Assembly: GCA_963702095.1 (NCBI GenBank)
Contig: OY969706.1
Location: forward strand, 1,600,001-1,664,000
Direction: 5' to 3'
Origin: Candidatus Bathyarchaeota archaeon
GTDB lineage: Archaea; Thermoproteota; Bathyarchaeia; Bathyarchaeales; Bathycorpusculaceae
DNA: 64,000 bases
Shown: positions 1-64,000 of the stretch, one piece after another
How the letters are laid out: each line of letters opens with the position of its first letter
How positions within the stretch are numbered: position 1 is the first letter of the stretch
The notes under the pieces: model-generated
Databases searched by the model: none
What the model saw: only the letters and a program-made list of their open reading frames with translations
Told to the model about the DNA's origin: nothing
Translations under genes and position numbers: made by a program

Positions 1-1752
1 AACGCCAGTGTCGCTAAGGGAGATGCAAGCTGTCTTGTCTTCTTTGGTTGCCTCAATCGTTAATTTGCCTCCCTTCGGCATAGCTTGGATAGCGTTGGTT
101 ACCAAGTTAGTTATGATTCGTCTGAGAAAAGTCGGGTCAGTTGTTAGGGTCAAATCCTTTTTAGGCATTTGGAAGGTTATGTTGGGCGGTATTTTTCTGC
201 CGCTTAGGGCACTATTTACAGTGTCCTTTACACTAACTGAGGACATTGTCGGTTTTAGAGTTCTTGTATAATCTTGGAGGTCGCTGACAATCTTGTTAAT
301 ATACGCGATGTTTTCTTCTATGGCAGCAATGCTTTCGGCTATTTCGGGGCTAATACATGTGGGGTTAGTCTTGATTTCCTGTTCAATCAAGTATAGATCG
401 CTTGTTATAGCTTGCAAGGGATTGCGTATGTCATGACCCACCATTCCCGCGGTTTGGCCGATAGCCGCTAAACGTTCAGACTCTCGAAGTTGCTTTGTGC
501 GTTCATCAACGATTCTTTCAAGGTCTTTAGTGTAGAGTTCGAGTTGTCTTTGCAGTTCTTTCTGCTTCGATATGTCCTCAAATAAGACGACAGCATATCC
601 CTTCTCAGGACTGTACCCTGACATTCTAAACCACCTGTCGAGACCTGCCATGTAGTTTTCGATTCTTGCAGGTTCCCGTTTAAGGGCAATTTTGCCAAGA
701 ATATTTATCCAGTCAACGGGGTCCTTCTCGATTCCAACAATTATCTCTGTCAAACGCTTCCCTAAAATATCCGCCTTTCGTAGGTCCGTATTTGATTCGA
801 AGGCATTATTGACTTCTAGAAAGATCGCGTCAACGGCATGGTCATACTTGTCAGCGACGACTCTTAAGTAGGCAACGCCACTCAACATGTTAGCAAATAA
901 GACGGCAAACTGGTCGCGGCTGTTGCCGAAGGTTTCGAACCATCTTTCAGGAAAATCAGCCCCGGCAAATACCTGCTGCCTAAGCGTTAAAAGGGCAATG
1001 ATAAAAAACACACCCCCTAAATAATCGGAAATTCGTCCAACCCACTGTAAGGCATCGCCTAACTGGGTTGAATTGTAAGAAACGAAAAGGTCCAATGCAA
1101 ATAGGGCTAAAGCTAAAGAATACCAGTAAAGCGCACGTGTCCTTGTGCGCAAATATTGATAGCCAAAAACGATGCTTGCTAAAACAAAAAACAGAAATGA
1201 TAAACCGACGACAAACTGGCGCAAATCCGTTGTGCCGCCGTCAGCCGTAACAAATGGCGGAGTTACGCCTGCTACGGCCAACGCAGTTACTAACGCAATA
1301 GAACCGATTGATAACAGCAAAATCAACCCGATGATAAGTCCTCTGTTCGAAAGAACTTTGGAAGCAGGAGACGCCGCGGAAAGGTAAACCGCCCCAAAAG
1401 CCTGCATAATCGAGGAAACCAGAAAACCCACATTGAAGATTGTAAAGTTAGCGTTGGTTGATATGCCTGAAACCCAGCCTGACAAGAAAGCCGCTAAACC
1501 ACTTGCTACCAATGCACCGCTCAATAGGGCAAAACTAATTTGTCCAAATCTCAAAAAGCTTCTAACTGCGACGACGGCAACAAAAATGTTAGTTGCTGAA
1601 ATGAAAATGGCGTTGAGGACTAAGCGGAGGTAGGGCGGGTTGAAAGCGCCCTGTCCAGTGTAACCAGTTGCAATCAAAAGCAAAATCACAACTATTAAAC
1701 CAATGAAAATTATTAAGCCTGCGTTGCGAACGATTCTAGTCTGCTTAGACAC
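1..1752 (-). CDS. Membrane-bound PAS-domain sensor histidine kinase (3' end runs off window)
   Basis: Manually translated continuous minus-strand ORF from GTG 1752: multi-TM N-terminus, PAS-like region, H-box ERLAAIGQTAGMVGHDIRNPL, N-box NLVTNAIQAM, start of G1 box DTGV. Absent from ORF track because truncated. Confidence 0.9.
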   Translation of the reverse strand, partial: MSKQTRIVRNAGLIIFIGLIVVILLLIATGYTGQGAFNPPYLRLVLNAIFISATNIFVAVVAVRSFLRFGQISFALLSGALVASGLAAFLSGWVSGISTNANFTIFNVGFLVSSIMQAFGAVYLSAASPASKVLSNRGLIIGLILLLSIGSIALVTALAVAGVTPPFVTADGGTTDLRQFVVGLSFLFFVLASIVFGYQYLRTRTRALYWYSLALALFALDLFVSYNSTQLGDALQWVGRISDYLGGVFFIIALLTLRQQVFAGADFPERWFETFGNSRDQFAVLFANMLSGVAYLRVVADKYDHAVDAIFLEVNNAFESNTDLRKADILGKRLTEIIVGIEKDPVDWINILGKIALKREPARIENYMAGLDRWFRMSGYSPEKGYAVVLFEDISKQKELQRQLELYTKDLERIVDERTKQLRESERLAAIGQTAGMVGHDIRNPLQAITSDLYLIEQEIKTNPTCISPEIAESIAAIEENIAYINKIVSDLQDYTRTLKPTMSSVSVKDTVNSALSGRKIPPNITFQMPKKDLTLTTDPTFLRRIITNLVTNAIQAMPKGGKLTIEATKEDKTACISLSDTGV

Positions 1753-2098
1753 TGAAACACCTAAAAAACAGCTAAGTACCAATTCACTGGAACCAATAAA
1801 AGCGTTATCAGTGCCGTCTTCCTCAGCGGGCTGACTCCGCTATTTGCCAATGTCAAATTCTGCTCAATAGGGATTTTAATCAGGCTTTCTAGGCACTTAG
1901 CCATCGTAAAAACGTTTTAATACAAAGCAGGCTCTCAAAAACATAGGAAAAAACCCCTTTTTAGAAAAACAGCATAGTTAAGCTAAGATTTAACGCTAAA
2001 AGAGGCAAAATTACTATGTCCTTTTCAGACCGAAAAAATTGAGGCTAAACAAACAATTGGAAACAAAAAATGAATACCAAAAAATCTTCAGAAGCCGG

Positions 2099-3002
2099 AT
2101 GGAACGAGTTAAGTATTTTATGGATTTAACGGTCGTTAAGCCCTGCCATAAAGTTAACTTGAAAGATTGCAAAACTGGTTGGGCACAAAACGAAGAAGCA
2201 AAATTGATGGGCAAAGGCGAACTTAAAGATAGAGCAAACAGGCTTCTGCAGGAAAACCAGCAACAGACTAGCTGAAGCACAGGAACTCCTCTATGCCAGC
2301 CACACCTACGCCTTGCTGGTGATTCTGCAGGGCATGGATGCAGCAGGAAAAGACAGCACAATAAAGCATGTGATGTCAGGAGTTAATCCCCAAGGGTGCA
2401 GAGTCACCAGTTTCAAGCAACCCTCAAGCACCGAGCTTGACCATGATTTCCTTTGGCGACAATGTGTCGCGCTGCCTGAGAAAGGCATGATTGGCATATT
2501 CAACAGATCCTATTACGAAGAGGTCTTAGTGGTTAGAGTACATCCAGACCTTTTGGATAGGCAGAGGTTGCCGCCGGGGAACCGAGGAGAAAAGTTTTGG
2601 CAACAACGATACCAAGACATCGCATCCTTCGAACGCCATCTTGCACGCAACGGAACCGTCCTCCTAAAGTTTTTCCTAAACGTTTCCAACGAGGAGCAGA
2701 AAAAACGTTTCTTAGAACGCCTCGATACACCCCAGAAAAACTGGAAGTTCTCGGCTGCAGACCTAAAGGAACGCGATTATTGGGAACAGTATAGGGGGGC
2801 TTACGAGGATATGCTGAGTAATACAAGCACCAAGTGGGCGCCATGGTACATTGTCCCCGCGGATTACAAGTGGCTAGCGCGTTCCCTTATCGCTGACATA
2901 ATTACATCGAGCATCCTCTGCTTAGACCTCAAATATCCAGAGGTAAACAAGCAGCAGCTAGAGGGGCTTAAGGCAGCTAAGATGAAACTTGAATCCGAAT
3001 AA
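2099..3002 (+). CDS. ppk2: Polyphosphate kinase 2 family protein (frameshift near 2267)
   Basis: QGMDAAGKD Walker A, FNRSYYEEVL, KNWKFS motifs. The N-terminal ORF joins via a one-base shift (LAEAQELLYA in the second frame). Confidence 0.9.
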
Positions 3003-3004
3003 CC

Positions 3005-4182
3005 TCAGGATGCCTTCCTAAAAGCTAAAAGCAAGGGTACAGTCGCCGCTGCTACTCCAGCAGAAAACAAAAACGCCAACCCCACAAACCCAGCGGCTAA
3101 CCCAACCGAAAACAGGGTAGTAGCCAAAACAGGCGCGATGCTCTGTGCTAACCCCGCGATTGCCAGGCCACACCCAAAGTGCCCCCCTGAGCAGCCTCCG
3201 AAGCGCTAACAGAAATCAAGGTGTTATAAGTTACGAATTGTATGCCAAAGCCGAATGAGGATATTGCTGTGACGACTAATAGAACCTCAAGGTTGGCAAC
3301 AAAGGACAGGACGGCGAGGCCAAAAATGAAGGCGACTACGCCTAAAAGAACCAACGTTTGCCTGTCGAAGCGTTTGCCAAGCGGCGGCAGCAAAACAGCC
3401 TGAGTGAAAACGCTCACCGCACCGATGAAAAAGAAAACTAAACCCGTTTGCAGTGAGCCAAAATTGAAAACAGCTTCCAGCCAAGGAGAAAGTGCGGATT
3501 GCAGAAAGACGAAGGATACAAAAAAAAGGAAATATACCGCAAGTAAAAGAACCATTTTTCTGCCTCTGATAGTGTCTAAGAGGGCTCTAAAAGAGAGAGT
3601 AACCCGTTTAACGTTGAAGCTGGCGGGTTCAGGCAACAGAAAAAACGCTGAAACAAGATTTCCTAACGCCAGCGCAGACGCCAAAAACGATGGCACCCCA
3701 TAGCCCAAGAAGGTGCTTAGTGTTCCGCCAATGGCAGGACCAAAAATAAACGCTAACCCCGCCGCTGCACCCAGCAACCCCAGATATTTTAGCCGCTGCT
3801 CTTTGGTGGTTACGTCGGCGACGTAGGCTTGGGCAACCGGAACCGTGGCAGCGGTGGTTCCAGAGAGCATCCTCCCCAAGAAAAGCATCCAAAGTGCCTG
3901 AGCTGCGCCAAAAAGTAAGTAGCTGAAACTTGACACGGCCAAGGCAGCTAAGAGGATTTTTCTTCGTCCATAGCGGTCGCTTAATCGGGCAACGAGGGGA
4001 GTAAAAACAAACGACATTAAACTGTAAGATGCCAGAAGCACGCCGTATAACAGGGTGCTGCCGCCCAATGATTGAACGTAGAAGTAGAGGTAGGGAACAA
4101 CTATGGCGAAGCCTAAGTTATCGAGGAAAACCACGGAGAAAAGCACGCTAAAGGTGGACCGCTCAGGGTTGGTGTTTACCAA
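3005..4182 (-). CDS. MFS transporter, TetA/DHA1-like (frameshift near 3160)
   Basis: Motif A LSDRYGRRKILL, GFIFGPAIGG-like motif C. True start likely TTG 4182; last TM helices continue in another frame to TGA 3005-3007. Confidence 0.88.
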
Positions 4183-4304
4183 AATTTCACTAAGAAGGTA
4201 GTGTTGACAGGGCAAATAAGCGTTTTTAACTAGAAATGCACCTTGACAGTAATCAAAATAATTGTTTTTTGGGGTTGCTGGCGGCGGGTATGTTTGTTTA
4301 GCCC

Positions 4305-4550
4305 TGCTTGTGCCCGATTGCATTGCGCTGTCGTTGCCGTTCACTGCTTTGACGCTAAAAAAGTAGTCGATACATGCTTTCACACACATCCAGTGCGCCT
4401 CTCCATGGAGCCATGTACCGCGTGTGGAGAAAAACGCTTTTTCCACACCGAAACAGACAAAGAAAAACAATGCAACCAAAAAAAGCAACCGCCTCCAGTT
4501 ACAGTCTTGTGGCACCCCACAAACCACCACACCCACATAAAGAGAGAAAA
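4305..4550 (-). repeat. Dispersed repeat family A, copy 1 (diverged)
   Basis: Aligns by eye to 28842-29071 (e.g. gtgcccg..tg.attgcgctg, gatacatg..ttcacacaca, catggagccatg, gtcttgtgg..ccccacaaa). Confidence 0.85.
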
Positions 4551-4646
4551 AACAACCAGCAAAAAACCTGTTAAGGCTGAGGTTGGCATTGTTTGTTATT
4601 GATACGGCACAGTCACGCACACTAATACACGCGTTTCGAGGCTATT

Positions 4647-4871
4647 GTGTGGGTGAAAAATATGCAAACCACAAGTTTTAACGACAAACAGGGGATGGAA
4701 ATCTGCGAAAACGTTGGGCGCGTCTTAGTAGACGAACTTGACACAGAAAATGTTTGGAACAAAGTGGAAGAAAGCCTCAGCCAATACCTGAAAAGCAACA
4801 ACATTGCTGAAAACGCGACTGAATTAACCGATAAACTTGAATGGTCAGTTAAAGTTAGGCTAAAGAAGTAG
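4647..4871 (+). CDS. Small hypothetical protein
   Basis: 74-aa ORF with globular composition, followed by T-rich tract; start may be the downstream ATG (MQTT). Confidence 0.6.
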   Translation: MWVKNMQTTSFNDKQGMEICENVGRVLVDELDTENVWNKVEESLSQYLKSNNIAENATELTDKLEWSVKVRLKK

Positions 4872-4895
4872 CCTATTTTTTCTAGTTTTTTGGGG

Positions 4896-5069
4896 GTGAA
4901 CGTTTTTTCAGAAGCTAAAGATGTAGGCAAATTTACGGTTGAACAGAAGAAAAAGAAACGGGAGATATTCGAGGAGAATGGTCACCGAGTTGAGGTTCCG
5001 CCTGATGTTGGAGATGAGGAGAAGAAGGCGCTGGAACAAACAGGCGATGACGCGACTCAAGGATGGTAA
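4896..5069 (+). CDS. Small charged hypothetical protein (57 aa, below ORF-track cutoff)
   Basis: Manual translation VNVFSEAKDVGKFTVEQKKKKREIFEENGHRVEVPPDVGDEEKKALEQTGDDATQGW, followed by T tract; start uncertain. Confidence 0.4.
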   Translation: MNVFSEAKDVGKFTVEQKKKKREIFEENGHRVEVPPDVGDEEKKALEQTGDDATQGW

Positions 5070-5170
5070 TTTTCCTATTTTTGAAGCATTTTTGTACCAA
5101 AATTTTAGTAATTAGGGTTGAAACAATAAATCTTTTATTCAGAACTTGAATATTAATTTGAGGATAAATC

Positions 5171-5428
5171 TTGGAAGAAGAGATAATCGAAATCGGCTGC
5201 ATAAAAAACTATTTTTCTAAAATCAACGTAGCAGTAGTCGAATTGATGCTTCCACTATCTGTGGGAGACCGCATTCAAATCAAAGGACCCTTCACCGATT
5301 TTGATCAAATAGTTCATTCCATGCAGATCGACCATAAAGATATCCAACGCGCCGAAGGCGGCCAAAGCGTCGGCTTAAAAATAACACAGCATGCACACGA
5401 AAAAGACGTGGTCTACAAGAAGCTTTAG
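5171..5428 (+). CDS. Translation elongation factor-like beta-barrel protein (U32 C-terminal-domain-like)
   Basis: IG.IKNYFSKINVAVVEL...LSVGD.I.IKG..TDF.Q.V.SMQIDH..I..A..GQSVGLK pattern. Confidence 0.8.
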   Translation: MEEEIIEIGCIKNYFSKINVAVVELMLPLSVGDRIQIKGPFTDFDQIVHSMQIDHKDIQRAEGGQSVGLKITQHAHEKDVVYKKL

Positions 5429-5444
5429 CTGTAGATCAAATTTC

Positions 5445-5595
5445 GGGTTGTTTGTTTTTCTATTGTTAGTTGAAGGCAGGGGTGCCCTTTGCTCATCTTC
5501 TTCTTGGGGGCTTTGTGGGCGTTTGTGTTTTGGTTTCTGCGTTTGCTCTGGGTTGCAGGGTGGTTGTGGAGCAAACCACAAGCAGAACAGCAAAA
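5445..5595. repeat. Dispersed repeat family B, copy 1
   Basis: Shares gtttttcta / gccctt..ctca..ttc / gggcttt / acaagcaga blocks with 11137-11278 and 22625-22770. Confidence 0.75.
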
Positions 5596-5598
5596 CGG

Positions 5599-6729
5599 TT
5601 AGGGAATTATTTCGGCTCCATTGTATTTGACGTAGTCGAAGTCGGCGAGTTTGATTTTCCCGCTTTTTATTAGCCGCTGTATCGTTGGCGTCTGCCGCTT
5701 TACTGATTCGATAAGTTGCAAAACGGTGTAGCATACTCTGCTGTAGGCTTCGTCTGTCCACCGCTTGGTTATGTTGGTGTAGAGGCAGCGTCCTCCGCAG
5801 AGACCTAAGATCGTGCATTCGCTACAGGGTTTCTCCTCCACAAACCGTTTAGGCAGCCGCATGGGATCAGCGTCTTTTATATTGCCCATATAATAGGCTT
5901 TCATTCCCCACATGGTCGGGCAAGGAATGATGTAGCCGTCGGTTTGGATGGCATAGTTGATCCAGCCGCCGCCACACCGCATCAGACAATCCGCTTCGCC
6001 ATGCAGAAGCGAATATGCGATGCCCAGCAACGGGTAGAGTTTTAGAATTATACCCTTGTCTTCCATTTGGTCCACCCAGAACTTGGCTAAAGCGTCGACG
6101 CCGGGGATGTAGCTGGTTTTGCTCCACTCGTCAAAGTTGCGGCGTTGGTAATCGTTGCCCCAGAACCCAGCGTTTAGTTGCCAATGAACCGAAGAAAAAG
6201 AGAATTCATCGTTGCACAGTAGCCATTTTACTTGTTTCTCTATGTCTGTTTGTTCCATGACGGTCATGCGTGCGATGAGTTCGCCTTGGAACCCGTTTTG
6301 CCGGATGTGTGTGAGGTTGTTGATGACTTTGCGGAAGGTGCTTTTGCCGCGGTAGTGGTCGGTGAGGTTTTCGTCGCCGTCTAAGGAGACTAGGATTGTG
6401 TGGAAACGGTTGACGTATTTGGGTTCGAGTCTATCGAGTAGTAAACCGTTGGTTTGAATCATGTAGTGTTTAGGCGTGATTCTATCCATGATTTGCCGCA
6501 GCTTATCCATCTGCATGAGGGGTTCGCCGCCGTAGAAGGTTAAAACGCAGTCGGGGTCTTTGCGGCAAAACTTGTCCAGCAAACGCAGGTCGTAGTTGAG
6601 GTTGCGGGGCAGATTATAGTCGACTTCGATGTCGCCGCCGAATTCCTCGTCGAAGTCATCAAGGCTCTCGCCGAAGCAGTACTTGCACTGGAGGTTGCAG
6701 TTGCTGGTGAGGATCACATGGAAGAACAT
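5599..6729 (-). CDS. Radical SAM/SPASM protein (AF0577/TIGR04084-like, putative peptide-modifying)
   Basis: CNLQCKYC, FYGGEPL, SPASM CGGG...G.IIPCP...CSECTILGLCGGRCLY. Confidence 0.85.
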   Translation of the reverse strand: MFFHVILTSNCNLQCKYCFGESLDDFDEEFGGDIEVDYNLPRNLNYDLRLLDKFCRKDPDCVLTFYGGEPLMQMDKLRQIMDRITPKHYMIQTNGLLLDRLEPKYVNRFHTILVSLDGDENLTDHYRGKSTFRKVINNLTHIRQNGFQGELIARMTVMEQTDIEKQVKWLLCNDEFSFSSVHWQLNAGFWGNDYQRRNFDEWSKTSYIPGVDALAKFWVDQMEDKGIILKLYPLLGIAYSLLHGEADCLMRCGGGWINYAIQTDGYIIPCPTMWGMKAYYMGNIKDADPMRLPKRFVEEKPCSECTILGLCGGRCLYTNITKRWTDEAYSRVCYTVLQLIESVKRQTPTIQRLIKSGKIKLADFDYVKYNGAEIIP

Positions 6730-6827
6730 AGCTTATCCATAGATTACGGCCTGCTTAATAGTATTATTGCCAACGAATTAGTGTATAAAAGAATACAAAA
6801 ACTTAACCGCTTGGAGGTGCAATTGGT

Positions 6828-6926
6828 TTGAGCAGAATGACAGACGAGACAATACCCTACCTTGAGCAGTTGTATTCAAGCACTTTCATTGGATGTCGTA
6901 CATTCCTTCTCTACTATGGTCTGTAA
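6828..6926 (+). CDS. Candidate 32-aa peptide
   Basis: GGAGGTG at 6813-6819, 8 nt before TTG; TATAAAA at about 6784; MSRMTDETIPYLEQLYSSTFIGCRTFLLYYGL. Confidence 0.35.
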   Translation: MSRMTDETIPYLEQLYSSTFIGCRTFLLYYGL

Positions 6927-7864
6927 CCGTTCAAAGTCGTCAACGCTAACGCCGCCGCGGTGATGTCTGCAGTGGTTCCGGGGTTATAATCGTTGCCCGC
7001 TTTACGCAGCTTCTTATCAAAAGCAATCAGGGCTTCTTTGCCCCTGGCGGTTTCGGCGCCGCCATAGTCGAGGATTTGCTGGGCGCCCTCAGAGACTTCG
7101 TTGGCTTTTTGTCGACCGATTTTTCGGGCGATAAAAGTGTCAGGGTTCCTGGCGAGAACGTTGAGGAACGTGTTAACAATAGCTGTGTTATGGTCTTTAC
7201 GTTTGAGTTCTGTGGCTAAGTATGGGTAGGCTAAGTCGAAGGTTATTGGGTAATTGTTTATCCATTCACTACAGATGTCATCGTAGCTCGAAGCGATCTC
7301 AAAAACCTGGCGCAACGTAACGTTTTCTGTGATTAGGCGGGCTTTGGAGTTTTGGTCTTTGACGTTTAAGTCAGGTGCACCGTTGAGTCCACTGGGTTTC
7401 GCAATATCTATGGCTTCGTATACTGCCACGGAATCCAAAGCGGTAGATGCCTTGATTACTTTGTCAATATTTTTGCGGAAAACCGCGAAGTCAAGCGTAT
7501 ATTTTTCGTCGGTCGGCGTCATGCCAGCCGCGACCGCCATCGGAGCAAACAGCATGATGGTGCCAAGCAGGGTGTTGCCGCCACGCTGCCACTCGTCGAT
7601 GTCTTTGATGCCCAACCGTATAAGCTCGCCTAATTCCGCGTTGGCGAGGCCGCGTTTGCCCTGGGCGATTTCGATGCCGCGGTAAGCCGCCTCCTGAAAA
7701 GATGGCCCTGCGGCGATGGAGGAGGCCAAAAAGTGTTCGGCTCTGGTGCCTTCAAAGTCTATGACTAAGTTTACGTTGCCTGGTTTGTCGGCGCTGACTT
7801 CTAGGATGATGGCTAATTGTAGGCATCTGCTGATGTGTTGAGCTTTTTCGCAGTTGATTGCCAA
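6914..7864 (-). CDS. citG: Triphosphoribosyl-dephospho-CoA synthase-like protein (archaeal CitG family)
   Basis: LEV...KPGNV, NTLLG, PDTFIARK, NPGTTAD motifs. Confidence 0.85.
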   Translation of the reverse strand: MAINCEKAQHISRCLQLAIILEVSADKPGNVNLVIDFEGTRAEHFLASSIAAGPSFQEAAYRGIEIAQGKRGLANAELGELIRLGIKDIDEWQRGGNTLLGTIMLFAPMAVAAGMTPTDEKYTLDFAVFRKNIDKVIKASTALDSVAVYEAIDIAKPSGLNGAPDLNVKDQNSKARLITENVTLRQVFEIASSYDDICSEWINNYPITFDLAYPYLATELKRKDHNTAIVNTFLNVLARNPDTFIARKIGRQKANEVSEGAQQILDYGGAETARGKEALIAFDKKLRKAGNDYNPGTTADITAAALALTTLNGYRP

Positions 7865-7958
7865 TTTTGATGCACCGTTCTATTACGGTTCAAAAAAAGC
7901 CTTATTAACGTTATGTAAAAAATTACACACAAGTGCAGCAGTATACAACCGTGATGCT

Positions 7959-8972
7959 ATGAAGGCGCGTGAAGGAGACTTAATCAAAACCAAGAGCAAC
8001 GTGGTTTTCGACGTTAAAGGGTTAGTTCATCCGCCGCAGAAAATCATCGCGTTCCCCCGTTACATACCTACGCCGAATGGCCAAGAAAAAACCAAAGCGT
8101 CACATACGGCAAAGTCTACAGTTTAGGCGACCGCTTTCGGTACCTCCAACAAAACCACCCTGACCTCATCGTAGACGACCCCGTTTTCGGTGAAACCCTC
8201 TGCGAAGTCCCAACCAACCAAATCATAGAAATCCTTCAGCCCACAGAGAAGCTTGCAGAGTTCCGCAAAGCCAAAACCCTCTCGCCGCTGGAAGAAAAAG
8301 CCCTCCGCTTAGCAGAGCGCCTCAAAGAGAAGGCGGGTATCCCGTGGAGCAGCATCGGCATCTCAGGTTCCATCATGGCAGGCTTAACCACAGCCGCCTC
8401 AGACATTGACCCGCTTGTCTACGGCATAGAAAACAGCCGCAAAGCCTACGCTGCATTGGAGGAGTTGCGCAAAGAAGACGATTCAGGCTTCAAAGCCTAC
8501 ACGCAGGCGGAGCTAAGAACGCTCTATGATTTCCGCTCAAAAGACACGCAGATGAGTTTTGAGGATTTTTTGGCAGCGGAGAGTCGCAAAGCGTTTCAGG
8601 GCATGTTTATGGGCACAGACTACTTTGTCCGCTTCGTCAAAGACTGGACTGAAACCGCCCAAGAGTACGGCGACGTAACCTACCGGAACAGCGGCTACTG
8701 CAAAATCCTCACCAAAATCGTTGACACAGAAGACGCCCTGTTTACGCCCTGCACCTACAAAGTCGGCAGTGTTGTGACGCTTCAGGGGCCAGCAGCTCTC
8801 GTCGATTGAGGAAATTGTTTCTTTCCGCGGCAGATTCTGCCTCCAAGCTGCAGTTGGCGAACGCGTCGAGGCACAGGGCAAGGTCGAGTTGGTAGTGGAT
8901 AAAAAAAGCGGCAGCGAACATTACCGCCTCATTTTAGGCAATAAACCCCAAGACTACTTGGTGCTCACTTAG
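7959..8972 (+). CDS. Pol-beta superfamily nucleotidyltransferase, COG1665-like, paralog 1 (two frameshifts, near 8082 and 8800)
   Basis: Reconstructed MKAREGDLI..FDVKGLVHP..RY; GISGSIMAG..SDIDPLVYG; C-terminal SFRGRFC..A..GERVEAQGKVE. Confidence 0.8.
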
Positions 8973-10042
8973 TGGAGTGCTTTTAGGACTTGCTCGTAGT
9001 AGCGTGGGCAATAGGTTAAGGTGACTTGATGGTAGCTGCCTTTGGGCGATTGGACCTCTTCTAAGTTGCCCTCGACGATTACGGTTTCGTCGCGCTGCAC
9101 TTGCTGGCGGAACTCCTCCATATAACTAAACACGCGGACGACTTCAAGGGCTTCTTTGGGTCCACTGAGCACTTCTAAGGGTTCGATGCCGTAGACTGAG
9201 GGAATAAACGGTCCATCATCGTCCGCTGTCACCCGTGCTTTGAGTTTTACCCAGCCCTTCTGCACAATCCGAGCTTCGGGATCATACTCGTTTACGATTT
9301 CCCCCCATGCTTTGACGGGTTCAAACTCTGCTTTGATTACTCTGCCGCTGCACTTGCGGTCGTCGTAGAGACCATAAATGTATTTTCGGCGCTGATGCCA
9401 CACAAAGTCGGGTACGGTGAAGTTTTTGAAGAGCCACCTTTTGCCTTTCATGGCGTCTTGGGAGGCGAACTCGTTGCTAAGCCCTGATGTTGGGTCAGAG
9501 TAGAGTTGCTTGTTTGTTTCGACGATTTTGCGGTTTTCTTCTTTGCCGTAGATAGTGAAGTCGATGTCAGAGTATTTGGGGTGGTGGAAGCCATGCAGCA
9601 TTGAACCGAAAACCCCGAAGCTCTGCGGTGACACACCCGACTTGCCGGTGGAGATTTCGAGTACTCGTTCCATAGCCGCTAAAAGCGGGTCAGCTGGGCC
9701 TTTTTTGAGCAGTTCCTGCAACCGGGGCTGCGGCTGCCTTGCCTCAGCAATCAGGTCATGAGGAACGCCGACGATTTTTAACCCAAGCATTTGGTGGTCG
9801 ATGAGGTATTGGGGGTATTTTTTGGCGACGAGTTTCATGCCTTCGTCATTGTAGAATTTGTAGTAAAGCTCGTTTCTGCCTTCGCGGGGTGCTCTTGGGT
9901 CGGTGGAGTGGAAGATTTTTGAGCTGGCGTATTCCGCATCGCAAATGTAAGCGTTTTGTGGGTGGTTGTAGCCGAAGACTCGGAAAAGGATGCCCTCAAC
10001 GCTTTGGATGGCGTCTCGGTCGCGGAGTTTTAGGTTGGCCAT
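8969..10042 (-). CDS. Pol-beta superfamily nucleotidyltransferase, COG1665-like, paralog 2
   Basis: [16 protein letters not shown]; [18 protein letters not shown]. Confidence 0.85.
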
Positions 10043-11079
10043 ATGTACTCTTCTTCTGAAGTGGCTGTTCCCACAACGACCTGGTAGAAGGTGCTGCCGT
10101 CTGTTGTGGATTGGGCTTTCTCTAGGGTGCCTGCGACTTTGATTTGCCCCCCGTTGCGGGCGATGTTTCGGTAGCAGCCAATGTTTGAGATGACCTGTGT
10201 GGGAATCTGTTCGAGGTCAAGTTCTGACTGTGCATCCATGGGCTTGTAATTGGTGATTCTGTAGGCGGCTGGGCGATACATGGTTTCGGTGTCGTCGCAC
10301 ACAGTTGCGGTGAAGCGCAGGGGCGCCAACGCGGTGTAGGTGTAGTCGCCGTATTTGCCCTTGATTTCCTCTGGGTTTTTGGTGGCGTTGTACATCCAGA
10401 TTTTGCCGTGGTATTTGCCGACGAATTTGCGGGCGGCTTCGATGCGGTTACCCGCGATGTAGGTTAAGGTGCCCTCATTCACCAGGATTTGGATGGTTTG
10501 TTCGACCTGACGGAAGTTGTCGGTGCCGTACACGACAAAGTCAATGTCGCTTTCAGGCGCATGCATCTCCAACGCGATAGAGCCGTGGATGCCCAAGTCG
10601 CTGTAGGCTACACCTGATTCTTTGTGGATGAGGTCGATGAGTTTGAGCGCGTGGGTTTGGAGGCTGTCGGGGCTTTTTAGGTTCTGCAGCCACACAAGCC
10701 GGTCTCTTGGCACAAACATCTGCTCAATCTTGTCTAGTGGCGCGGTTATGAGTTCTTTGCTGCGGGTTTGGTCGTAGAAGAGGTAGTTGGGGAAGTTTTT
10801 GCGGAAGGCTTCGATGAAGGTTTGGTAGTTTTTAGCTGTGTAGAGTTTTTCGGCACGGAACAACTGCGCCGTAAGCGGTTTTGATCCAAACTTCCATGTG
10901 CGCTGCAGCATTTCTACGTTGAAGAGGTCCTTGTACTTGGCTGGGATGTACTTGAGAAACGCGAACACCCTATCCTCTGGGTGCTCGTAGCCGAACGTGT
11001 TCATGATGAAGCCGTCTTCGGTGACAAAGGTGTCGCCGTCGGCTGGAACCCAAATTGTTGCGTCTTCCGTAAGTTGCAC
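10030..11079 (-). CDS. Pol-beta superfamily nucleotidyltransferase, COG1665-like, paralog 3
   Basis: ADGDTF..FGYEHP..FLKYIP; [17 protein letters not shown]; overlaps paralog 2 start. Confidence 0.85.
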
Positions 11080-11136
11080 CGCAAAAGTATGACTTGGCGT
11101 TCACTAAAAAAGCTATTGCAAAAGGCTTGGCAAAAG

Positions 11137-11278
11137 TTTTGTTTTTCTATGTTAAGAAGAAGAGAACGCCGCCCTTACTCAGCTTCTTCCAGCGGGCTTT
11201 GCTGTGCAGTGCTTTTTGGCGTTGGATTGTGTGTGTGATTGCGGATTGGTTGAGGCGTTTTCTACAAGCAGAGCAAAC
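11137..11278. repeat. Dispersed repeat family B, copy 2
   Basis: ttttgtttttcta..ttaagaagaagaga...gcccttactca...cgggctt...ggttgagg.gtttt.tacaagcaga shared with 22625-22770. Confidence 0.85.
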
Positions 11279-11304
11279 ATAGGAGCCTCACTTAGAAATG
11301 CGGA

Positions 11305-11852
11305 TTAAATTTGACTTAAGATGTTCTGCGCCAAGACCTCAGGCAAACCTTCACGGTTATCATGTGTAACCAAAAACGCCTCAGCATCTGCACGGCACTT
11401 GGTCTCCACTATTAAGGGATCTTTGGCTTTGGCATGCACAATCGCCAACACAACCTTTGGACTATTCAACGCTGCCTCTACAGCTTGCTTAAACTTTTGC
11501 GAAAAAAGCTCCAGGGGCCAATGTCGTCGATGACTACTACCTCATACTTATGGGTGGCTTCAGAGATGGCTTCTACGCCTATACTGTCAAGATCCTCAAG
11601 ATTAACATGGTATTTTCCTATTTGTGGCCCCGTTTTCTGCGCTACATGTGCTAGCCAGCCATGCTTGCCGCTTGTTAAATCGACGACTTCAAACCCTACA
11701 CGTGCATAGCCATTTCTGGCTTCACGGCTAATCATGCCGCCTATACTGATGCCGTGACTTTTGAGGGTCTCAACGGTTTTAGAGAGAACAGTGGTTTTTC
11801 CACTCTCTGGTGCGCCGGTAATGATTAGGATTCTCTTCTCCAAAGCAACCAT
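11305..11852 (-). CDS. THEP1/NTPase_1 family nucleoside triphosphatase (frameshift near 11515)
   Basis: ITGAPESGKTT, R.GF.V.DL, IGKY.V; C-terminus (ELFSQKFKQAV) continues in shifted frame to TAA 11305-11307. Confidence 0.85.
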
Positions 11853-11880
11853 CGTTGTTTCAATAAGCAGAAAGAATAGT

Positions 11881-12858
11881 TTAAACTGGTTTGGGATGCA
11901 TTCGCCCTGTTTTTAGATTGCTTACGAGTTCCGTGGTTGAGTTGAAAGAGTTTACTAAGAATTTTCCGATAAATCCCTCACCTGTTGTCAGTGTTAGCGC
12001 TGTATAGAGGGTGCTTGTGACATGTGTGTGGTCAATTTTTAGTGCCTGTAGATAGTATTTTTTTGCTTCATTGTCTTTGCCCAGTCGCGACAGGTAAAAG
12101 CCGATTTGATAGTTAATATCCGCCTTAGCCCTTGCCGACATTCTGCCCCCATACCTTTGGAGGAAATATTGGCGTATGAGAACCTTGTCTTTCGCCCAGC
12201 CCAACATGTTTTGGTTGCTGATGTTACTTTCGTGGATACGGTATTTCGCTAGGATTTCAGGCATAAAGAGGAATTCGTGGTCAACTGCTAAATCCACTAA
12301 AAAGCGGTGGTCATTGACGTATCTTAGTTGTGGATCAAACCTAATATTCTCTACGTAATCAGCCCTAAAGATCATGCTCTGACGAAAAACAATCAGTTCC
12401 TTTAGAAGCGGTTCAAATAAACAGCCGTTTTTATCTGAGAACGCTTTGATGTGCTGGGTTACAAGTTCACCAGTTCTTTGGCCTTGGCTGTTAATGACTT
12501 CGCCTTCTGACCAGAGAAGTTTTGTATCGTCCTTTCTTAGAATTCTTAGCTGTTTTTCCAGCTTGTCTCTTATCCATAAGTCATCTGAATCTAAGAAACA
12601 AACGTATTTGCCGCTGACGCGCTCTAAACCATCATTTAACGTTGTTGAAACACCCAAGTTTTTATTGTGGAAAAACGCGTGGACTCGTGGATCCTTTTTT
12701 TGGTAGTCAACAATTATTTTCGGAGAATTATCGGTTGAACAGTCCTCAGTAATTAAGAGTTCAAGATCCGTGAAGGTTTGGTTTAAAACACTATCCATGG
12801 CTTCTGCTACGTATTTTTCATGATTACGGCAACACATAACTACACTAACTAAAACCAT
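11881..12858 (-). CDS. Glycosyltransferase family 2 with C-terminal TPR-like repeat
   Basis: VSVVM..N.EKYV.EA.DSVLNQT, EDCSTD, FLDSDD, KLEKQ. Confidence 0.9.
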   Translation of the reverse strand: MVLVSVVMCCRNHEKYVAEAMDSVLNQTFTDLELLITEDCSTDNSPKIIVDYQKKDPRVHAFFHNKNLGVSTTLNDGLERVSGKYVCFLDSDDLWIRDKLEKQLRILRKDDTKLLWSEGEVINSQGQRTGELVTQHIKAFSDKNGCLFEPLLKELIVFRQSMIFRADYVENIRFDPQLRYVNDHRFLVDLAVDHEFLFMPEILAKYRIHESNISNQNMLGWAKDKVLIRQYFLQRYGGRMSARAKADINYQIGFYLSRLGKDNEAKKYYLQALKIDHTHVTSTLYTALTLTTGEGFIGKFLVNSFNSTTELVSNLKTGRMHPKPV

Positions 12859-13024
12859 AAGTTATCAACTGCAGGGGATAGAATTAGAACCTACAGGATG
12901 TCTATCTATTGCATGAAGATAATGCTTTCGATTGACCCCGCTAATCGGCAGTACATTAAAAGCTGCTTTATCGAACATTTTTAAGATAGTCACTCAAATC
13001 ATACATTATCTTTGGAGCAGAAGC

Positions 13025-14242
13025 ATGACAGAAAAAACTGGTTTCGTTGCCGATTTCCCAAGCGAAATCATACATGAAGGCAAAGTGCAAGTTTTAGTGC
13101 CAGACCTCAAAGCCTACGGCGTAATCCCCAGCGATTACGCGCCCTCCAAAGCCCCAGTTTTCTACAATCCTGTGATGGAGTTCAACCGCGACCTCAGCGT
13201 CCTAGCCCTCCAAACCTACCAACGCATGGTTAACCATGAAGTGAGCGTCTGTGAGCCCCTATCCAGCCAGGGCATCCGCGGAATCCGCTACGCCGCAGAA
13301 GTCAACGGTGCCTCAAGGGTGCTTTTAAGCGACATCAGCACAAAAGCCTGCGAACTCGCCCAACACAACATCGAACTCAACCATCTTGAAACCAAAGTCA
13401 CCTTAAAGCACAGCGACGCAAACCGCACACTCTCCAACAACGCTTCACCCAAAAAACGCTTCGACATAATCGACATCGACCCCTTCGGCACACCCGCCCC
13501 CTACCTCGACTCAGCGCTTCGAGCACTCAAAAACAAGGGGTTGCTGGCGGCTACTGCTACGGATTTGGCGCCGCTCTGCGGGGTGCATACGAAGGCTTGT
13601 CTGCGTAAGTATGGGGGTAGACCTTTGCGTACGGAGTACTGCCACGAGTTGGCGGTGAGGCTTCTCTGCGGCGCAGTTGCGGCGACGGCGGCGAAGCATG
13701 ACATCGGCGTCAAAGTGCTCTTCAGCCACAGCACAGACCACTATATCCGCGGTTACATCCAAATAGGTTATGGCGCAAAAAAAGCCGACGAAAGCCTCAA
13801 AGCGGTGGGCTACATCATGCACTGCTTTAACTGTATGCATCGAGAAATCACCCACAATCCCTTCGGCTGCCCAACCTGCCCTGAATGCGGCACAAAGATG
13901 GATTGGGCGGGTCCGCTCTGGATAGGCGCAATTGCGGACGAGGCGTTTGTGGAGCAGATGCTTGCCCAAAACAGGACGGCGGCGTTTAGGAACAGCAACA
14001 AAATCACCAAACTCTTAACCCAAATCAGAGCCGAAGCCGCATCGCCCGCCACGTACTATGTCATTGATAAATTAAGCGGCAAACTCACTTTGCCCGCGCC
14101 ATCCAACATAGCATTCATAGAAGCCCTCAAAACAGCAGGTTTCCAAGCGGTGCCCACGCATTTCAACCCGCGGGGCATAAAAACGGATGCGCCAGCAATG
14201 GCTATGCATAAGATTCTACAAAAACTTGTAGTTGCCGCTTGA
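13025..14242 (+). CDS. trm1: tRNA (guanine26-N2)-dimethyltransferase
   Basis: VFYNPVMEFNRDLS, GIRGIRY, IDIDPFGTP, TATD, C-x2-C zinc ribbon, GPLWIG, THFNPRGIKTDA. Confidence 0.95.
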   Translation: MTEKTGFVADFPSEIIHEGKVQVLVPDLKAYGVIPSDYAPSKAPVFYNPVMEFNRDLSVLALQTYQRMVNHEVSVCEPLSSQGIRGIRYAAEVNGASRVLLSDISTKACELAQHNIELNHLETKVTLKHSDANRTLSNNASPKKRFDIIDIDPFGTPAPYLDSALRALKNKGLLAATATDLAPLCGVHTKACLRKYGGRPLRTEYCHELAVRLLCGAVAATAAKHDIGVKVLFSHSTDHYIRGYIQIGYGAKKADESLKAVGYIMHCFNCMHREITHNPFGCPTCPECGTKMDWAGPLWIGAIADEAFVEQMLAQNRTAAFRNSNKITKLLTQIRAEAASPATYYVIDKLSGKLTLPAPSNIAFIEALKTAGFQAVPTHFNPRGIKTDAPAMAMHKILQKLVVAA

Positions 14243-14289
14243 TTTTTTAACTAACCTCTCATAAAATAACCCAAACACAGTTGGTTAAT

Positions 14290-14742
14290 ATGACTATTAT
14301 AGTGGAGCAGATAAGGGAAATCGTCAACCGAGAAACTCATGCATGGGACACCCAAGACGTAGAGCTTTTACTGACGATTTTTCATCCAGACATGGTTTGG
14401 CCATGGCCTCCAACCGAAAATGACCATGACCCTATGGATTGGATCCTTGAGCAGGGCAGATACAACTATAACCGCTGGAAAGAAGGCTGGCAGCGCCTAT
14501 TTGATACACACGACTTAATCCACAACAGGCGGGTCATAAGAAAGATAGTGGTTTCCAAAGAAGGTGATGGTGCATATGCAGTTGTAGACGTTGATACCTT
14601 GTGGATGGACAAGAAAGGACATAGGAACCATTGGAAGGGGAGAGCCTGTAAAGTCTACACTAAAGTGGGAAAAGAATGGAAGATGATTATGCATACAGGG
14701 TTGCTTGACTACGAAAGTTTAAAGAGCAAAACCAACTTCTAA
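14290..14742 (+). CDS. NTF2/SnoaL-like fold protein
   Basis: AWDTQDVELLLTIFHPD ... WKMIMH pattern. Confidence 0.75.
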   Translation: MTIIVEQIREIVNRETHAWDTQDVELLLTIFHPDMVWPWPPTENDHDPMDWILEQGRYNYNRWKEGWQRLFDTHDLIHNRRVIRKIVVSKEGDGAYAVVDVDTLWMDKKGHRNHWKGRACKVYTKVGKEWKMIMHTGLLDYESLKSKTNF

Positions 14743-14761
14743 AATGTAAAAGTGATCAATC

Positions 14762-15574
14762 ATGACTCAAAAAATCGCAGTTATCGGCACCGGCATGATG
14801 GGCGGCGCAATAATCAAGAGCCTCGTCAAAGGCGGAATCACAGCATCCTCCATTACAGCCGTTGACATTCAAGCTGAAAAACTCAAGGAATTCGAAGCGC
14901 TCGGCGTTAAAACAGGCGTCGACAACGCCAAAGCCTCCGCCTCAGCCGACATCGTTTTTGTAATCGTTAAACCCGGCGACGTAGCCAAAATCCTCAAAGA
15001 AATCAGCAGAGAAATCAAGGGCAAACTCGTCATATCCGTCGCCGCCACTGTGCCACTGAGTTTTCTCAAGAAAAACGCGCCGGCTGAAGCCAAAATCGTG
15101 CGTATCATGCCCAACCTCGGCGCAATGGTGCAAGCCGCTTACACAGCCTATTGCTGTGGCGAAAACGTCACGGTCCAAGACAAAGAAACCGTGAAGGGTT
15201 TACTGGACTTGATGGGTGTCTATGATGAGGTGGACGAGAAATACATGGATGCCATCACGGCGGTCAGCGGCAGCGGACCCGGCTACATGAGCATAATCAT
15301 CGAAGCCCTCACTTACGCAGGCTTAAAAGTGGGGTTGCCCCGCAACATCGCCCTCAACTGTGCAGCGCAGACAGTGATGGGCACCGGCAAACTCGTCTTA
15401 GACCTCCATGAGGAACCCTCAAAAATCAAGGACATGACCACCACCCCCGGCGGAACAACCATCGAAGCCATCTACCAAATCGAACAATCACAAATCCGCC
15501 CAGCCATGATACGCGCCATCGAAGAAGCCACCAAAAAAAGCCAGGCCATCCGCGAAAAACTCAACCTCCAATGA
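14762..15574 (+). CDS. proC: Pyrroline-5-carboxylate reductase
   Basis: IGTGMMG, VKP, RIMPN, TAVSGSGPGY, TTPGGTT. Confidence 0.95.
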   Translation: MTQKIAVIGTGMMGGAIIKSLVKGGITASSITAVDIQAEKLKEFEALGVKTGVDNAKASASADIVFVIVKPGDVAKILKEISREIKGKLVISVAATVPLSFLKKNAPAEAKIVRIMPNLGAMVQAAYTAYCCGENVTVQDKETVKGLLDLMGVYDEVDEKYMDAITAVSGSGPGYMSIIIEALTYAGLKVGLPRNIALNCAAQTVMGTGKLVLDLHEEPSKIKDMTTTPGGTTIEAIYQIEQSQIRPAMIRAIEEATKKSQAIREKLNLQ

Positions 15575-15583
15575 GAACCCACC

Positions 15584-16237
15584 ATGTTTGAAGCAGCAAT
15601 CTTCGACTGGGACGGAACCCTCGCCGACACAAGAAAAGCCATTGATGTTTCATTCCAGAGGGCACTCAAAGATATCAGCCTCACCGTCCCCACCCCCTAC
15701 ATCGAGCGCAGAATAGGCATCGGCGCAGCGGAAACGTTCCGTGCGATTCTCGAAGCTGCAAACAGGCGGGTTGATGAGAAGGTTGTTAAGCAGCTTGTTG
15801 AGCGAAAAAGTGAAATTCAGATTCAATTAGCCGATGAAGTGGCACTGTTTGAGGGTGGGCGGGAGCTGCTTGCGGTGTTGCATGGTAAGGTGAAGGTGGG
15901 GTTGGCGTCGATGAATAACCGAAACGTCATCATGCATCTGCTTCAAATCAAGGGTTTAATCGACTGTTTTGACGTGGTTTTAACGGTTGAGGCGGTCTCT
16001 TTCTCTAAGCCTGACCCAGAGATTTTCCTAAAAACCGCGCAGCAACTAAAAGCTCAGCCTTCGGCATGTGTAGTGTTTGAGGATTCGATTTTCGGCGTGG
16101 AGGCGGCGAAGGCGGCGGGGATGAGTTGTATCGCGGTGACAACGGGCGTCTATAACAAGCAAGAGTTGGAAGAAGAAAAAGCTGATTTAGTCGTAGAAAA
16201 CTTGTCTGACCCCAAGATACAACGTTTTTTCATGTAA
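15584..16237 (+). CDS. HAD-superfamily phosphatase
   Basis: FDWDGTLAD, KPDPEIF, FEDS..GVEAA..AGM. Confidence 0.92.
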   Translation: MFEAAIFDWDGTLADTRKAIDVSFQRALKDISLTVPTPYIERRIGIGAAETFRAILEAANRRVDEKVVKQLVERKSEIQIQLADEVALFEGGRELLAVLHGKVKVGLASMNNRNVIMHLLQIKGLIDCFDVVLTVEAVSFSKPDPEIFLKTAQQLKAQPSACVVFEDSIFGVEAAKAAGMSCIAVTTGVYNKQELEEEKADLVVENLSDPKIQRFFM

Positions 16238-16337
16238 TGTTGACGCTTGTTGTAGTGCCAAGCCAATCACATAGCTTTAAACATTTTTCAAAATAATAAT
16301 AGATTGTTTTTCAAACCCTGAAAGGAAGAACAAGCTT

Positions 16338-16607
16338 TTGACAAATGCCGCTCGGAGAAAAACAGGTAAGCCCGCACAATTCCAGATTCTTTTGCTGGAC
16401 AACGATGCAAGCTTAGACGTCGAAGTTAGAGAAGCCGAAGACGTGGATTTCTGCCAAGTCAAAAAGCACTTGCGTAACGGAGGCTCCGTCTTCATCACCA
16501 GCCGAGCGTCACAGAAAATACGAGTTCCAAAGGCAACGGCACAAGTTAACTATAACCGAAGCCGAAAAACGCTTGGTCTACTCCTTCATCAGCACCTGAG
16601 AAGCTAA
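16338..16607 (+). CDS. Hypothetical protein
   Basis: 89-aa ORF filling an intergenic gap, followed by pyrimidine tract. Confidence 0.55.
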   Translation: MTNAARRKTGKPAQFQILLLDNDASLDVEVREAEDVDFCQVKKHLRNGGSVFITSRASQKIRVPKATAQVNYNRSRKTLGLLLHQHLRS

Positions 16608-16702
16608 ATGTGTAGCGTGCATCCATAAGATTCCCTTTACCCCCCTCTCTCTCTTCCGAAAATTTTGGGTGCACGCTACTCTCGCTAACAGTTCTTGTGT
16701 TT

Positions 16703-17680
16703 TTAAAAGGTCGATATGCCTTCATTGGCGGAAGGCCAAGGTACCCAGACTGGAAACACTGAAACCTCGATTCGTGAAATACCCAGTATTTTTGCTAATT
16801 TTTCCTGAGTCGTGAGCATTTGATTGATATCTTTTAACATCACGTAAATAAAAATATCAAATTCGCCGCTTGTTTTTATGACCAAAAATATATCGTCAAT
16901 AGCCATCAATTCACTTAGCACCGACTCTGGATCGTTTTGAGAATCAAGTGCTAACGCGATGTTCGCGATTGCATTATACCCAAGTTTAGGTAAGTCAACT
17001 TGGATGATGGGTTTGATGATGCCGTTGTCTAGTAGCCGCCGGTATTTTCTTGAAACCGTTTTTATGGATGTTCCTACGACCTTCGCTATTTGGCCAAATG
17101 GCTGCATACTATTTTTGGATAGTTTATCTATTATCTGAAAATCAACCGCATCTAATTTGATACTTCTGCCTCGGTCGGCTGGAGATGTATGGCTTTGCGA
17201 CTGCTTACACGGGTGCGTTAATTTAGTGATCTGCAAGTTTTCTGGGAAGTTTTTTATGCCTGTCCAGATTTCTGTTCTTATACTTTGCACAGACTTGTTT
17301 CTTCGGATTAGGGTTTTTAAATTAATCACGTCGTTTATGTCTTTTAGCGAGGTAAGGAAGTATATGTCGGCTTTAACCCCGCCGTAGATGATAAGTGGGA
17401 TTTCGAAAGGTATTTTTCTAATAAACGTGGCAACGGATTCTATGTCTTTTTTGTCGACTTTAACTATCACGCCGCAAGTGGCGTTTGCTCCCAGTGCACA
17501 GTGGTCCACTTGAATTGTTGAGCCAGTGATTACGCCTGCTTTTTCTAATTCCGCAAAGCGGTCCCCTATGGAGACAGCGGAGATGTTGCATTCAGCAGCT
17601 AATTCGACAAAGTTTTTTCTGGCGTTAGATAGCAGTCCTTTGATGATTTTGGCGTCTATTTCATCGATTTTTCCCGTCAT
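16703..17680 (-). CDS. Tandem double Lrp/AsnC-family regulator
   Basis: Two HTH+RAM repeats (IDEIDAKIIKGLLSNARKNF; LDAVDFQIIDKLSKNSMQPF; GEFDI). Start set to ATG 17680 after GGAGAGG. Confidence 0.85.
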   Translation of the reverse strand: MTGKIDEIDAKIIKGLLSNARKNFVELAAECNISAVSIGDRFAELEKAGVITGSTIQVDHCALGANATCGVIVKVDKKDIESVATFIRKIPFEIPLIIYGGVKADIYFLTSLKDINDVINLKTLIRRNKSVQSIRTEIWTGIKNFPENLQITKLTHPCKQSQSHTSPADRGRSIKLDAVDFQIIDKLSKNSMQPFGQIAKVVGTSIKTVSRKYRRLLDNGIIKPIIQVDLPKLGYNAIANIALALDSQNDPESVLSELMAIDDIFLVIKTSGEFDIFIYVMLKDINQMLTTQEKLAKILGISRIEVSVFPVWVPWPSANEGISTF

Positions 17681-17886
17681 GTCCTCTCCCCCAATGGGTG
17701 CCTTACGCTTATTGGCTTTTTTTGCTTTTAAATTCTGTGCTAAAGAGACGGTTTCGGGAAAGAAAACAAAGGTGTTAGCCATTTTTTGCTTAGAATTTTT
17801 CGTCTTAAATGATTTAATTGACAAATGCGTGCGCTGGTGGTCAGGCACCACTCAACTCAAACCATAGACACAGGGGTATAACAACG

Positions 17887-18957
17887 CTAAGCCTTTTGCC
17901 TTAGCGCCATGGGCACGTAGGCGCATCTTAGATCCGAACCCAAAATGTCCCCTGTATAAAACAACGCTGCACTTCGGCATCCTCCGCAGATGTCGTTGTA
18001 TTCGCAGACGCCGCATTTGCCCTTGAGGTTGGCTTTGTCTTTGGCTTTGGTGAAGAATTCGCTGTTCTGCATGTTATCCCAGATTTGCCCAAGCGAGAGG
18101 CTTTCGACGTTGCCGATGCGGTAAACATCGTTGTAGCTGCAGGGGATGGCGTCGCCGTTCTCAGCTATGCTCATGAATTTGCCGAAGAAGCACCTGCCCA
18201 AAAAGAAGCCATTGTACCACTTATCGAAGTCTGGCATGCCCCGCTGCTTTGCCACCCGCGCGTAGAAGGGGATATAGACGTTGATGTTTGGTTTACCGTT
18301 GTAGCGTTGAGTTAAGTCGTAGAGTTTGTTGCAAGCCCACTCATACTGGGCGGGGGTAGGGTCAGCTTGGAGACATTCAGGTGTGTTGCTGTATGGGATC
18401 ATGCCGTGGAAAACTACCCAGCGGGCGCTAAACTTGTTGGCGAGGTCCAGCACATGCACCATGTCCTTTTCGTTGACGTTGGTTACGTCGCCGCGGTTTG
18501 CGAATGTGTAGACGAGCACGTTAAGTAAGCCTTCACGTTGAAACCGCTCGATGGCTTTAACCGCCGCCTCGTAGGCGCCTTCTCCACGGATAACATCGTT
18601 GGTTTTCGGCCCGCCATCGATGCTCACTGAGATTTTGGTTTTGTTTTTGATGATTTTCTGGATTATTTCTTCGGTTAGGAGACGGCCATCGGTGATTATG
18701 CTTGTGTTTAAGCCCTTGCTTGTAGCGTAGTCAAGTATTTCGAAGAGGTCTTTGCGTAGAAATGGTTCTCCGCCGGTGACGCCGAAGAAGGAGGCGCCGA
18801 ATTCGCTGACTTCGTCAACTATATGTTTAGCGGTTTCGGTGTTGACTTCGTCGGATACCGCTTTTTTGCCTGCTGAGATGCAGTGGGCACAGTTGCTGTC
18901 GCAAGCGAAAGTGCATCGCCAAGGAACGATAAGTAGTGGACCATTCTTCTTTGTCAA
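17887..18957 (-). CDS. Radical SAM/SPASM protein (PqqE/NirJ/AhbD-like)
   Basis: CDSNCAHC, TGGEPF, SPASM CFFG..G.AIPCSY..KCGVCEY..ICGGCR..A..D..C. Confidence 0.88.
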   Translation of the reverse strand: MTKKNGPLLIVPWRCTFACDSNCAHCISAGKKAVSDEVNTETAKHIVDEVSEFGASFFGVTGGEPFLRKDLFEILDYATSKGLNTSIITDGRLLTEEIIQKIIKNKTKISVSIDGGPKTNDVIRGEGAYEAAVKAIERFQREGLLNVLVYTFANRGDVTNVNEKDMVHVLDLANKFSARWVVFHGMIPYSNTPECLQADPTPAQYEWACNKLYDLTQRYNGKPNINVYIPFYARVAKQRGMPDFDKWYNGFFLGRCFFGKFMSIAENGDAIPCSYNDVYRIGNVESLSLGQIWDNMQNSEFFTKAKDKANLKGKCGVCEYNDICGGCRSAALFYTGDILGSDLRCAYVPMALRQKA

Positions 18958-19094
18958 ATGACTCTACTCCTAGCGCTTATGTATGACACCTTTTTTATTG
19001 TATTTAAAGTTCACCCACCGCAGGTTTGGCGATCAAGAAGCGCCCAGCAGATTTTTAAATCCGTTAACAACTGTTCTTGGAAGGCGCATTTGTT

Positions 19095-19511
19095 ATGTCT
19101 AGGTTGAAAGGCAACGCAAAACTTCTCGAAAACACCCGTCTCGTAGCCGACAACGGCAGAGGGTACACTGTAATTTGCGATCTTCCCGAAGCACAAGGCG
19201 GAACTAATACGGGACCCACGCCGCTGGAGTTGGCGTTGATGTCATTGGCAGGCTGCGGAGTAATCATTTACGCGGAAGTTTGCAAGAACAGCAAAATTGA
19301 CCCGGGAAAAATCGAGGTAAATGTGGAAGCCGAAAAAATCCCGAACACTCCAAACGTTACAGGTGTAACCATGAAAGTCAGCATCGCTTCTAAGGTACGC
19401 AAGCCGTTGGTTGAGGCTGCTTGGCGCAGGACCGAAGCATCCTGCCCTGTAATGGTCGTCTATAAAGAGCAGGTGCCAGTGAAGGTGGAAGTTGACATAA
19501 AAATGGAGTAG
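19095..19511 (+). CDS. OsmC family protein
   Basis: GG.NTGPTPLEL.L.SLAGC and second Cys in ASCPV. Confidence 0.88.
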   Translation: MSRLKGNAKLLENTRLVADNGRGYTVICDLPEAQGGTNTGPTPLELALMSLAGCGVIIYAEVCKNSKIDPGKIEVNVEAEKIPNTPNVTGVTMKVSIASKVRKPLVEAAWRRTEASCPVMVVYKEQVPVKVEVDIKME

Positions 19512-19609
19512 CCCCTTTAGCTTCTCTTGTCTTTTTTGCTCCATGTCTCAATGCTAACCATGGTTGCGTTTTTACGCAAAGTTATTTAACCGACCCCTCC
19601 AAAGTCAGT

Positions 19610-19798
19610 ATGGGAGAAGGGAGATTGACCGAAGACAGTGTATTCTACATTAAGCAAGCTAACTGCAAACATGATAGAGCACAGTTGTATAAGCAGCGGC
19701 GTTTTGACGTACTCAACGGTTTAGATGTTACCTTTACCCGATGCCTCAACTGCCACAAAATCGTAGCTTTAGACGCAAAAAAACTTGCCCAGCATTAG
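19610..19798 (+). CDS. Small putative zinc-binding protein
   Basis: CKH...RCLNCHK motif in 62-aa ORF. Confidence 0.55.
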   Translation: MGEGRLTEDSVFYIKQANCKHDRAQLYKQRRFDVLNGLDVTFTRCLNCHKIVALDAKKLAQH

Positions 19799-20211
19799 GG
19801 CTCTTGGTCTTTGGCGTAGAGGTAGAGTTCCCCCTGCCTTAACAAATCCAACATGCGCTCTATCTGGGTAGTGGAGAGCTTGCAAACGTTGGGCTCCAAC
19901 AGAAACGGAAGCTGACTCGGCGCATCCTTGATTATATGCAGGTCTTCCCAGGTGATTTTGAGATCTTCAGAGGGAATATGGGTTTCAACATCCATAGCCC
20001 ATGTGCCAGCATCCAACTCGTCAGCACCAGTTGTTAAAGCTGTAAAGGGTCCCACCAAGGTTTTGTCGTCGGTATCATAGAGGAAAATAACTGAGCCCAC
20101 TTTGATAGATCCTTTGGGCTTGGTTTTTTCGTCTGCACATGTGTAATGTTTGGTGCTTAGGCATTTTTGGCGGGTGGATTTGTTACAGAAAAAAACGTAG
20201 CCATCGTACAT
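19795..20211 (-). CDS. DCD/EVE-like (PUA-fold) domain protein
   Basis: GYVFFCNKST..KCL ... IKVGSVIFLYD...KTLVGPFTA resembles the DCD consensus. Confidence 0.65.
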   Translation of the reverse strand: MYDGYVFFCNKSTRQKCLSTKHYTCADEKTKPKGSIKVGSVIFLYDTDDKTLVGPFTALTTGADELDAGTWAMDVETHIPSEDLKITWEDLHIIKDAPSQLPFLLEPNVCKLSTTQIERMLDLLRQGELYLYAKDQEP

Positions 20212-20404
20212 ACAGGATACCTCTTCTAAAGAGAAAGGCTGGGCTCTTATTTGGGTTTGCTTTTTGAGATTTATTAAGCGGTGTTGTTCACCGATGAATC
20301 CACATTACCATTTATGCCATAATAACATAGAGTAATAGAGTACCGAAAAAGTGAACCTACGTTAGTAAGTCTCGCCCCTGCATTATTCACGTAGGCTCAA
20401 AAGA

Positions 20405-21061
20405 ATGATGAAAGCAATGAGTAAAAAATTCTCTGTTATTGCCTTTTTCTTGGCGACGCTTGTTCTAGGATTAATGATAACACAGGAGGCAAATGCACAA
20501 ACAGCCACTCCCACCCCGTCAGCATCGCCTACGCCCAGACCAACCGCAACCGCTACCCCAACGCCGACGCCAACTCCATCGCCGACTGCAACATCCACAC
20601 CCACCCCAACTCCTACCCCGACTCCACCGCCTACCGCAACCCCCACCCCCACGCCATCGCCGACCTCTACCCCAACACCAGCGCCCACGGCAACGCCAAG
20701 CCCAACTCCAACCGAAACATTTACGCCGGCACCGACGGCAGAACCCACCGTACGACCCACTCAAAACCCAACTGCCTCCCCACAACAAGCGACGCCTCAG
20801 CCAACAGCCGAACAGACGCCATCCCCAACTGAGAACCCGACCCAGATGCCGCCTATATACACGGCGCCAACAGCCACACCCAACTCAAACTCGACAGTAG
20901 TCGTCCACCCTAACACTGTTACTGGGAACGAACTTGTTTTCACTGGTATAGCTGGCGCAGTCACCATTATCATAGTCGTTGGGGTCACGTTGCTTCTTAA
21001 ACGTCGGCAGACGGGAGAGTCCGAGAAGTCAAGCGATGATTTAGATTTTGAAAGCCTATGA
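20405..21061 (+). CDS. Thr/Pro-rich surface protein with signal peptide and C-terminal TM anchor
   Basis: Hydrophobic N-terminus ending ANA, long (TP)n region, TM plus KRR tail. Confidence 0.85.
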   Translation: MMKAMSKKFSVIAFFLATLVLGLMITQEANAQTATPTPSASPTPRPTATATPTPTPTPSPTATSTPTPTPTPTPPPTATPTPTPSPTSTPTPAPTATPSPTPTETFTPAPTAEPTVRPTQNPTASPQQATPQPTAEQTPSPTENPTQMPPIYTAPTATPNSNSTVVVHPNTVTGNELVFTGIAGAVTIIIVVGVTLLLKRRQTGESEKSSDDLDFESL

Positions 21062-21128
21062 TTGCCTAAAGAGGCTCGACTGGAAAATTTATTAAAGCTG
21101 AATCCAAATTGATGCTATCTCATAAAGG

Positions 21129-22547
21129 GTGGAATGCGCTTTCAAAACTGTTTCAGTTGCTAAATTCGGCGGCAGCCTCCTAGATGCGGAAGGCAAACAA
21201 ATCCCAAAGATCATAGCTCAAATCACAAAAATCCAGCAGAAAGACGGTTTGGGACCAATAGTGGTGTTTTCTGCGCCCATGGGCGTCACGGATGCACTTA
21301 TCAAAATCGGTGAATCCCACGCTCAGGAATGCGGTTTACCCGTGGAACCAGTTTTCGAAGTCTACGAGCGCCTCGCAAAACTCTACGTTAAAGGCGACTA
21401 TGTAAAGCAAGCCCAAGAGGAACTTGCAAACTACAAAGCCCTAACACAGACCACCTTAGATGCCGTTAACAAACGGTTCAGCGGCAACATCAAAGCCCGA
21501 ACCCTCACGTTGGGCGGCGAACTTGCCATGGCGATGGTTATGGATTACATCCTGAAAAGCAACGGCTTAAACTCCACCTGCCACTCCATTGAAGAGTGGC
21601 CAATCGTAACAGACGACACTTTTGAAGATGCCTTGCCCAACTATGAGTTAAGCAAAAAACGCCTCCACTCCTTGACCAAGCCGCTGGAAGAAGGCAAGAT
21701 TGTTTGCTTAGCGGGATTCTTCGGCGTCACTTCAGACGGTTTAGAAACGGTTCTGGGCAGAGGAGGCTCAGACTTAACCGCTGTATTCATATCTTGCCTC
21801 TTAAAGGACACTTATGACACCAAAACTTTGCTCTACAAAGACGTGCCTGTGCAAAGCGCTGACCCCAAAGTTGTGCGGGGACAAAAAACCGAGCATGTCA
21901 AAGCCTTAACCTACAACGAAGCGCATAAAGCGTCGATGATGGGTATGAAAATCGTCATGAACCCCGCCATCGCGTTGGCACGCCGCTTTGGTCAGCCGCT
22001 GATGGTGGTTCCCATCGATGAACCCACGATGTATTCAGTCATTGAGGCACAGACCACTGGCGGCGAAATCGTCAAATGCTTAACCGGCAAATCAGGCTGC
22101 GCCATCCTATCGATGAGCGACGAAAAAAGCCACTCGTTCGAGGATTCCCTGCGGGTTTGGGAACGCAGAAACGACTTCATGGACCTCGGCGCCGAAACCA
22201 TGGAGACAGGCGAACGCATCCGCGACTTCCTATTTCTCGACGCTGATTTCCTTAGGAAAAACGAGGAAAAACTCAAAGGCTTCGACGAAAACCTAAAAAT
22301 CGAGTATGGGTTAGGCGTGGTCACCCTCATCGGCGACCGCATGAAAAACTCGCCGGGCGTCGCTTCACTGGCAATAGGCGCCATATCGGGCATAAACATT
22401 AAACGGGGTATTTTTGCGCCGCATACTTCGCAGATTATTCTTGTTGTGGAAGAGAAGAATGTTGGTGCAACGGTGGCGGCGATTCACCAGAAAAAAGCGG
22501 AGCTAAACAATGCGCCGCCGAACTGGCCCATAGGCTTTACACAGTAA
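21129..22547 (+). CDS. Aspartokinase-family protein with ACT domain
   Basis: KFGGS, LGRGGSDLTA, ADPK, LTYNEA, VTLIGD.M...PGVA. Confidence 0.88.
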   Translation: MECAFKTVSVAKFGGSLLDAEGKQIPKIIAQITKIQQKDGLGPIVVFSAPMGVTDALIKIGESHAQECGLPVEPVFEVYERLAKLYVKGDYVKQAQEELANYKALTQTTLDAVNKRFSGNIKARTLTLGGELAMAMVMDYILKSNGLNSTCHSIEEWPIVTDDTFEDALPNYELSKKRLHSLTKPLEEGKIVCLAGFFGVTSDGLETVLGRGGSDLTAVFISCLLKDTYDTKTLLYKDVPVQSADPKVVRGQKTEHVKALTYNEAHKASMMGMKIVMNPAIALARRFGQPLMVVPIDEPTMYSVIEAQTTGGEIVKCLTGKSGCAILSMSDEKSHSFEDSLRVWERRNDFMDLGAETMETGERIRDFLFLDADFLRKNEEKLKGFDENLKIEYGLGVVTLIGDRMKNSPGVASLAIGAISGINIKRGIFAPHTSQIILVVEEKNVGATVAAIHQKKAELNNAPPNWPIGFTQ

Positions 22548-22624
22548 TCGCTCGGAAAATGATTCAGTCTGCTCTATCCCTAAAAAAGCCTCAAAAGCAA
22601 CCTTCGCAGTAGGTCTCAGTTGGG

Positions 22625-22770
22625 GTTTTTGTTTTTCTAGTTTAAGAAGAAGAGAGTCTTGCCTTTACTCAACATCTTCCTACGGGCTTGGCAGTCGGCT
22701 GTGTTTTGGGTTCTGTGTCTGGGTGGCGGTGCTGGCTGGTTGAGGTGTTTTTTACAAGCAGAACAGCGGA
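22625..22770. repeat. Dispersed repeat family B, copy 3
   Basis: Colinear similarity to 11137-11278 and 5445-5595. Confidence 0.85.
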
Positions 22771-22783
22771 TTTTTGATCATGG

Positions 22784-23549
22784 TTATAGTAAAGGCGGTT
22801 CTGCACTTACGTTATGTCTCTCCAAAAGTTTCTTCAGAGTTAAACAGTTCCGTGGTGCGTTGGCGTTATAGTCATTGTTAAAGTACATTGTTAAAGTAGC
22901 ATAACATTTTCTTTGCGTTTTTCTGCTTGATTTTCTGTGCCCAAGCTGCCAACTGGTCGTCGGGGTAGTTGTACAGGTACCAACCGTCTTTGCCATGAAA
23001 CCGCGCATAAACAGCGCCGCCAGTCTGAATCAACTCTTCAGGCAGCTCGGAGGGGGAGACACTGCAGAAAACCAAGCCATGCCCATCCAAGAAATCGTAG
23101 ACTTCCCGGGTCCACCAGCTTTGATGCCTAAACTCCAACCCATTCAAAACCGAAGAATCCATCTGAGCCGCAATTGCTTCAAGCAACGCCAGGTCCTTGT
23201 GTACTGTCGGCGGCAACTGGAAAAGCACACATAGCAGCTTCTCTTTGAGCAGGTGGGCGAGTTGGTAAAAGTTTTGGGTGTACTGCTCGGTGTGCCTGAA
23301 CTTGTGGAGGTGGGTAATTATTCGGTTGGCTTTTAGGGTGAAAGCGAAGTCCGAGGGAGTTTTTGTGTACCAGCCCGTGAGGAGTTTTTCGGTGGGGTAG
23401 CGGTAGAAGGTGTTGTTTACTTCTAAGGTGTTAAAGTGTTGTGCGTAGTATTGGAGCCAACGGGTTTTCGGGAGCTCCGCTGGGTAAAAGGTTCCTCTCC
23501 AATGGTTGTAGTAGAAGCCTGAGCAACCCAGAAAAAGCTCAGCTGCCAT
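22784..23549 (-). CDS. DUF72 family protein (frameshifted by a 13-bp tandem duplication)
   Basis: GCSGF.Y.HW.G.FYP, EVNNTFY, FQLPP, EFRH.SW, Y.RFHG, YFNND. The unit cattgttaaagta is duplicated at 22873-22898. Confidence 0.9.
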
Positions 23550-23560
23550 CTGAAAATACC

Positions 23561-24328
23561 TTAGCTGTGTTGGAGGTGAGGAAGCACCCTCATCTCGGTG
23601 ACATCAACCCGTTTGGGACGCGTCAAAGCAAAAAGTATGACTTCGGCAATGTCTTCAGATTTAAGTTGCAGTCCCTCTTTCTCGAGGGGCAACCCATGGA
23701 TAGTTAGGCATACATGCCCCGGTTCAATAAGCGTCACCTTTATCCCTGCCTCGTTAACCTCCCTACGCAACGCCGACGCGAATCCTTCAATTCCCGACCG
23801 CGCCGCTCCGTACACGGAGCTACCTGCGACCCTAGGAGTAGGACTCATGGAGCCGACGACTACGATGTGTCCGCCCTTGCTTTTCATGCGGTCAACAGCT
23901 TCCTGAGCAATCCCCAAGTACCATAAAAGGTTGGTTTTGAGGATGTTTTCTTGGTCTTCAAGAGACATCTCCGCAATGGTTTCGGCGCCTAACGCAGTGT
24001 TAGCGACTAATATGTCTAGTCCGCCGAATTCTCGGTCAACGGTTTCAAATATTTTTTTGATGTCTTCCGTTTTGGTTGTGTCAGCTGTTAATCCGATGAC
24101 GCTGCCGACTTTGCCTATTTCTTGGATGGCGTCTTGTAGGATGGTTTCGCTTTTGCTGAAAATAAGCAGTTTAGCTCCCTTAGATGCAAGGAGGAGGGCG
24201 GTGGCGCATCCGATACCGGTTGTTCCTCCCGTAATAAGAACTGTTTTTCCCGTTAAATCCACTGTTTGGGTTGTGAGGTCCTCGGCTTTACAAGTGGTTT
24301 CTACAATTGCGCTTGCCAAAGTTTTCAC
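23561..24328 (-). CDS. Short-chain dehydrogenase/reductase
   Basis: TGGTTGIG, GGLDILV, SVYGAARS (YxxxK with K to R), IEPG. Confidence 0.88.
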   Translation of the reverse strand: MKTLASAIVETTCKAEDLTTQTVDLTGKTVLITGGTTGIGCATALLLASKGAKLLIFSKSETILQDAIQEIGKVGSVIGLTADTTKTEDIKKIFETVDREFGGLDILVANTALGAETIAEMSLEDQENILKTNLLWYLGIAQEAVDRMKSKGGHIVVVGSMSPTPRVAGSSVYGAARSGIEGFASALRREVNEAGIKVTLIEPGHVCLTIHGLPLEKEGLQLKSEDIAEVILFALTRPKRVDVTEMRVLPHLQHS

Positions 24329-24493
24329 CTGAATCTTTTGTTGCTTACTTGGATATGGGTATACGAAACTTGGATAATATCGGTTTGTGACTGTAAAACC
24401 ACGCCAACACAGGGTTTAAAACAATATTACCTATGGATGGGTTGATACTGTAGCTTATACATCAGATTAGAGTGGATTGTTCTGTCTTCTATT

Positions 24494-25924
24494 TTGCATC
24501 GCCTATCCATTAGGCGTTCCCTTCTCTTTATGCTCGTTGGTTTAGCCCTTTTCATAGTGTACATTATTTTTGGGGTACGCTTGGAGCAGGTAACCCAGTT
24601 TCTTCAACAACTCAACTCGTTGCAATTTACTATCTTCTACATTTTGGCGCTTGCCGCCGTTTTAGCCTCGGTTTTCTTTTGGTCTGCCGCATGGAACACC
24701 ATACTTCGAACACTCTCGGTGGAAGTATCCTATCGACGGGCTTATCTTTACTATTGGGTCGGTTACTTCACCGATTTGGTTATTCCATGTGCCACAGTAT
24801 GCGGCGAATTAACCCGCATGTACCTTGTTGAACAGCAAACCAAGAAAAGCTATGGAGTACTGGCCGCTTCAGCCATAACCAACCGCATAGTCGCCTACAC
24901 TATAGTGACGATTGGACTCTACACTGGAACCATCCTGATTTTTCTAAAACCAAACACATCTCCCGTCTTGTTGAATGCGTTTATTTTGTTTGTGGTCGGC
25001 GTCACCGTTTACACTGCTGTTCTGCTCTACCTTGCCTTTGTGAAGCAAGCGGCAAAAAACCTTACAATGCTCTACCAGAAAATCATGAAGTTCCTCCGGC
25101 ATAAAACTTACCAAGATAGCACTCAAAAAACTAGCCAATCCCTAGCAAACTATTATCAAGGGTTCACGGTTTTCCGCCAAAACCCCCGGCTGCTAATAAA
25201 ACCGTTTATTCTAAATTTAGCCGCTTACCTTCTTGGGCTATCAGTTTATATCCTAATCTTCTATGCATTGGGCATTTCTGCGCCTTCGCCTGAATTCTAC
25301 ATAGTGATCTATTTCATTGCAACGGCGTTCCAGGATACAGCCGCAGTCCTATCAGTGGGTTCACTGGACATTGTTTTGGCAAGTGTTCTTATTTCGTATG
25401 GGTTAAACCCCGGAGTCAGCATTATCACTGCACTTCTGCTGCGGAGTGTGGGTTTTTGGTTTCCACTGTTTGCAGGGTTTGCCAGTGTCGAGTTGCTGGG
25501 GGCAAGAGAGTTAGTTTCTAAGTCGCCCACCAGCTCAGAAAACACTCCGAGGAAAAGAATGAAACAATCACCCTTTCGCTGTGGCCAGCAGAAGATGGGC
25601 AATCCCTCTGCATTTCCCAGTGACACTTTCACCGACCCCTCCCCCCATGCGAAAAGTCGTTTGGTGCGGTGCCTTAAAAGGACATTGGACATATCAGCAT
25701 CCGTGAAGCGTATGCCGCAAACCCAAGCATTAGCCGAAGACGACCTCTTGGTGTCTTTGACATTCCATAATTTTTCAGCGGAAATGCTAAAAGAATTCGC
25801 CCAGAAAATCGTTAAGCCCTACTTCAGGGGCAACATAAACGAGGCGGTACGGTCTCTTATGGAGAAAGCCATCCAAGAAGAAACACTCCTCAACCAAACA
25901 GTAATCGCAAAAGAATCTGTTTAA
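24494..25924 (+). CDS. Lysylphosphatidylglycerol-synthase-TM/UPF0104 flippase-like membrane protein, probably artefactually fused to a small downstream protein
   Basis: Multi-TM, P..TVCGE..R, LL.R...FW motifs. A low-complexity linker and separate-looking tail from ATG 25712 suggest a frameshift near 25530. Confidence 0.75.
   Translation: MHRLSIRRSLLFMLVGLALFIVYIIFGVRLEQVTQFLQQLNSLQFTIFYILALAAVLASVFFWSAAWNTILRTLSVEVSYRRAYLYYWVGYFTDLVIPCATVCGELTRMYLVEQQTKKSYGVLAASAITNRIVAYTIVTIGLYTGTILIFLKPNTSPVLLNAFILFVVGVTVYTAVLLYLAFVKQAAKNLTMLYQKIMKFLRHKTYQDSTQKTSQSLANYYQGFTVFRQNPRLLIKPFILNLAAYLLGLSVYILIFYALGISAPSPEFYIVIYFIATAFQDTAAVLSVGSLDIVLASVLISYGLNPGVSIITALLLRSVGFWFPLFAGFASVELLGARELVSKSPTSSENTPRKRMKQSPFRCGQQKMGNPSAFPSDTFTDPSPHAKSRLVRCLKRTLDISASVKRMPQTQALAEDDLLVSLTFHNFSAEMLKEFAQKIVKPYFRGNINEAVRSLMEKAIQEETLLNQTVIAKESV
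25712..25924 (+). CDS. Small hypothetical (ribbon-helix-helix-like) protein
   Basis: MPQTQ..VSLTFHNFS.EMLKEFA.KIVKPYF.GNINEAVRSLMEKAI reads as an independent small domain. Confidence 0.5.
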   Translation: MPQTQALAEDDLLVSLTFHNFSAEMLKEFAQKIVKPYFRGNINEAVRSLMEKAIQEETLLNQTVIAKESV

Positions 25925-25975
25925 TGTCTTTGTCGGCGTAAGTTCTTATTATTCGCTGGTGCCTTATCTGCACTG

Positions 25976-26983
25976 GTGCCCTCCTTGACTGGACTACTTG
26001 ACCCCCTAAACGTCAACGGCATGACTCTTCGCAACCGCATAGTTATGCCTCCAATGCAGTCCGGCAGAGCCACCTTCAATGGCGAGGTCACCAACAAACT
26101 CATCAACTTCTACGTCCGCCGCTCATCCGCCTTGGGGTTGCCCATCGTGGAGCACGCTTATGTTTCGCCACTGGGAAAGATCGGACTCAAGCAACTAGGA
26201 ATCTACGACGACACACTTGTCCCAGGCTGAGAAAAACTTGCTTTGGGCATTCACTCTGTGGGCGCTCCAGCGGTGGTGCAAATCAGCCATGCAGGAGCAG
26301 TTGCGAGCAAGAAAATCATCGGCGCCACTCCAGTGGGGCCATGTGACCGAGACAAAGCAAGGATGCTGCAAAAAACCGAGCTCTACACGTTGGCGGAGGA
26401 CTATGCGTTGGCCGCGCAACGGGCGGTTAAAGCAGGCTTCGACGGCGTGGAACTCCACGGCGCACACGGCTACTTGCTAAACCAGTTCTTCACTCCACTG
26501 CTCAATAAGCGCACTGACGAATTCGGCGGTTCACTGGAGAATCGGATGCGGTTTCCATTGATGGTTGTGGAAAAGGTGCGCCAGAAACTAGGCGGCAGGC
26601 TTCTGCTGTATCGGTTGGGCTCTGACGATTTAGCGCCCAGTGGAACCCACATCGAAGACGCCGTTGTTTTTGCCCAAAGATTGCAGGAGGCAGGCGTCCA
26701 CATCCTTGACGTGTCAGGCGGCATGTGTGGCAGCGAACCCAAACAGCTACGTCAAATCAAAGGCTACTTTGTACCCCAAGCATATGAGGTTAAGAAGGCG
26801 GTTGGGGTGCCGGTTATCGGGGTGGGCGGCGTCACTGAACCGCAGTTTGCAGATCAACTGGTCAGCGAGGGCAAAGTGGATTTGGTGGCTGTGGGCAGGG
26901 CGCTGTGGCATGACAACCTGTGGCCTCAAAAAGCCGCCCAAACACTAAAGCATCCAACGCTGAATTGTCAAGGTCGAATGTGA
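25976..26983 (+). CDS. NADH:flavin oxidoreductase (Old Yellow Enzyme family), apparent in-frame TGA at 26228-26230
   Basis: LRNRIVMPPM, QISHAG, AGFDGVELHGAHGYLLNQF, N.RTDEFGGSLENRMRF; the two ORFs are in frame. Confidence 0.9.
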
Positions 26984-27042
26984 CACACACACCGTTTAGT
27001 TATTCTTCAATTATATGAATGTGCATTGAAAGGGTGTCTTCC

Positions 27043-27321
27043 ATGAAAACCAAGCTTTCCCGACTCGAACTCTACCTAGAAATTCTGTCTTCGCTTGAGA
27101 AACTGCGATGCTCCAACCTAATCACCCTTCAAGAGGAAACCGAAGTGGAGCAGGCTTTCTTGGAGCAGGCGTTGGCTTTTTTGGAGAAAAACGATCTGGT
27201 ACAAAAAACCAAAGTTGAAAACCAAACCGTCTACAGCACAACACTGCGAGGCGAACGCATAACCAGGTATTTCACGCATAAAACGTTGGCTAAGACAGAA
27301 AACGAATTCAACCTCGCATAA
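27043..27321 (+). CDS. Small winged-helix DNA-binding protein
   Basis: SRLELYLEIL...L.FLEK.DLV......Y.TT.RG pattern. Confidence 0.75.
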   Translation: MKTKLSRLELYLEILSSLEKLRCSNLITLQEETEVEQAFLEQALAFLEKNDLVQKTKVENQTVYSTTLRGERITRYFTHKTLAKTENEFNLA

Positions 27322-27618
27322 CGCGATGGTTTTTTAGTTGTGCAGATTTGTAGCTTGCTCTTGATGTCCAGAGGCGTTACCCTAACCTTCCCTTGATTCC
27401 TTACTTTAAGGTCGCGTCTGCTTTGCCTTTTCAACAACCAATGAATGATCAACGGTGATTTTTCGATATGGTTGTTTTTCATTCCCTTTTTTGTCATGAG
27501 TCTTATCTTAAAAGCGGTTCCTTGAGGCTTTTTCGCTTTTTGCGTTTCGTTTGGCTTGCGCATACTCGTTCGGCGCTGGAAGCGAAGTAACAGCCTACGC
27601 TTATTATTTCAGTTCTGT

Positions 27619-28479
27619 CTAACTCGATATTAACCCTTTTTTTGCGATTTTAGAAACAAGGTAATTGACAAAAGCTGAGCATGCAACAAGCATAAATTTC
27701 GCTTCATCAAAGTCAGCTTTAATATTGTCATCTTTTAGGGCGTGTCTAATTCCATCAGCATCATTAGTATATCCATAAAGATTTTGGAAAGCTGTTTTGA
27801 GAGAAGGATGTAAAGCAATTGTTCCTTTATCTTCAAGCAATTTTAGAGCGGTGCCCAAAGTAGCTTTTTCATTCTTTGCAATAATTTTACAAATTGCTTC
27901 TACAGCTGAAATAGATTCTTTGATTGAATTCCGATAATCGGGCGACGTTTTGTCAGACATGAGTTCTAAAGATTTTTCTAAATGTAAATTAACTAACTTG
28001 AATGGTGATGTAATCGCTTGTTCAACTTCAATAATTTCTTGTTTGTTTGTCATAGGCACAATTTGTTTTCCAACAAATCGGTATCCTGAAAACTCTTTTT
28101 CTAACATATAATTGTTCAATAAAATAAAAGGTTCAATTTTTTGCTTGTTGGGATAATGGTTTGCTGTAAATTCTAACAAATTATAAATATCATACCATTC
28201 GGCTTTCGAGAAAAAGTATTGTCTCAATTTATTATATGCAGCGTTATAACTTTGTGGAATTAAATCAATTGGCTCCTTGAAGAAGGAGAGGTATAAAATT
28301 GTCAAAAAATTAGTCATGTCATCTGATTTGAGGTCTTGCCATCCAGCGCTCATAGGTTGCCTTGTTAAAAGGTCAGCGAAAGTATTCCAGAGACAATTCT
28401 TTAATTCTAAATCAATGGATTCAACTTGAATTGCAACCTTTGGCTTTGTTATCCCCATTCTGTCTGAAAACTTACTCAT
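27619..28479 (-). CDS. AbiJ-like (AbiJ N-terminal domain 4 plus C-terminal HEPN-like) defence protein
   Basis: FS.RMG...IQ.ES....LKN.LWN; W..IY.LLEF; RNSIKESISAVE; LYGYT.D.DGIRHA; EAKFMLVACSAFVNYL. Visibly AT-richer than neighbours. Confidence 0.75.
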   Translation of the reverse strand: MSKFSDRMGITKPKVAIQVESIDLELKNCLWNTFADLLTRQPMSAGWQDLKSDDMTNFLTILYLSFFKEPIDLIPQSYNAAYNKLRQYFFSKAEWYDIYNLLEFTANHYPNKQKIEPFILLNNYMLEKEFSGYRFVGKQIVPMTNKQEIIEVEQAITSPFKLVNLHLEKSLELMSDKTSPDYRNSIKESISAVEAICKIIAKNEKATLGTALKLLEDKGTIALHPSLKTAFQNLYGYTNDADGIRHALKDDNIKADFDEAKFMLVACSAFVNYLVSKIAKKGLISS

Positions 28480-28649
28480 TTGTTAACCCTTGACATATTG
28501 AATTAAAGTATCCGCTTTTAAGCTTACAAGGCTTTCTTTTAAGCGGAATGATATATTCAGAAAAAGTGCCTTTGGTTGTTCGCTTTTTGGGTTTAAAATA
28601 ACCTCTAACGTTTGAGGCGACTCAAAATGGGGGCGAGCGGACGTAAAAG

Positions 28650-28724
28650 TGGACCGAGCGGGATTTGAACCCGCGGCTTCCGCGTTGCGAACGCGGCGAT
28701 CATACCAGACTGATCTACCGGCCC
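28650..28724 (-). tRNA. tRNA-Ala (anticodon CGC)
   Basis: GGGCCGG acceptor with G3:U70, anticodon arm CCGCG-TTCGCAA-CGCGG, T-arm GGTTCAAATCC; no intron, no encoded CCA. Confidence 0.95.
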
Positions 28725-28841
28725 AGCTTTGCCCTCAAATGTGACTTGGATAACTCTTTTAGAGGTTTCGGTAGCATAGGTAGGCTGCTTAGAATTGTGT
28801 GTAGCAGTTAGCGCTGTGGGGGTTGGTTGGTTGTGGGAGAC

Positions 28842-29071
28842 GGCTGAGGTTGTGAGGGCTATGTTGGTGCCCGCCTGTATTGCGCTGATGTGGCTGTTCG
28901 CTGCTACGCTATGAAGGCAGATGATACATGGGTTCACACACACATGGCGGCGGCTTCTGCATGGAGCCATGCACTGTGTGTGGGGTGGTGAATAACTTGC
29001 AGCCCCAAAAAAGCAGCTGCCTTCAATTGCCGTCTTGTGGTGCCCCACAAAAGGCCACGCCCACACAAAGA
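28842..29071 (-). repeat. Repeat family A, copy 2; left arm of perfect 230-bp inverted repeat
   Basis: Exact reverse complement of 32379-32608; spurious ORFs across both arms give identical peptides. Confidence 0.95.
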
Positions 29072-29567
29072 CAAAAAACCAACACTTCATTCCACGATGC
29101 CCGACGTGCCTGCGGATTTCGATGGAAGAGGCTCCTGCGGACAAGTTGCATTGCGGCACACGCTTTGAGCTTACCCCCCACATCTATGTAAGCCCAACGA
29201 GGCATACGCCCCTATGAGCCTACACTTTTTATAGCTCAACAGACCCGTGCCGCTTTACACAGCTAAGTCCACCTGAACCCCTTCCACCGCGGATGTGTGT
29301 ATGTGTTAGTTTCTACTGCAAACGGAAATTCTAACATTTTTTTATAGGCGACCAAGTGGCTCAGCCAACATCAACTTAACATCGGTCGCCTCTGTTATCG
29401 TAACATTTACTACAGCGTATAAAAGGGTTGTGTAGCGATAAAACATGTTTGGGGCAGCTTTGAGGTGGCTTTCTTTGGGGGGTTGTTACTTATTTTGTGT
29501 CTGGAGTGGTGGTTAACAATGCTTATTTACGCTGTGGTCTCTCGATAGCTTGTAGTGTTGATGGTGT

Positions 29568-30590
29568 ATGGTATATGGTCATCAGGGTCTTAAGGAGAAA
29601 GATGTTGCGAGTCGTATTCAGGAAGTGTCCTCGCTTAAGCAGGATAAGTTTAAAGTTACAGTTGAATTGGACAAAGAACGGCCTATGTCTACTTCTCCGC
29701 TCTACTACAAGTACAATATCCAACGCTTCGATTTGCACCCTAACTACAGCTTCGACTACCTATCAGATATGATTCCTAAAGGCACCCCCGAATACCTTGA
29801 CCACGGCTTAAACTACGTCGAACGCATCATACGGGCGCTGTACTACTTTAAGCAGTGCAGTCTAATCGGGCCTTCAGGCACAGGCAAAACCCACATCGTC
29901 TACCTCGTTGCGGAATTAACTGGTTTGCCGATTTGGGAAGTCAACTGCGGCTTATCCACAAGCAGCTTTGACTTGATTGGCAGATTCATCGGGTTGGGCA
30001 AAGAAAACTGGGTGGACGGATTGCTCACTCAGTGGCTCCGTAAAGGCGGCATAATGTACCTTGACGAAGCCAACATGATGAAACAAGACGTCGCCACACG
30101 ACTCAACCCAGTCTTAGACACAAGAGGTCACCTCGTACTCAACGAAAAAGACAGCGAAGTCATCGAACGCCACAAATACGGCTACATGATCATCAGCATG
30201 AACCCAGCCACCGCCGAATTCAGCGGCACCAAACCCCTAAACGCAGCCATGCGCAGACGAATGGCAGTGTGGATTAACTTCGACTTTCTCTCGGTAGGCG
30301 AAAAAATCAGCCCCGATGAAGTGGACATGCTACGCAAACGAACCAAGGTTTCGCAGGAAGTTGCTTATGGCATTATTCAGGCAGGCGCGGAGTTGCGTCG
30401 GCAGTACAAAGCCGGCGATTTGCCTTATGGTCCATCTTTGGGTGACTTGATTAACTGGGCAACATTGGTCTTCGACGGCATGACACCTATGGAAGCCGCA
30501 GAAGAAACCATCGTCGGCTTAACCAGCGACAACGTTGAAGTCCAGGCGGATGTGCGGCGTATTCTCGAGGCGGTTTTCGTTAAAAACTAG
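29568..30590 (+). CDS. MoxR-family AAA+ ATPase (CbbQ/NirQ/NorQ/GvpN-like)
   Basis: GPSGTGKT, WVDGLL, YLDEAN, SMNP..F.GT.PLN.A.RRR. Confidence 0.9.
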   Translation: MVYGHQGLKEKDVASRIQEVSSLKQDKFKVTVELDKERPMSTSPLYYKYNIQRFDLHPNYSFDYLSDMIPKGTPEYLDHGLNYVERIIRALYYFKQCSLIGPSGTGKTHIVYLVAELTGLPIWEVNCGLSTSSFDLIGRFIGLGKENWVDGLLTQWLRKGGIMYLDEANMMKQDVATRLNPVLDTRGHLVLNEKDSEVIERHKYGYMIISMNPATAEFSGTKPLNAAMRRRMAVWINFDFLSVGEKISPDEVDMLRKRTKVSQEVAYGIIQAGAELRRQYKAGDLPYGPSLGDLINWATLVFDGMTPMEAAEETIVGLTSDNVEVQADVRRILEAVFVKN

Positions 30591-30605
30591 TTTGGGGCAT
30601 TTTAG

Positions 30606-32318
30606 GTGGGTTTTATTGATTACGCCTGGGCTGTTTCTCTGCAAAAAGACGACACCAAAGTCAAAATAATCCAGGATCCAACAATCTCCCAGCCACAGTT
30701 GCATGGCGACGAATTTGGCTTCACCATTAAACTGCCCCTTTTCCAAAAAACCGTGGACGGCAAAATCCTTTTTGAAGGCACCAAATTCAATCAAGACAAC
30801 ACTGGCAAATCTCTCTTAGGCAGGCTTTTTCGGGCGTCCGTCATGCATTTGACTGCACACACGATGGCGCCGTTTAGCAAAGACCGCATTGTGCCCTGCA
30901 GTAAAGACTCCATCGTTGACAACTATGCAAAACAGATAGTTAACGACGTGTATGTTAATGCGTTCATGCAGTCAAGCTTCGCCGACCGATTCGTAGACCT
31001 CGCATACGCCAACGTATTGTCCTACCAGAAAACCAAACCCAACGACCACATATTCACCGACTCCACAAAAGTCATGTCCTCGCTGCTCACCCAACTCAAC
31101 ATGGGTTCAGTGAAGCATTCACCGAGTGCAGAAGAAGGGCAGACAGTGGGCAAACTTGCCTTTGAGATGGCGGCGTTAAAAAAAACTTTTCTTAATCAAA
31201 TCGCTGGTGAAGCCGTCAAAGTGGACTCGGTTTTCGATGAGAAAGTCAAGTTCATCGTGGATATGTTGGAGCCGTTTGGACCGTTTTTGGAGGCGCCTTC
31301 ACTGCGTTACACTGAGAGCAGAGGCAACTGTAGCATCTACAGCGACTTGGAACCCGACGGCGACTATGCAGGTTTAGTGGTGCAGTCGCTTGAAGCATTG
31401 GGTGCCCAAGTGCCCAGTTTTGAGAGCATTGAGGAGTTGTGGCGTCCCGAACAGGAAGCCGAAGCCCTGCAGGCGTTTAACGCTGACTTCTACCAGAAGA
31501 TGCGTAACGAGAAAATCCTCTCCAGAATCAAACCTTACTTGGGCATAACCAAACTAAGAGGCGTCTCGTTTCCCGAAGAAGACTACACCCAGTACCTGCG
31601 AGCCCGCAACCTTGTACAGGGCACCAGCCGCAGAGTTTTGGACATTCTGCGTTCCGCCTACAACTACCTTGACGAGGAACCGCGTCAGGAAATGGGCATG
31701 TTGGATTTGGCGGCGGTTATCCAGTCGCTGGCGGCAAATAAGCCCGCTACTGACGTGTTTAATCTTGATGAGTATTTGCATCCGAGTTTTGCTTGGTCAC
31801 TGCTTATTGATGTGAGCAGCAGTATGCAGGTGAGAGGTGAATTTGGCAGGGCATTGGCAATTGCGATTGCTGAAGCAGCTCGCGAGTTAATGACTGACCC
31901 CACGTCATGGACTTTTTTTGGTTTCAGCGACCAACTCTACATTTTAAAAGACAGCAGCGAATCCTACTCTAAACGTGTCAGAGCCAGAATCGGCGGACTC
32001 CGTTTTGAAGGATTAACCTTTGTTCCCGACGCCATAACCATTGCAGGTAAAATGTTGGCTAAACGCTTCGAGGAGCAAAGGGTGCTTGTGGTGGTTTCCG
32101 ATGGGTGGCCTTATGGTTACGATGACATGTCGGTGGCGCTTAAAGAAACCGTGGATGACTTAGTCCGCAAAAACGTCATTGTGCTCGGTGTAGGCGTGGA
32201 AACCGAGCGTATGGGCAACTTTTTCCGTCTGCACTCATCGATTCATACCCCGAAAGACCTGGTTAAGAAATTCGCGACAACTTACGCCCATGCCTCCGAA
32301 AAAGCAATTGAATCCTAA
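30606..32318 (+). CDS. von Willebrand factor A domain protein (CbbO/NorD-like AAA adaptor)
   Basis: C-terminal MIDAS LLIDVSSSM, T, VVSDGWP. Confidence 0.88.
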   Translation: MGFIDYAWAVSLQKDDTKVKIIQDPTISQPQLHGDEFGFTIKLPLFQKTVDGKILFEGTKFNQDNTGKSLLGRLFRASVMHLTAHTMAPFSKDRIVPCSKDSIVDNYAKQIVNDVYVNAFMQSSFADRFVDLAYANVLSYQKTKPNDHIFTDSTKVMSSLLTQLNMGSVKHSPSAEEGQTVGKLAFEMAALKKTFLNQIAGEAVKVDSVFDEKVKFIVDMLEPFGPFLEAPSLRYTESRGNCSIYSDLEPDGDYAGLVVQSLEALGAQVPSFESIEELWRPEQEAEALQAFNADFYQKMRNEKILSRIKPYLGITKLRGVSFPEEDYTQYLRARNLVQGTSRRVLDILRSAYNYLDEEPRQEMGMLDLAAVIQSLAANKPATDVFNLDEYLHPSFAWSLLIDVSSSMQVRGEFGRALAIAIAEAARELMTDPTSWTFFGFSDQLYILKDSSESYSKRVRARIGGLRFEGLTFVPDAITIAGKMLAKRFEEQRVLVVVSDGWPYGYDDMSVALKETVDDLVRKNVIVLGVGVETERMGNFFRLHSSIHTPKDLVKKFATTYAHASEKAIES

Positions 32319-32378
32319 AAACCTCTGTGGCTCCGCCAACCCTAACGACCTTTGAGTAAGTTCTAGGTTTGTGTTCTC

Positions 32379-32608
32379 TCTTTGTGTGGGCGTGGCCTTT
32401 TGTGGGGCACCACAAGACGGCAATTGAAGGCAGCTGCTTTTTTGGGGCTGCAAGTTATTCACCACCCCACACACAGTGCATGGCTCCATGCAGAAGCCGC
32501 CGCCATGTGTGTGTGAACCCATGTATCATCTGCCTTCATAGCGTAGCAGCGAACAGCCACATCAGCGCAATACAGGCGGGCACCAACATAGCCCTCACAA
32601 CCTCAGCC
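32379..32608 (+). repeat. Repeat family A, copy 3; right arm of perfect 230-bp inverted repeat
   Basis: Exact reverse complement of 28842-29071. Confidence 0.95.
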
Positions 32609-33060
32609 AAACCCACCCTGCCTACTCCACAAATCAAGCCCACTGCCACGCGAAAAGCCCAGTCAAAGCAACGCCACCTCAACATCATGCGGCGTCATAG
32701 TCAACCCCTCATGGCACTAGATAACGATTTGTTGTAGGTGACTTCGATTTTATTTCCGTAAAGCGCTAGGGATTTTTGGTTTCACCGAGGAGAAAATCTG
32801 CCTGAAAGAAAAGAGTGCGGTTAAAACGTGTTGGGCGTGTGGTTTTTGACAAACGGTTCTGTGCGTGCGGAATGGTCATACAGTAAACCATATTGGAAGC
32901 AACAATATAGGCGTTTGTTTAATGTTTTTGCAACTATTAGCGTTTAATAATTAGGTTATTTTGGATATGAATTGTAGATTCAGATTGCCCCTTCATAAGC
33001 ATATTATATATTCTGTGTCTAAATTGGGATGCATACCCCCACATCAAGGTTGAAAATTAA

Positions 33061-33936
33061 ATGGCACTTGCAATGGAAAACGTGATGAAAGTCTACAACA
33101 AGCAAAACGACCAATACAAACTAGTAAAGCAGGATCAAACAGTAACCAAACACCTCAGCACAATCGAAGAAACGCTGGCAAGGTTCGGCTTGCTTAAAAA
33201 CGAAATCAAAGTCTACCTCTACCTCGCCCGTGCAGGCGAAAAGAAAGCCGGCGAAATCGCCGAAGCCATAGCACTACACCGCACAGAAACCTACCGCATA
33301 CTCCGCGACCTAGAAAAGAAAGGCATAGTTTTTAGCATATTTGAGAAACCGCTCAAATTCACCGCAGTCGACCTCGACAAAGCAATCGACCTCTTAGTGG
33401 ACGCGCAGAAAATCAGGATAAAACTCCTTGAACAGGAAAAGCCAAGCCTCGTCGAACTCTGGCAGAGCATGCCCATGGCAAAAGCGGAAGCAGCCAAAAA
33501 AGAGCTATTCCAAATGCTAGAAGGCGAACAACAAGTCCTCATGAAAGCCAATGAACTCTTGGAGCGCAGCACAGAGCGCTTCCAGATATACGCCAACGCA
33601 GACTACTTCAGCGAACTCTACTACAGCGACTTCAGCGACAAACTCAAAGCGCAGGCACGCAAGGTAGAAGTCACCGTTGTCACCGATAACTCTTTGAAAA
33701 GCGCCTATTTCCTTGGGCAAATGACTTGGCTAGATGGTAATCACCGTGTAGCTGAACCCCAAAACCTACCCTGCTTCATGGTGGCGGACAACAAAGAAGT
33801 CCTCATCGCATTCCACGAGCGAGCCTCAGAGGGTGATGATGGAAAGAAAAAGTTCCGCACCGCCGCAATCTGGACCAACTACCAAGCGCTCGTCAACACT
33901 TTGCAGACGCTTTTCTCTAAGCTGCTGCAACCCTAA
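33061..33936 (+). CDS. TrmB-family transcriptional regulator
   Basis: L..FGL..NE.KVYLYL...G...A.EIA......R.ETY.IL..LEKKG.V......P..F.A. Confidence 0.9.
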   Translation: MALAMENVMKVYNKQNDQYKLVKQDQTVTKHLSTIEETLARFGLLKNEIKVYLYLARAGEKKAGEIAEAIALHRTETYRILRDLEKKGIVFSIFEKPLKFTAVDLDKAIDLLVDAQKIRIKLLEQEKPSLVELWQSMPMAKAEAAKKELFQMLEGEQQVLMKANELLERSTERFQIYANADYFSELYYSDFSDKLKAQARKVEVTVVTDNSLKSAYFLGQMTWLDGNHRVAEPQNLPCFMVADNKEVLIAFHERASEGDDGKKKFRTAAIWTNYQALVNTLQTLFSKLLQP

Positions 33937-35288
33937 GTTTTTTGTATTCTTCTTTTTCGCCAAATTATCAAAAGAACAAGCGCCAATGCCAAAGACGTCA
34001 CAACCGCCAACAACGGAGCCACTAGAGGCGAATTGAAGATGCCACCGGTTGCTGGGGCGTCGAATTTTAGGATGAGCCAGTCGTAGGTGGCTTTGCCGGT
34101 GAGTTCGGGGTGGTTGGGCGGGTCAGTCCAGCCTGTTAGGACATACTGGTTGCCGCCGACGTCTACTACGCTGTAGGCTTCCTGGTATTCTTTGTCGCCG
34201 TAGGTGCAGCTAAAAACCACTTCGCCGGTGCCTGTGAGTTTAGTTAGCCAGAAGTCGCGGTTGCCTGCGCCGTAGGAGAAAGTGAAGCCCGCGAGGAGGT
34301 AGCCGCCATCTTGGGTGGGGGTGACATATGAGGGGGAGTCTGCTTGTGATCCGCCGACCTGCTGGCGCCATACCATTTGGCCGTCGGTGTCGACTTTGAC
34401 TGCAAGGGCGTCGGTTGAGGTCTGCGGTGAAGTCACATCGCCCACGAGTACATAGCCGCCGTCGGACGCCTTGGTTATGGAGTAGGCTTTTTGGCTTTGG
34501 CTGCCGCCGTAGGTTTGGTTCCAAACTACGTCTCCGTCGGAGGCGACTTTGTAGAGGCAAAAGACGTAGCTGCCTGTGCTATGTGGGTCTTGGTAGCCGG
34601 CGACGACACAGCCATCGTCAGCTACAACTGCTGAGCGCAGGGTGGTGTCTTCGCCTTGTCCGTAAATGTGGTTCCAAACCATGGTGCCGTCGCCTTCAAG
34701 TTTGATAACCCACCCCGCCGCCGTGCCATCGCCATAGCTGTAGGTTAAGCCGTAAACGTAGAAGTCGCCGTCGTTGGCTACGACGCCTCCGAAGAGTTTG
34801 TCTATACTGGCGCCACCCCTAAAAGTTTGCCAAACTATGTTGCCTTCGAGGTCGGTTCGGGCGATGTATCCGTCGATGTCACCTGTAGACTGGAATACAT
34901 TGCCCACGAGGAGGTAGCCGTCGGTTAAGTTGGCGGCATAGCGGATTTCGGTTCCCACAGCCGTGTGGTAGAGGTAGGTTTGGTTCCAAAGCATGTTGCC
35001 TTCGCTATCGAGCTTAAGTGCCCATCCGACTGTGGTGTTGTTTATTATGGAGCAGCTGGAACCCACTGCCAAAAAGCCATCGTCGACGGGCAGCAAATAG
35101 AAAGCACGGTCGTCCGCTGCTCCGCCGTAGGTTTTCGCCCAAACCGCTTCCGCTGAGGCTACGTTGACTGAGACGCCGTTTTCAACGTCAAGGTACGGCG
35201 AAGTCTGCGCGGTGGTGGTGACGATGGTTAGAACTATGGAGAGGACCAGTAATGCGATGATTGCTTTGGCGGTGAGGGATTTTATCAT
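33933..35288 (-). CDS. Secreted beta-propeller-repeat surface protein with C-terminal TM anchor
   Basis: Repeated W..TYGG...D / L.K.D..G...W units; signal peptide and TM-RKRR tail. Confidence 0.8.
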   Translation of the reverse strand: MIKSLTAKAIIALLVLSIVLTIVTTTAQTSPYLDVENGVSVNVASAEAVWAKTYGGAADDRAFYLLPVDDGFLAVGSSCSIINNTTVGWALKLDSEGNMLWNQTYLYHTAVGTEIRYAANLTDGYLLVGNVFQSTGDIDGYIARTDLEGNIVWQTFRGGASIDKLFGGVVANDGDFYVYGLTYSYGDGTAAGWVIKLEGDGTMVWNHIYGQGEDTTLRSAVVADDGCVVAGYQDPHSTGSYVFCLYKVASDGDVVWNQTYGGSQSQKAYSITKASDGGYVLVGDVTSPQTSTDALAVKVDTDGQMVWRQQVGGSQADSPSYVTPTQDGGYLLAGFTFSYGAGNRDFWLTKLTGTGEVVFSCTYGDKEYQEAYSVVDVGGNQYVLTGWTDPPNHPELTGKATYDWLILKFDAPATGGIFNSPLVAPLLAVVTSLALALVLLIIWRKRRIQKT

Positions 35289-35325
35289 TGTCTGCTGCCT
35301 CTATATTCGGTTTTGCAGTCTTTTA

Positions 35326-36081
35326 TTATGTGTGATTGCAGGTGAGCGAGGCGTCCACGGTTATGCCCCGTGTGTCGAGGCACTGCACTGAAACTGGGAG
35401 CGACTCATTTTGCAAGCCCGTCTCCGCATTGAATGTCACCGCATAGGAGCCGTCGCCGTGGTCTACGACGCTGGCGTCCGCCGGGACCCATTCAGCGCCG
35501 TTTTGATAGTTGAAACTGAAGTTCTGTGCCAAAGCCGGCGCCCCCTCGTTAATGACATTAACTGTTAAGCTGACCATCTTTGTTTCGTTCTGCTGGGTGT
35601 AGCTTCCGCTTGTGTGTATTGCAGAGGACACGTTTAGGTTGTATTGGATGCTGCTGGACTGTGTGGGATTCGATGAGGAGAAAGCAAAGCTAACGGCGGC
35701 GCTTGAGACTCCTACGCCGCTGCTGCCATGGCTGATCCAGAGTCCCTGTGTGTAGGGCGCCACGTTTGAGGCTGCGTAATCCAATGCGACCATGGCTTGA
35801 TACGAATGCACCGTAATGGCTGCCTTTAACTCTGAGAGGTCTTGGGCTAAAACCTCTGTGCTGCCGCCGCCAGAGGCATTCGCTAACGCGCTGACCAATG
35901 TGTTCCATGCGGTTTGGCGGTAACCGTCAAAGAAGCTGTTTCCGTCGATGTCGGCTTTTGGCACCTTCTTTTGGAGGTCGATGACGAAGATAGCTGTCGA
36001 CAGCAAGAGTACAGCCACCAGTAACCCGGTGACTACGATGACTTGGCCGCGTTGGTTGCTTCTGAAACTGCGCTGATTCAT
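35326..36081 (-). CDS. Pilin-like protein (class III signal peptide)
   Basis: MNQRSFRSNQRG|QVIVVTGLLVAVLLL. Confidence 0.8.
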   Translation of the reverse strand: MNQRSFRSNQRGQVIVVTGLLVAVLLLSTAIFVIDLQKKVPKADIDGNSFFDGYRQTAWNTLVSALANASGGGSTEVLAQDLSELKAAITVHSYQAMVALDYAASNVAPYTQGLWISHGSSGVGVSSAAVSFAFSSSNPTQSSSIQYNLNVSSAIHTSGSYTQQNETKMVSLTVNVINEGAPALAQNFSFNYQNGAEWVPADASVVDHGDGSYAVTFNAETGLQNESLPVSVQCLDTRGITVDASLTCNHT

Positions 36082-36083
36082 GG

Positions 36084-36512
36084 CTAATTCACCACTGCCA
36101 ACTGGAGCTGAAGCACATACACTGTGAAGGCGCTGTTTTGGCTGGCGCAAACATATGTTAAGGAGTTGATTTGGTCGCTGACTGCGCCGCCGTTACATAT
36201 GGGGTAACTGTTGAGCACCTGCATGTCTTGGGTGTAGACGGTTAAGTTAAACCACATGGTAAGGGGCACGGCGATTTCTAAACTGTTTTGCAATCCAGTC
36301 CAGTCACGGTTGTCGATTAACTGTGAGAGGTGGCCGTTGCCGTCGAGGCTTAAGAGTATGTTTTCTGCTTTTGAGGACAAATCTACAGGGGAAACTGCAC
36401 TGGTTTGCTGTGTGGGAATAAGCATTAAACAGGAGAGCACAAGCATAGACGCAAAGAACGCTTCGATAACCCGCACCATACCCCTCTTATTACCCAGAAA
36501 CCGCTTCATCAA
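36084..36512 (-). CDS. Minor pilin-like protein (class III signal peptide)
   Basis: NKRG|MVRVIEAFFASMLVL. Confidence 0.8.
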   Translation of the reverse strand: MMKRFLGNKRGMVRVIEAFFASMLVLSCLMLIPTQQTSAVSPVDLSSKAENILLSLDGNGHLSQLIDNRDWTGLQNSLEIAVPLTMWFNLTVYTQDMQVLNSYPICNGGAVSDQINSLTYVCASQNSAFTVYVLQLQLAVVN

Positions 36513-37540
36513 GCAATAGCTCCTAAACTTACATCCAGCTTATAGAGGACGCCATTGATGGTCACCATGTAACTGTAGACATTGCGTTCGGAACCGCTGA
36601 AGCTGGAGCCTGCCTGAAGAGGAACCTGCGGGTAAGCAGTCCAAGCCACAAAGCCGCCGTCGCCATCTTGCCCACAAGCCACCAGCACAAAGGGGCTACT
36701 GTCCAGCAACCTCGGAATCGCATATTCAGAGGCACCAGATGAAGACAGCGGCTTTTGGTATTGGTAAGATAGCACGTAAGCATCTTGGATACTAACTCCC
36801 TCGGAGCTGTTATAATGCAATGTGTAATCCAGTGGGTAAAGCGCCAATTCATCGGTGCTTGGACTGTACTGTTGTGATGAATTTGCCAAGTTGTAGATTG
36901 AGTAGGAAGTGACGCGTTCATCGAAGCTTGCCCTTGAGAAAACCGCCATTAAGGGGTTGCTTTGGCTGCTTGGGTAAGTAACTGTTAAGTGGCCGCTGCC
37001 TGACTCAACGGATGCCTCGAAGCTGCCCAAGTAATCATCTGCAACTATGTATCCGTGTAACTCTGAGGTGACGGGTTTTAGGTCAACCGTTGTTAAAACA
37101 TCAAAGTTAACCCATGTTGTGCCGCCGACTGTACTGTTGCTTGTCTGGATGAGGCTAACAGCCATAACCTGTGAAACCGACACTCCCAAAGCAACATTGT
37201 CTAGTTTGGACGCAGTAGCCAATTCAAGATGGGACAACGAATAATTGTTTAGTCTGTTTAACCGGCTGATTTTGTCCACATCTAAAATGTAGCTGCCTAC
37301 TGAGTTGGCTGAAGCTAAACCCAGATCCGCCGGAGCCACCTCGCGTGTACCCCAATCCGCTGGGGAACCGGGGCTTGCCACTATGCGGTCAGCTATGGCT
37401 TTTAAGTAACTGCCTTTGTTGACATCTGCTGTGCCTTGGATTTGAGCCTGCAATGTAGTGCCTAAGCAAGCCGTGGCGATTAGAGCCGCCGCTACGATGA
37501 TGGTGCAGGCAAAGAAGGTGTCAAAGGCAGTGGACGGCAG
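36509..37540 (-). CDS. Pilus-associated membrane-anchored protein (probable CTG start)
   Basis: Frame stays open 29 codons upstream of the listed start (xPSTAFDTFFACTIIVAAALIA, hydrophobic) to a CTG directly after the upstream TAA. Confidence 0.75.
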   Translation of the reverse strand: MPSTAFDTFFACTIIVAAALIATACLGTTLQAQIQGTADVNKGSYLKAIADRIVASPGSPADWGTREVAPADLGLASANSVGSYILDVDKISRLNRLNNYSLSHLELATASKLDNVALGVSVSQVMAVSLIQTSNSTVGGTTWVNFDVLTTVDLKPVTSELHGYIVADDYLGSFEASVESGSGHLTVTYPSSQSNPLMAVFSRASFDERVTSYSIYNLANSSQQYSPSTDELALYPLDYTLHYNSSEGVSIQDAYVLSYQYQKPLSSSGASEYAIPRLLDSSPFVLVACGQDGDGGFVAWTAYPQVPLQAGSSFSGSERNVYSYMVTINGVLYKLDVSLGAIA

Positions 37541-39055
37541 TTATGTGAACGCTCCCGGCTTTATTATGGTGAATGTTCCCTGCAGTAGGTACTGGGAAAG
37601 CAGCAGTGACAGATACGCTGTTAAGGCTAGCATAGCAGAGATGCTGAAGCCAGCCCCAAAGTTTCCTTCGCTGATTTTACCGATGAAGAACCCTGAAATC
37701 CAGCATTGAATGATGATGCCGACTGAGAAAATCTTTAGTTGGTCCGTCATCGCCATCGTAGCTATGGTGCTGAGTTCCGAGCTTACGACGCCAGTCATCA
37801 TTGTGGTGGTTAAGGCAACTATGGTTGTTGTTACAGCGATAAGAACGCTCCATATGAAAGCCAAAAGAATATAGGGCTTAAGCAGTGTGCGGCGGTTAAC
37901 TTGCAATTCACGTTCTTTTTCGCTGTATTCAGAGAGGATCTCAAGGGACTGTATAGAGTTGCCGCCGATTTCAAGAGTTTCCACCATCATAGCGAAGTTA
38001 ACTATGACAAACCAGCTTCGAATTTCCTTTTTCAAGTTATCAAAAGTTTTCCGCAGCGGGATACCCCACTCTATTTGGCTTCTAATCAATACCAAGAACT
38101 TGGAGAAGGGACCGTAGTCTTTTCGTTTAGTAGCCTGAACTATGCTTTTTTCAGGGGACAACCCTGTCTTCTGTGACTCTGTAATATCGCGGATGAAACT
38201 GGGGATGGCTTCCTCAGCGTTGTAGTTGATTTTTGCAATCGTGTAATATTGCAGGGCAAGCGGCACTGATGCACCAACCAACGCTATCGTGGCGACTTCA
38301 GGCAACCCCAGCGGGCTTATAGCCTCTTTCAGCGACGGAACTAACCCAAAGACAGCTATTACCGCGATCGCTGGAATGATAAAGACGAGGGCTTTTTTGT
38401 AGAGGTCTTTTAAGTCCGGGAAAGCGCTTTTCTGCATGTTATGAGCCATCATAATAAAAATGCAAGACATAACCGGCATGACTATGAAAGCAATCAAATA
38501 TGACATGTAAGGCGAAATCCCAATTGAGCTGCCGCCCATAAGATCCATAATACTAGAAGACGAAAACACAACAAACAAGATGTAAGTACATAATACGACA
38601 ATCAGCATAACCGAGTAAGCTTCAACTAAAGCGGCAATCTTTTCGATAGAGCGGTTAAGGTTAATATAACGCAGCTCAAAGATGGATTTTAATTGGCTTT
38701 TCATATAATCAGCCAGTTTACCGCCACTACGCACCGAAGAAACGAAGCCGCCTAAAAAGTTCCTATACAACTTCGAATTAGTAACTTCCGAACGTTGATA
38801 CATAACAGTCAAAGGGTCTTTGCCCAAAACCTCAACTTGGCGGACAACCTCATCTGCCTCCTTCTTAAACACAGATAAAAAAGTAAGCTTACGCATTTTC
38901 TTCCAGCAATCATACGGCGAAATTCCACTGGCTGCCATAAGAGTAAAAATCATCACAGCAAAAGGTAATTCCGCGTCGGTTTTTTCCCGTTCTTCACTCG
39001 CGGCCTTGTTCACTAAACCGATAACTTTGCCAAGGGAACCACTAGATGCCTTCAT
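37541..39055 (-). CDS. Type II secretion F / TadC-FlaJ platform membrane protein (two F domains)
   Basis: ELPFA...AASG.SP; SGG.L.DY; IPSFIRDI.E..KTGLSPE; YGPFS; GKISEG. Confidence 0.9.
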   Translation of the reverse strand: MKASSGSLGKVIGLVNKAASEEREKTDAELPFAVMIFTLMAASGISPYDCWKKMRKLTFLSVFKKEADEVVRQVEVLGKDPLTVMYQRSEVTNSKLYRNFLGGFVSSVRSGGKLADYMKSQLKSIFELRYINLNRSIEKIAALVEAYSVMLIVVLCTYILFVVFSSSSIMDLMGGSSIGISPYMSYLIAFIVMPVMSCIFIMMAHNMQKSAFPDLKDLYKKALVFIIPAIAVIAVFGLVPSLKEAISPLGLPEVATIALVGASVPLALQYYTIAKINYNAEEAIPSFIRDITESQKTGLSPEKSIVQATKRKDYGPFSKFLVLIRSQIEWGIPLRKTFDNLKKEIRSWFVIVNFAMMVETLEIGGNSIQSLEILSEYSEKERELQVNRRTLLKPYILLAFIWSVLIAVTTTIVALTTTMMTGVVSSELSTIATMAMTDQLKIFSVGIIIQCWISGFFIGKISEGNFGAGFSISAMLALTAYLSLLLSQYLLQGTFTIIKPGAFT

Positions 39056-40643
39056 TTACTTTGCCTCTGGTTTACCTGCAATGCCCTCAACAGCTAGAGA
39101 ACTGTTTAGCGCTTTGTGGACACTTCGGAAGTCCCGCAGGTTCTGTTCGACCATGCTTAACAATATTTTTTTTCGGCGCTCAAACTCCTGGTTTACCACG
39201 CCTACGGGAACGTCTGCAGCTTTAGCGATTTTATTAAAGAGATAGCTTTTGTCTATGTGGCTTTGGAAAGTATCAGAGGTCATGTTCCAAGTGAAGACTT
39301 CTTGGGAAACTCCAAGGTTGTCGATTTCAGCTACTTTAGTGAACTTGCGTCTTGAGCCTTTGTCATGAGAGTTGAAACCTAGGCTTTTTACCTGTTTTAC
39401 TACAATTACGCAGTTCATAAGCGAGAGAATGTTTTGTGGGATATTCATGGGCGGTTGAGTTAATCGTTTAATTACGGTTTCTACGTCATCAGCGTGCATA
39501 GTGCATAAGCCACCATGGCCAGTTGCCAGCGCCTGAAAAAGCACGTAGGCTTCTTCACCTCTGATTTCACCTACCAGAATCAATGCGGGCCGATGTCGTA
39601 CCGCAGACTTGATTAGGTCGTAGAGGGTGACTTCGCCTTCACTGTCCCCCCCGAAACCGATTCGGGCGATGGTTGAAACCCAGTTTTCCTGGGGAAGATT
39701 AATTTCCTGTACTTCTTCCACTGAGATCATTTTGAAATCAGGGCGCACCAAACAGGCGATGGCGTTTAATGCTGTTGTTTTTCCAGCGCCTGTGGGTCCA
39801 ACTACCATGACGGACATTTTGTTTTCCATAAGCATCCAAAGATAAGCACCAATGGATTCATCGATGGTTTCATTCATGATCAAATCTACAAGGGTCAAGG
39901 GGTCCTCCTTGAACTTTCGGATAGTAAAGCTAGTCCCCAGCAGGTGTAGTTTCTTTGCCAAAAGACACTGCCAACCTATGTTTCCCCGGCAGCGTCAAGT
40001 CAACTATTGGATGAGCGATGCTTACGTGTTTGCCCATGCGATGCACAATACGAGTTATGAAATCATCAAGTTCTTCTTCATCAGTGAAAATGATATTGGT
40101 GCGTACACTGGAATATTTTCGGTGATAAATATAGACTGGCTTGCCTAGTCCCAGGCAGCTTATGTCTTCGATAAAGGGGTCTTTTATGAGACCATCGATT
40201 TTGCCATAGCCGATTAAGGCCTTTTCTATGTAGTGGGTGATTTTTTTAATACCAATCTGATTAATTCCATTATAGACATCTTTGTGTGCTTCTAAGATTG
40301 CTGGCAACTGCCTATGGAAAGATTCTTCGAGCGATTCGTCAATTCGAGGAGCCTTTAGTTCAAACTCTAATATGTTGATAAGTCGCTTGTAAGATTCCCG
40401 CTCATTCCTTGTCAGAGGCAACTCGTCAACCACGTAGAAGTAGCTGCCCTCTGAGTCATCTTGGAAAACCCAAGCGTAAGAAAAAGGCGGATTAAGCGGG
40501 TAACTTTCCACTTGAGTGTAGCCTTCAGGCACCTGATAGCCCTGAATACCCAAGTACGCTACCAATTCTTCGTCAGGAGTTTCTTGTTTAAGCGGTACTT
40601 CTTCTTTCTTCTTTTTTCCAAGCTTTGGCATCTTATCAGTCAC
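39056..40643 (-). CDS. Type IV pilus assembly ATPase (VirB11/FlaI family), frameshift near 39935
   Basis: GYGKID.LI.DP.IEDISC; (G)TSFTIRKF; GPTGAGKTT; VGEIRG.EA; TGHGG.CT.HA. Confidence 0.92.
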
Positions 40644-41082
40644 CCATCGTTAACCTTAAAGTTGCAACCTGATTTTCGAAACTACACACAAGCATCGCTC
40701 TACCTGAACCGCTAACAAAATAGCCAGATGCAGCCACTTCAGCAGGCATCGCTATACGAATATCAGTGGCGCTAGGGTTTATACCGAAACCCGATTGTAC
40801 AACTCCACCTCCAGAATCATTTGCAATTTGCACCCAGAATCTCTGATTACCGACTGTTGCAGGGATTTCGAGGAATTGCGTTCGATTTAAGTCCGCCTGC
40901 GTAGTGTGTGAGAGTAAAGCCAAACCCTGCGTTGCCACATACTCGTCGATATTACTTAATTGACGGCGCATTGCTTGATCCTGCATACCCATGGTGGCTA
41001 AACTGCAGCTATATACTATAATAGAGCCGACAACGAGCGCAGCAAACAGCGAATACACATAGCTTGGAATGATTGAGGGCAT
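40636..41082 (-). CDS. Pilus-associated small membrane-anchored protein
   Basis: N-terminal TM, beta-rich; translationally coupled (TAA-ATG) within the operon. Confidence 0.75.
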   Translation of the reverse strand: MPSIIPSYVYSLFAALVVGSIIVYSCSLATMGMQDQAMRRQLSNIDEYVATQGLALLSHTTQADLNRTQFLEIPATVGNQRFWVQIANDSGGGVVQSGFGINPSATDIRIAMPAEVAASGYFVSGSGRAMLVCSFENQVATLRLTMGD

Positions 41083-41923
41083 TTATCTAAGCCACCTCTC
41101 AATTGTAATATTACAAACTACGATTTCGACATTGACTGCAGCGCCAGCTGTTGTGGTTAAAATAGGGACAGAAACATGCCCGACATTACCGTTCAATGTT
41201 GAAGTAATCACTAAATTCTCTGTCTCGGAACTAACAATGCACTTTTGAGAAGTAAACTGAGTATCAGTGCATGATATTCTAAGTGGAAGGCTGCCCTGAA
41301 GCGCGATAGACTGGGAGGAATTTAAGTTAACGACAAAGATGCGAATGTTGTTTACCCTGCGGCTATCTTCCAAACCCGTAGAGACATACGAAACGGCAGG
41401 ACGGAAACGTAACTGAATCTCAGGATGTTCAACCCCATTTTCTATACAGAGTTGACTGATTGAGGCGCCACTTTGACTGGTTATTGTTGCGCTGTCGCCT
41501 TTGAGGAAGAGACCAGTCTGGGATGACCCGGAATAGGGAAGTTCAAAAACGACCTGACCGATTGAACCGTTAAAGATTGTTTCTTCAACTGCTAATGAGT
41601 CGTTTATGATTATCGTCAAGACATTACTGGAAGGTTGGATACGGATTAAACCACCTGCATCAGAAAAGTCATAGGTGCATGAAGAGCCAGGCTGCCACAA
41701 GGTTGAATGAACTGCATCGTCTAGGCCAACCATATTTTGTTTCGGCCGTGGAAACTTTGAGTACTTGACCTTGAGCACTTATCTTTTCAACAGAAAAGTA
41801 GTAAGTGAAGGCAACGATGCCGAGTGTGGATACGAAGAGGATCAAGAAGGTTACGGGCAGAGCAACGGCTAGTTTAGAACGGGTAAACTTCTTTAGGTGA
41901 TAATTTTTAAACTTGGTCATCAA
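41083..41923 (-). CDS. Pilin-like protein (frameshift near 41745)
   Basis: TRSKLA|VALPVTFLILFVSTLGIV joins KQNMVGLDD by removing one C. Confidence 0.75.
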
Positions 41924-42094
41924 GATATCCTCTCTGCATGTGCCCTGTTTAACTATTTGGAAATGAAAAAAATGGGTTAAGTCTTTGTGTGTAAAACAAT
42001 TTACAGATTATTTTTTGGGTTCCTCAAATAGAGCTTGTATAATAAAAGAACTCGTCAAAAAAATAATCTGGTTAAGATATTTGTTATTAGAAAA

Positions 42095-42145
42095 ATTAAA
42101 ATAAAGAAAAGAGGTGGGGGTAGACTTTTGGGGGGTCTATTATTT
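42095..42145 (-). terminator. Putative terminator after pilin 2
   Basis: Minus strand TAGAC-CCCCCAAAA-GTCTA hairpin followed by T-rich tract. Confidence 0.5.
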
Positions 42146-42154
42146 TAGCGTATT

Positions 42155-42715
42155 TTATGCGAGGTTTGCTTGTACGTTTGTCTCTTTATAGTACATAGCT
42201 TGTGATGTGAAGACTGTGAAAGCAACTGTTAAGCCTATGTCGTTTACAGTGATGCTGTCTGGACTGTTGATGTATACGACTATGGTGTTACCTGAAGGCA
42301 AGACTAAGTCAGAGGTGATTGCATTTGCAGTGTCTGTTATGCCTAGATCGGCGTCTGCTGCAACTGGTGTTGCTGCTGGGAATGCAAGGTCGGCAGTTAA
42401 ATCGTCAGTGTCTGGATCAGCAACTGCATAGAAAATGTCAGCCCATGCAGATTCCTGTCCCCGAATTGTGATTTTGTCAATGACAACATCGCGTCCACCG
42501 GTGTTAGTGATCATCATTGCTGCAACTACATCGCCGCCACTGTCAACCCAAACGTGCTGTTTAGTTACAGTTAGGCTTTCATCTTGAACTCTGGTGCTTG
42601 TGACGTTGATTGCAAAGTAGGTTACGACACCTGCGAGTAGCACTGAAACAACGAGAATAATCAGGGTTGTTACGACTGTACTTAAAGCTAAACGATTTCT
42701 TAGGATACTTTTCAT
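42155..42715 (-). CDS. Major archaeal type IV pilin 2
   Basis: MKSILRNRLA|LSTVVTTLIILVVSVLLAGVV; I.NTGGRDVVIDKI.IRGQ. Confidence 0.88.
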   Translation of the reverse strand: MKSILRNRLALSTVVTTLIILVVSVLLAGVVTYFAINVTSTRVQDESLTVTKQHVWVDSGGDVVAAMMITNTGGRDVVIDKITIRGQESAWADIFYAVADPDTDDLTADLAFPAATPVAADADLGITDTANAITSDLVLPSGNTIVVYINSPDSITVNDIGLTVAFTVFTSQAMYYKETNVQANLA

Positions 42716-42849
42716 TTTTGGTTTTTACTCCTTGAAAAGGCAATACACCAATTTGCCCTAAGTAACCTTGTGCGTACCAGAAATTACGCACCTGAAAAGA
42801 CCAGAAAAGAAAAAAATAAAAGGTAAAGTGAAAAGAAAATTGTAGGGGC

Positions 42850-43407
42850 TTAAGATGGAGCTGCTTGGATGTTATTTTCACTATAGTAAACTGCTTGTGC
42901 ACTGTGTAGGGATATGCTTACTGTTAGACCTATGTCGGTTAAGCCTATACTGTCAGGGTTGTTAACGTATATTACCATGGTATTGCCGGAAGGCAAGATT
43001 AGGGATGTAGTTGCTGCAATGGCAGTAGCTGTTAAGCCAAGATCATCGCCTGCTGCTATAGGTGTATCTAAGTGTTCTAGGTCTACGGTTAGGTCTTCGC
43101 CTTTATCTGCTACGGCGTAGAAAACATCTCCCCAATCGGATGCTTGACCGCGGACGGATATTTTATTGATAACAACATCACGTCCACCGTTGTTTGTCAC
43201 CATGACCGCTGCTTCGGCGGCAGTGCCGTCGGGGTCGACCCAAATGTGTTGTTTAGATACGAACAGGCTTTCTTCTTGGACTCTTGTGCTGACGACGTTT
43301 GTGGCGAAGAAGGTTAGGACTGTTGCAAGCAGTATTGAAACAACGAGAATGATGAGTGTAGTGACTACTGTGCTCAGTGCCAGACGATTCTTAAATAGGC
43401 GGTTCAT
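42850..43407 (-). CDS. Major archaeal type IV pilin 1 (paralog of pilin 2)
   Basis: MNRLFKNRLA|LSTVVTTLIILVVSILLA; colinear similarity to pilin 2. Confidence 0.88.
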   Translation of the reverse strand: MNRLFKNRLALSTVVTTLIILVVSILLATVLTFFATNVVSTRVQEESLFVSKQHIWVDPDGTAAEAAVMVTNNGGRDVVINKISVRGQASDWGDVFYAVADKGEDLTVDLEHLDTPIAAGDDLGLTATAIAATTSLILPSGNTMVIYVNNPDSIGLTDIGLTVSISLHSAQAVYYSENNIQAAPS

Positions 43408-43558
43408 TTCCTTGTTTTCACCTAAATATTCTAACTTGCAGTTCCCTTATATATATTATGTATCCAGACTTAATACACATTATACAAAATATGTCTTTCC
43501 CTTTCAATAATAAATTGGCGTCAGCGTGGACAAGTTAGCAAAGTTTCTCTAGAGCTTA

Positions 43559-45271
43559 GTGTCTGTTGTTCCGAAATATGAATTGGGGTTTCATAAGGGT
43601 TATACTTTCTTGTTGACCCAATTGTTCTTGCAAGTCTGGATATGTGTGCTATTGAAGGAAAACAACCCTCATAAAGCCGTAGTGCCCATTGTAGTTCTGC
43701 TTTTGGTTAGTTCTTTCTTTGTTGTGGAGGTTTCGGGGGTACAGTTGATTGCAACTGACGAATATAATCGTTATGTGCACACTAACTTTGATTCGGATTT
43801 GGGTAACTATACGTTGCTTGAGAAGCCTATTTTTCCAGTTTTAATTGCTAACACAACAATACCGATCGGCGGCAACTGGACCATAACCTGCCCCCTTCAA
43901 ACAGGCCACAAATACCACGTATACTGCTACGGAACATGGGTGAACACTTCTTCAACCGCAAAAACCGACTACGACATCTACGTTTTCAATCCCCAAGGCA
44001 CCCTGGAGAGTTCCCATACCGAAGCCGCGGGGCTTCCTGAACATTTAGGCACAACCTCAAACGACGCATTCTTTACCCCAAAGCAAAACGGAAACTATTC
44101 GTTTGTAGTAAAAAACGATGCAAGGGAAAGCCAGGGTTCACAACAGGCGACGTTTATGATAATTGAGAACTTGGAAACCGACCAGTGGTGCAGCAGCTAT
44201 GTTGAGGGAAAAGCAAGCGACACCTCTCCACATCTCCATACATGTTGGAGCTACGAATTCATCACTAACGAATCCAAAGTTGAATTGTACGTAAAAGTCC
44301 CCTCAACACTGGACATGTATGAAGCCCGCCTATACCTAATGAACACGGCTGAATCACTCAAAATCAACGATGTCCCGTTGCCCTACGAACCTGGTTTGTA
44401 TGGCAATCAATCTGGCGTTGCCGGCGGCTACAACTTTGAAAGTGAAGCATACCGAGGAGTAGCCTACGCCAGCTGCGAATACATGGGGCAGTCGATGTTT
44501 CTAAACTATACCGCTACTGTGACTGGCATAAAGCTCTATCATCTTGTGTTGATTGGAGAGGAAGGCTCTGGAACGGTGGAGTTTATGCTTAAAACCCAAT
44601 TCGGAAACACATCCATAACGCCCGTAGAAACGCCATCACGGATGCTGCCGAATCAACCTGCCAAAATCTCTTATGTCTCAAACAACGCCAGCTTAGCAAC
44701 TGCACAACTAACTTACACAACCGACAGTTGGAACAGCACCAAAGCCATCAACATGGACATAAGCAACCATACCTGCAACGCCACTGTCCCCGGTCAACCC
44801 GCAGGAACCATAGTTCAGTACCGCTTAGACGCCAACGACACATTAAACAATGCATTGTCAGCAGAGGGAAACTACACTGTTAAGAATCAGCCTTACTTGA
44901 ATTTCACAGTTGAAGAAACCATCGTTTTAGGCCAAAACCTAACAATCACCGGAACCCTAACTCACTGCGACAACCAATCGAGTGTAACCGTAAAAGTCTT
45001 CAACGCCAACAACACTGAAAGCCTCTTATGCCCCGTCTTAAGTGACGGATCGTTTACATGCAGTTTCCAACCGTCTTCATCAGGAAATTGGAGCATAGTC
45101 GCCAACTCACCTGAAACCCAAACATCATGGAGTTGCGGAAGCTCACAGCTTCTGGTAACAGTTAAGGAACCGCCGCTCTACGTAAAATACTCACTCTACA
45201 TAATCATTGGGTTGGTTGCGGCTTCAGCGGCTGGCGGAGTGGTTTGGTTCCTGAAGTTCCGAGGAAAATAA
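43559..45271 (+). CDS. Large secreted, C-terminally anchored surface protein with Ig-like regions
   Basis: Hydrophobic N-region, many N-x-S/T sequons, internal D.Y/EA repeat, C-terminal TM; start uncertain. Confidence 0.75.
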   Translation: MSVVPKYELGFHKGYTFLLTQLFLQVWICVLLKENNPHKAVVPIVVLLLVSSFFVVEVSGVQLIATDEYNRYVHTNFDSDLGNYTLLEKPIFPVLIANTTIPIGGNWTITCPLQTGHKYHVYCYGTWVNTSSTAKTDYDIYVFNPQGTLESSHTEAAGLPEHLGTTSNDAFFTPKQNGNYSFVVKNDARESQGSQQATFMIIENLETDQWCSSYVEGKASDTSPHLHTCWSYEFITNESKVELYVKVPSTLDMYEARLYLMNTAESLKINDVPLPYEPGLYGNQSGVAGGYNFESEAYRGVAYASCEYMGQSMFLNYTATVTGIKLYHLVLIGEEGSGTVEFMLKTQFGNTSITPVETPSRMLPNQPAKISYVSNNASLATAQLTYTTDSWNSTKAINMDISNHTCNATVPGQPAGTIVQYRLDANDTLNNALSAEGNYTVKNQPYLNFTVEETIVLGQNLTITGTLTHCDNQSSVTVKVFNANNTESLLCPVLSDGSFTCSFQPSSSGNWSIVANSPETQTSWSCGSSQLLVTVKEPPLYVKYSLYIIIGLVAASAAGGVVWFLKFRGK

Positions 45272-45274
45272 GCG

Positions 45275-45460
45275 TTGTGTTCTCTCTTTATGTGGGTGTG
45301 GCAGTTTACGGGGCACCACAAGACGGCAGTTGATGGCGGCTGCTTTTTGGGGCTGCAACGTTATTCACCGCCTGTTATGGTGTGAGATATCCGTTTTCTT
45401 CCACACGACATACATGCTTCCATGTTGAAGCCCATTCTTGTGTGTGTGAAACCATGATGG
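45275..45460 (+). repeat. Repeat family A, copy 4
   Basis: gtgttctctcttt.tgtggg.gtggc..ggggcaccacaagacggca.ttga.ggc.gctgctttttggggctgcaa.gttattcacc matches 32371-32465. Confidence 0.9.
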
Positions 45461-45539
45461 ATTTGTCTTGTGGGCGTGCCAAGGGTTTTTTTAACAAAGA
45501 CTTTAAGGGTAACCAACAATGATAGGTTAGGGAGTAAGT

Positions 45540-45836
45540 ATGTCTGATAACGCAGCAATCCTTGAGAGGGTTTCAAAGGTTCTAGGTGTTCCACAAAAAG
45601 AACTTATCAAAAAAGGCTTAGAGGAACTGCTCCAATCCCAATTAAGAACCTGCTCCGCAGAAATCAACGAAATAAAAACAAAATACAACATCAAAACTGC
45701 AACCGAATTAGCAAAAAAGATTGAAAAAGGCACCGTTGAGGAGCACCCAGCTTGGGAAGACTTGATAGTTCTCGAAAACCTCGAAGAGCGCATTAGAAAC
45801 ATTCGAAAAGAGCTAATGGCGCTAAAGCATGAGTAA
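45540..45836 (+). CDS. Putative antitoxin
   Basis: 98-aa helical protein overlapping the downstream toxin-like gene by 8 nt; TTTAAG TATA-like box near 45502. Confidence 0.65.
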   Translation: MSDNAAILERVSKVLGVPQKELIKKGLEELLQSQLRTCSAEINEIKTKYNIKTATELAKKIEKGTVEEHPAWEDLIVLENLEERIRNIRKELMALKHE

Positions 45837-46224
45837 CCAGCCAAGTCTCGAGGAAATATTCCAGCGCATCGCTGAGGCTGTTATTGCAGACTTTTCCGAC
45901 ATAGCGGTTGATGCCCAGCTTAGATACACCCCTTCGGGCGCTATAGAGCGTCTAAGAATATTTTTAGTGGATGACACCTTTTTGGACATCTGGTTATCAC
46001 TTTCCGGAAAATACTCCTATCATTGGGAGCAACGGCACGTAAGAGGATGCCTTCACAGGCATGATAACGCACCCCACAAAAAATGGAAAGAAGTCAAAAC
46101 CTTTCCAAAGCACTTCCATGACGGCAACGAAGACAACGTAAAAGAAAGCACAATACCCGATGAACCTACAGCGGCTGCCAGTTATTTCCTTTCTTTTGTG
46201 AGAGACTCAATAAGAAAAAGATAA
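45829..46224 (+). CDS. DUF6516/TumE-like putative toxin
   Basis: KYSYHW......HRHDNAPH..W..VKTFPKHFH.G signature. Confidence 0.75.
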   Translation: MSNQPSLEEIFQRIAEAVIADFSDIAVDAQLRYTPSGAIERLRIFLVDDTFLDIWLSLSGKYSYHWEQRHVRGCLHRHDNAPHKKWKEVKTFPKHFHDGNEDNVKESTIPDEPTAAASYFLSFVRDSIRKR

Positions 46225-46231
46225 TGCCCCT

Positions 46232-46410
46232 TCCTTGTTTTCCTCTTTGTGTGGTGTGGTGGTTTTAGGATTGCAACAAGACAGCAATTGGATGCAGTTG
46301 CGTTTTTTTAACGCAGTGGTTTTTGGCGTCTGTTTCGGTGTGGGATAAGCGTTTTTCGCCATACGCTATACATGCTTGCATATTGAAGCGGTCACGGTGT
46401 AGATGTAGCA
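46232..46410 (+). repeat. Repeat family A, copy 5 (diverged)
   Basis: ctctttgtgtgg, acaagacagcaattg, gtctgtttcggtgtgg.a.aagcgtttttc.cca.acgc shared with copies 1 and 4. Confidence 0.8.
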
Positions 46411-46445
46411 ATTACGTTCATTTTGAAAATGAATTGACTCAAAGA

Positions 46446-46775
46446 CTATGGAAGGTGCTTGTTTGTTTCTTCGATTTTGGCCTGTGCTTTGCGGTACCGC
46501 GCAACCAAGTCTTTGCCAAACGGGGTTACCTCTGAGGAACCGCCGCCTTTTGCTCCGCCACGTACACGGGTAACCAGCGATTGCCCCAAGCGTCCCTCTG
46601 CCAATGTTATGCGGTGTAGTGCATATCGGTAGGACATGCCGAGATGTTTTGCTGCTTCAAGGACGGAGTGGTGTTGGCTTATTTCTTCTAGTAGTTTGGC
46701 GAGGCCGTCGCCGAAGATTGCTTCGTTTTTTTCGTTTTCCATCCAGAGTTTGAAGTGGTAACTGAGTGGGGGCAT
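46446..46775 (-). CDS. ModE N-terminal-like winged-helix regulator
   Basis: FG.G...LLE.I....S...AAK.LGMSYR.A...I...E..LG..LV...RGG..GG.S.VT. Confidence 0.88.
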   Translation of the reverse strand: MPPLSYHFKLWMENEKNEAIFGDGLAKLLEEISQHHSVLEAAKHLGMSYRYALHRITLAEGRLGQSLVTRVRGGAKGGGSSEVTPFGKDLVARYRKAQAKIEETNKHLP

Positions 46776-46973
46776 GGTTTATCAGATTTTAGTGGGTGGT
46801 TTGGGCAATTAAGCTTTGCTTTTTGGTTTTTTTGGGTTGGGTGGATGTGTGTTTTTTGATGTTGCGGTTGCTTGATGTAGCCAGCAAGGCTTTTATAGCA
46901 TATATATTGTATATACAATTAATATTATTGCCGAATGTCTTTGTAACGGGAGAACGGAAGGCTAGGAAATACC

Positions 46974-47834
46974 ATGCAAAAACTTGAGCTAAACCAAATC
47001 GTCGATAAAAAACAACTCAACTCCGTAACCAAAAAAATCACGGTATACGCCCCAGATATAGCCGCAAAAGCAAAAGCGGGGCAATTCGTAATCTTCAAAG
47101 TCCACGAAGACAGCGAACGTATACCTCTCACCCTCTCATCATGGGATACTGAAAAAGGCACAATATCCCACATATTCCAAGAAGTCGGCTACTCGACCAA
47201 AGAACTTGGCGCACTCGAAATAGGACAGAAAATCGAAAGCGTTGCAGGTCCCTTGGGAAACGCCAGTGAAATCAGGAAGTTCGGAACCGCCGCCGTCGTC
47301 TGCGGTGGCTTGGGCACAGCAGTCGCTTACCCCGTGGCTAAAGCCCTCAAAGAAGCAGGAAACAAGGTCGTATCTATAATCGGCGCACGAAACGTTGAAC
47401 TCTTCATTTTGGAAGATGAGATGAAAGCGGTCTCTGACGAGGTTTTCTTTGCCTCTGACGATGGCACCAAAGGGCAGAAGGGCTTTGTCAGTGACGTACT
47501 AAAGACGCTTATCTTGAAAAACTACAATTTCGACATAGTTTTCGCCATTGGACCCCCCATAATGATGAGTGTCATTGCCGACCTCACCCGGCCCTACGGA
47601 ATTAAAACCATAGCCAGCCTCAACCCTATCATGGTGGACGGAATGGGCATGTGCGGTGCCTGCCGAGTCTCCGTTGGCGAAAAAATCCAGTTTGCCTGCG
47701 TAGACGGACCCGAATTTGATGCCCACCAAGTTAACTTCAAAGAGCTTATGCAGCGGCTCAAGTGCTACTGCACTGAGGAGAAGCACCCCGAATTATCTCA
47801 CCAAGGAGGAACATGCAAATGTCACAGCCAATAA
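46974..47834 (+). CDS. nfnA: NfnA / sulfide dehydrogenase SudB (flavin/[2Fe-2S] subunit)
   Basis: GQFVI, ERIPLT, GPLG, IGPPIMM, MVDGMGMCGACRV, CVDGPEFD. Confidence 0.92.
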   Translation: MQKLELNQIVDKKQLNSVTKKITVYAPDIAAKAKAGQFVIFKVHEDSERIPLTLSSWDTEKGTISHIFQEVGYSTKELGALEIGQKIESVAGPLGNASEIRKFGTAAVVCGGLGTAVAYPVAKALKEAGNKVVSIIGARNVELFILEDEMKAVSDEVFFASDDGTKGQKGFVSDVLKTLILKNYNFDIVFAIGPPIMMSVIADLTRPYGIKTIASLNPIMVDGMGMCGACRVSVGEKIQFACVDGPEFDAHQVNFKELMQRLKCYCTEEKHPELSHQGGTCKCHSQ

Positions 47835-49240
47835 AAGAAAACCCCAAACACCAAAGCCGCTTAAAAGCAGTGGAAGTCCCCAAACAGGAACCCGCTTCCC
47901 GAGCCAAAAACTTCCAAGAAGTCGTGTTAGGCTACACTGAAGATCAAGCCTTAGCTGAAGCATCCAGATGCCTAAACTGCAAAGAGCCCAAATGTGTTGA
48001 AGGCTGCCCCGTCGGAGTAGAAATCCCAAAATTCATTGCGCTACTCAAACAAAAAGACTACGAAGCAGCCATCACAAAAATCAAAGAGAAAAACAGCCTA
48101 CCCGCCATATGCGGCAGAGTCTGCCCACAAGAAGAGCAATGCCAAAAAATGTGCATCCTAGGCAAGAAGGGCGACGCCATCTCCATCGGACGCCTTGAAC
48201 GCTTCGTCGCGGACATGGAGCAGGCAAAAGGCATAAAACCCCAAGAGGTTCCTGCTTGGAACGGCAAAAAAATCGCGGTTGTCGGCGCAGGCCCCGCAGG
48301 TTTAACCGTTGCCGCGGACCTTGCAAAGATGGGTTATAAAGTCACCATTTATGAGGCGTTGCATAGAGGCGGCGGCGTTTTAGTGTATGGCATCCCAGAG
48401 TTCCGTCTGCCCAAGCGGATTGTGCAAGCTGAAATCGACTACATTAAAGCACTGGGTGTTGAGTTGCAACCTGACTATTTAATCGGCAGAATCTTTACCG
48501 TCGAGGAACTCTTCAAAAAAGGCTTCAGTGCAATCTTCATCGGCACCGGTGCAGGACTCCCCAAATTCCTAAACGTCCCAGGCGAAAACCTAAACGGCAT
48601 CTACAGCGCCAACGAATTCCTCATCCGCGTCAACCTCATGAAAGCCTTCCGGTTCCCCCAGAACAAAACCCCCATCCGCGTAGGCAAAAAAGTAGCGGTA
48701 ATCGGCGGCGGCAACGTCGCACTTGACTCCGCACGCTGCGCCCTGCGGTTGGGAGCTGAGGAAGTCTCCATAATCTACCGGCGAACAAGACACGAGATGC
48801 CTGCGCGTCAAGAGGAAATCGAAAATGCTGAGGAAGAAGGAATAATCTTTAGGTGGCTGACTGCGCCGCTAAAGTTCTTTGGCGACGATCTGGGCAACGT
48901 TAAAGCCATGGAGACCCTTGAAATGCGGCTCTGCGACGAAGACGACACTGGCAGACACCAAGTTGCCCCCATAGAGGATTCACAATCAACCATGGATGTG
49001 GACACGGTTATTGTGGCTATCGGACGCACCCCCAACCCCATCATACAGGGCACAACCCCCGGCCTTAAAACCCAGCGGGGCGGCATCATAGCCAGCGACG
49101 AAGACTTCAAAACCAGCATCGACGGCGTCTACGTCGGCGGCGACATCGCAACAGGCGAAGCCACAGTCATAAGTGCCATGGGCACAGCCAAAACCGCTGC
49201 AAAAAGCATCCACGAGTACCTCTCTAAACCCAAAAAATAA
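47819..49240 (+). CDS. nfnB: NfnB / SudA (GltD-like) subunit
   Basis: EASRCLNC..P.C..GCP, CGRVCPQE.QC, GAGPAGL, YGIPEFRLP, GGGNVA.D, GGD...G.ATV. Confidence 0.92.
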   Translation: MSQPIKENPKHQSRLKAVEVPKQEPASRAKNFQEVVLGYTEDQALAEASRCLNCKEPKCVEGCPVGVEIPKFIALLKQKDYEAAITKIKEKNSLPAICGRVCPQEEQCQKMCILGKKGDAISIGRLERFVADMEQAKGIKPQEVPAWNGKKIAVVGAGPAGLTVAADLAKMGYKVTIYEALHRGGGVLVYGIPEFRLPKRIVQAEIDYIKALGVELQPDYLIGRIFTVEELFKKGFSAIFIGTGAGLPKFLNVPGENLNGIYSANEFLIRVNLMKAFRFPQNKTPIRVGKKVAVIGGGNVALDSARCALRLGAEEVSIIYRRTRHEMPARQEEIENAEEEGIIFRWLTAPLKFFGDDLGNVKAMETLEMRLCDEDDTGRHQVAPIEDSQSTMDVDTVIVAIGRTPNPIIQGTTPGLKTQRGGIIASDEDFKTSIDGVYVGGDIATGEATVISAMGTAKTAAKSIHEYLSKPKK

Positions 49241-49273
49241 GACGCAGACGACACGTGCGTTTGCCCATATTTT

Positions 49274-50320
49274 TTACTCTTTTGTTTTTGCTTCCTCAAG
49301 AGTGTCCGATGCAGGCTTGAATGCTCGATTCACCGCTGTCTCTGCTATGTTGAAGGTGCAGTGGGCAATCCGCTTAATATTATCGCGGATAGAGCATATG
49401 CCGCAGACTAGTTCAGCGTTTTTCTGGGGTCCAGTGAAGGATTTGGATGTTATGTCAACGTCGAGTTTTTCCATTCTTTGGTGGTACTTCATTATGTTGA
49501 CTGCGGCGGTGACGTCTTTGGAGAAGAAGGCTTCCACCGCTTTTACATAGAGGTCGGTTACTTCTGCGCCTGCACTAACCATGAGTGCTACAACGTCGTC
49601 GGGTATGGTTTGTTTGGCGCCGTGCAGCATGATTATGTGGCGGTTGATGTCAGCAGCGTAGTCTGAGGCGTGTTCAACGTGGGTGACGAGCATCTGGTGG
49701 TCCATGCAGTCGATGGGGTCAACATGCAATTCGTTTGCTAAATGCGGGTCTTGACCAGCGGTTCGTAGAATCCTCACAATGAAAAAGGCAAAGTGGTCCA
49801 CGTCGTCATCGAGGGAAAACGAGGATTTCGCTAATGCCACATCATTATTTTTTAAGGCATCAAAGGCACCTTCGCACATGGACCGCGAAATGAGGTGCAT
49901 ACGCTGCACTGCCTGCTGAATCGAAGCTTTGGATTCATCGGAGATGCTTTGTATGTAGACGCATTTGGCATCTGCCTCCATGACTCGCATGTAGAGGCGT
50001 CCAGCCATGTTGCGGATGGCTTTGGTCTGGGGGACGGTGAAGACGTTTTCGGAGGTAAGCATGATACCTGTGTAGCCGTTTAGGAAGGCGCCTAACACTT
50101 TTTGTGTGATTAGGACTTCTTCTTCGTTTTGGCTTATGTGGAGGGTGATTTCTTTGTGTTCGGATTTTTTGAGTGTACTGGGGTAAATGACTAGTGAGCG
50201 GTCGCGTTGGATGTTGAAGGAGACTGTTTCGCCTTTTTTTAGGTCGTTTAGCTGCATCCACTCTTTTGGTAAGGAAATTACTAGAGAAGATTTTCCCAAG
50301 GACATGATTTTGCGTTCCAA
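49274..50320 (-). CDS. AbrB-PhoU phosphate-uptake-type regulator
   Basis: RKIMSLGKSSLVISLPKEW AbrB domain followed by two PhoU repeats (DDDVD; RIA..NIAE). Confidence 0.88.
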   Translation of the reverse strand: MERKIMSLGKSSLVISLPKEWMQLNDLKKGETVSFNIQRDRSLVIYPSTLKKSEHKEITLHISQNEEEVLITQKVLGAFLNGYTGIMLTSENVFTVPQTKAIRNMAGRLYMRVMEADAKCVYIQSISDESKASIQQAVQRMHLISRSMCEGAFDALKNNDVALAKSSFSLDDDVDHFAFFIVRILRTAGQDPHLANELHVDPIDCMDHQMLVTHVEHASDYAADINRHIIMLHGAKQTIPDDVVALMVSAGAEVTDLYVKAVEAFFSKDVTAAVNIMKYHQRMEKLDVDITSKSFTGPQKNAELVCGICSIRDNIKRIAHCTFNIAETAVNRAFKPASDTLEEAKTKE

Positions 50321-50441
50321 ATTAATGCCTCATAACCCGGGTATTAATTGTTTAATACAGTGGACACGGCATATATACATTGTTATGGAAATACTGCTAC
50401 AAACATAACTAACAAAAAGAGGAGAAAGAAAGGCTTTCTGG

Positions 50442-51476
50442 TTAGGCTTCAGTTACTTTCGCGTCTTTCTGCACGTGAACCACGCCCTCGCCCGCAGCAA
50501 CATAACCCACCTCGCAATAGTGCACCCCACCCTTATCCAGTTCACTCTGCAAATCGTCAGCATCCTCCTTCGCAACCGCCATCAAAACGCCGCCGGCAGT
50601 CTCCTTCGATTCACCCGTAAACAGTGGATACCCAAAAATGTCCGTTAACACAGGGGTGCCCCTGATGACATAGAGGTTGTCTATGACTATGTCAACTTTG
50701 CCCAGCATCGCCATGTTCGCAGCATGCCCTTTAAGCCCAAAACCGGTGACGTCAGTGGCTGCGTGAACAGACACGTTTTGCATCGCTTCCGCCACGGGCT
50801 TATTCGATGTGGTCATTCCAGTGATTGCTTGATTGACTGCGGTTTCAACTAAATCCTCTGGAACATCAGCAAGCAACTCTTTACCCTCCCCGTCCTTACG
50901 CAGCCGATAAGCAGCCATCGCAGGCGCAATCCCCAACGGTTTAGTCAAGAAAAGGCGGTCACCAACTTGGGCGCCTTTGGTGTAAACGATTTTTTCTGGA
51001 TCGCCGATGCCCGTGGCTGCGCCACCGATGATGGGCCAGGGGTTGCGGATGGTGTGTCCGCCCAATACGGGGGTGTCCATTTCACGGCAGAAATCGCCTA
51101 AGCCCTTAAGCATGCCGACGGCAAGGTCATTGGGCATGTTTTCGGGAAACGCCATAATCGTTAGTACGGCGGCAATTTTGGTTACGCCCAAAGTGTAGAT
51201 GTCGCTTGTGACGTTGCTGCCTGCGATGCGTCCTTGGATTTCGGGTTCATCAACCATAGGCGTGAAGAAGTCCAGCGTGTTTAGGATTGCGATGCCGTCG
51301 GCGATTTTGACGACGCTGCTGTTTTCCCATGGTCCAGCCAGCACTTCTTCGCCGAAGCCGCCTGTTAAGCCTGCTTGGTCGAGAAGTTCACCGAGTTGGT
51401 ACTGGGGCAGTTTACAGCTGCATCCGTGTACGGGAACAGCTTTGGTTAGTCGGTAACTCAACTTTTTTCTCTCCAT
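50442..51476 (-). CDS. selD: Selenophosphate synthetase (Cys-type, archaeal-like)
   Basis: HGCSCKLP (codon TGC), DFFTP.VD, SDIY, GGHTI.NPWP..GG, LTKPLG, TDVTGFGL.GH, ETAGG.L. Confidence 0.92.
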   Translation of the reverse strand: MERKKLSYRLTKAVPVHGCSCKLPQYQLGELLDQAGLTGGFGEEVLAGPWENSSVVKIADGIAILNTLDFFTPMVDEPEIQGRIAGSNVTSDIYTLGVTKIAAVLTIMAFPENMPNDLAVGMLKGLGDFCREMDTPVLGGHTIRNPWPIIGGAATGIGDPEKIVYTKGAQVGDRLFLTKPLGIAPAMAAYRLRKDGEGKELLADVPEDLVETAVNQAITGMTTSNKPVAEAMQNVSVHAATDVTGFGLKGHAANMAMLGKVDIVIDNLYVIRGTPVLTDIFGYPLFTGESKETAGGVLMAVAKEDADDLQSELDKGGVHYCEVGYVAAGEGVVHVQKDAKVTEA

Positions 51477-51531
51477 TTATTATTTTTCTGTACTTGATAA
51501 TAAAACATCCCCAAAAATGGGGGAGGGGTGG

Positions 51532-52824
51532 TTACGCTTGGTTTTTGCCTGCGATTATTTCAAGGAAAGCTTCTATGCGGGTTTTTATCTGCGCTGCATC
51601 GCCCATGCCGTAATCGGTTTCGATGGTAAGCATCGGCAAATTCTGCTCTTTAAGCGCCCGGTTGACTTTGACGGCTTCCACGTTGTAGTCGTGGCAGTTC
51701 TGCAGTGTGTAGTAGATGACGCCGTCGGCTTTGAATTGCCCGGCAAGGTCAGTGACGTTTTGGATGCGTCGGTCGTTGGGTGTAAAGCATGCACAGGGGA
51801 TTTTGCTGTACTTCTCCACAAGTGCCCACAGAAGATCGCGTATGCTGTCGCCTTTGGGTTCAACGAAGTCATTGAAGAGACGGGTACCAACGCAGCTTTC
51901 CTCCACAACCACCGTCGCCCCCAAAGATTGGGCGATGCTGTGTACTTTCCAGTTGGGAATTGCCATGGGGCAACCTGAAACCATCAGCCTGGGCGCATCC
52001 GCGGGTGAAACACCTACACCGTTTTTAACGCGTTCGTCGAGTTCATCGCAGAGATCGTTGACTTTGGCGGTAAAGCGCACGGGGTCATCGTTGAAGCTGA
52101 TTTGGTTGATAAGCAACGCGTCTAGACCGCTGATCGGTGAGGGGTTTTTGGCACGGAGGTTGTTTAGGCGTTGGAGGGCTTTGCGTTTGTTGTTTATGAG
52201 TTCGATGGCGACTTTGAGTTTCTCTGCGGTGATGGTGTTGCCTGTAAGTTCCTCTATTTTGGCTTTGAAAGCTTCAACTTCTTTGTACCAGAATTCTTTG
52301 CCTGCTTGGGTGTCGGGTTTGTGGGGAATCTCTATTACATAAGTGGGTATGAGCTCGTTGAGGAGTTCGTAAACTTTCTTTTTTCCGTCACAGGTGGTTT
52401 CGCCCACGACTAAGTCGCTGACTTGGAAGTATGGGCAGGTTTTGCCGAGTTTGAAGCCATAAAAGGATTTGATGAGGGGACAGAGGTTACGGGGCAACAC
52501 CGCTTCGGCGTCTGGAACAGAAAAGTCTGCGCCGCCGCAGAGGCCAACCATAGAGGCGTCGGCTGCGTAGGCGAGTTCTTCTGGGGCGTAGACACAGAAG
52601 GCGCCTAAGACTTTTTTGCCTTTGGCGCGTTGGTCGTTGAGTTCTTTGATACGGAGGCCATGGATTTCTGAGACGACGAAGTCGAAGTAATCCATTTTTT
52701 TGGGGCGGTTTTTCTGGGAGAGGTAAATGTCGGTGTAAAATTGTCCGAGGGCGTTTAGGAGGATATTGTGTTTTTCAACATCTATTCCTATGCTTTTCCA
52801 AAGTTCCATGTATTGTTCTGACAT
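51532..52824 (-). CDS. Double-cubane-cluster protein (DCCP; 2-hydroxyacyl-CoA dehydratase D-like family)
   Basis: FCVY.PEE, LCGG, LPRNLCPLIKS, CPYFQ, GETTCDGKKK, EESCVG, CACFTPN, QNCH.Y, TRIEAFLE. Confidence 0.88.
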   Translation of the reverse strand: MSEQYMELWKSIGIDVEKHNILLNALGQFYTDIYLSQKNRPKKMDYFDFVVSEIHGLRIKELNDQRAKGKKVLGAFCVYAPEELAYAADASMVGLCGGADFSVPDAEAVLPRNLCPLIKSFYGFKLGKTCPYFQVSDLVVGETTCDGKKKVYELLNELIPTYVIEIPHKPDTQAGKEFWYKEVEAFKAKIEELTGNTITAEKLKVAIELINNKRKALQRLNNLRAKNPSPISGLDALLINQISFNDDPVRFTAKVNDLCDELDERVKNGVGVSPADAPRLMVSGCPMAIPNWKVHSIAQSLGATVVVEESCVGTRLFNDFVEPKGDSIRDLLWALVEKYSKIPCACFTPNDRRIQNVTDLAGQFKADGVIYYTLQNCHDYNVEAVKVNRALKEQNLPMLTIETDYGMGDAAQIKTRIEAFLEIIAGKNQA

Positions 52825-52905
52825 AGGGATCACTGATTGTTATGTAAGGAAAAAGCAGACATTATTAAGATTTATCATAAATAAAATTAAAAGAGTTGAT
52901 GGATG

Positions 52906-53139
52906 TTAATGTTTTTTAATCAGCATCTTAAACTCGGCACCAGAGTGTTGCGTCTCAACAATCTCGTGACCATTATTCGTCACCCAATGAGAAATGTTAC
53001 CAAGCTCCAACTCGCCCTCGCCGGTAACCTCCAAAAGCCCGCCGACCGCCAACTCTGCCAACTTGCGCTTGGTCAAAGCCACTGGCATGGGGCACATTTT
53101 GCCTTTAACATCAATTTTCTCGACGCTCACAGTGCTCAC
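52906..53139 (-). CDS. TusA/SirA sulfur-carrier protein
   Basis: IDVKGKMCPMP (CPxP motif). Confidence 0.9.
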   Translation of the reverse strand: MSTVSVEKIDVKGKMCPMPVALTKRKLAELAVGGLLEVTGEGELELGNISHWVTNNGHEIVETQHSGAEFKMLIKKH

Positions 53140-53490
53140 CTAGAAGGTTATGACTTTGTCGCTTGTAGTGGTCCACTCAACCAGATCATGGATGGTTGCG
53201 AGTCTGACGCCGTTGATGAGTTCATCTTGCTTTAAGCCGCGGGCTTCTGCGCAGACACCGCAAGCTTTGACTTCAACCCCTCCTTTAACGAGGTCGTCTA
53301 GCATTTGACCGAAGTTTGTTAAGCCTTGGGCTGGGTTTTGTCCCTTCTTGGCGATGTAGACGCCGTTTTCGAAGAGCCAAATTTTTACTTTGTGGCCTTC
53401 CAAGTCGGCGGTCCATGCGAAGCGTAATGCTGAGAGGGCGCGTTCTTTTGCGATTGGGGCTTCGTAGATTATTACTGTGTAAGTTACCAT
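53140..53490 (-). CDS. DsrE/YchN-like sulfur relay protein
   Basis: IWLFENGVY.AKKGQ, VKACGVCAEARG, L.EW...SDKVITF. Confidence 0.9.
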   Translation of the reverse strand: MVTYTVIIYEAPIAKERALSALRFAWTADLEGHKVKIWLFENGVYIAKKGQNPAQGLTNFGQMLDDLVKGGVEVKACGVCAEARGLKQDELINGVRLATIHDLVEWTTTSDKVITF

Positions 53491-53519
53491 GGTCACTCAC
53501 TTTTTTGATATTGCTTATT

Positions 53520-53532
53520 TATCTTTCCGATA
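53520..53532. promoter_or_regulatory. Candidate LysR box (T-N11-A with dyad)
   Basis: TATC-TTTCC-GATA between the divergent dsrE and lysR starts. Confidence 0.4.
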
Positions 53533-53610
53533 TAAAGGCGTTATCTTTATTCAGAAATGGAATAGACATATAAATGATTTGCCCCAAAGATAGGGGTGGG
53601 CAGACAGCGC

Positions 53611-54540
53611 ATGGAAACTATCCGATTCGATTACCTAAACACCTTCCTAACTGTAGCACGAACTAAAAGTTTCTCAATCGCGGCAAAAGAACTCAAAACC
53701 AGCCAAGGCACCGTAAGCCACCACATAGCCGCCTTGGAACAGTACTTTGACGCGGAACTTTTCAAACGCTCCGCCGGCGGCGTAGAAGTCACCGAGGCAG
53801 GCGCAACCCTAAAAGAAGCCGCCGAACAGATCATCCAGCAAGCCAACAACGCCAAAGCCAAAATCTCCTCAGCCAAACAAACCCTAAGCGGCACCATACG
53901 AATAGCAGCCAGCACCATCCCTGAAGAACACATCCTACCCGGTTTAATCGCGGAGTTCCAGAAAAATCACCCTGAAATAAAATTCAAGATAAAAGCCCAA
54001 GACAGCCTAACCAGCCTCGGCAGCTTACAAGCAAACGACGTGGATTTCGCTGCAGTGGGCACTATTTTGGGGTTTGAGGAAAAGTTTGATTTCCTTCCAG
54101 TCGGCGAGGAAAAACTGGTGCTTATTGTTCCATGCAACCATGTTTTAGCTGAGAAAAAAGCTGTAACGCTCTCTGAAGCCCTAAAGTACCCCTTCATCAG
54201 ACGTGAAGAAACCTCGGGAACAAGGCTTGAAATCGAGAAACTCTTAGCAAACAACAAAATTCCACACTCAAACCTTAAGGTCGTGTATGAGTTGGGCAGC
54301 ACAGAGTCCGTGGTTACCGCCGTTTCTGAGGGGCGTGGCGTGAGCATTCTTTCTTCGATTGCCGCCGCCAAAGCGAAGGCTGCAGGATTGGTTGTGGTGG
54401 TTGACATTGCCGAAGCTAAAGACACACGCAAGCTCTATGTGGTGAGGAGTAAAAGGGCGTTGCTTAAGCCCTCAGAAGTGTTCTGGGATTTCTGCAGGAA
54501 CTACCGATTTAAGAACCAAGCAATAGCTTGTCCCAAGTAA
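53611..54540 (+). CDS. LysR-family regulator (selenium-metabolism-associated type)
   Basis: SFS.AAKEL..SQ.TVS.HI..LE; I.ASTIP.E.ILP; FI.REE.SGTR; LGSTE.V..AV. Confidence 0.9.
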   Translation: METIRFDYLNTFLTVARTKSFSIAAKELKTSQGTVSHHIAALEQYFDAELFKRSAGGVEVTEAGATLKEAAEQIIQQANNAKAKISSAKQTLSGTIRIAASTIPEEHILPGLIAEFQKNHPEIKFKIKAQDSLTSLGSLQANDVDFAAVGTILGFEEKFDFLPVGEEKLVLIVPCNHVLAEKKAVTLSEALKYPFIRREETSGTRLEIEKLLANNKIPHSNLKVVYELGSTESVVTAVSEGRGVSILSSIAAAKAKAAGLVVVVDIAEAKDTRKLYVVRSKRALLKPSEVFWDFCRNYRFKNQAIACPK

Positions 54541-54548
54541 GCGGATTC

Positions 54549-54884
54549 CTATTCTTCTTCCTCGTCTTCCTCTAGGTTTACCCAGATTTTGCCATCTTTA
54601 ACTTTGAACGGGTAAAACACGAGTTGGTAAGCGGGGCTGTTCTCGTAGTAGCCAGTTTCTAAATCAAAGCGCCAGTCATGACAGGGACACACAATCAGGT
54701 CACCGTCGAGGTTTCCGCCTGAAAAACGGCAGCCCATATGGGGACAGCGGTCGTCGAAGACGTAGATTTTGTCGTTGTGCCTAACAAAAAGCACCGGTAT
54801 GCCTTCATGTCTTACAAGTTTCATTTTGCCTTCTTCGAGTGTTTTTTCTTCAATTAAGGGCACGTATCCTTCGTCTTCTGACAT
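54549..54884 (-). CDS. Rieske [2Fe-2S] ferredoxin
   Basis: CPH...CPCHDWRFDLETG. Confidence 0.9.
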   Translation of the reverse strand: MSEDEGYVPLIEEKTLEEGKMKLVRHEGIPVLFVRHNDKIYVFDDRCPHMGCRFSGGNLDGDLIVCPCHDWRFDLETGYYENSPAYQLVFYPFKVKDGKIWVNLEEDEEEE

Positions 54885-54994
54885 AGAGTTAACCAGCGAT
54901 AGAATGTTTCTTGTGTAGGATATTTAAAAGTGATGCGTCGGATAAGGGGTTGTTGCTCTCCACTCTAACCCCCAATTTAACAGCAGACCAAAAA

Positions 54995-55075
54995 TTGTTC
55001 CGCTTGCGGTCTGCTCCATAACCAGCCCGCAAACTAAACCAAACACCGCCCCAGAAACCGCAGCACCACAGACGG
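54995..55075. repeat. Repeat family B, copy 4 (partial, opposite orientation)
   Basis: tgttccgcttgcggtctgctccataaccagcccgcaa vs reverse complement of copy 1 tgttctgcttgtggtttgctccacaaccaccctgcaa. Confidence 0.7.
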
Positions 55076-55142
55076 GGAAACAAACAATTCCGTGATACCC
55101 AACTAAACAGACTTAATTGATAGTTCCCTCTACAGTCTAGCG

Positions 55143-55982
55143 ATGTTTACAGTCAAAACCTTGACAAAGAAAGACTTTGCTTTTGCAGTCGATTTAGCGA
55201 ACACTATGGATTGGAAAATGGCAGTGGAAGATTTCGAGTTTATGACGTCGCTGGAACCCAAAGGCTGTTTTCTTTTAGTTGACGGGACACAAAGAGTAGG
55301 AATCGCGACCTGTATTAGTTATGGCAAACTCGGCTGGTTCGGAAACCTTGTCGTGCAGAAAGATTACCGTGGTCAAGGCGCCGGAAGCCTGCTTGTGCAG
55401 CATGCAATTTCTTATCTGCAAACGCAAGGAGTGGAGTCCATCGGGCTCTACTGTGAACCGCCGCTTACCAGATTCTACAGCAATCTGGGCTTTAGAGCAG
55501 ATGAAGAATTCGTCTACTTTTACGGGGAAAATGACGGAGACATTAAATCGGCTGTTTTGCCAAAAGTCGAGTGGAAACATTTAGCGCAAATTATTGGCTT
55601 CGACCATCAGTTTGTGGGTGGGGATAGACGGAGACTGCTTGAATCAATCATCCTCGAAAAAGGCAACTTAAGCTCCTACGTATCCGAAGGAAATGAAGTC
55701 GTTGGCTACATTGCTGCTACTGTATACGAAAGATCTGTGTGGATTGGCCCCCTAATCTGTGCACCCCAAAGATACGACGCGGCTCTACCGCTCGTCGAGT
55801 CGGTTCTGTCAAATACAGGGGGCAAAACCGTTTTCGCCGCGTTCCCCAAAAAAGACGCTCCCCTATGCAATGTGCTGTCGGAGATTAAGCGTGGGGGCGG
55901 TTTTGAGCTTTGCAGAATGTTCTTTGGGCAGTCACCTTCGAAAAATTGTATATACATGGCTGAATCATTAGAACGAGGATAA
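55143..55982 (+). CDS. GNAT N-acetyltransferase (tandem GNAT fold)
   Basis: V..DYRGQGAGS.L; FY..LGF; IGPL. Confidence 0.88.
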   Translation: MFTVKTLTKKDFAFAVDLANTMDWKMAVEDFEFMTSLEPKGCFLLVDGTQRVGIATCISYGKLGWFGNLVVQKDYRGQGAGSLLVQHAISYLQTQGVESIGLYCEPPLTRFYSNLGFRADEEFVYFYGENDGDIKSAVLPKVEWKHLAQIIGFDHQFVGGDRRRLLESIILEKGNLSSYVSEGNEVVGYIAATVYERSVWIGPLICAPQRYDAALPLVESVLSNTGGKTVFAAFPKKDAPLCNVLSEIKRGGGFELCRMFFGQSPSKNCIYMAESLERG

Positions 55983-55984
55983 GT

Positions 55985-57347
55985 ATGGAAGATTTCTGCA
56001 AGGTTTTGCTTGAGGATTTTTTGAAGTCCTCTTTTAACACGGTTAAGGTGCTCGTAGAAGGCGCCAAAGCCGCGAAGGAACAGAAAACCAACCGCAAAGT
56101 AACCCTCTGCCGCTGTGTAAACGGCAAAAAAACGGTAGTGACCTTTTTTGATGAACGGTTCTACCTCAGGGGCTCTGTTGAGTACACTAATCCACAAGTG
56201 ACCGTGGAGGAGCTGCAGGGCATCATCGCCACGCGGCTGCTTGAAGCCTCTGCAAACCATTACCTCGAAGGCGGCATCCATGAACCCAACGCCGACGATG
56301 TAGCGGCTATTGCCGAGGCGCTCAAAAAGCCTCCGGAAGGCTTCATCCTGCCCTATTTGTTAAACACCGACGACGTAGAACCAGACCGTTACTCGATGAA
56401 TCCGCTCAAACAATCCATAATAGACAGCGGACAAAGCGCGTTTCCCGCCCTCAACGTCAAAACTGACCAATTAAAAATTGATGAAGCCTACGCCAAAAAA
56501 TACGGGGGCAGCTTAATCTCCAGAAAAGAAACCGAACTAATCACCACCACCCTAAAAGAGAGCACCGGCTCCTACATTGACTTCGTGGATTCTATAAAGT
56601 ACAGCCAAATCGAGGAAATGTCAGAGGTCTTCGGCATGGATTTGTCGCTTTATACGCTTCGGCTGCCTCTTACCATGTTGCAGTCTGAGGGCAAAGACGG
56701 CATCCTCCACTACATCATCAGCCAAAGCCACCAAGACTCCGCTTCCATCGAAGCGGCCGTACACCTGCATGGGCAGAAGCATGACCAAACGCACCACGCT
56801 TCTAACAGTGCCACACTCCAAAAAGGGCTTTGGTTCTAAGCGGGCGGCAAGAGGCAAACTGCACTTCGAAGAAGACAAGTTCCTCAACGCCAAAGTCAAA
56901 TACCAAACCACCGCCCTCTACCCCAACGACGTAGACGAAAAAGACGTTGCTATGGCCGTATGCGACGACGAATTCACCGTCTCAGGCGACAAACTTGCCG
57001 ATTACAGCTACGCTGAGACGCCTTCTTCGCCACAGTTTTTCCTCTACTCTATGGGGTCGCCTGAAGACGCAGCGATCTGGCACGGCATAGGTGCTTTTAG
57101 CTCCTCCCAACTACTGCATAGTTACACTTCTGCCCGTATCGCCTGCAAAGAGGGAAGGTTGATTAAAGATTTAAACAGTAAATACAATGTACGCCTCGGT
57201 GTTCCCTTACAGTTTAACCTTGCAGTTGAGGGCATGTGGAGTCACCCCATCCACCACAACATAGACGCTAGCATAGGCAGCGTCGAAGATATGGCGGATT
57301 TGGCTCGTCGAGGCATGAAACTCGAGTACCTTTCAACCTTCAAATAG
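55985..57347 (+). CDS. Hypothetical protein of about 450 aa (frameshift near 56760)
   Basis: Two overlapping ORFs join by removing one C (AAYTCMGRSMTK); no family recognised. Confidence 0.7.
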
Positions 57348-57362
57348 GAGCAGAGTGGCAAT

Positions 57363-57890
57363 TTGACCGCGAAAGAGCAGACAATGTTTCGGATTCTGCG
57401 TTTGTTTAGAAAACTCCCCTTCAACCTGCTTGCAGTGGGAAACCAAAAAGTTATCTTTTCTGAGTATTTCAAGCATTTTGAGAGGGTTGAAGCGGTCAAA
57501 GGCATCTTTGGAGAAAAAACAAAGGAAGTTCTAAGCCACCTCACAGTTGAACTCAGCTGGGTAATGGGGTACATGTACGTGGATGACTCTGATGGGCATC
57601 TTGTAATAAGCAAAGGGTACCTCAACAGCGGCGACAAAACCGACATCTACTTGGATTTGATCCATGAACTCTGTCACGTTAAACAGTTTATGGAGGGCAA
57701 AGAACTCTTTGACCCCCGATATGAATACGTTGACCGCCCAACCGAAATCGAAGCCTACCGCTACTGCATCAAAGAAGCCCGCAGACTTGGGCTCAGTGAA
57801 GAACGTATATGCTGCTACCTAAGAACCGAATGGATGAACGACGAAGATTTTAAGCGACTGGCAAAGTATGTTGACGTCTCATGTTGCTAA
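57363..57890 (+). CDS. Putative zinc metallopeptidase-like protein (HEXXH)
   Basis: LIHELCHVKQ ... PTEIEAY. Confidence 0.65.
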   Translation: MTAKEQTMFRILRLFRKLPFNLLAVGNQKVIFSEYFKHFERVEAVKGIFGEKTKEVLSHLTVELSWVMGYMYVDDSDGHLVISKGYLNSGDKTDIYLDLIHELCHVKQFMEGKELFDPRYEYVDRPTEIEAYRYCIKEARRLGLSEERICCYLRTEWMNDEDFKRLAKYVDVSCC

Positions 57891-59069
57891 CGCTTCACGG
57901 TAAACCCTAAGCATCCCTTGGGTGCAAATGTCCCAGGTGAATTTTTCTTGGATGAATTTTCGGCCCAATGAACCCATTTTTATGCGCGTTGGTTTGTCGT
58001 CTAAGAGCTTCAGGATTGCCTCCGCTAGTTCCGCAGCGTTACCCCGCTGCACCAGCAAACCCGTTTCTCCATTGCGGACGGTTTCGTTGACGCCTCCGAT
58101 GTCAAAAGCAACCACGGGTTTAGCAGATGCCTGTGCCTCCAACAGCACAATGCCCTGTCCCTCCTGAATAGAAGGCAAAACAAACACGTCTGCACAGTTG
58201 TAAACCGATGGGAGTGCTTCTTCGTCTATGTGGTTTAGGAACACAAAGTTGCCTGAGAGGTTCGCTTGAGCTAAAGAGTTTTGCAGTGGCTCTTGTAGCG
58301 GGCCGTCGCCGACAAGCAGAAACCTGGCGTCAGCATGTGTTTTCACGATTTTTTTTGCTGCTTCCACCAGAAAAGGCAACCCTTTACGCGGGATTAAGCT
58401 GCCCACAAAAAGCACACATGGCTCACCGCCTAAACTGAACTGCCGCTTAGCCGCCGCCACATCCTCTTGGGGCTTGAACTTTTCTGTATCTACCCCATTG
58501 GGAACAATCCGCACCTTCTCAGCGTCAACAGTATAGTACTTCCGCATTTTCTGCAGGGAATAATTGCTGATTGTCACAATCAAAGTGGCGTCTTTAGCTG
58601 TCTGCCCCTCTAACTTGGCAAGGTGACCCATGAAAACGTTGGCAACCCTATCGCGCAGTGAATTTGCCCCACCGATTTTTGCTTGCTCAAACTCGTCGGC
58701 CAATACGCCGTGGATGGTGTGGATAAAGGGTTTTTTGATGTTCAGTTGCCGTAGTTTTTTTGGAAGTCCATAACCGCTTACTGCGTGAGTCTCGAAAACA
58801 TCGGCGTTTATGTTGGCTGCGTTTTTGGTTAGGCTGCGGTTGAAGCTCCAGTTGTCAAGTGGAAAAACCCTGTCGGTGGAGCTGAGGGGAACCAGAGTTG
58901 CGCCAGTCATTTTGGCGGGGTTTTTGAAGCCTCTTTTGGTTCCGCAGTAAATTGTGATGTCGGCTTCGTTTTGTAGGCGCTTAGCGGTCTCGGTGATGCG
59001 TCGTTCTACGCCGCCGTAGTAGAGGTGGGGGGGTTGAGTGTTTATGACTGCTAAGCGGAACTTTACCAT
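57879..59069 (-). CDS. Glycosyltransferase family 4
   Basis: GGVERR, IVPNGVD, FVG.L..RKG, FVLPS..EGQGIVLLEAQA. Confidence 0.92.
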   Translation of the reverse strand: MVKFRLAVINTQPPHLYYGGVERRITETAKRLQNEADITIYCGTKRGFKNPAKMTGATLVPLSSTDRVFPLDNWSFNRSLTKNAANINADVFETHAVSGYGLPKKLRQLNIKKPFIHTIHGVLADEFEQAKIGGANSLRDRVANVFMGHLAKLEGQTAKDATLIVTISNYSLQKMRKYYTVDAEKVRIVPNGVDTEKFKPQEDVAAAKRQFSLGGEPCVLFVGSLIPRKGLPFLVEAAKKIVKTHADARFLLVGDGPLQEPLQNSLAQANLSGNFVFLNHIDEEALPSVYNCADVFVLPSIQEGQGIVLLEAQASAKPVVAFDIGGVNETVRNGETGLLVQRGNAAELAEAILKLLDDKPTRIKMGSLGRKFIQEKFTWDICTQGMLRVYREALAT

Positions 59070-59192
59070 CAGATAGACCTGTGAAGTTAGTTAACGGTTT
59101 AGTGGGCATAAAAGTTTTGTTTTTCATTCAACCCTTAGCTTCCAGATAGCCTCAAGTGATCTTGGACTTAAAAGCCCACATACGCGGCTTTT

Positions 59193-59531
59193 TCAGCCAA
59201 CCGAAACTAAGTAGTTGACATGTGAATTCACGGTATCGATGAGCTGCTGCCGCCGTAGGTTTCCCTCGGAATCACTAATGCGGTCAATCGCCCATGCGAG
59301 TTCCTCATCACCAAAAACATCCCTTACCCACTTCTGAAAATCCCGACGTTTAATGTGAAAATCGATTGAGTCTTCATCTATCGTTTTTAGCTTCTCAATG
59401 AAGTCACATAGGCTCAAGGCGGATATTCCCGTGTAGTAGCCGCCGTCGGTGCAGAAGTGGAAGCCACTCTCAAACGGTACATCCCTGAGGCTTTGCCGGT
59501 TTCTAGAATTCTTAACAGAAATGTTTGCCAT
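59193..59531 (-). CDS. DUF5752-like small protein
   Basis: F.F.T..G.YTG..A.SL.DF.EKL..I...SI.FH..R.DF.KW..DV.GD.ELA. Confidence 0.75.
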   Translation of the reverse strand: MANISVKNSRNRQSLRDVPFESGFHFCTDGGYYTGISALSLCDFIEKLKTIDEDSIDFHIKRRDFQKWVRDVFGDEELAWAIDRISDSEGNLRRQQLIDTVNSHVNYLVSVG

Positions 59532-59635
59532 AAAAAATGTTCCCTTTAAAGAATGGGGGAGTACATTTTTATTGATTTGTGATGGAAAGATTGCAGTCAC
59601 ATATGTAAAACTACGTCGATGTGAAGCAAAAACGG

Positions 59636-59809
59636 CTATTCGTCGCCGTAGCCGTGTTCTAGTCTGCCATGTGTTTTTTTGTAGACAAATTCATGCTGCT
59701 CTTTAGTGGCTCCAAACGCGGCGGTGTGTTTTTGGAGGTCTGCCTGCGTAAAAAAGATGCAGCTGCAGTAGGGGCATTTGTAGTAGTGGTTGCCATTTGT
59801 TTGGGTCAT
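59636..59809 (-). CDS. Small C2H2-like zinc-finger protein (57 aa, below ORF-track cutoff)
   Basis: MTQTNGNHYYKCPYCSCIFFTQADLQKH...; ATG about 10 nt after the ileS stop. Confidence 0.7.
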   Translation of the reverse strand: MTQTNGNHYYKCPYCSCIFFTQADLQKHTAAFGATKEQHEFVYKKTHGRLEHGYGDE

Positions 59810-59819
59810 GTTTTTTCGC

Positions 59820-62800
59820 CTAGTGGATGTTTATGAATATTTTTTTGCCGTCTAATTCGGATTCATGCCATTTCGTTTCAACTTCACTTTGGGCTGCATG
59901 CAAGTAGACTTTTCGGGCACGGACCAACCCAGCCATCTCTTCAAGGTAGGGCTCAAGTAACCCTCTGCTTTCAGGGTCCAACTCGGCAATGTGGACCGAT
60001 TCAAGGGTTTCAGTAGGTACAAAACCCAGCTCTTTACGCAGAGCTTGAACGCGGCGTGCCAAGTCACGCATGATGCCTTCGCCCAGCAGTTTATCGTCAC
60101 GTTGACCGCTGACAAACACGGTTATCTCGTCTTCTTGTGCAGAAACCCAGTTTTCGCCGCCCACATACTCAGGAACGGAGGTGGCGTATTCAACGGATTT
60201 GACGTTGGTTTGCTCCAGCAGCAGCGCCTCGAGGCTCCCAAGGGCGTCGAGGGTTTTTTGCGGTGCAACCACAATGGCTCTGGCAAGCGGCCAGCGGCGT
60301 TTAAGTTTGCCCTGTTGACGTGCAGCAAACGAAATCGACACAGCCTTAAGCAGGATTTCAAATTGGTCTTCGATTTGCTTGTTGCGTGCGTCGAGGTTGG
60401 GGGTGGGCCAAGCGGCTAAATTGACGGTTTCTGGCAGGTTAGGTTCAAGTTTGCGGTAGATTTTCTGGTAGAGCGCTTCACTTAGAAACGGCGTGATTGG
60501 GTTGAATAGTAGGGTTACTGTTTTTAGTGTGTCGTGTAGAAGTGCGTAGATGGTTTGGCGGCGTTCAACGGTGTCTGGGTCGTCTGTCCAGAGTTCCTTG
60601 CGGATCATGGGCACATAGAGGCGGCTGAGGGTTTCGATGACAAAGTCGTCGAGCACTGCCTAGGGCAGCGTTGAATTCGCAGCGTTCAAGCTTGGCAGTG
60701 TAATCCTCGATTCGGTCCTGCAAAACCGATAGCATCCAAATGTCGGCAGCCTGAAGTTTCCCTGCCTTTAGTGCCCATTCAAAGGAGTATTTGGAGGGTG
60801 TGAATTCGTCGAAGGTAGCGTTTTCCATGAAGAAGCGGCTTAAATGGTACAGGGTAGACAGGACTTGGTAGCTTCGGCGGGTCAACTCCTGCATGTCAAA
60901 ACTCATGAAGTCCACGGGTGAGCATTTGCGGGTCATGTAGAATCGGCAGAGGTCCGCGCTGTTCTTTTCCAACAGCTTGTTGGTTTCGATGACGTTGCCT
61001 ATGCTTTTGCTCATTTTTCTGCCCTTTGAGTCCTGTGTTAAGCCTTGGAATAGAAACGCCTTGTATGGTGCTTCGGCTTCTCCACTAAGAATTATGCGTT
61101 CGAGCAGAAGCGAGTTTGCCCAGCCCCTCGTTTGGTCGATGCCTTCAGTTAACCATGCTGTAGGCACATATTTTGCTTCTTCTTCGTCGCTGAAGCGTGC
61201 ATGGGGTGAAGCGCCGCTGTTATGCCACGTATCCAACACGAAGTCTTCTCGGCGCATGGCGCCTCCGCATTTGGTGCATTTGAAGGTGATGCGGTCAACC
61301 CAGGGTTTATGCAACTCAAAGTTGTCTGGAATCGGCTCCTGCGCGAGTTCTATGAGTTCTTTTTTGCTTGAGACAAATTGTTTGCTGCCGCATTGCTCAC
61401 AGGTCCACATGGGCAGGGGTGTGCCCCAGACGCGTTCGCGGCTGATACACCAGGGTTTGCCTTCTTTTAGGAAGCCTAAGAAGCGGTTTTTGGGTTCATC
61501 ATAGAAGTACTGGACTTTGTCGGCGGCTTCAAGCACTTTTTGGTTGAGTTTGTCGGTGCGCAAAAAGTATTCTTTGCGTGCCAGCCAAACCAGTTTGTGG
61601 TGGCTGCGCCAGCAAGTGGGGTACTCATGTTTGACTTTTTTGATTTCTACGAAACTGTTACGGCTCCGCAGTTCCTCGACCACAAGCATGTCTGCGTCGC
61701 GTGCGAATACTCCGTCGAATATCCCTGCATCTTCTGTGAATTTGACTTCGTCGTCGTAGGGAGCGTAGATGGGGACGCCTCTGCGTTGGGCAGCCCAGAA
61801 ATCGTCTTCGCCGTTGCCCGGTGAAAGGTGCACGACGCCAGTTGCGGTGTCGACGTCGACGAAGTCTTCGCCGACGACGTGGTGGACGAGGGGGTGTTTG
61901 GTTTCGAGTTCTGCCTGTTTGGGGATGATGTCTTTTAGGGGGTACTCGTATGCTATGCCTTCGAGGCTTTTTCCGGTCATGGTTTGGGTGATTTGGTAGT
62001 CTTTAATTTCAAGTTCAGCCATGACTGGTTCAACACGTTGATGTACCATAATCCAGGTTTCGGCGCCGACTTTGACTTTGACGTATTCGGCTGTTGGTTG
62101 CACGGCAAGCATGGTGTCGGTGATGACTGTGAAGGGCATGGTGGTCCACACCAGGAAATACTCGTTCTGTGTGCCTTTGACTTTGAATTTGAAGTAGAGG
62201 GAGGGGTCTTCGACTTGTTTGTAGCTGCCCTCGTAGCCGACTTCGGCACTGCTTAAACTGGTTTGGCAACCGGGACAGTACGCCACGACATAGTGGCCTT
62301 CCTCGAGTAGTCCTTGGTCCCAGGCGGCTTTGAGGATTTGCCATTCCCGCTCAATGTAGCTATCTTTGTAGGTCCAATACGCTTTTTCCTGGTTTATGGC
62401 GACGCCGAGTTTTCCGTCTGCTTCAAGCCACATAGCGTGGTAACGCATGATTGCTTTCTTGCATTCTTCGATAAAGCGTTCCATACCATATTTTTCGATG
62501 GATTCACGCTTGTTACGCACGCCCAGTAACTTTTCGACTTCAAGTTCCACTGGCAAGCCTTGGCAGTCCCATCCTGCCCAAAATGGCATGTAGTAGCCCT
62601 CCATGGTTTTCCAGCGGTAACGGAGGTCTTTCATGATTCTGCCGCGTGCGTGGCCGATGTGGGGGATGCCGTTTAGTGTTGGGGGTCCTTCGACGTAGCC
62701 GAGGTTGCCTTTGATGTTGGGTGAATTGGAGAGGGCTTCGAGTTTTTCGCGGATCTGGTTTTTTGCCCAGAATTCCCTGATTTCTTTTTCGAGGTCAAGC

Positions 62801-62847
62801 GGATTGTAGTTGGTCGGAAGGGCACTTTCAGTGTTTTGGGCAGTCAA
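59820..62847 (-). CDS. ileS: Isoleucyl-tRNA synthetase (frameshift near 60660)
   Basis: HIGH, GWDCQGLPVE, WTT.P.T, TGVVHLSPG.G.DD, WCISRER.WGTP, EGIDQTRGW, KMSKS; anticodon domain in second ORF. Confidence 0.95.
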
Positions 62848-62985
62848 GTCAATTACCGTAACGCAACATACTCCAAAAGACTATATAAAATTATAAACTT
62901 CCAAAAAGCAGCAGCATGGTTCGGCTGGGGGGTTTGAGCGGGGGCAAAGTCGGGGATTTGTTGCTCTGCCGACTTCTCCCGGCTT

Positions 62986-64000
62986 CTACTGCGTTTTGCT
63001 TAGCTCTTCGAGGATTTCTTTTGCGCGGTCCACTCTGACCCTGTGTTCCTTAACCATCTGCTCCGCCACAGCTTCAATTTCTGGTCCTTGGGCGCCTGCA
63101 GTGACAGCGATGTTGCGTGCGTGCAGCGACATGTGCCCGCGCTGGATGCCCTCGCTTGCCAATGCACGGAGCGCGGCGAGGTTCTGGGCTAACCCAACTG
63201 CAACGATGACTTCCGCGAATTCGTTAGCGCTTTTGACATCCAGAATCTTCATGGCGATGCGGGCTATGGGGTGGGTTTTGACTGCGCCGCCGATTAAGCC
63301 CACAGCCATCGGCAGCTCGATTTCGCCCTCCAAATCGCCGTTGCTGTTTTTGGTCCATTTTGAAAACGTCGTGTAGTGTCCGCGGAGGGCGGCGTAGGCG
63401 TGTCCGCCGGCTTCGATGGCTCGGTGGTCGTTGCCCGTAGCCAATATAACGGCGACCATGCCGTTCATGGCGCCTTTGTTGTGGGTTGCTGCGCGGTAGG
63501 GGTCTGCTGCTGCGAACGCGGAGGCATAAGCGATGCCCTCAACGACTGCTTCGCCGCCCACAGCCTCTTTAGGCACAGTGCAGGTGGCTTTTGCAAGCCG
63601 CCTAACAGCCAAATTCGAGATTATGCGCAGATAAACTTGCCCGCCTGTGAGTTCTTCAATCAACGGCGCCACGGCTTCACACATGGTGTTCACGGCGTTT
63701 GCGCCCATGGCGTCACGGCAATCCACGTATAACTCTACGATAAGCATTGGTCCAAGGGTGGTTTGGATGACTTTTGCGCCTAAATCTTTGGCGCCGCCGC
63801 CGAAAGAGTTCAAAACGGGGTCTTGCTCGTTAGCCTTCTTCAGAATTTCGAGTTTTGCCGTTAAGACCTGCATCTGCGCCCGTTCTGCGTCATGGAGTTT
63901 GGCAACTTGGATTTGCCCAATCATCACCGGCTCAGTGCTGCTGGTTTTGAATCCGTCGCCGTCACGCACCATCTTGGCTGCGTAGCTTGCCGCCGCGATA
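62986..64000 (-). CDS. mvaA: Hydroxymethylglutaryl-CoA reductase, class II (5' end beyond window)
   Basis: DAMGANAVNT, DPYRAATHNKG.MNG, GNDHRA.EAG.H, GLAQNLAALRAL..EGIQRGHM.LHA. Confidence 0.93.
   Translation of the reverse strand, partial: IAAASYAAKMVRDGDGFKTSSTEPVMIGQIQVAKLHDAERAQMQVLTAKLEILKKANEQDPVLNSFGGGAKDLGAKVIQTTLGPMLIVELYVDCRDAMGANAVNTMCEAVAPLIEELTGGQVYLRIISNLAVRRLAKATCTVPKEAVGGEAVVEGIAYASAFAAADPYRAATHNKGAMNGMVAVILATGNDHRAIEAGGHAYAALRGHYTTFSKWTKNSNGDLEGEIELPMAVGLIGGAVKTHPIARIAMKILDVKSANEFAEVIVAVGLAQNLAALRALASEGIQRGHMSLHARNIAVTAGAQGPEIEAVAEQMVKEHRVRVDRAKEILEELSKTQ

Follow-up and report, generated by a model that had tools for sequence, protein, structure and literature searches.

Selenophosphate synthetase (SelD) genes without a known client have in the past served as a pointer to additional selenium traits. 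In Methanococcus, the LysR-type protein HrsM acts as a repressor, and selenium depletion is reported to induce TusA, TusD, YedE, HgdB and a second fwdB (PMC11097638). Under the gene names annotated for M. maripaludis, Table S3 of that study gives induction of 57-fold for HgdB, 24-fold for TusD, 22-fold for TusA, 39- and 42-fold for YedE and 609-fold for the Cys-form fwdB. Co-occurrence of DCCP, a protein with a double-cubane cluster, with SelD has likewise been published (Haft and Gwadz, 10.1101/2022.07.06.499078). As for the chalcogen ligand of bis-MGD enzymes, one introduction names 'selenido' among the possible ligands, adding no example at that point (PMC6239281), and chalcogen installation by FdhD is called unproven in a 2026 review (PMC13653126).

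The locus analysed here lies in a 64,000-nucleotide stretch of DNA from a sediment-type Candidatus Bathyarchaeota archaeon (contig OY969706.1; hereafter the window). A sequence-only reading had placed a lysR gene and a divergent dsrE-tusA-DCCP-selD operon in it, and all five genes lie at the positions given there and reach or match the families named (Table 1); the ModE-like, NfnAB and Rieske genes it noted nearby are also present. The operon is compact, with gaps of 0, 81 and 55 bp in the order dsrE-tusA-DCCP-selD. LysR scores 256.4 bits against NF040786 (LysR_Sec_metab; cut-off 250). The two separate carrier genes score 34 and 22 bits against the YedF model TIGR03527 (cut-off 110), such that TusA resembles the N-terminal half and DsrE the C-terminal half of bacterial YedF, each below cut-off; SirA and DsrE domains are thus split over two genes rather than joined in one chain, with the CPxP and CGxC motifs present. 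TusA Cys16 is kept in 27 of 28 homologues, and both cysteines of DsrE CGVC in 27 of 27. No senA or senB (selenoneine/Se-glycoside SenABC trait) accompanies selD within the 64-kb window, no Rfam family reaches its gathering score between 44000 and 60000, and a scan for sigma-70 promoters and terminators performed no better than chance.

Table 1 Features of the selD locus, in window coordinates.
Feature	Position	Strand	Basis
selD, selenophosphate synthetase, Cys form (GCSCK)	50442..51476	-	PRK14105, loop residues
double-cubane cluster protein (DCCP), long seven-Cys type, Met start 52824, accessory	51532..52824	-	NF040772, PDB matches
tusA, TusA/SirA-type carrier, C16-P-M-P	52906..53139	-	PF01206
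dsrE, DsrE-type carrier, C79-G-V-C82	53140..53496	-	PF02635
operator-like conserved element, immediately downstream of TATA box	53505..53533	-	putative LysR repressor site
TATA-box-like sequence, putative dsrE-tusA-DCCP-selD promoter	53530..53538	-	sequence
lysR, LysR_Se/HrsM-type regulator, divergent from operon	53611..54540	+	NF040786 above cut-off
Rieske ferredoxin, often adjoins cassette (20 genomes)	54549..54884	-	neighbourhood comparison

The genes of the operon are conserved as a set, and an orphan SelD is retained in most of the host genus (41 genomes, 12 of them without selD). Among the 38 selD loci drawn from 401 Bathyarchaeia genomes, dsrE-tusA lies immediately upstream of selD in 26, so that the neighbourhood proposed from the window holds in relatives. 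A split yedE and DUF3343 are also found near the cassette in the sister genomes G217, G229, G326 and G368.

What does SelD serve in this organism? The protein scores 328.5 against PRK14105 (cut-off 291) and 228 against TIGR00476 (cut-off 125), carries the loop G-C19-S-C-K22 with the Cys/Sec-x-x-Lys pattern, and has D69, N88, D92 and D242 at the positions of E. coli Asp68, Asn87, Asp91 and Asp227. Asp51 matters for SelD activity, and Glu51-Asn52 is present where E. coli carries Asp50-Asp51; Asn occupies the Asp51 position in 32 of the 38 SelDs, a point against the selenium reading proposed below, although the orthologues of G217, G229 and G395, which code for Sec, share this Asn. The nearest relatives of the host SelD are selenoproteins, and an orthologue from a sister genus, whose gene contains TGA(Sec), shares 69% identity with it. 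Selection on selD is purifying, with a median dN/dS of 0.075 over 24 orphan copies. Nevertheless the host SelD is an orphan: the sequence-only reading saw no selA/selB, selU or yqeB/C in the window, and the lack of a known client was borne out by a genome-wide search for Sec, SelU, YqeBC and xanthine-oxidase genes. SepSecS, YqeB, YqeC, SelU and the xanthine-oxidase family have zero matches in the host genome (90% complete, a single contig), tRNA-Sec appears there only below cut-off, and a PSTK-SelB query (the fusion of G103) found general GTPases as its sole matches. SelU is likewise found in 0 of 37 relatives, with the M. jannaschii positive control detected, and YqeB in 1 of 37 (G064, of a different family). 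SepSecS, YqeB and SelU are all missing from 25 of the 29 selD-bearing genomes of the host genus. Supply of thiophosphate to SepCysS was ruled out as a use of SelD, since PF05889 is unmatched in the genome.

The sequence-only reading put DCCP at the core of the system, a view that comparison does not support. The protein itself is a clear family member, with 494 bits against NF040772 (cut-off 350), a match to PDB 6ENO/7YYL at E 1e-148, alignment of residues 6-424 to 6ENO, the N-terminal extension, and all seven motif cysteines (77, 96, 115, 145, 311, 344 and 377), which are present in 20 of 20 homologues. However, it is missing from 11 of the 25 orphan-SelD genomes of the genus, including the 97% complete single-contig G368, and is therefore dispensable: DCCP is an accessory member of the operon. 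A dedicated ATP-dependent reductase occurs in just 4 of the 21 genomes that have a seven-Cys DCCP. No dedicated DCCP-R was found in the host genome, where the only candidates are a 35-45% identical pair, two activator-type ATPases that lie beside a six-Cys double-cubane paralogue 137 kb away; the earlier statement that no activator lies in the window stands. Of the 41 genus genomes, 40 carry this paralogue, among them every one of the 12 that lack selD; it occurs regardless of selD and was rejected as a selenium client. The expected DCCP-selD co-occurrence is seen, with selD in 20 of the 21 seven-Cys DCCP genomes and adjacent in 17. One hypothesis, a formal possibility per Haft and Gwadz, is that DCCP is itself the client, receiving from SelD and the carriers a double cubane with a selenium bridge. 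This co-occurrence, the conservation of DCCP in 17 of 21 genomes that have no dedicated reductase for it, the presence of SelD in the genomes of 955 of 970 high-scoring DCCPs and the independence of the six-Cys paralogue from selD all speak for it; yet it leaves SelD unexplained in the 11 orphan genomes that lack DCCP, all of which carry the selD-type FdhD described below, and as the sole explanation we consider it improbable. It may nonetheless hold in addition to the client proposed next.

The likely client of selD, proposed here from comparative sequence evidence, is formylmethanofuran dehydrogenase (FMD). The cofactor-binding subunits FwdB and FwdD and the chaperone FdhD each fall into two sequence types that track selD rather than phylogeny. 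FdhD scores are bimodal over the 401 genomes, 34 at 313 bits or above and the remainder at 289 or below, and the selD-type FdhD occurs in every family genome whose selD is intact (32 of 32) versus 2 of 67 others. These two exceptions are fragmented genomes that keep cassette genes at contig ends, and G232, in which selD is frameshifted, carries the non-selD type. When independent pairs were drawn from a FastTree tree of five markers, namely the DCCP paralogue, a pair of ATPases, one ferredoxin and one membrane protein (5 of 10 intended markers were non-syntenic and were dropped), selD and FdhD type agreed in 9 of 10, with 0 opposed and 1 tie (p 0.004). The comparison covered FwdA-FwdD, FdhD, aldehyde:ferredoxin oxidoreductase and unlinked markers, with rows below 70% length excluded from the gene trees (7 FwdB, 1 FwdA). 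Columns that fully separate the two types number 39 of 522 in FwdB, 12 of 136 in FwdD, 30 of 261 in FdhD, 4 of 269 in FwdC and 0 of 566 in FwdA; neither FwdA, encoded between fwdB and fdhD, nor the unlinked markers are split by selD. Aldehyde:ferredoxin oxidoreductase, unsplit across 38 genomes, was rejected as a client.

The differences fall on two loops, that of the metal ligand and the relay loop of FdhD. The selD-type FdhD has lost the sulfur-relay Cys of its loop, at the position of E. coli C121/C124: 18 of 18 selD-type sequences have no Cys there, and 8 of 8 of the other type do. It has also acquired a Lys in the loop and an Asp next to the conserved His; among 150 distant representatives this His-Asp motif occurs in 1, which is from its own clade. 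FwdB carries a Cys three residues before the metal ligand (-3) in 31 of 31 intact-selD family genomes read versus 1 of 33 without selD, and in 0 of the 4 solved FwdB/FmdB with alignments compared. In the host, FwdB scores 547 against TIGR03129 (cut-off 328) and FdhD 189 against TIGR00129 (cut-off 141), with a Cys-His metal ligand present; these genes lie outside the window, and fdhD stands at the end of fwdDBAC. The assembly shows a frameshift in the main fwdB, which counts against the proposal. That relatives might encode FwdB with Sec was rejected, all ligand codons or residues read being Cys. An AlphaFold model of a selD-type FwdB had a mean pLDDT of 46, too low to place the -3 Cys.

There are counter-points. 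FdhD without the Cys occurs in 34 of 135 distant representatives, and the cysteines of R. capsulatus FdsC are reported to be dispensable (PMC6239281); for this reason, Cys loss from FdhD proves nothing alone. Moreover, G334 has a selD-type FdhD without the -3 Cys, which is likewise lacking in 4 of the 120 closest FwdB homologues.

An alternative hypothesis invokes sulfur: the Cys-form SelD would make thiophosphate, or DsrE and TusA would carry persulfide, and the Cys-less FdhD would install a sulfido ligand. This accounts for the same co-variation of selD, FdhD and FwdB; the families of TusA and DsrE are those of sulfur carriers, the SelD with Asn in place of Asp51 is specific to its lineage, and SelD-like sulfur enzymes have been proposed for Crenarchaeota (PMC4210487). 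However, the selD-type FdhD and FwdB are also found in G217, G229 and G395, whose only SelD is a TGA-coded selenoprotein serving Sec synthesis. LysR scores above the cut-off of the selenium model, and the host SelD scores 32.7 against a cut-off of 250 on NF038049, the model of the hyperthermophile SelD-like sulfur family. Genes of the aminotransferase-V (cysteine desulfurase) family are present, which indicates that sulfur supply is not lacking. We regard the sulfur version as unlikely.

Could the co-variation reflect linkage instead? The selD cassette and the fwd/Mo-cofactor block might be two old haplotypes swapped jointly, with SelD kept only for feeding a LysR signal or disposing of selenide and FMD an ordinary sulfido enzyme. 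In 15 genomes no more than about 25 kb separates selD from the fwd/fdhD genes, and their transfer as one piece can make the co-variation look stronger than it is; Sec machinery is patchy among close relatives (11 of 47), and selenophosphate was earlier proposed as the HrsM signal. Against this, fwdA sits between fwdB and fdhD but ignores selD, the types still match in 6 genomes where 112-797 kb of the same contig separate selD from fwdD, the differences fall on the metal-ligand loop and the FdhD relay loop, and all five genes have a dN/dS of about 0.08-0.12. A relic of linkage thus seems a poor bet.

The upstream region of dsrE bears on regulation. A conserved element, TTA-N7-TAATA-N5-TATYA, follows the TATA box ahead of the dsrE start. 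Of 27 upstream regions of dsrE, 23 match it at 14 or more of 18 positions, and the poorest three, at 11 of 18, come from genomes in which LysR_Se was not found. The T-N11-A dyad of the sequence-only reading stands in part: GATA-N9-TATC at 53507-53523 overlaps this element, but the dyad alone is near chance (14 T-N11-A occurrences versus 10.5 in shuffles; a 4-bp dyad in 18% of shuffles), and the bare T-N11-A was rejected as evidence. With a matrix trained solely on dsrE promoters from other genomes, the host element is degenerate (score 9.7, rank 9 of 2647 upstream regions), and the first of the 2647 is that of a second fwdD (16.1). The second fwdDB copies of three other genomes score 17.4-19.9, and main copies 6.0 or less. 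Matrix sites also occur upstream of DCCP and yedE in relatives. LysR likely represses the operon when selenium is plentiful, with this operator as its putative site. The M. maripaludis induction pattern counts for a selenium role, with HgdB there an annotated name that may or may not denote the seven-Cys type; a counter-point is that sps itself is reported to be without selenium regulation (PMC11097638). A further one is that the second fwdDB, the copy under the operator, retains the -3 Cys and groups with the selD type, neither of which would be required of a mere backup for life without selenium.

Taken together, we predict that the selD operon gathers selenium and turns it into selenophosphate, which would supply non-Sec selenium to the W/Mo site of a variant FMD, a reading to which we assign a probability of roughly 0.55. 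A selenium-dependent Mo/W enzyme was an aside in the sequence-only reading and is now its best-supported part, through the FwdB/FwdD/FdhD co-variation and the shared operator. Selenium would likely enter the enzyme by a previously undescribed route. At about even odds, we propose a W/Mo-bis-PGD centre with selenido or Cys-bound selenium and no Sec, formed through a Cys-less FdhD selenotransferase that is fed by SelD, with DsrE, TusA and DCCP scavenging. DsrE and TusA, as a split YedF, would bind selenium on cysteines; DCCP, where present, would optionally help to free selenide from an oxidised or bound form; and SelD would make selenophosphate. The FdhD variant would hold bis-PGD while selenophosphate, and not a desulfurase persulfide, supplies the terminal chalcogen, and the additional -3 Cys of FwdB may hold or relay selenium. 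Under selenium shortage, LysR would release the cassette and the stand-alone second fwdDB copy, as with the selenium-free isoforms under HrsM in Methanococcus.

In the open-access literature, we found no published report of a SelD-FdhD-FwdB link. The data point to a specific client for an orphan SelD. If selenium takes the place of the terminal sulfido ligand, or is added to it, in this CO2-reducing enzyme of the DMSO-reductase family, labile selenium would exist outside the xanthine oxidase family, and nature would offer a sulfur/selenium pair of close enzymes and chaperones that is informative on the chalcogen ligand and on FdhD action. DCCP, both with and without its reductase, would be placed in a selenium-scavenging regulon.

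How does the locus compare with known systems? The bacterial neighbourhoods described by Lin et al. 2015 (PMC5322559) gather the same families around selD (LysR_Se, YedF, YedE, DUF3343, an HGD-type subunit and an activase) and are reported to serve Sec, SeU or the YqeBC cofactor, whereas no known end-use was found for the host operon; YedF is there a fusion reported absent from archaea, in contrast to the separate dsrE and tusA seen here. The HrsM regulon (PMC11097638) shares the LysR, here a putative repressor, and the set of Tus, YedE, HgdB and second fwdB, but the main methanococcal FwuB is described as a Sec protein, whereas here all FwdB ligand codons or residues read are Cys, those of Sec-capable relatives too. 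DCCP and DCCP-R of Carboxydothermus hydrogenoformans (6ENO, 7YYL; PMC7317905, PMC9351452) resemble the host case in the full-length match, seven-Cys motif and SelD co-occurrence; here DCCP is instead operonic with an orphan selD, and 17 of 21 genomes lack a gene for its cognate reductase. The bis-MGD sulfuration described for FdhD/FdsC (PMC6239281, PMC13653126) is matched by a TIGR00129 score above cut-off, but the selD-type FdhD lacks the loop Cys, has a His-Asp motif and is tied in its presence to selD. Finally, the selenium-dependent molybdenum hydroxylases (SelD with YqeB and YqeC; Haft and Self 2008, PMC2276186) offer a model for the proposed system, with an orphan SelD giving labile non-Sec selenium to a pterin-bound metal; here YqeB, YqeC and xanthine-oxidase genes were not found, and the proposed target is a bis-PGD enzyme of the DMSO-reductase family with an FdhD variant as its maturase.

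The five genes of the cassette, namely dsrE, tusA, a gene for a double-cubane cluster protein (DCCP) and selD with a divergent lysR, are as the sequence-only reading described them: in profile and sequence comparison they reached their family cut-offs or gave clear matches, and the LysR lies above the cut-off of the selenium-specific model NF040786. The genome carrying the window (G000) is a single contig of 2.94 Mb, 90% complete, in which SepSecS, YqeB, YqeC, SelU and molybdoenzymes of the xanthine-oxidase family gave no match and a search for tRNA-Sec returned sub-threshold matches only, six of seven being ordinary tRNAs. Across the class, selD is present in 38 of 401 genomes, 29 of which fall within the genus (41 genomes); SepSecS accompanies it in four of these 29, and YqeB and SelU in none. 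Because the closest relatives of the G000 SelD include TGA-coded forms (G217, G229 and G395; 69% identity), it can be assigned to the true SelD lineage with a change from Sec to Cys. The median dN/dS of 0.075 (83 unsaturated of 276 pairs) indicates purifying selection on selD, and a conserved Asp is replaced by Asn in this SelD family, Sec forms included. Some Bathyarchaeota have Sec (PMC9499178), and SepSecS together with a TGA-coded SelD was observed in six genomes (G217, G229, G395, G103, G110 and G037, at loci L045, L072, L048, L046, L044 and L069), four of which have a PSTK-SelB fusion beside selD. Four further genomes have both SepSecS and an intact SelD of the Cys form, and are therefore expected to encode other selenoproteins.

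How much of the cassette is essential to it? The dsrE-tusA pair lies upstream of selD at 26 of the 38 loci, and the complete five-gene layout is found exactly at 12. A seven-Cys DCCP (counted at more than 470 bits) occurs in 21 genomes, of which 20 have selD and 17 have it adjacent; in the genus, 13 genomes carry selD but lack this DCCP, 11 being orphans with no match for SepSecS, YqeB or SelU. A dedicated DCCP reductase is left in only 4 of the 21 DCCP genomes, all four Sec-capable and G217 among them, and a six-Cys paralogue, accompanied by two ATPases, occurs in 40 of the 41 genus genomes, with or without selD. Based on these distributions, dsrE-tusA-selD makes up the core of the cassette, LysR being its predicted regulator, with DCCP as an accessory. 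Repeated neighbours in relatives are modE, modABC, mobAB, moeA and fdhD. At five loci (L045, L072, L074, L071 and L225) the cassette is longer: it includes yedE-yedE-tusA-DUF3343 as well as a gene with a YjeF/ThiM-like kinase fold upstream of dsrE.

The proposed client is formylmethanofuran dehydrogenase (FMD; fwdDBAC), with FdhD as its proposed maturase; FwdB is the sole match to PF00384 in G000. FwdD scores divide by selD status inside two genera. In the fwdDBAC-fdhD operons that were read, FwdB of selD genomes has the motif DN[C/T/V]-C-S-[V/I]-C-HGP, with an extra cysteine at -3 relative to the metal-ligand Cys, and FdhD has I[I/V]PL[I/L]K where E. coli has GCGVCG; the usual forms in other genomes are DNTAVVC-HGP for FwdB and an S-[A/V]-C-G loop for FdhD, and FdhD of G365 matches neither loop form exactly. 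In a held-out test on the 401 genomes, FdhD scores were bimodal, at least 313 bits in 34 genomes and at most 289 in the others. Within the family, the high-scoring FdhD was found in 32/32 genomes with intact selD versus 2/67 others with a match, and the two exceptions (G294 and G334) are each split into over 200 contigs, and in both DCCP or dsrE-tusA lies at the end of a contig. The -3 Cys follows the same division, 31/31 versus 1/33, a count that leaves out one selD genome that yielded no FwdB. Three genomes of other families (G110, G037 and G064) have selD with FwdB and FdhD of ordinary type as far as readable, and their SelD is accounted for by Sec or YqeB. In G232, selD is frameshifted and both proteins are of ordinary type; its locus (L078) is a decaying selenium locus where a split PSTK-SelB adjoins SepSecS. 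The sister genomes G320 and G151 differ: G320 retains lysR alone and is of ordinary type, whereas G151 carries the cassette complete and belongs to the selD type. G353 and G362 are a further sister pair, in which G353 has the non-selD-type operon. None of 566 columns of FwdA, encoded mid-operon, separates the types, and its tree is interleaved; unlinked markers and aldehyde:ferredoxin oxidoreductase also interleave with respect to selD. Among independent pairs on the marker tree, nine go the same way, none goes the opposite way and one is a tie (G334; p 0.004). As genomics, the selD-FMD link is strong; its chemistry is a proposal.

Of 27 promoters, 23 share a conserved motif that lies between their TATA box and the beginning of dsrE; the pattern was derived from the same sequences, and its three worst matches are genomes in which LysR_Se was not found. 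An operator matrix trained on 22 genomes other than G000 was applied to 2647 G000 upstream regions, and the top score, 16.1 (99th percentile 6.8), fell upstream of a fwdD-fwdB pair that stands alone; the cassette's own site scored 9.7. Stand-alone fwdDB copies scored 17.4-19.9 in G308, G326 and G368 and 13.5, at a different offset, in G312, and main-operon fwd copies (n=37) scored 6.0 or less. Ten DCCP genes in relatives have an operator-like site of their own scoring above 8. The second fwdDB, present also in G308, G326 and G368, forms a distinct clade (E91-C92, V115, I236); it retains the -3 Cys and differs at 18 other columns, an extra Cys92 among them. The main fwdB of G000 is frameshifted near codon 171 in the assembly; either this is an assembly error or the second copy is the only intact fwdB.

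Features in the window and elsewhere on the G000 contig (C1)
Feature	Locus	Position	Remarks
Tandem archaellin/pilin-like genes		window 42155-43407	candidate, by sequence appearance
Two-gene pair		window 45540-46224	second gene matches Pfam TumE; probable toxin-antitoxin module
modE-like, nfnAB and phoU-like genes		window 46446-50320	
Two overlapping ORFs		window 55985-57347	no Pfam match; relatives have one ORF here (family f90, about 460 aa); probably another frameshift
ileS-like gene		window 59820-62847	also split
Main fwdDBAC-fdhD operon	L177	C1:1762197-1767580	outside window; FdhD without loop cysteine
Six-Cys double-cubane paralogue	L005	C1:1787367-1792411	outside window; with two different activator ATPases (BzdQ/BcrD-like), ferredoxin, NapH-like and Cys-rich membrane proteins
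Stand-alone second fwdD-fwdB	L176	C1:2565531-2567506	outside window; top-scoring operator-like site

The simplest joint reading, in which all of the chemistry is inferred from genes and their distribution, is that selenophosphate would deliver selenium post-translationally to the W/Mo centre of FMD. Delivery would be by way of an FdhD that has lost the persulfide relay, and the selenium would be placed either as a terminal ligand or on the extra FwdB cysteine. M. maripaludis responds to selenium depletion by inducing genes annotated as HgdB, TusD, TusA, YedE, DUF3343 and a Cys-form fwdB (PMC11097638); the Bathyarchaeia cassette has the same set in one operon, and the second fwdDB shares its operator motif. 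By this parallel the main FwdB is expected to depend on selenium, yet it has no UGA. Several observations count against the reading: FdhD is Cys-less in 34 of 135 distant representatives, the cysteines of FdsC are dispensable (PMC6239281), the -3 Cys is missing in G334 and in 4 of 120 close FwdB homologues, and selD and fwd/fdhD lie within about 25 kb of each other in 15 genomes. Retention of the -3 Cys in the second FwdB copy also counts against it. A version of the same route that carries sulfur instead seems unlikely to us, and selenium delivery is the reading we favor.

Co-occurrence of DCCP with SelD and the idea of a selenium bridge come from Haft and Gwadz (10.1101/2022.07.06.499078), and LysR_Se, YedF and YedE were described by Lin et al. 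2015 (PMC5322559), where Methanoplanus petrolearius is named as an archaeon with an orphan SelD. DCCP classes and their reductase are treated in PMC7317905 and PMC9351452, and FdhD in PMC6239281 and PMC13653126. A figure legend in PMC10418091 places DCCP close to selenium genes, and the words 'orphan' and 'cubane' do not occur in the portion of PMC13188914 drawn on here. The cassette falls outside the labile-selenium trait of molybdenum hydroxylases by that family's membership tests, but would work in a like manner; it is a new archaeal arrangement of component genes already known as selenium-associated.
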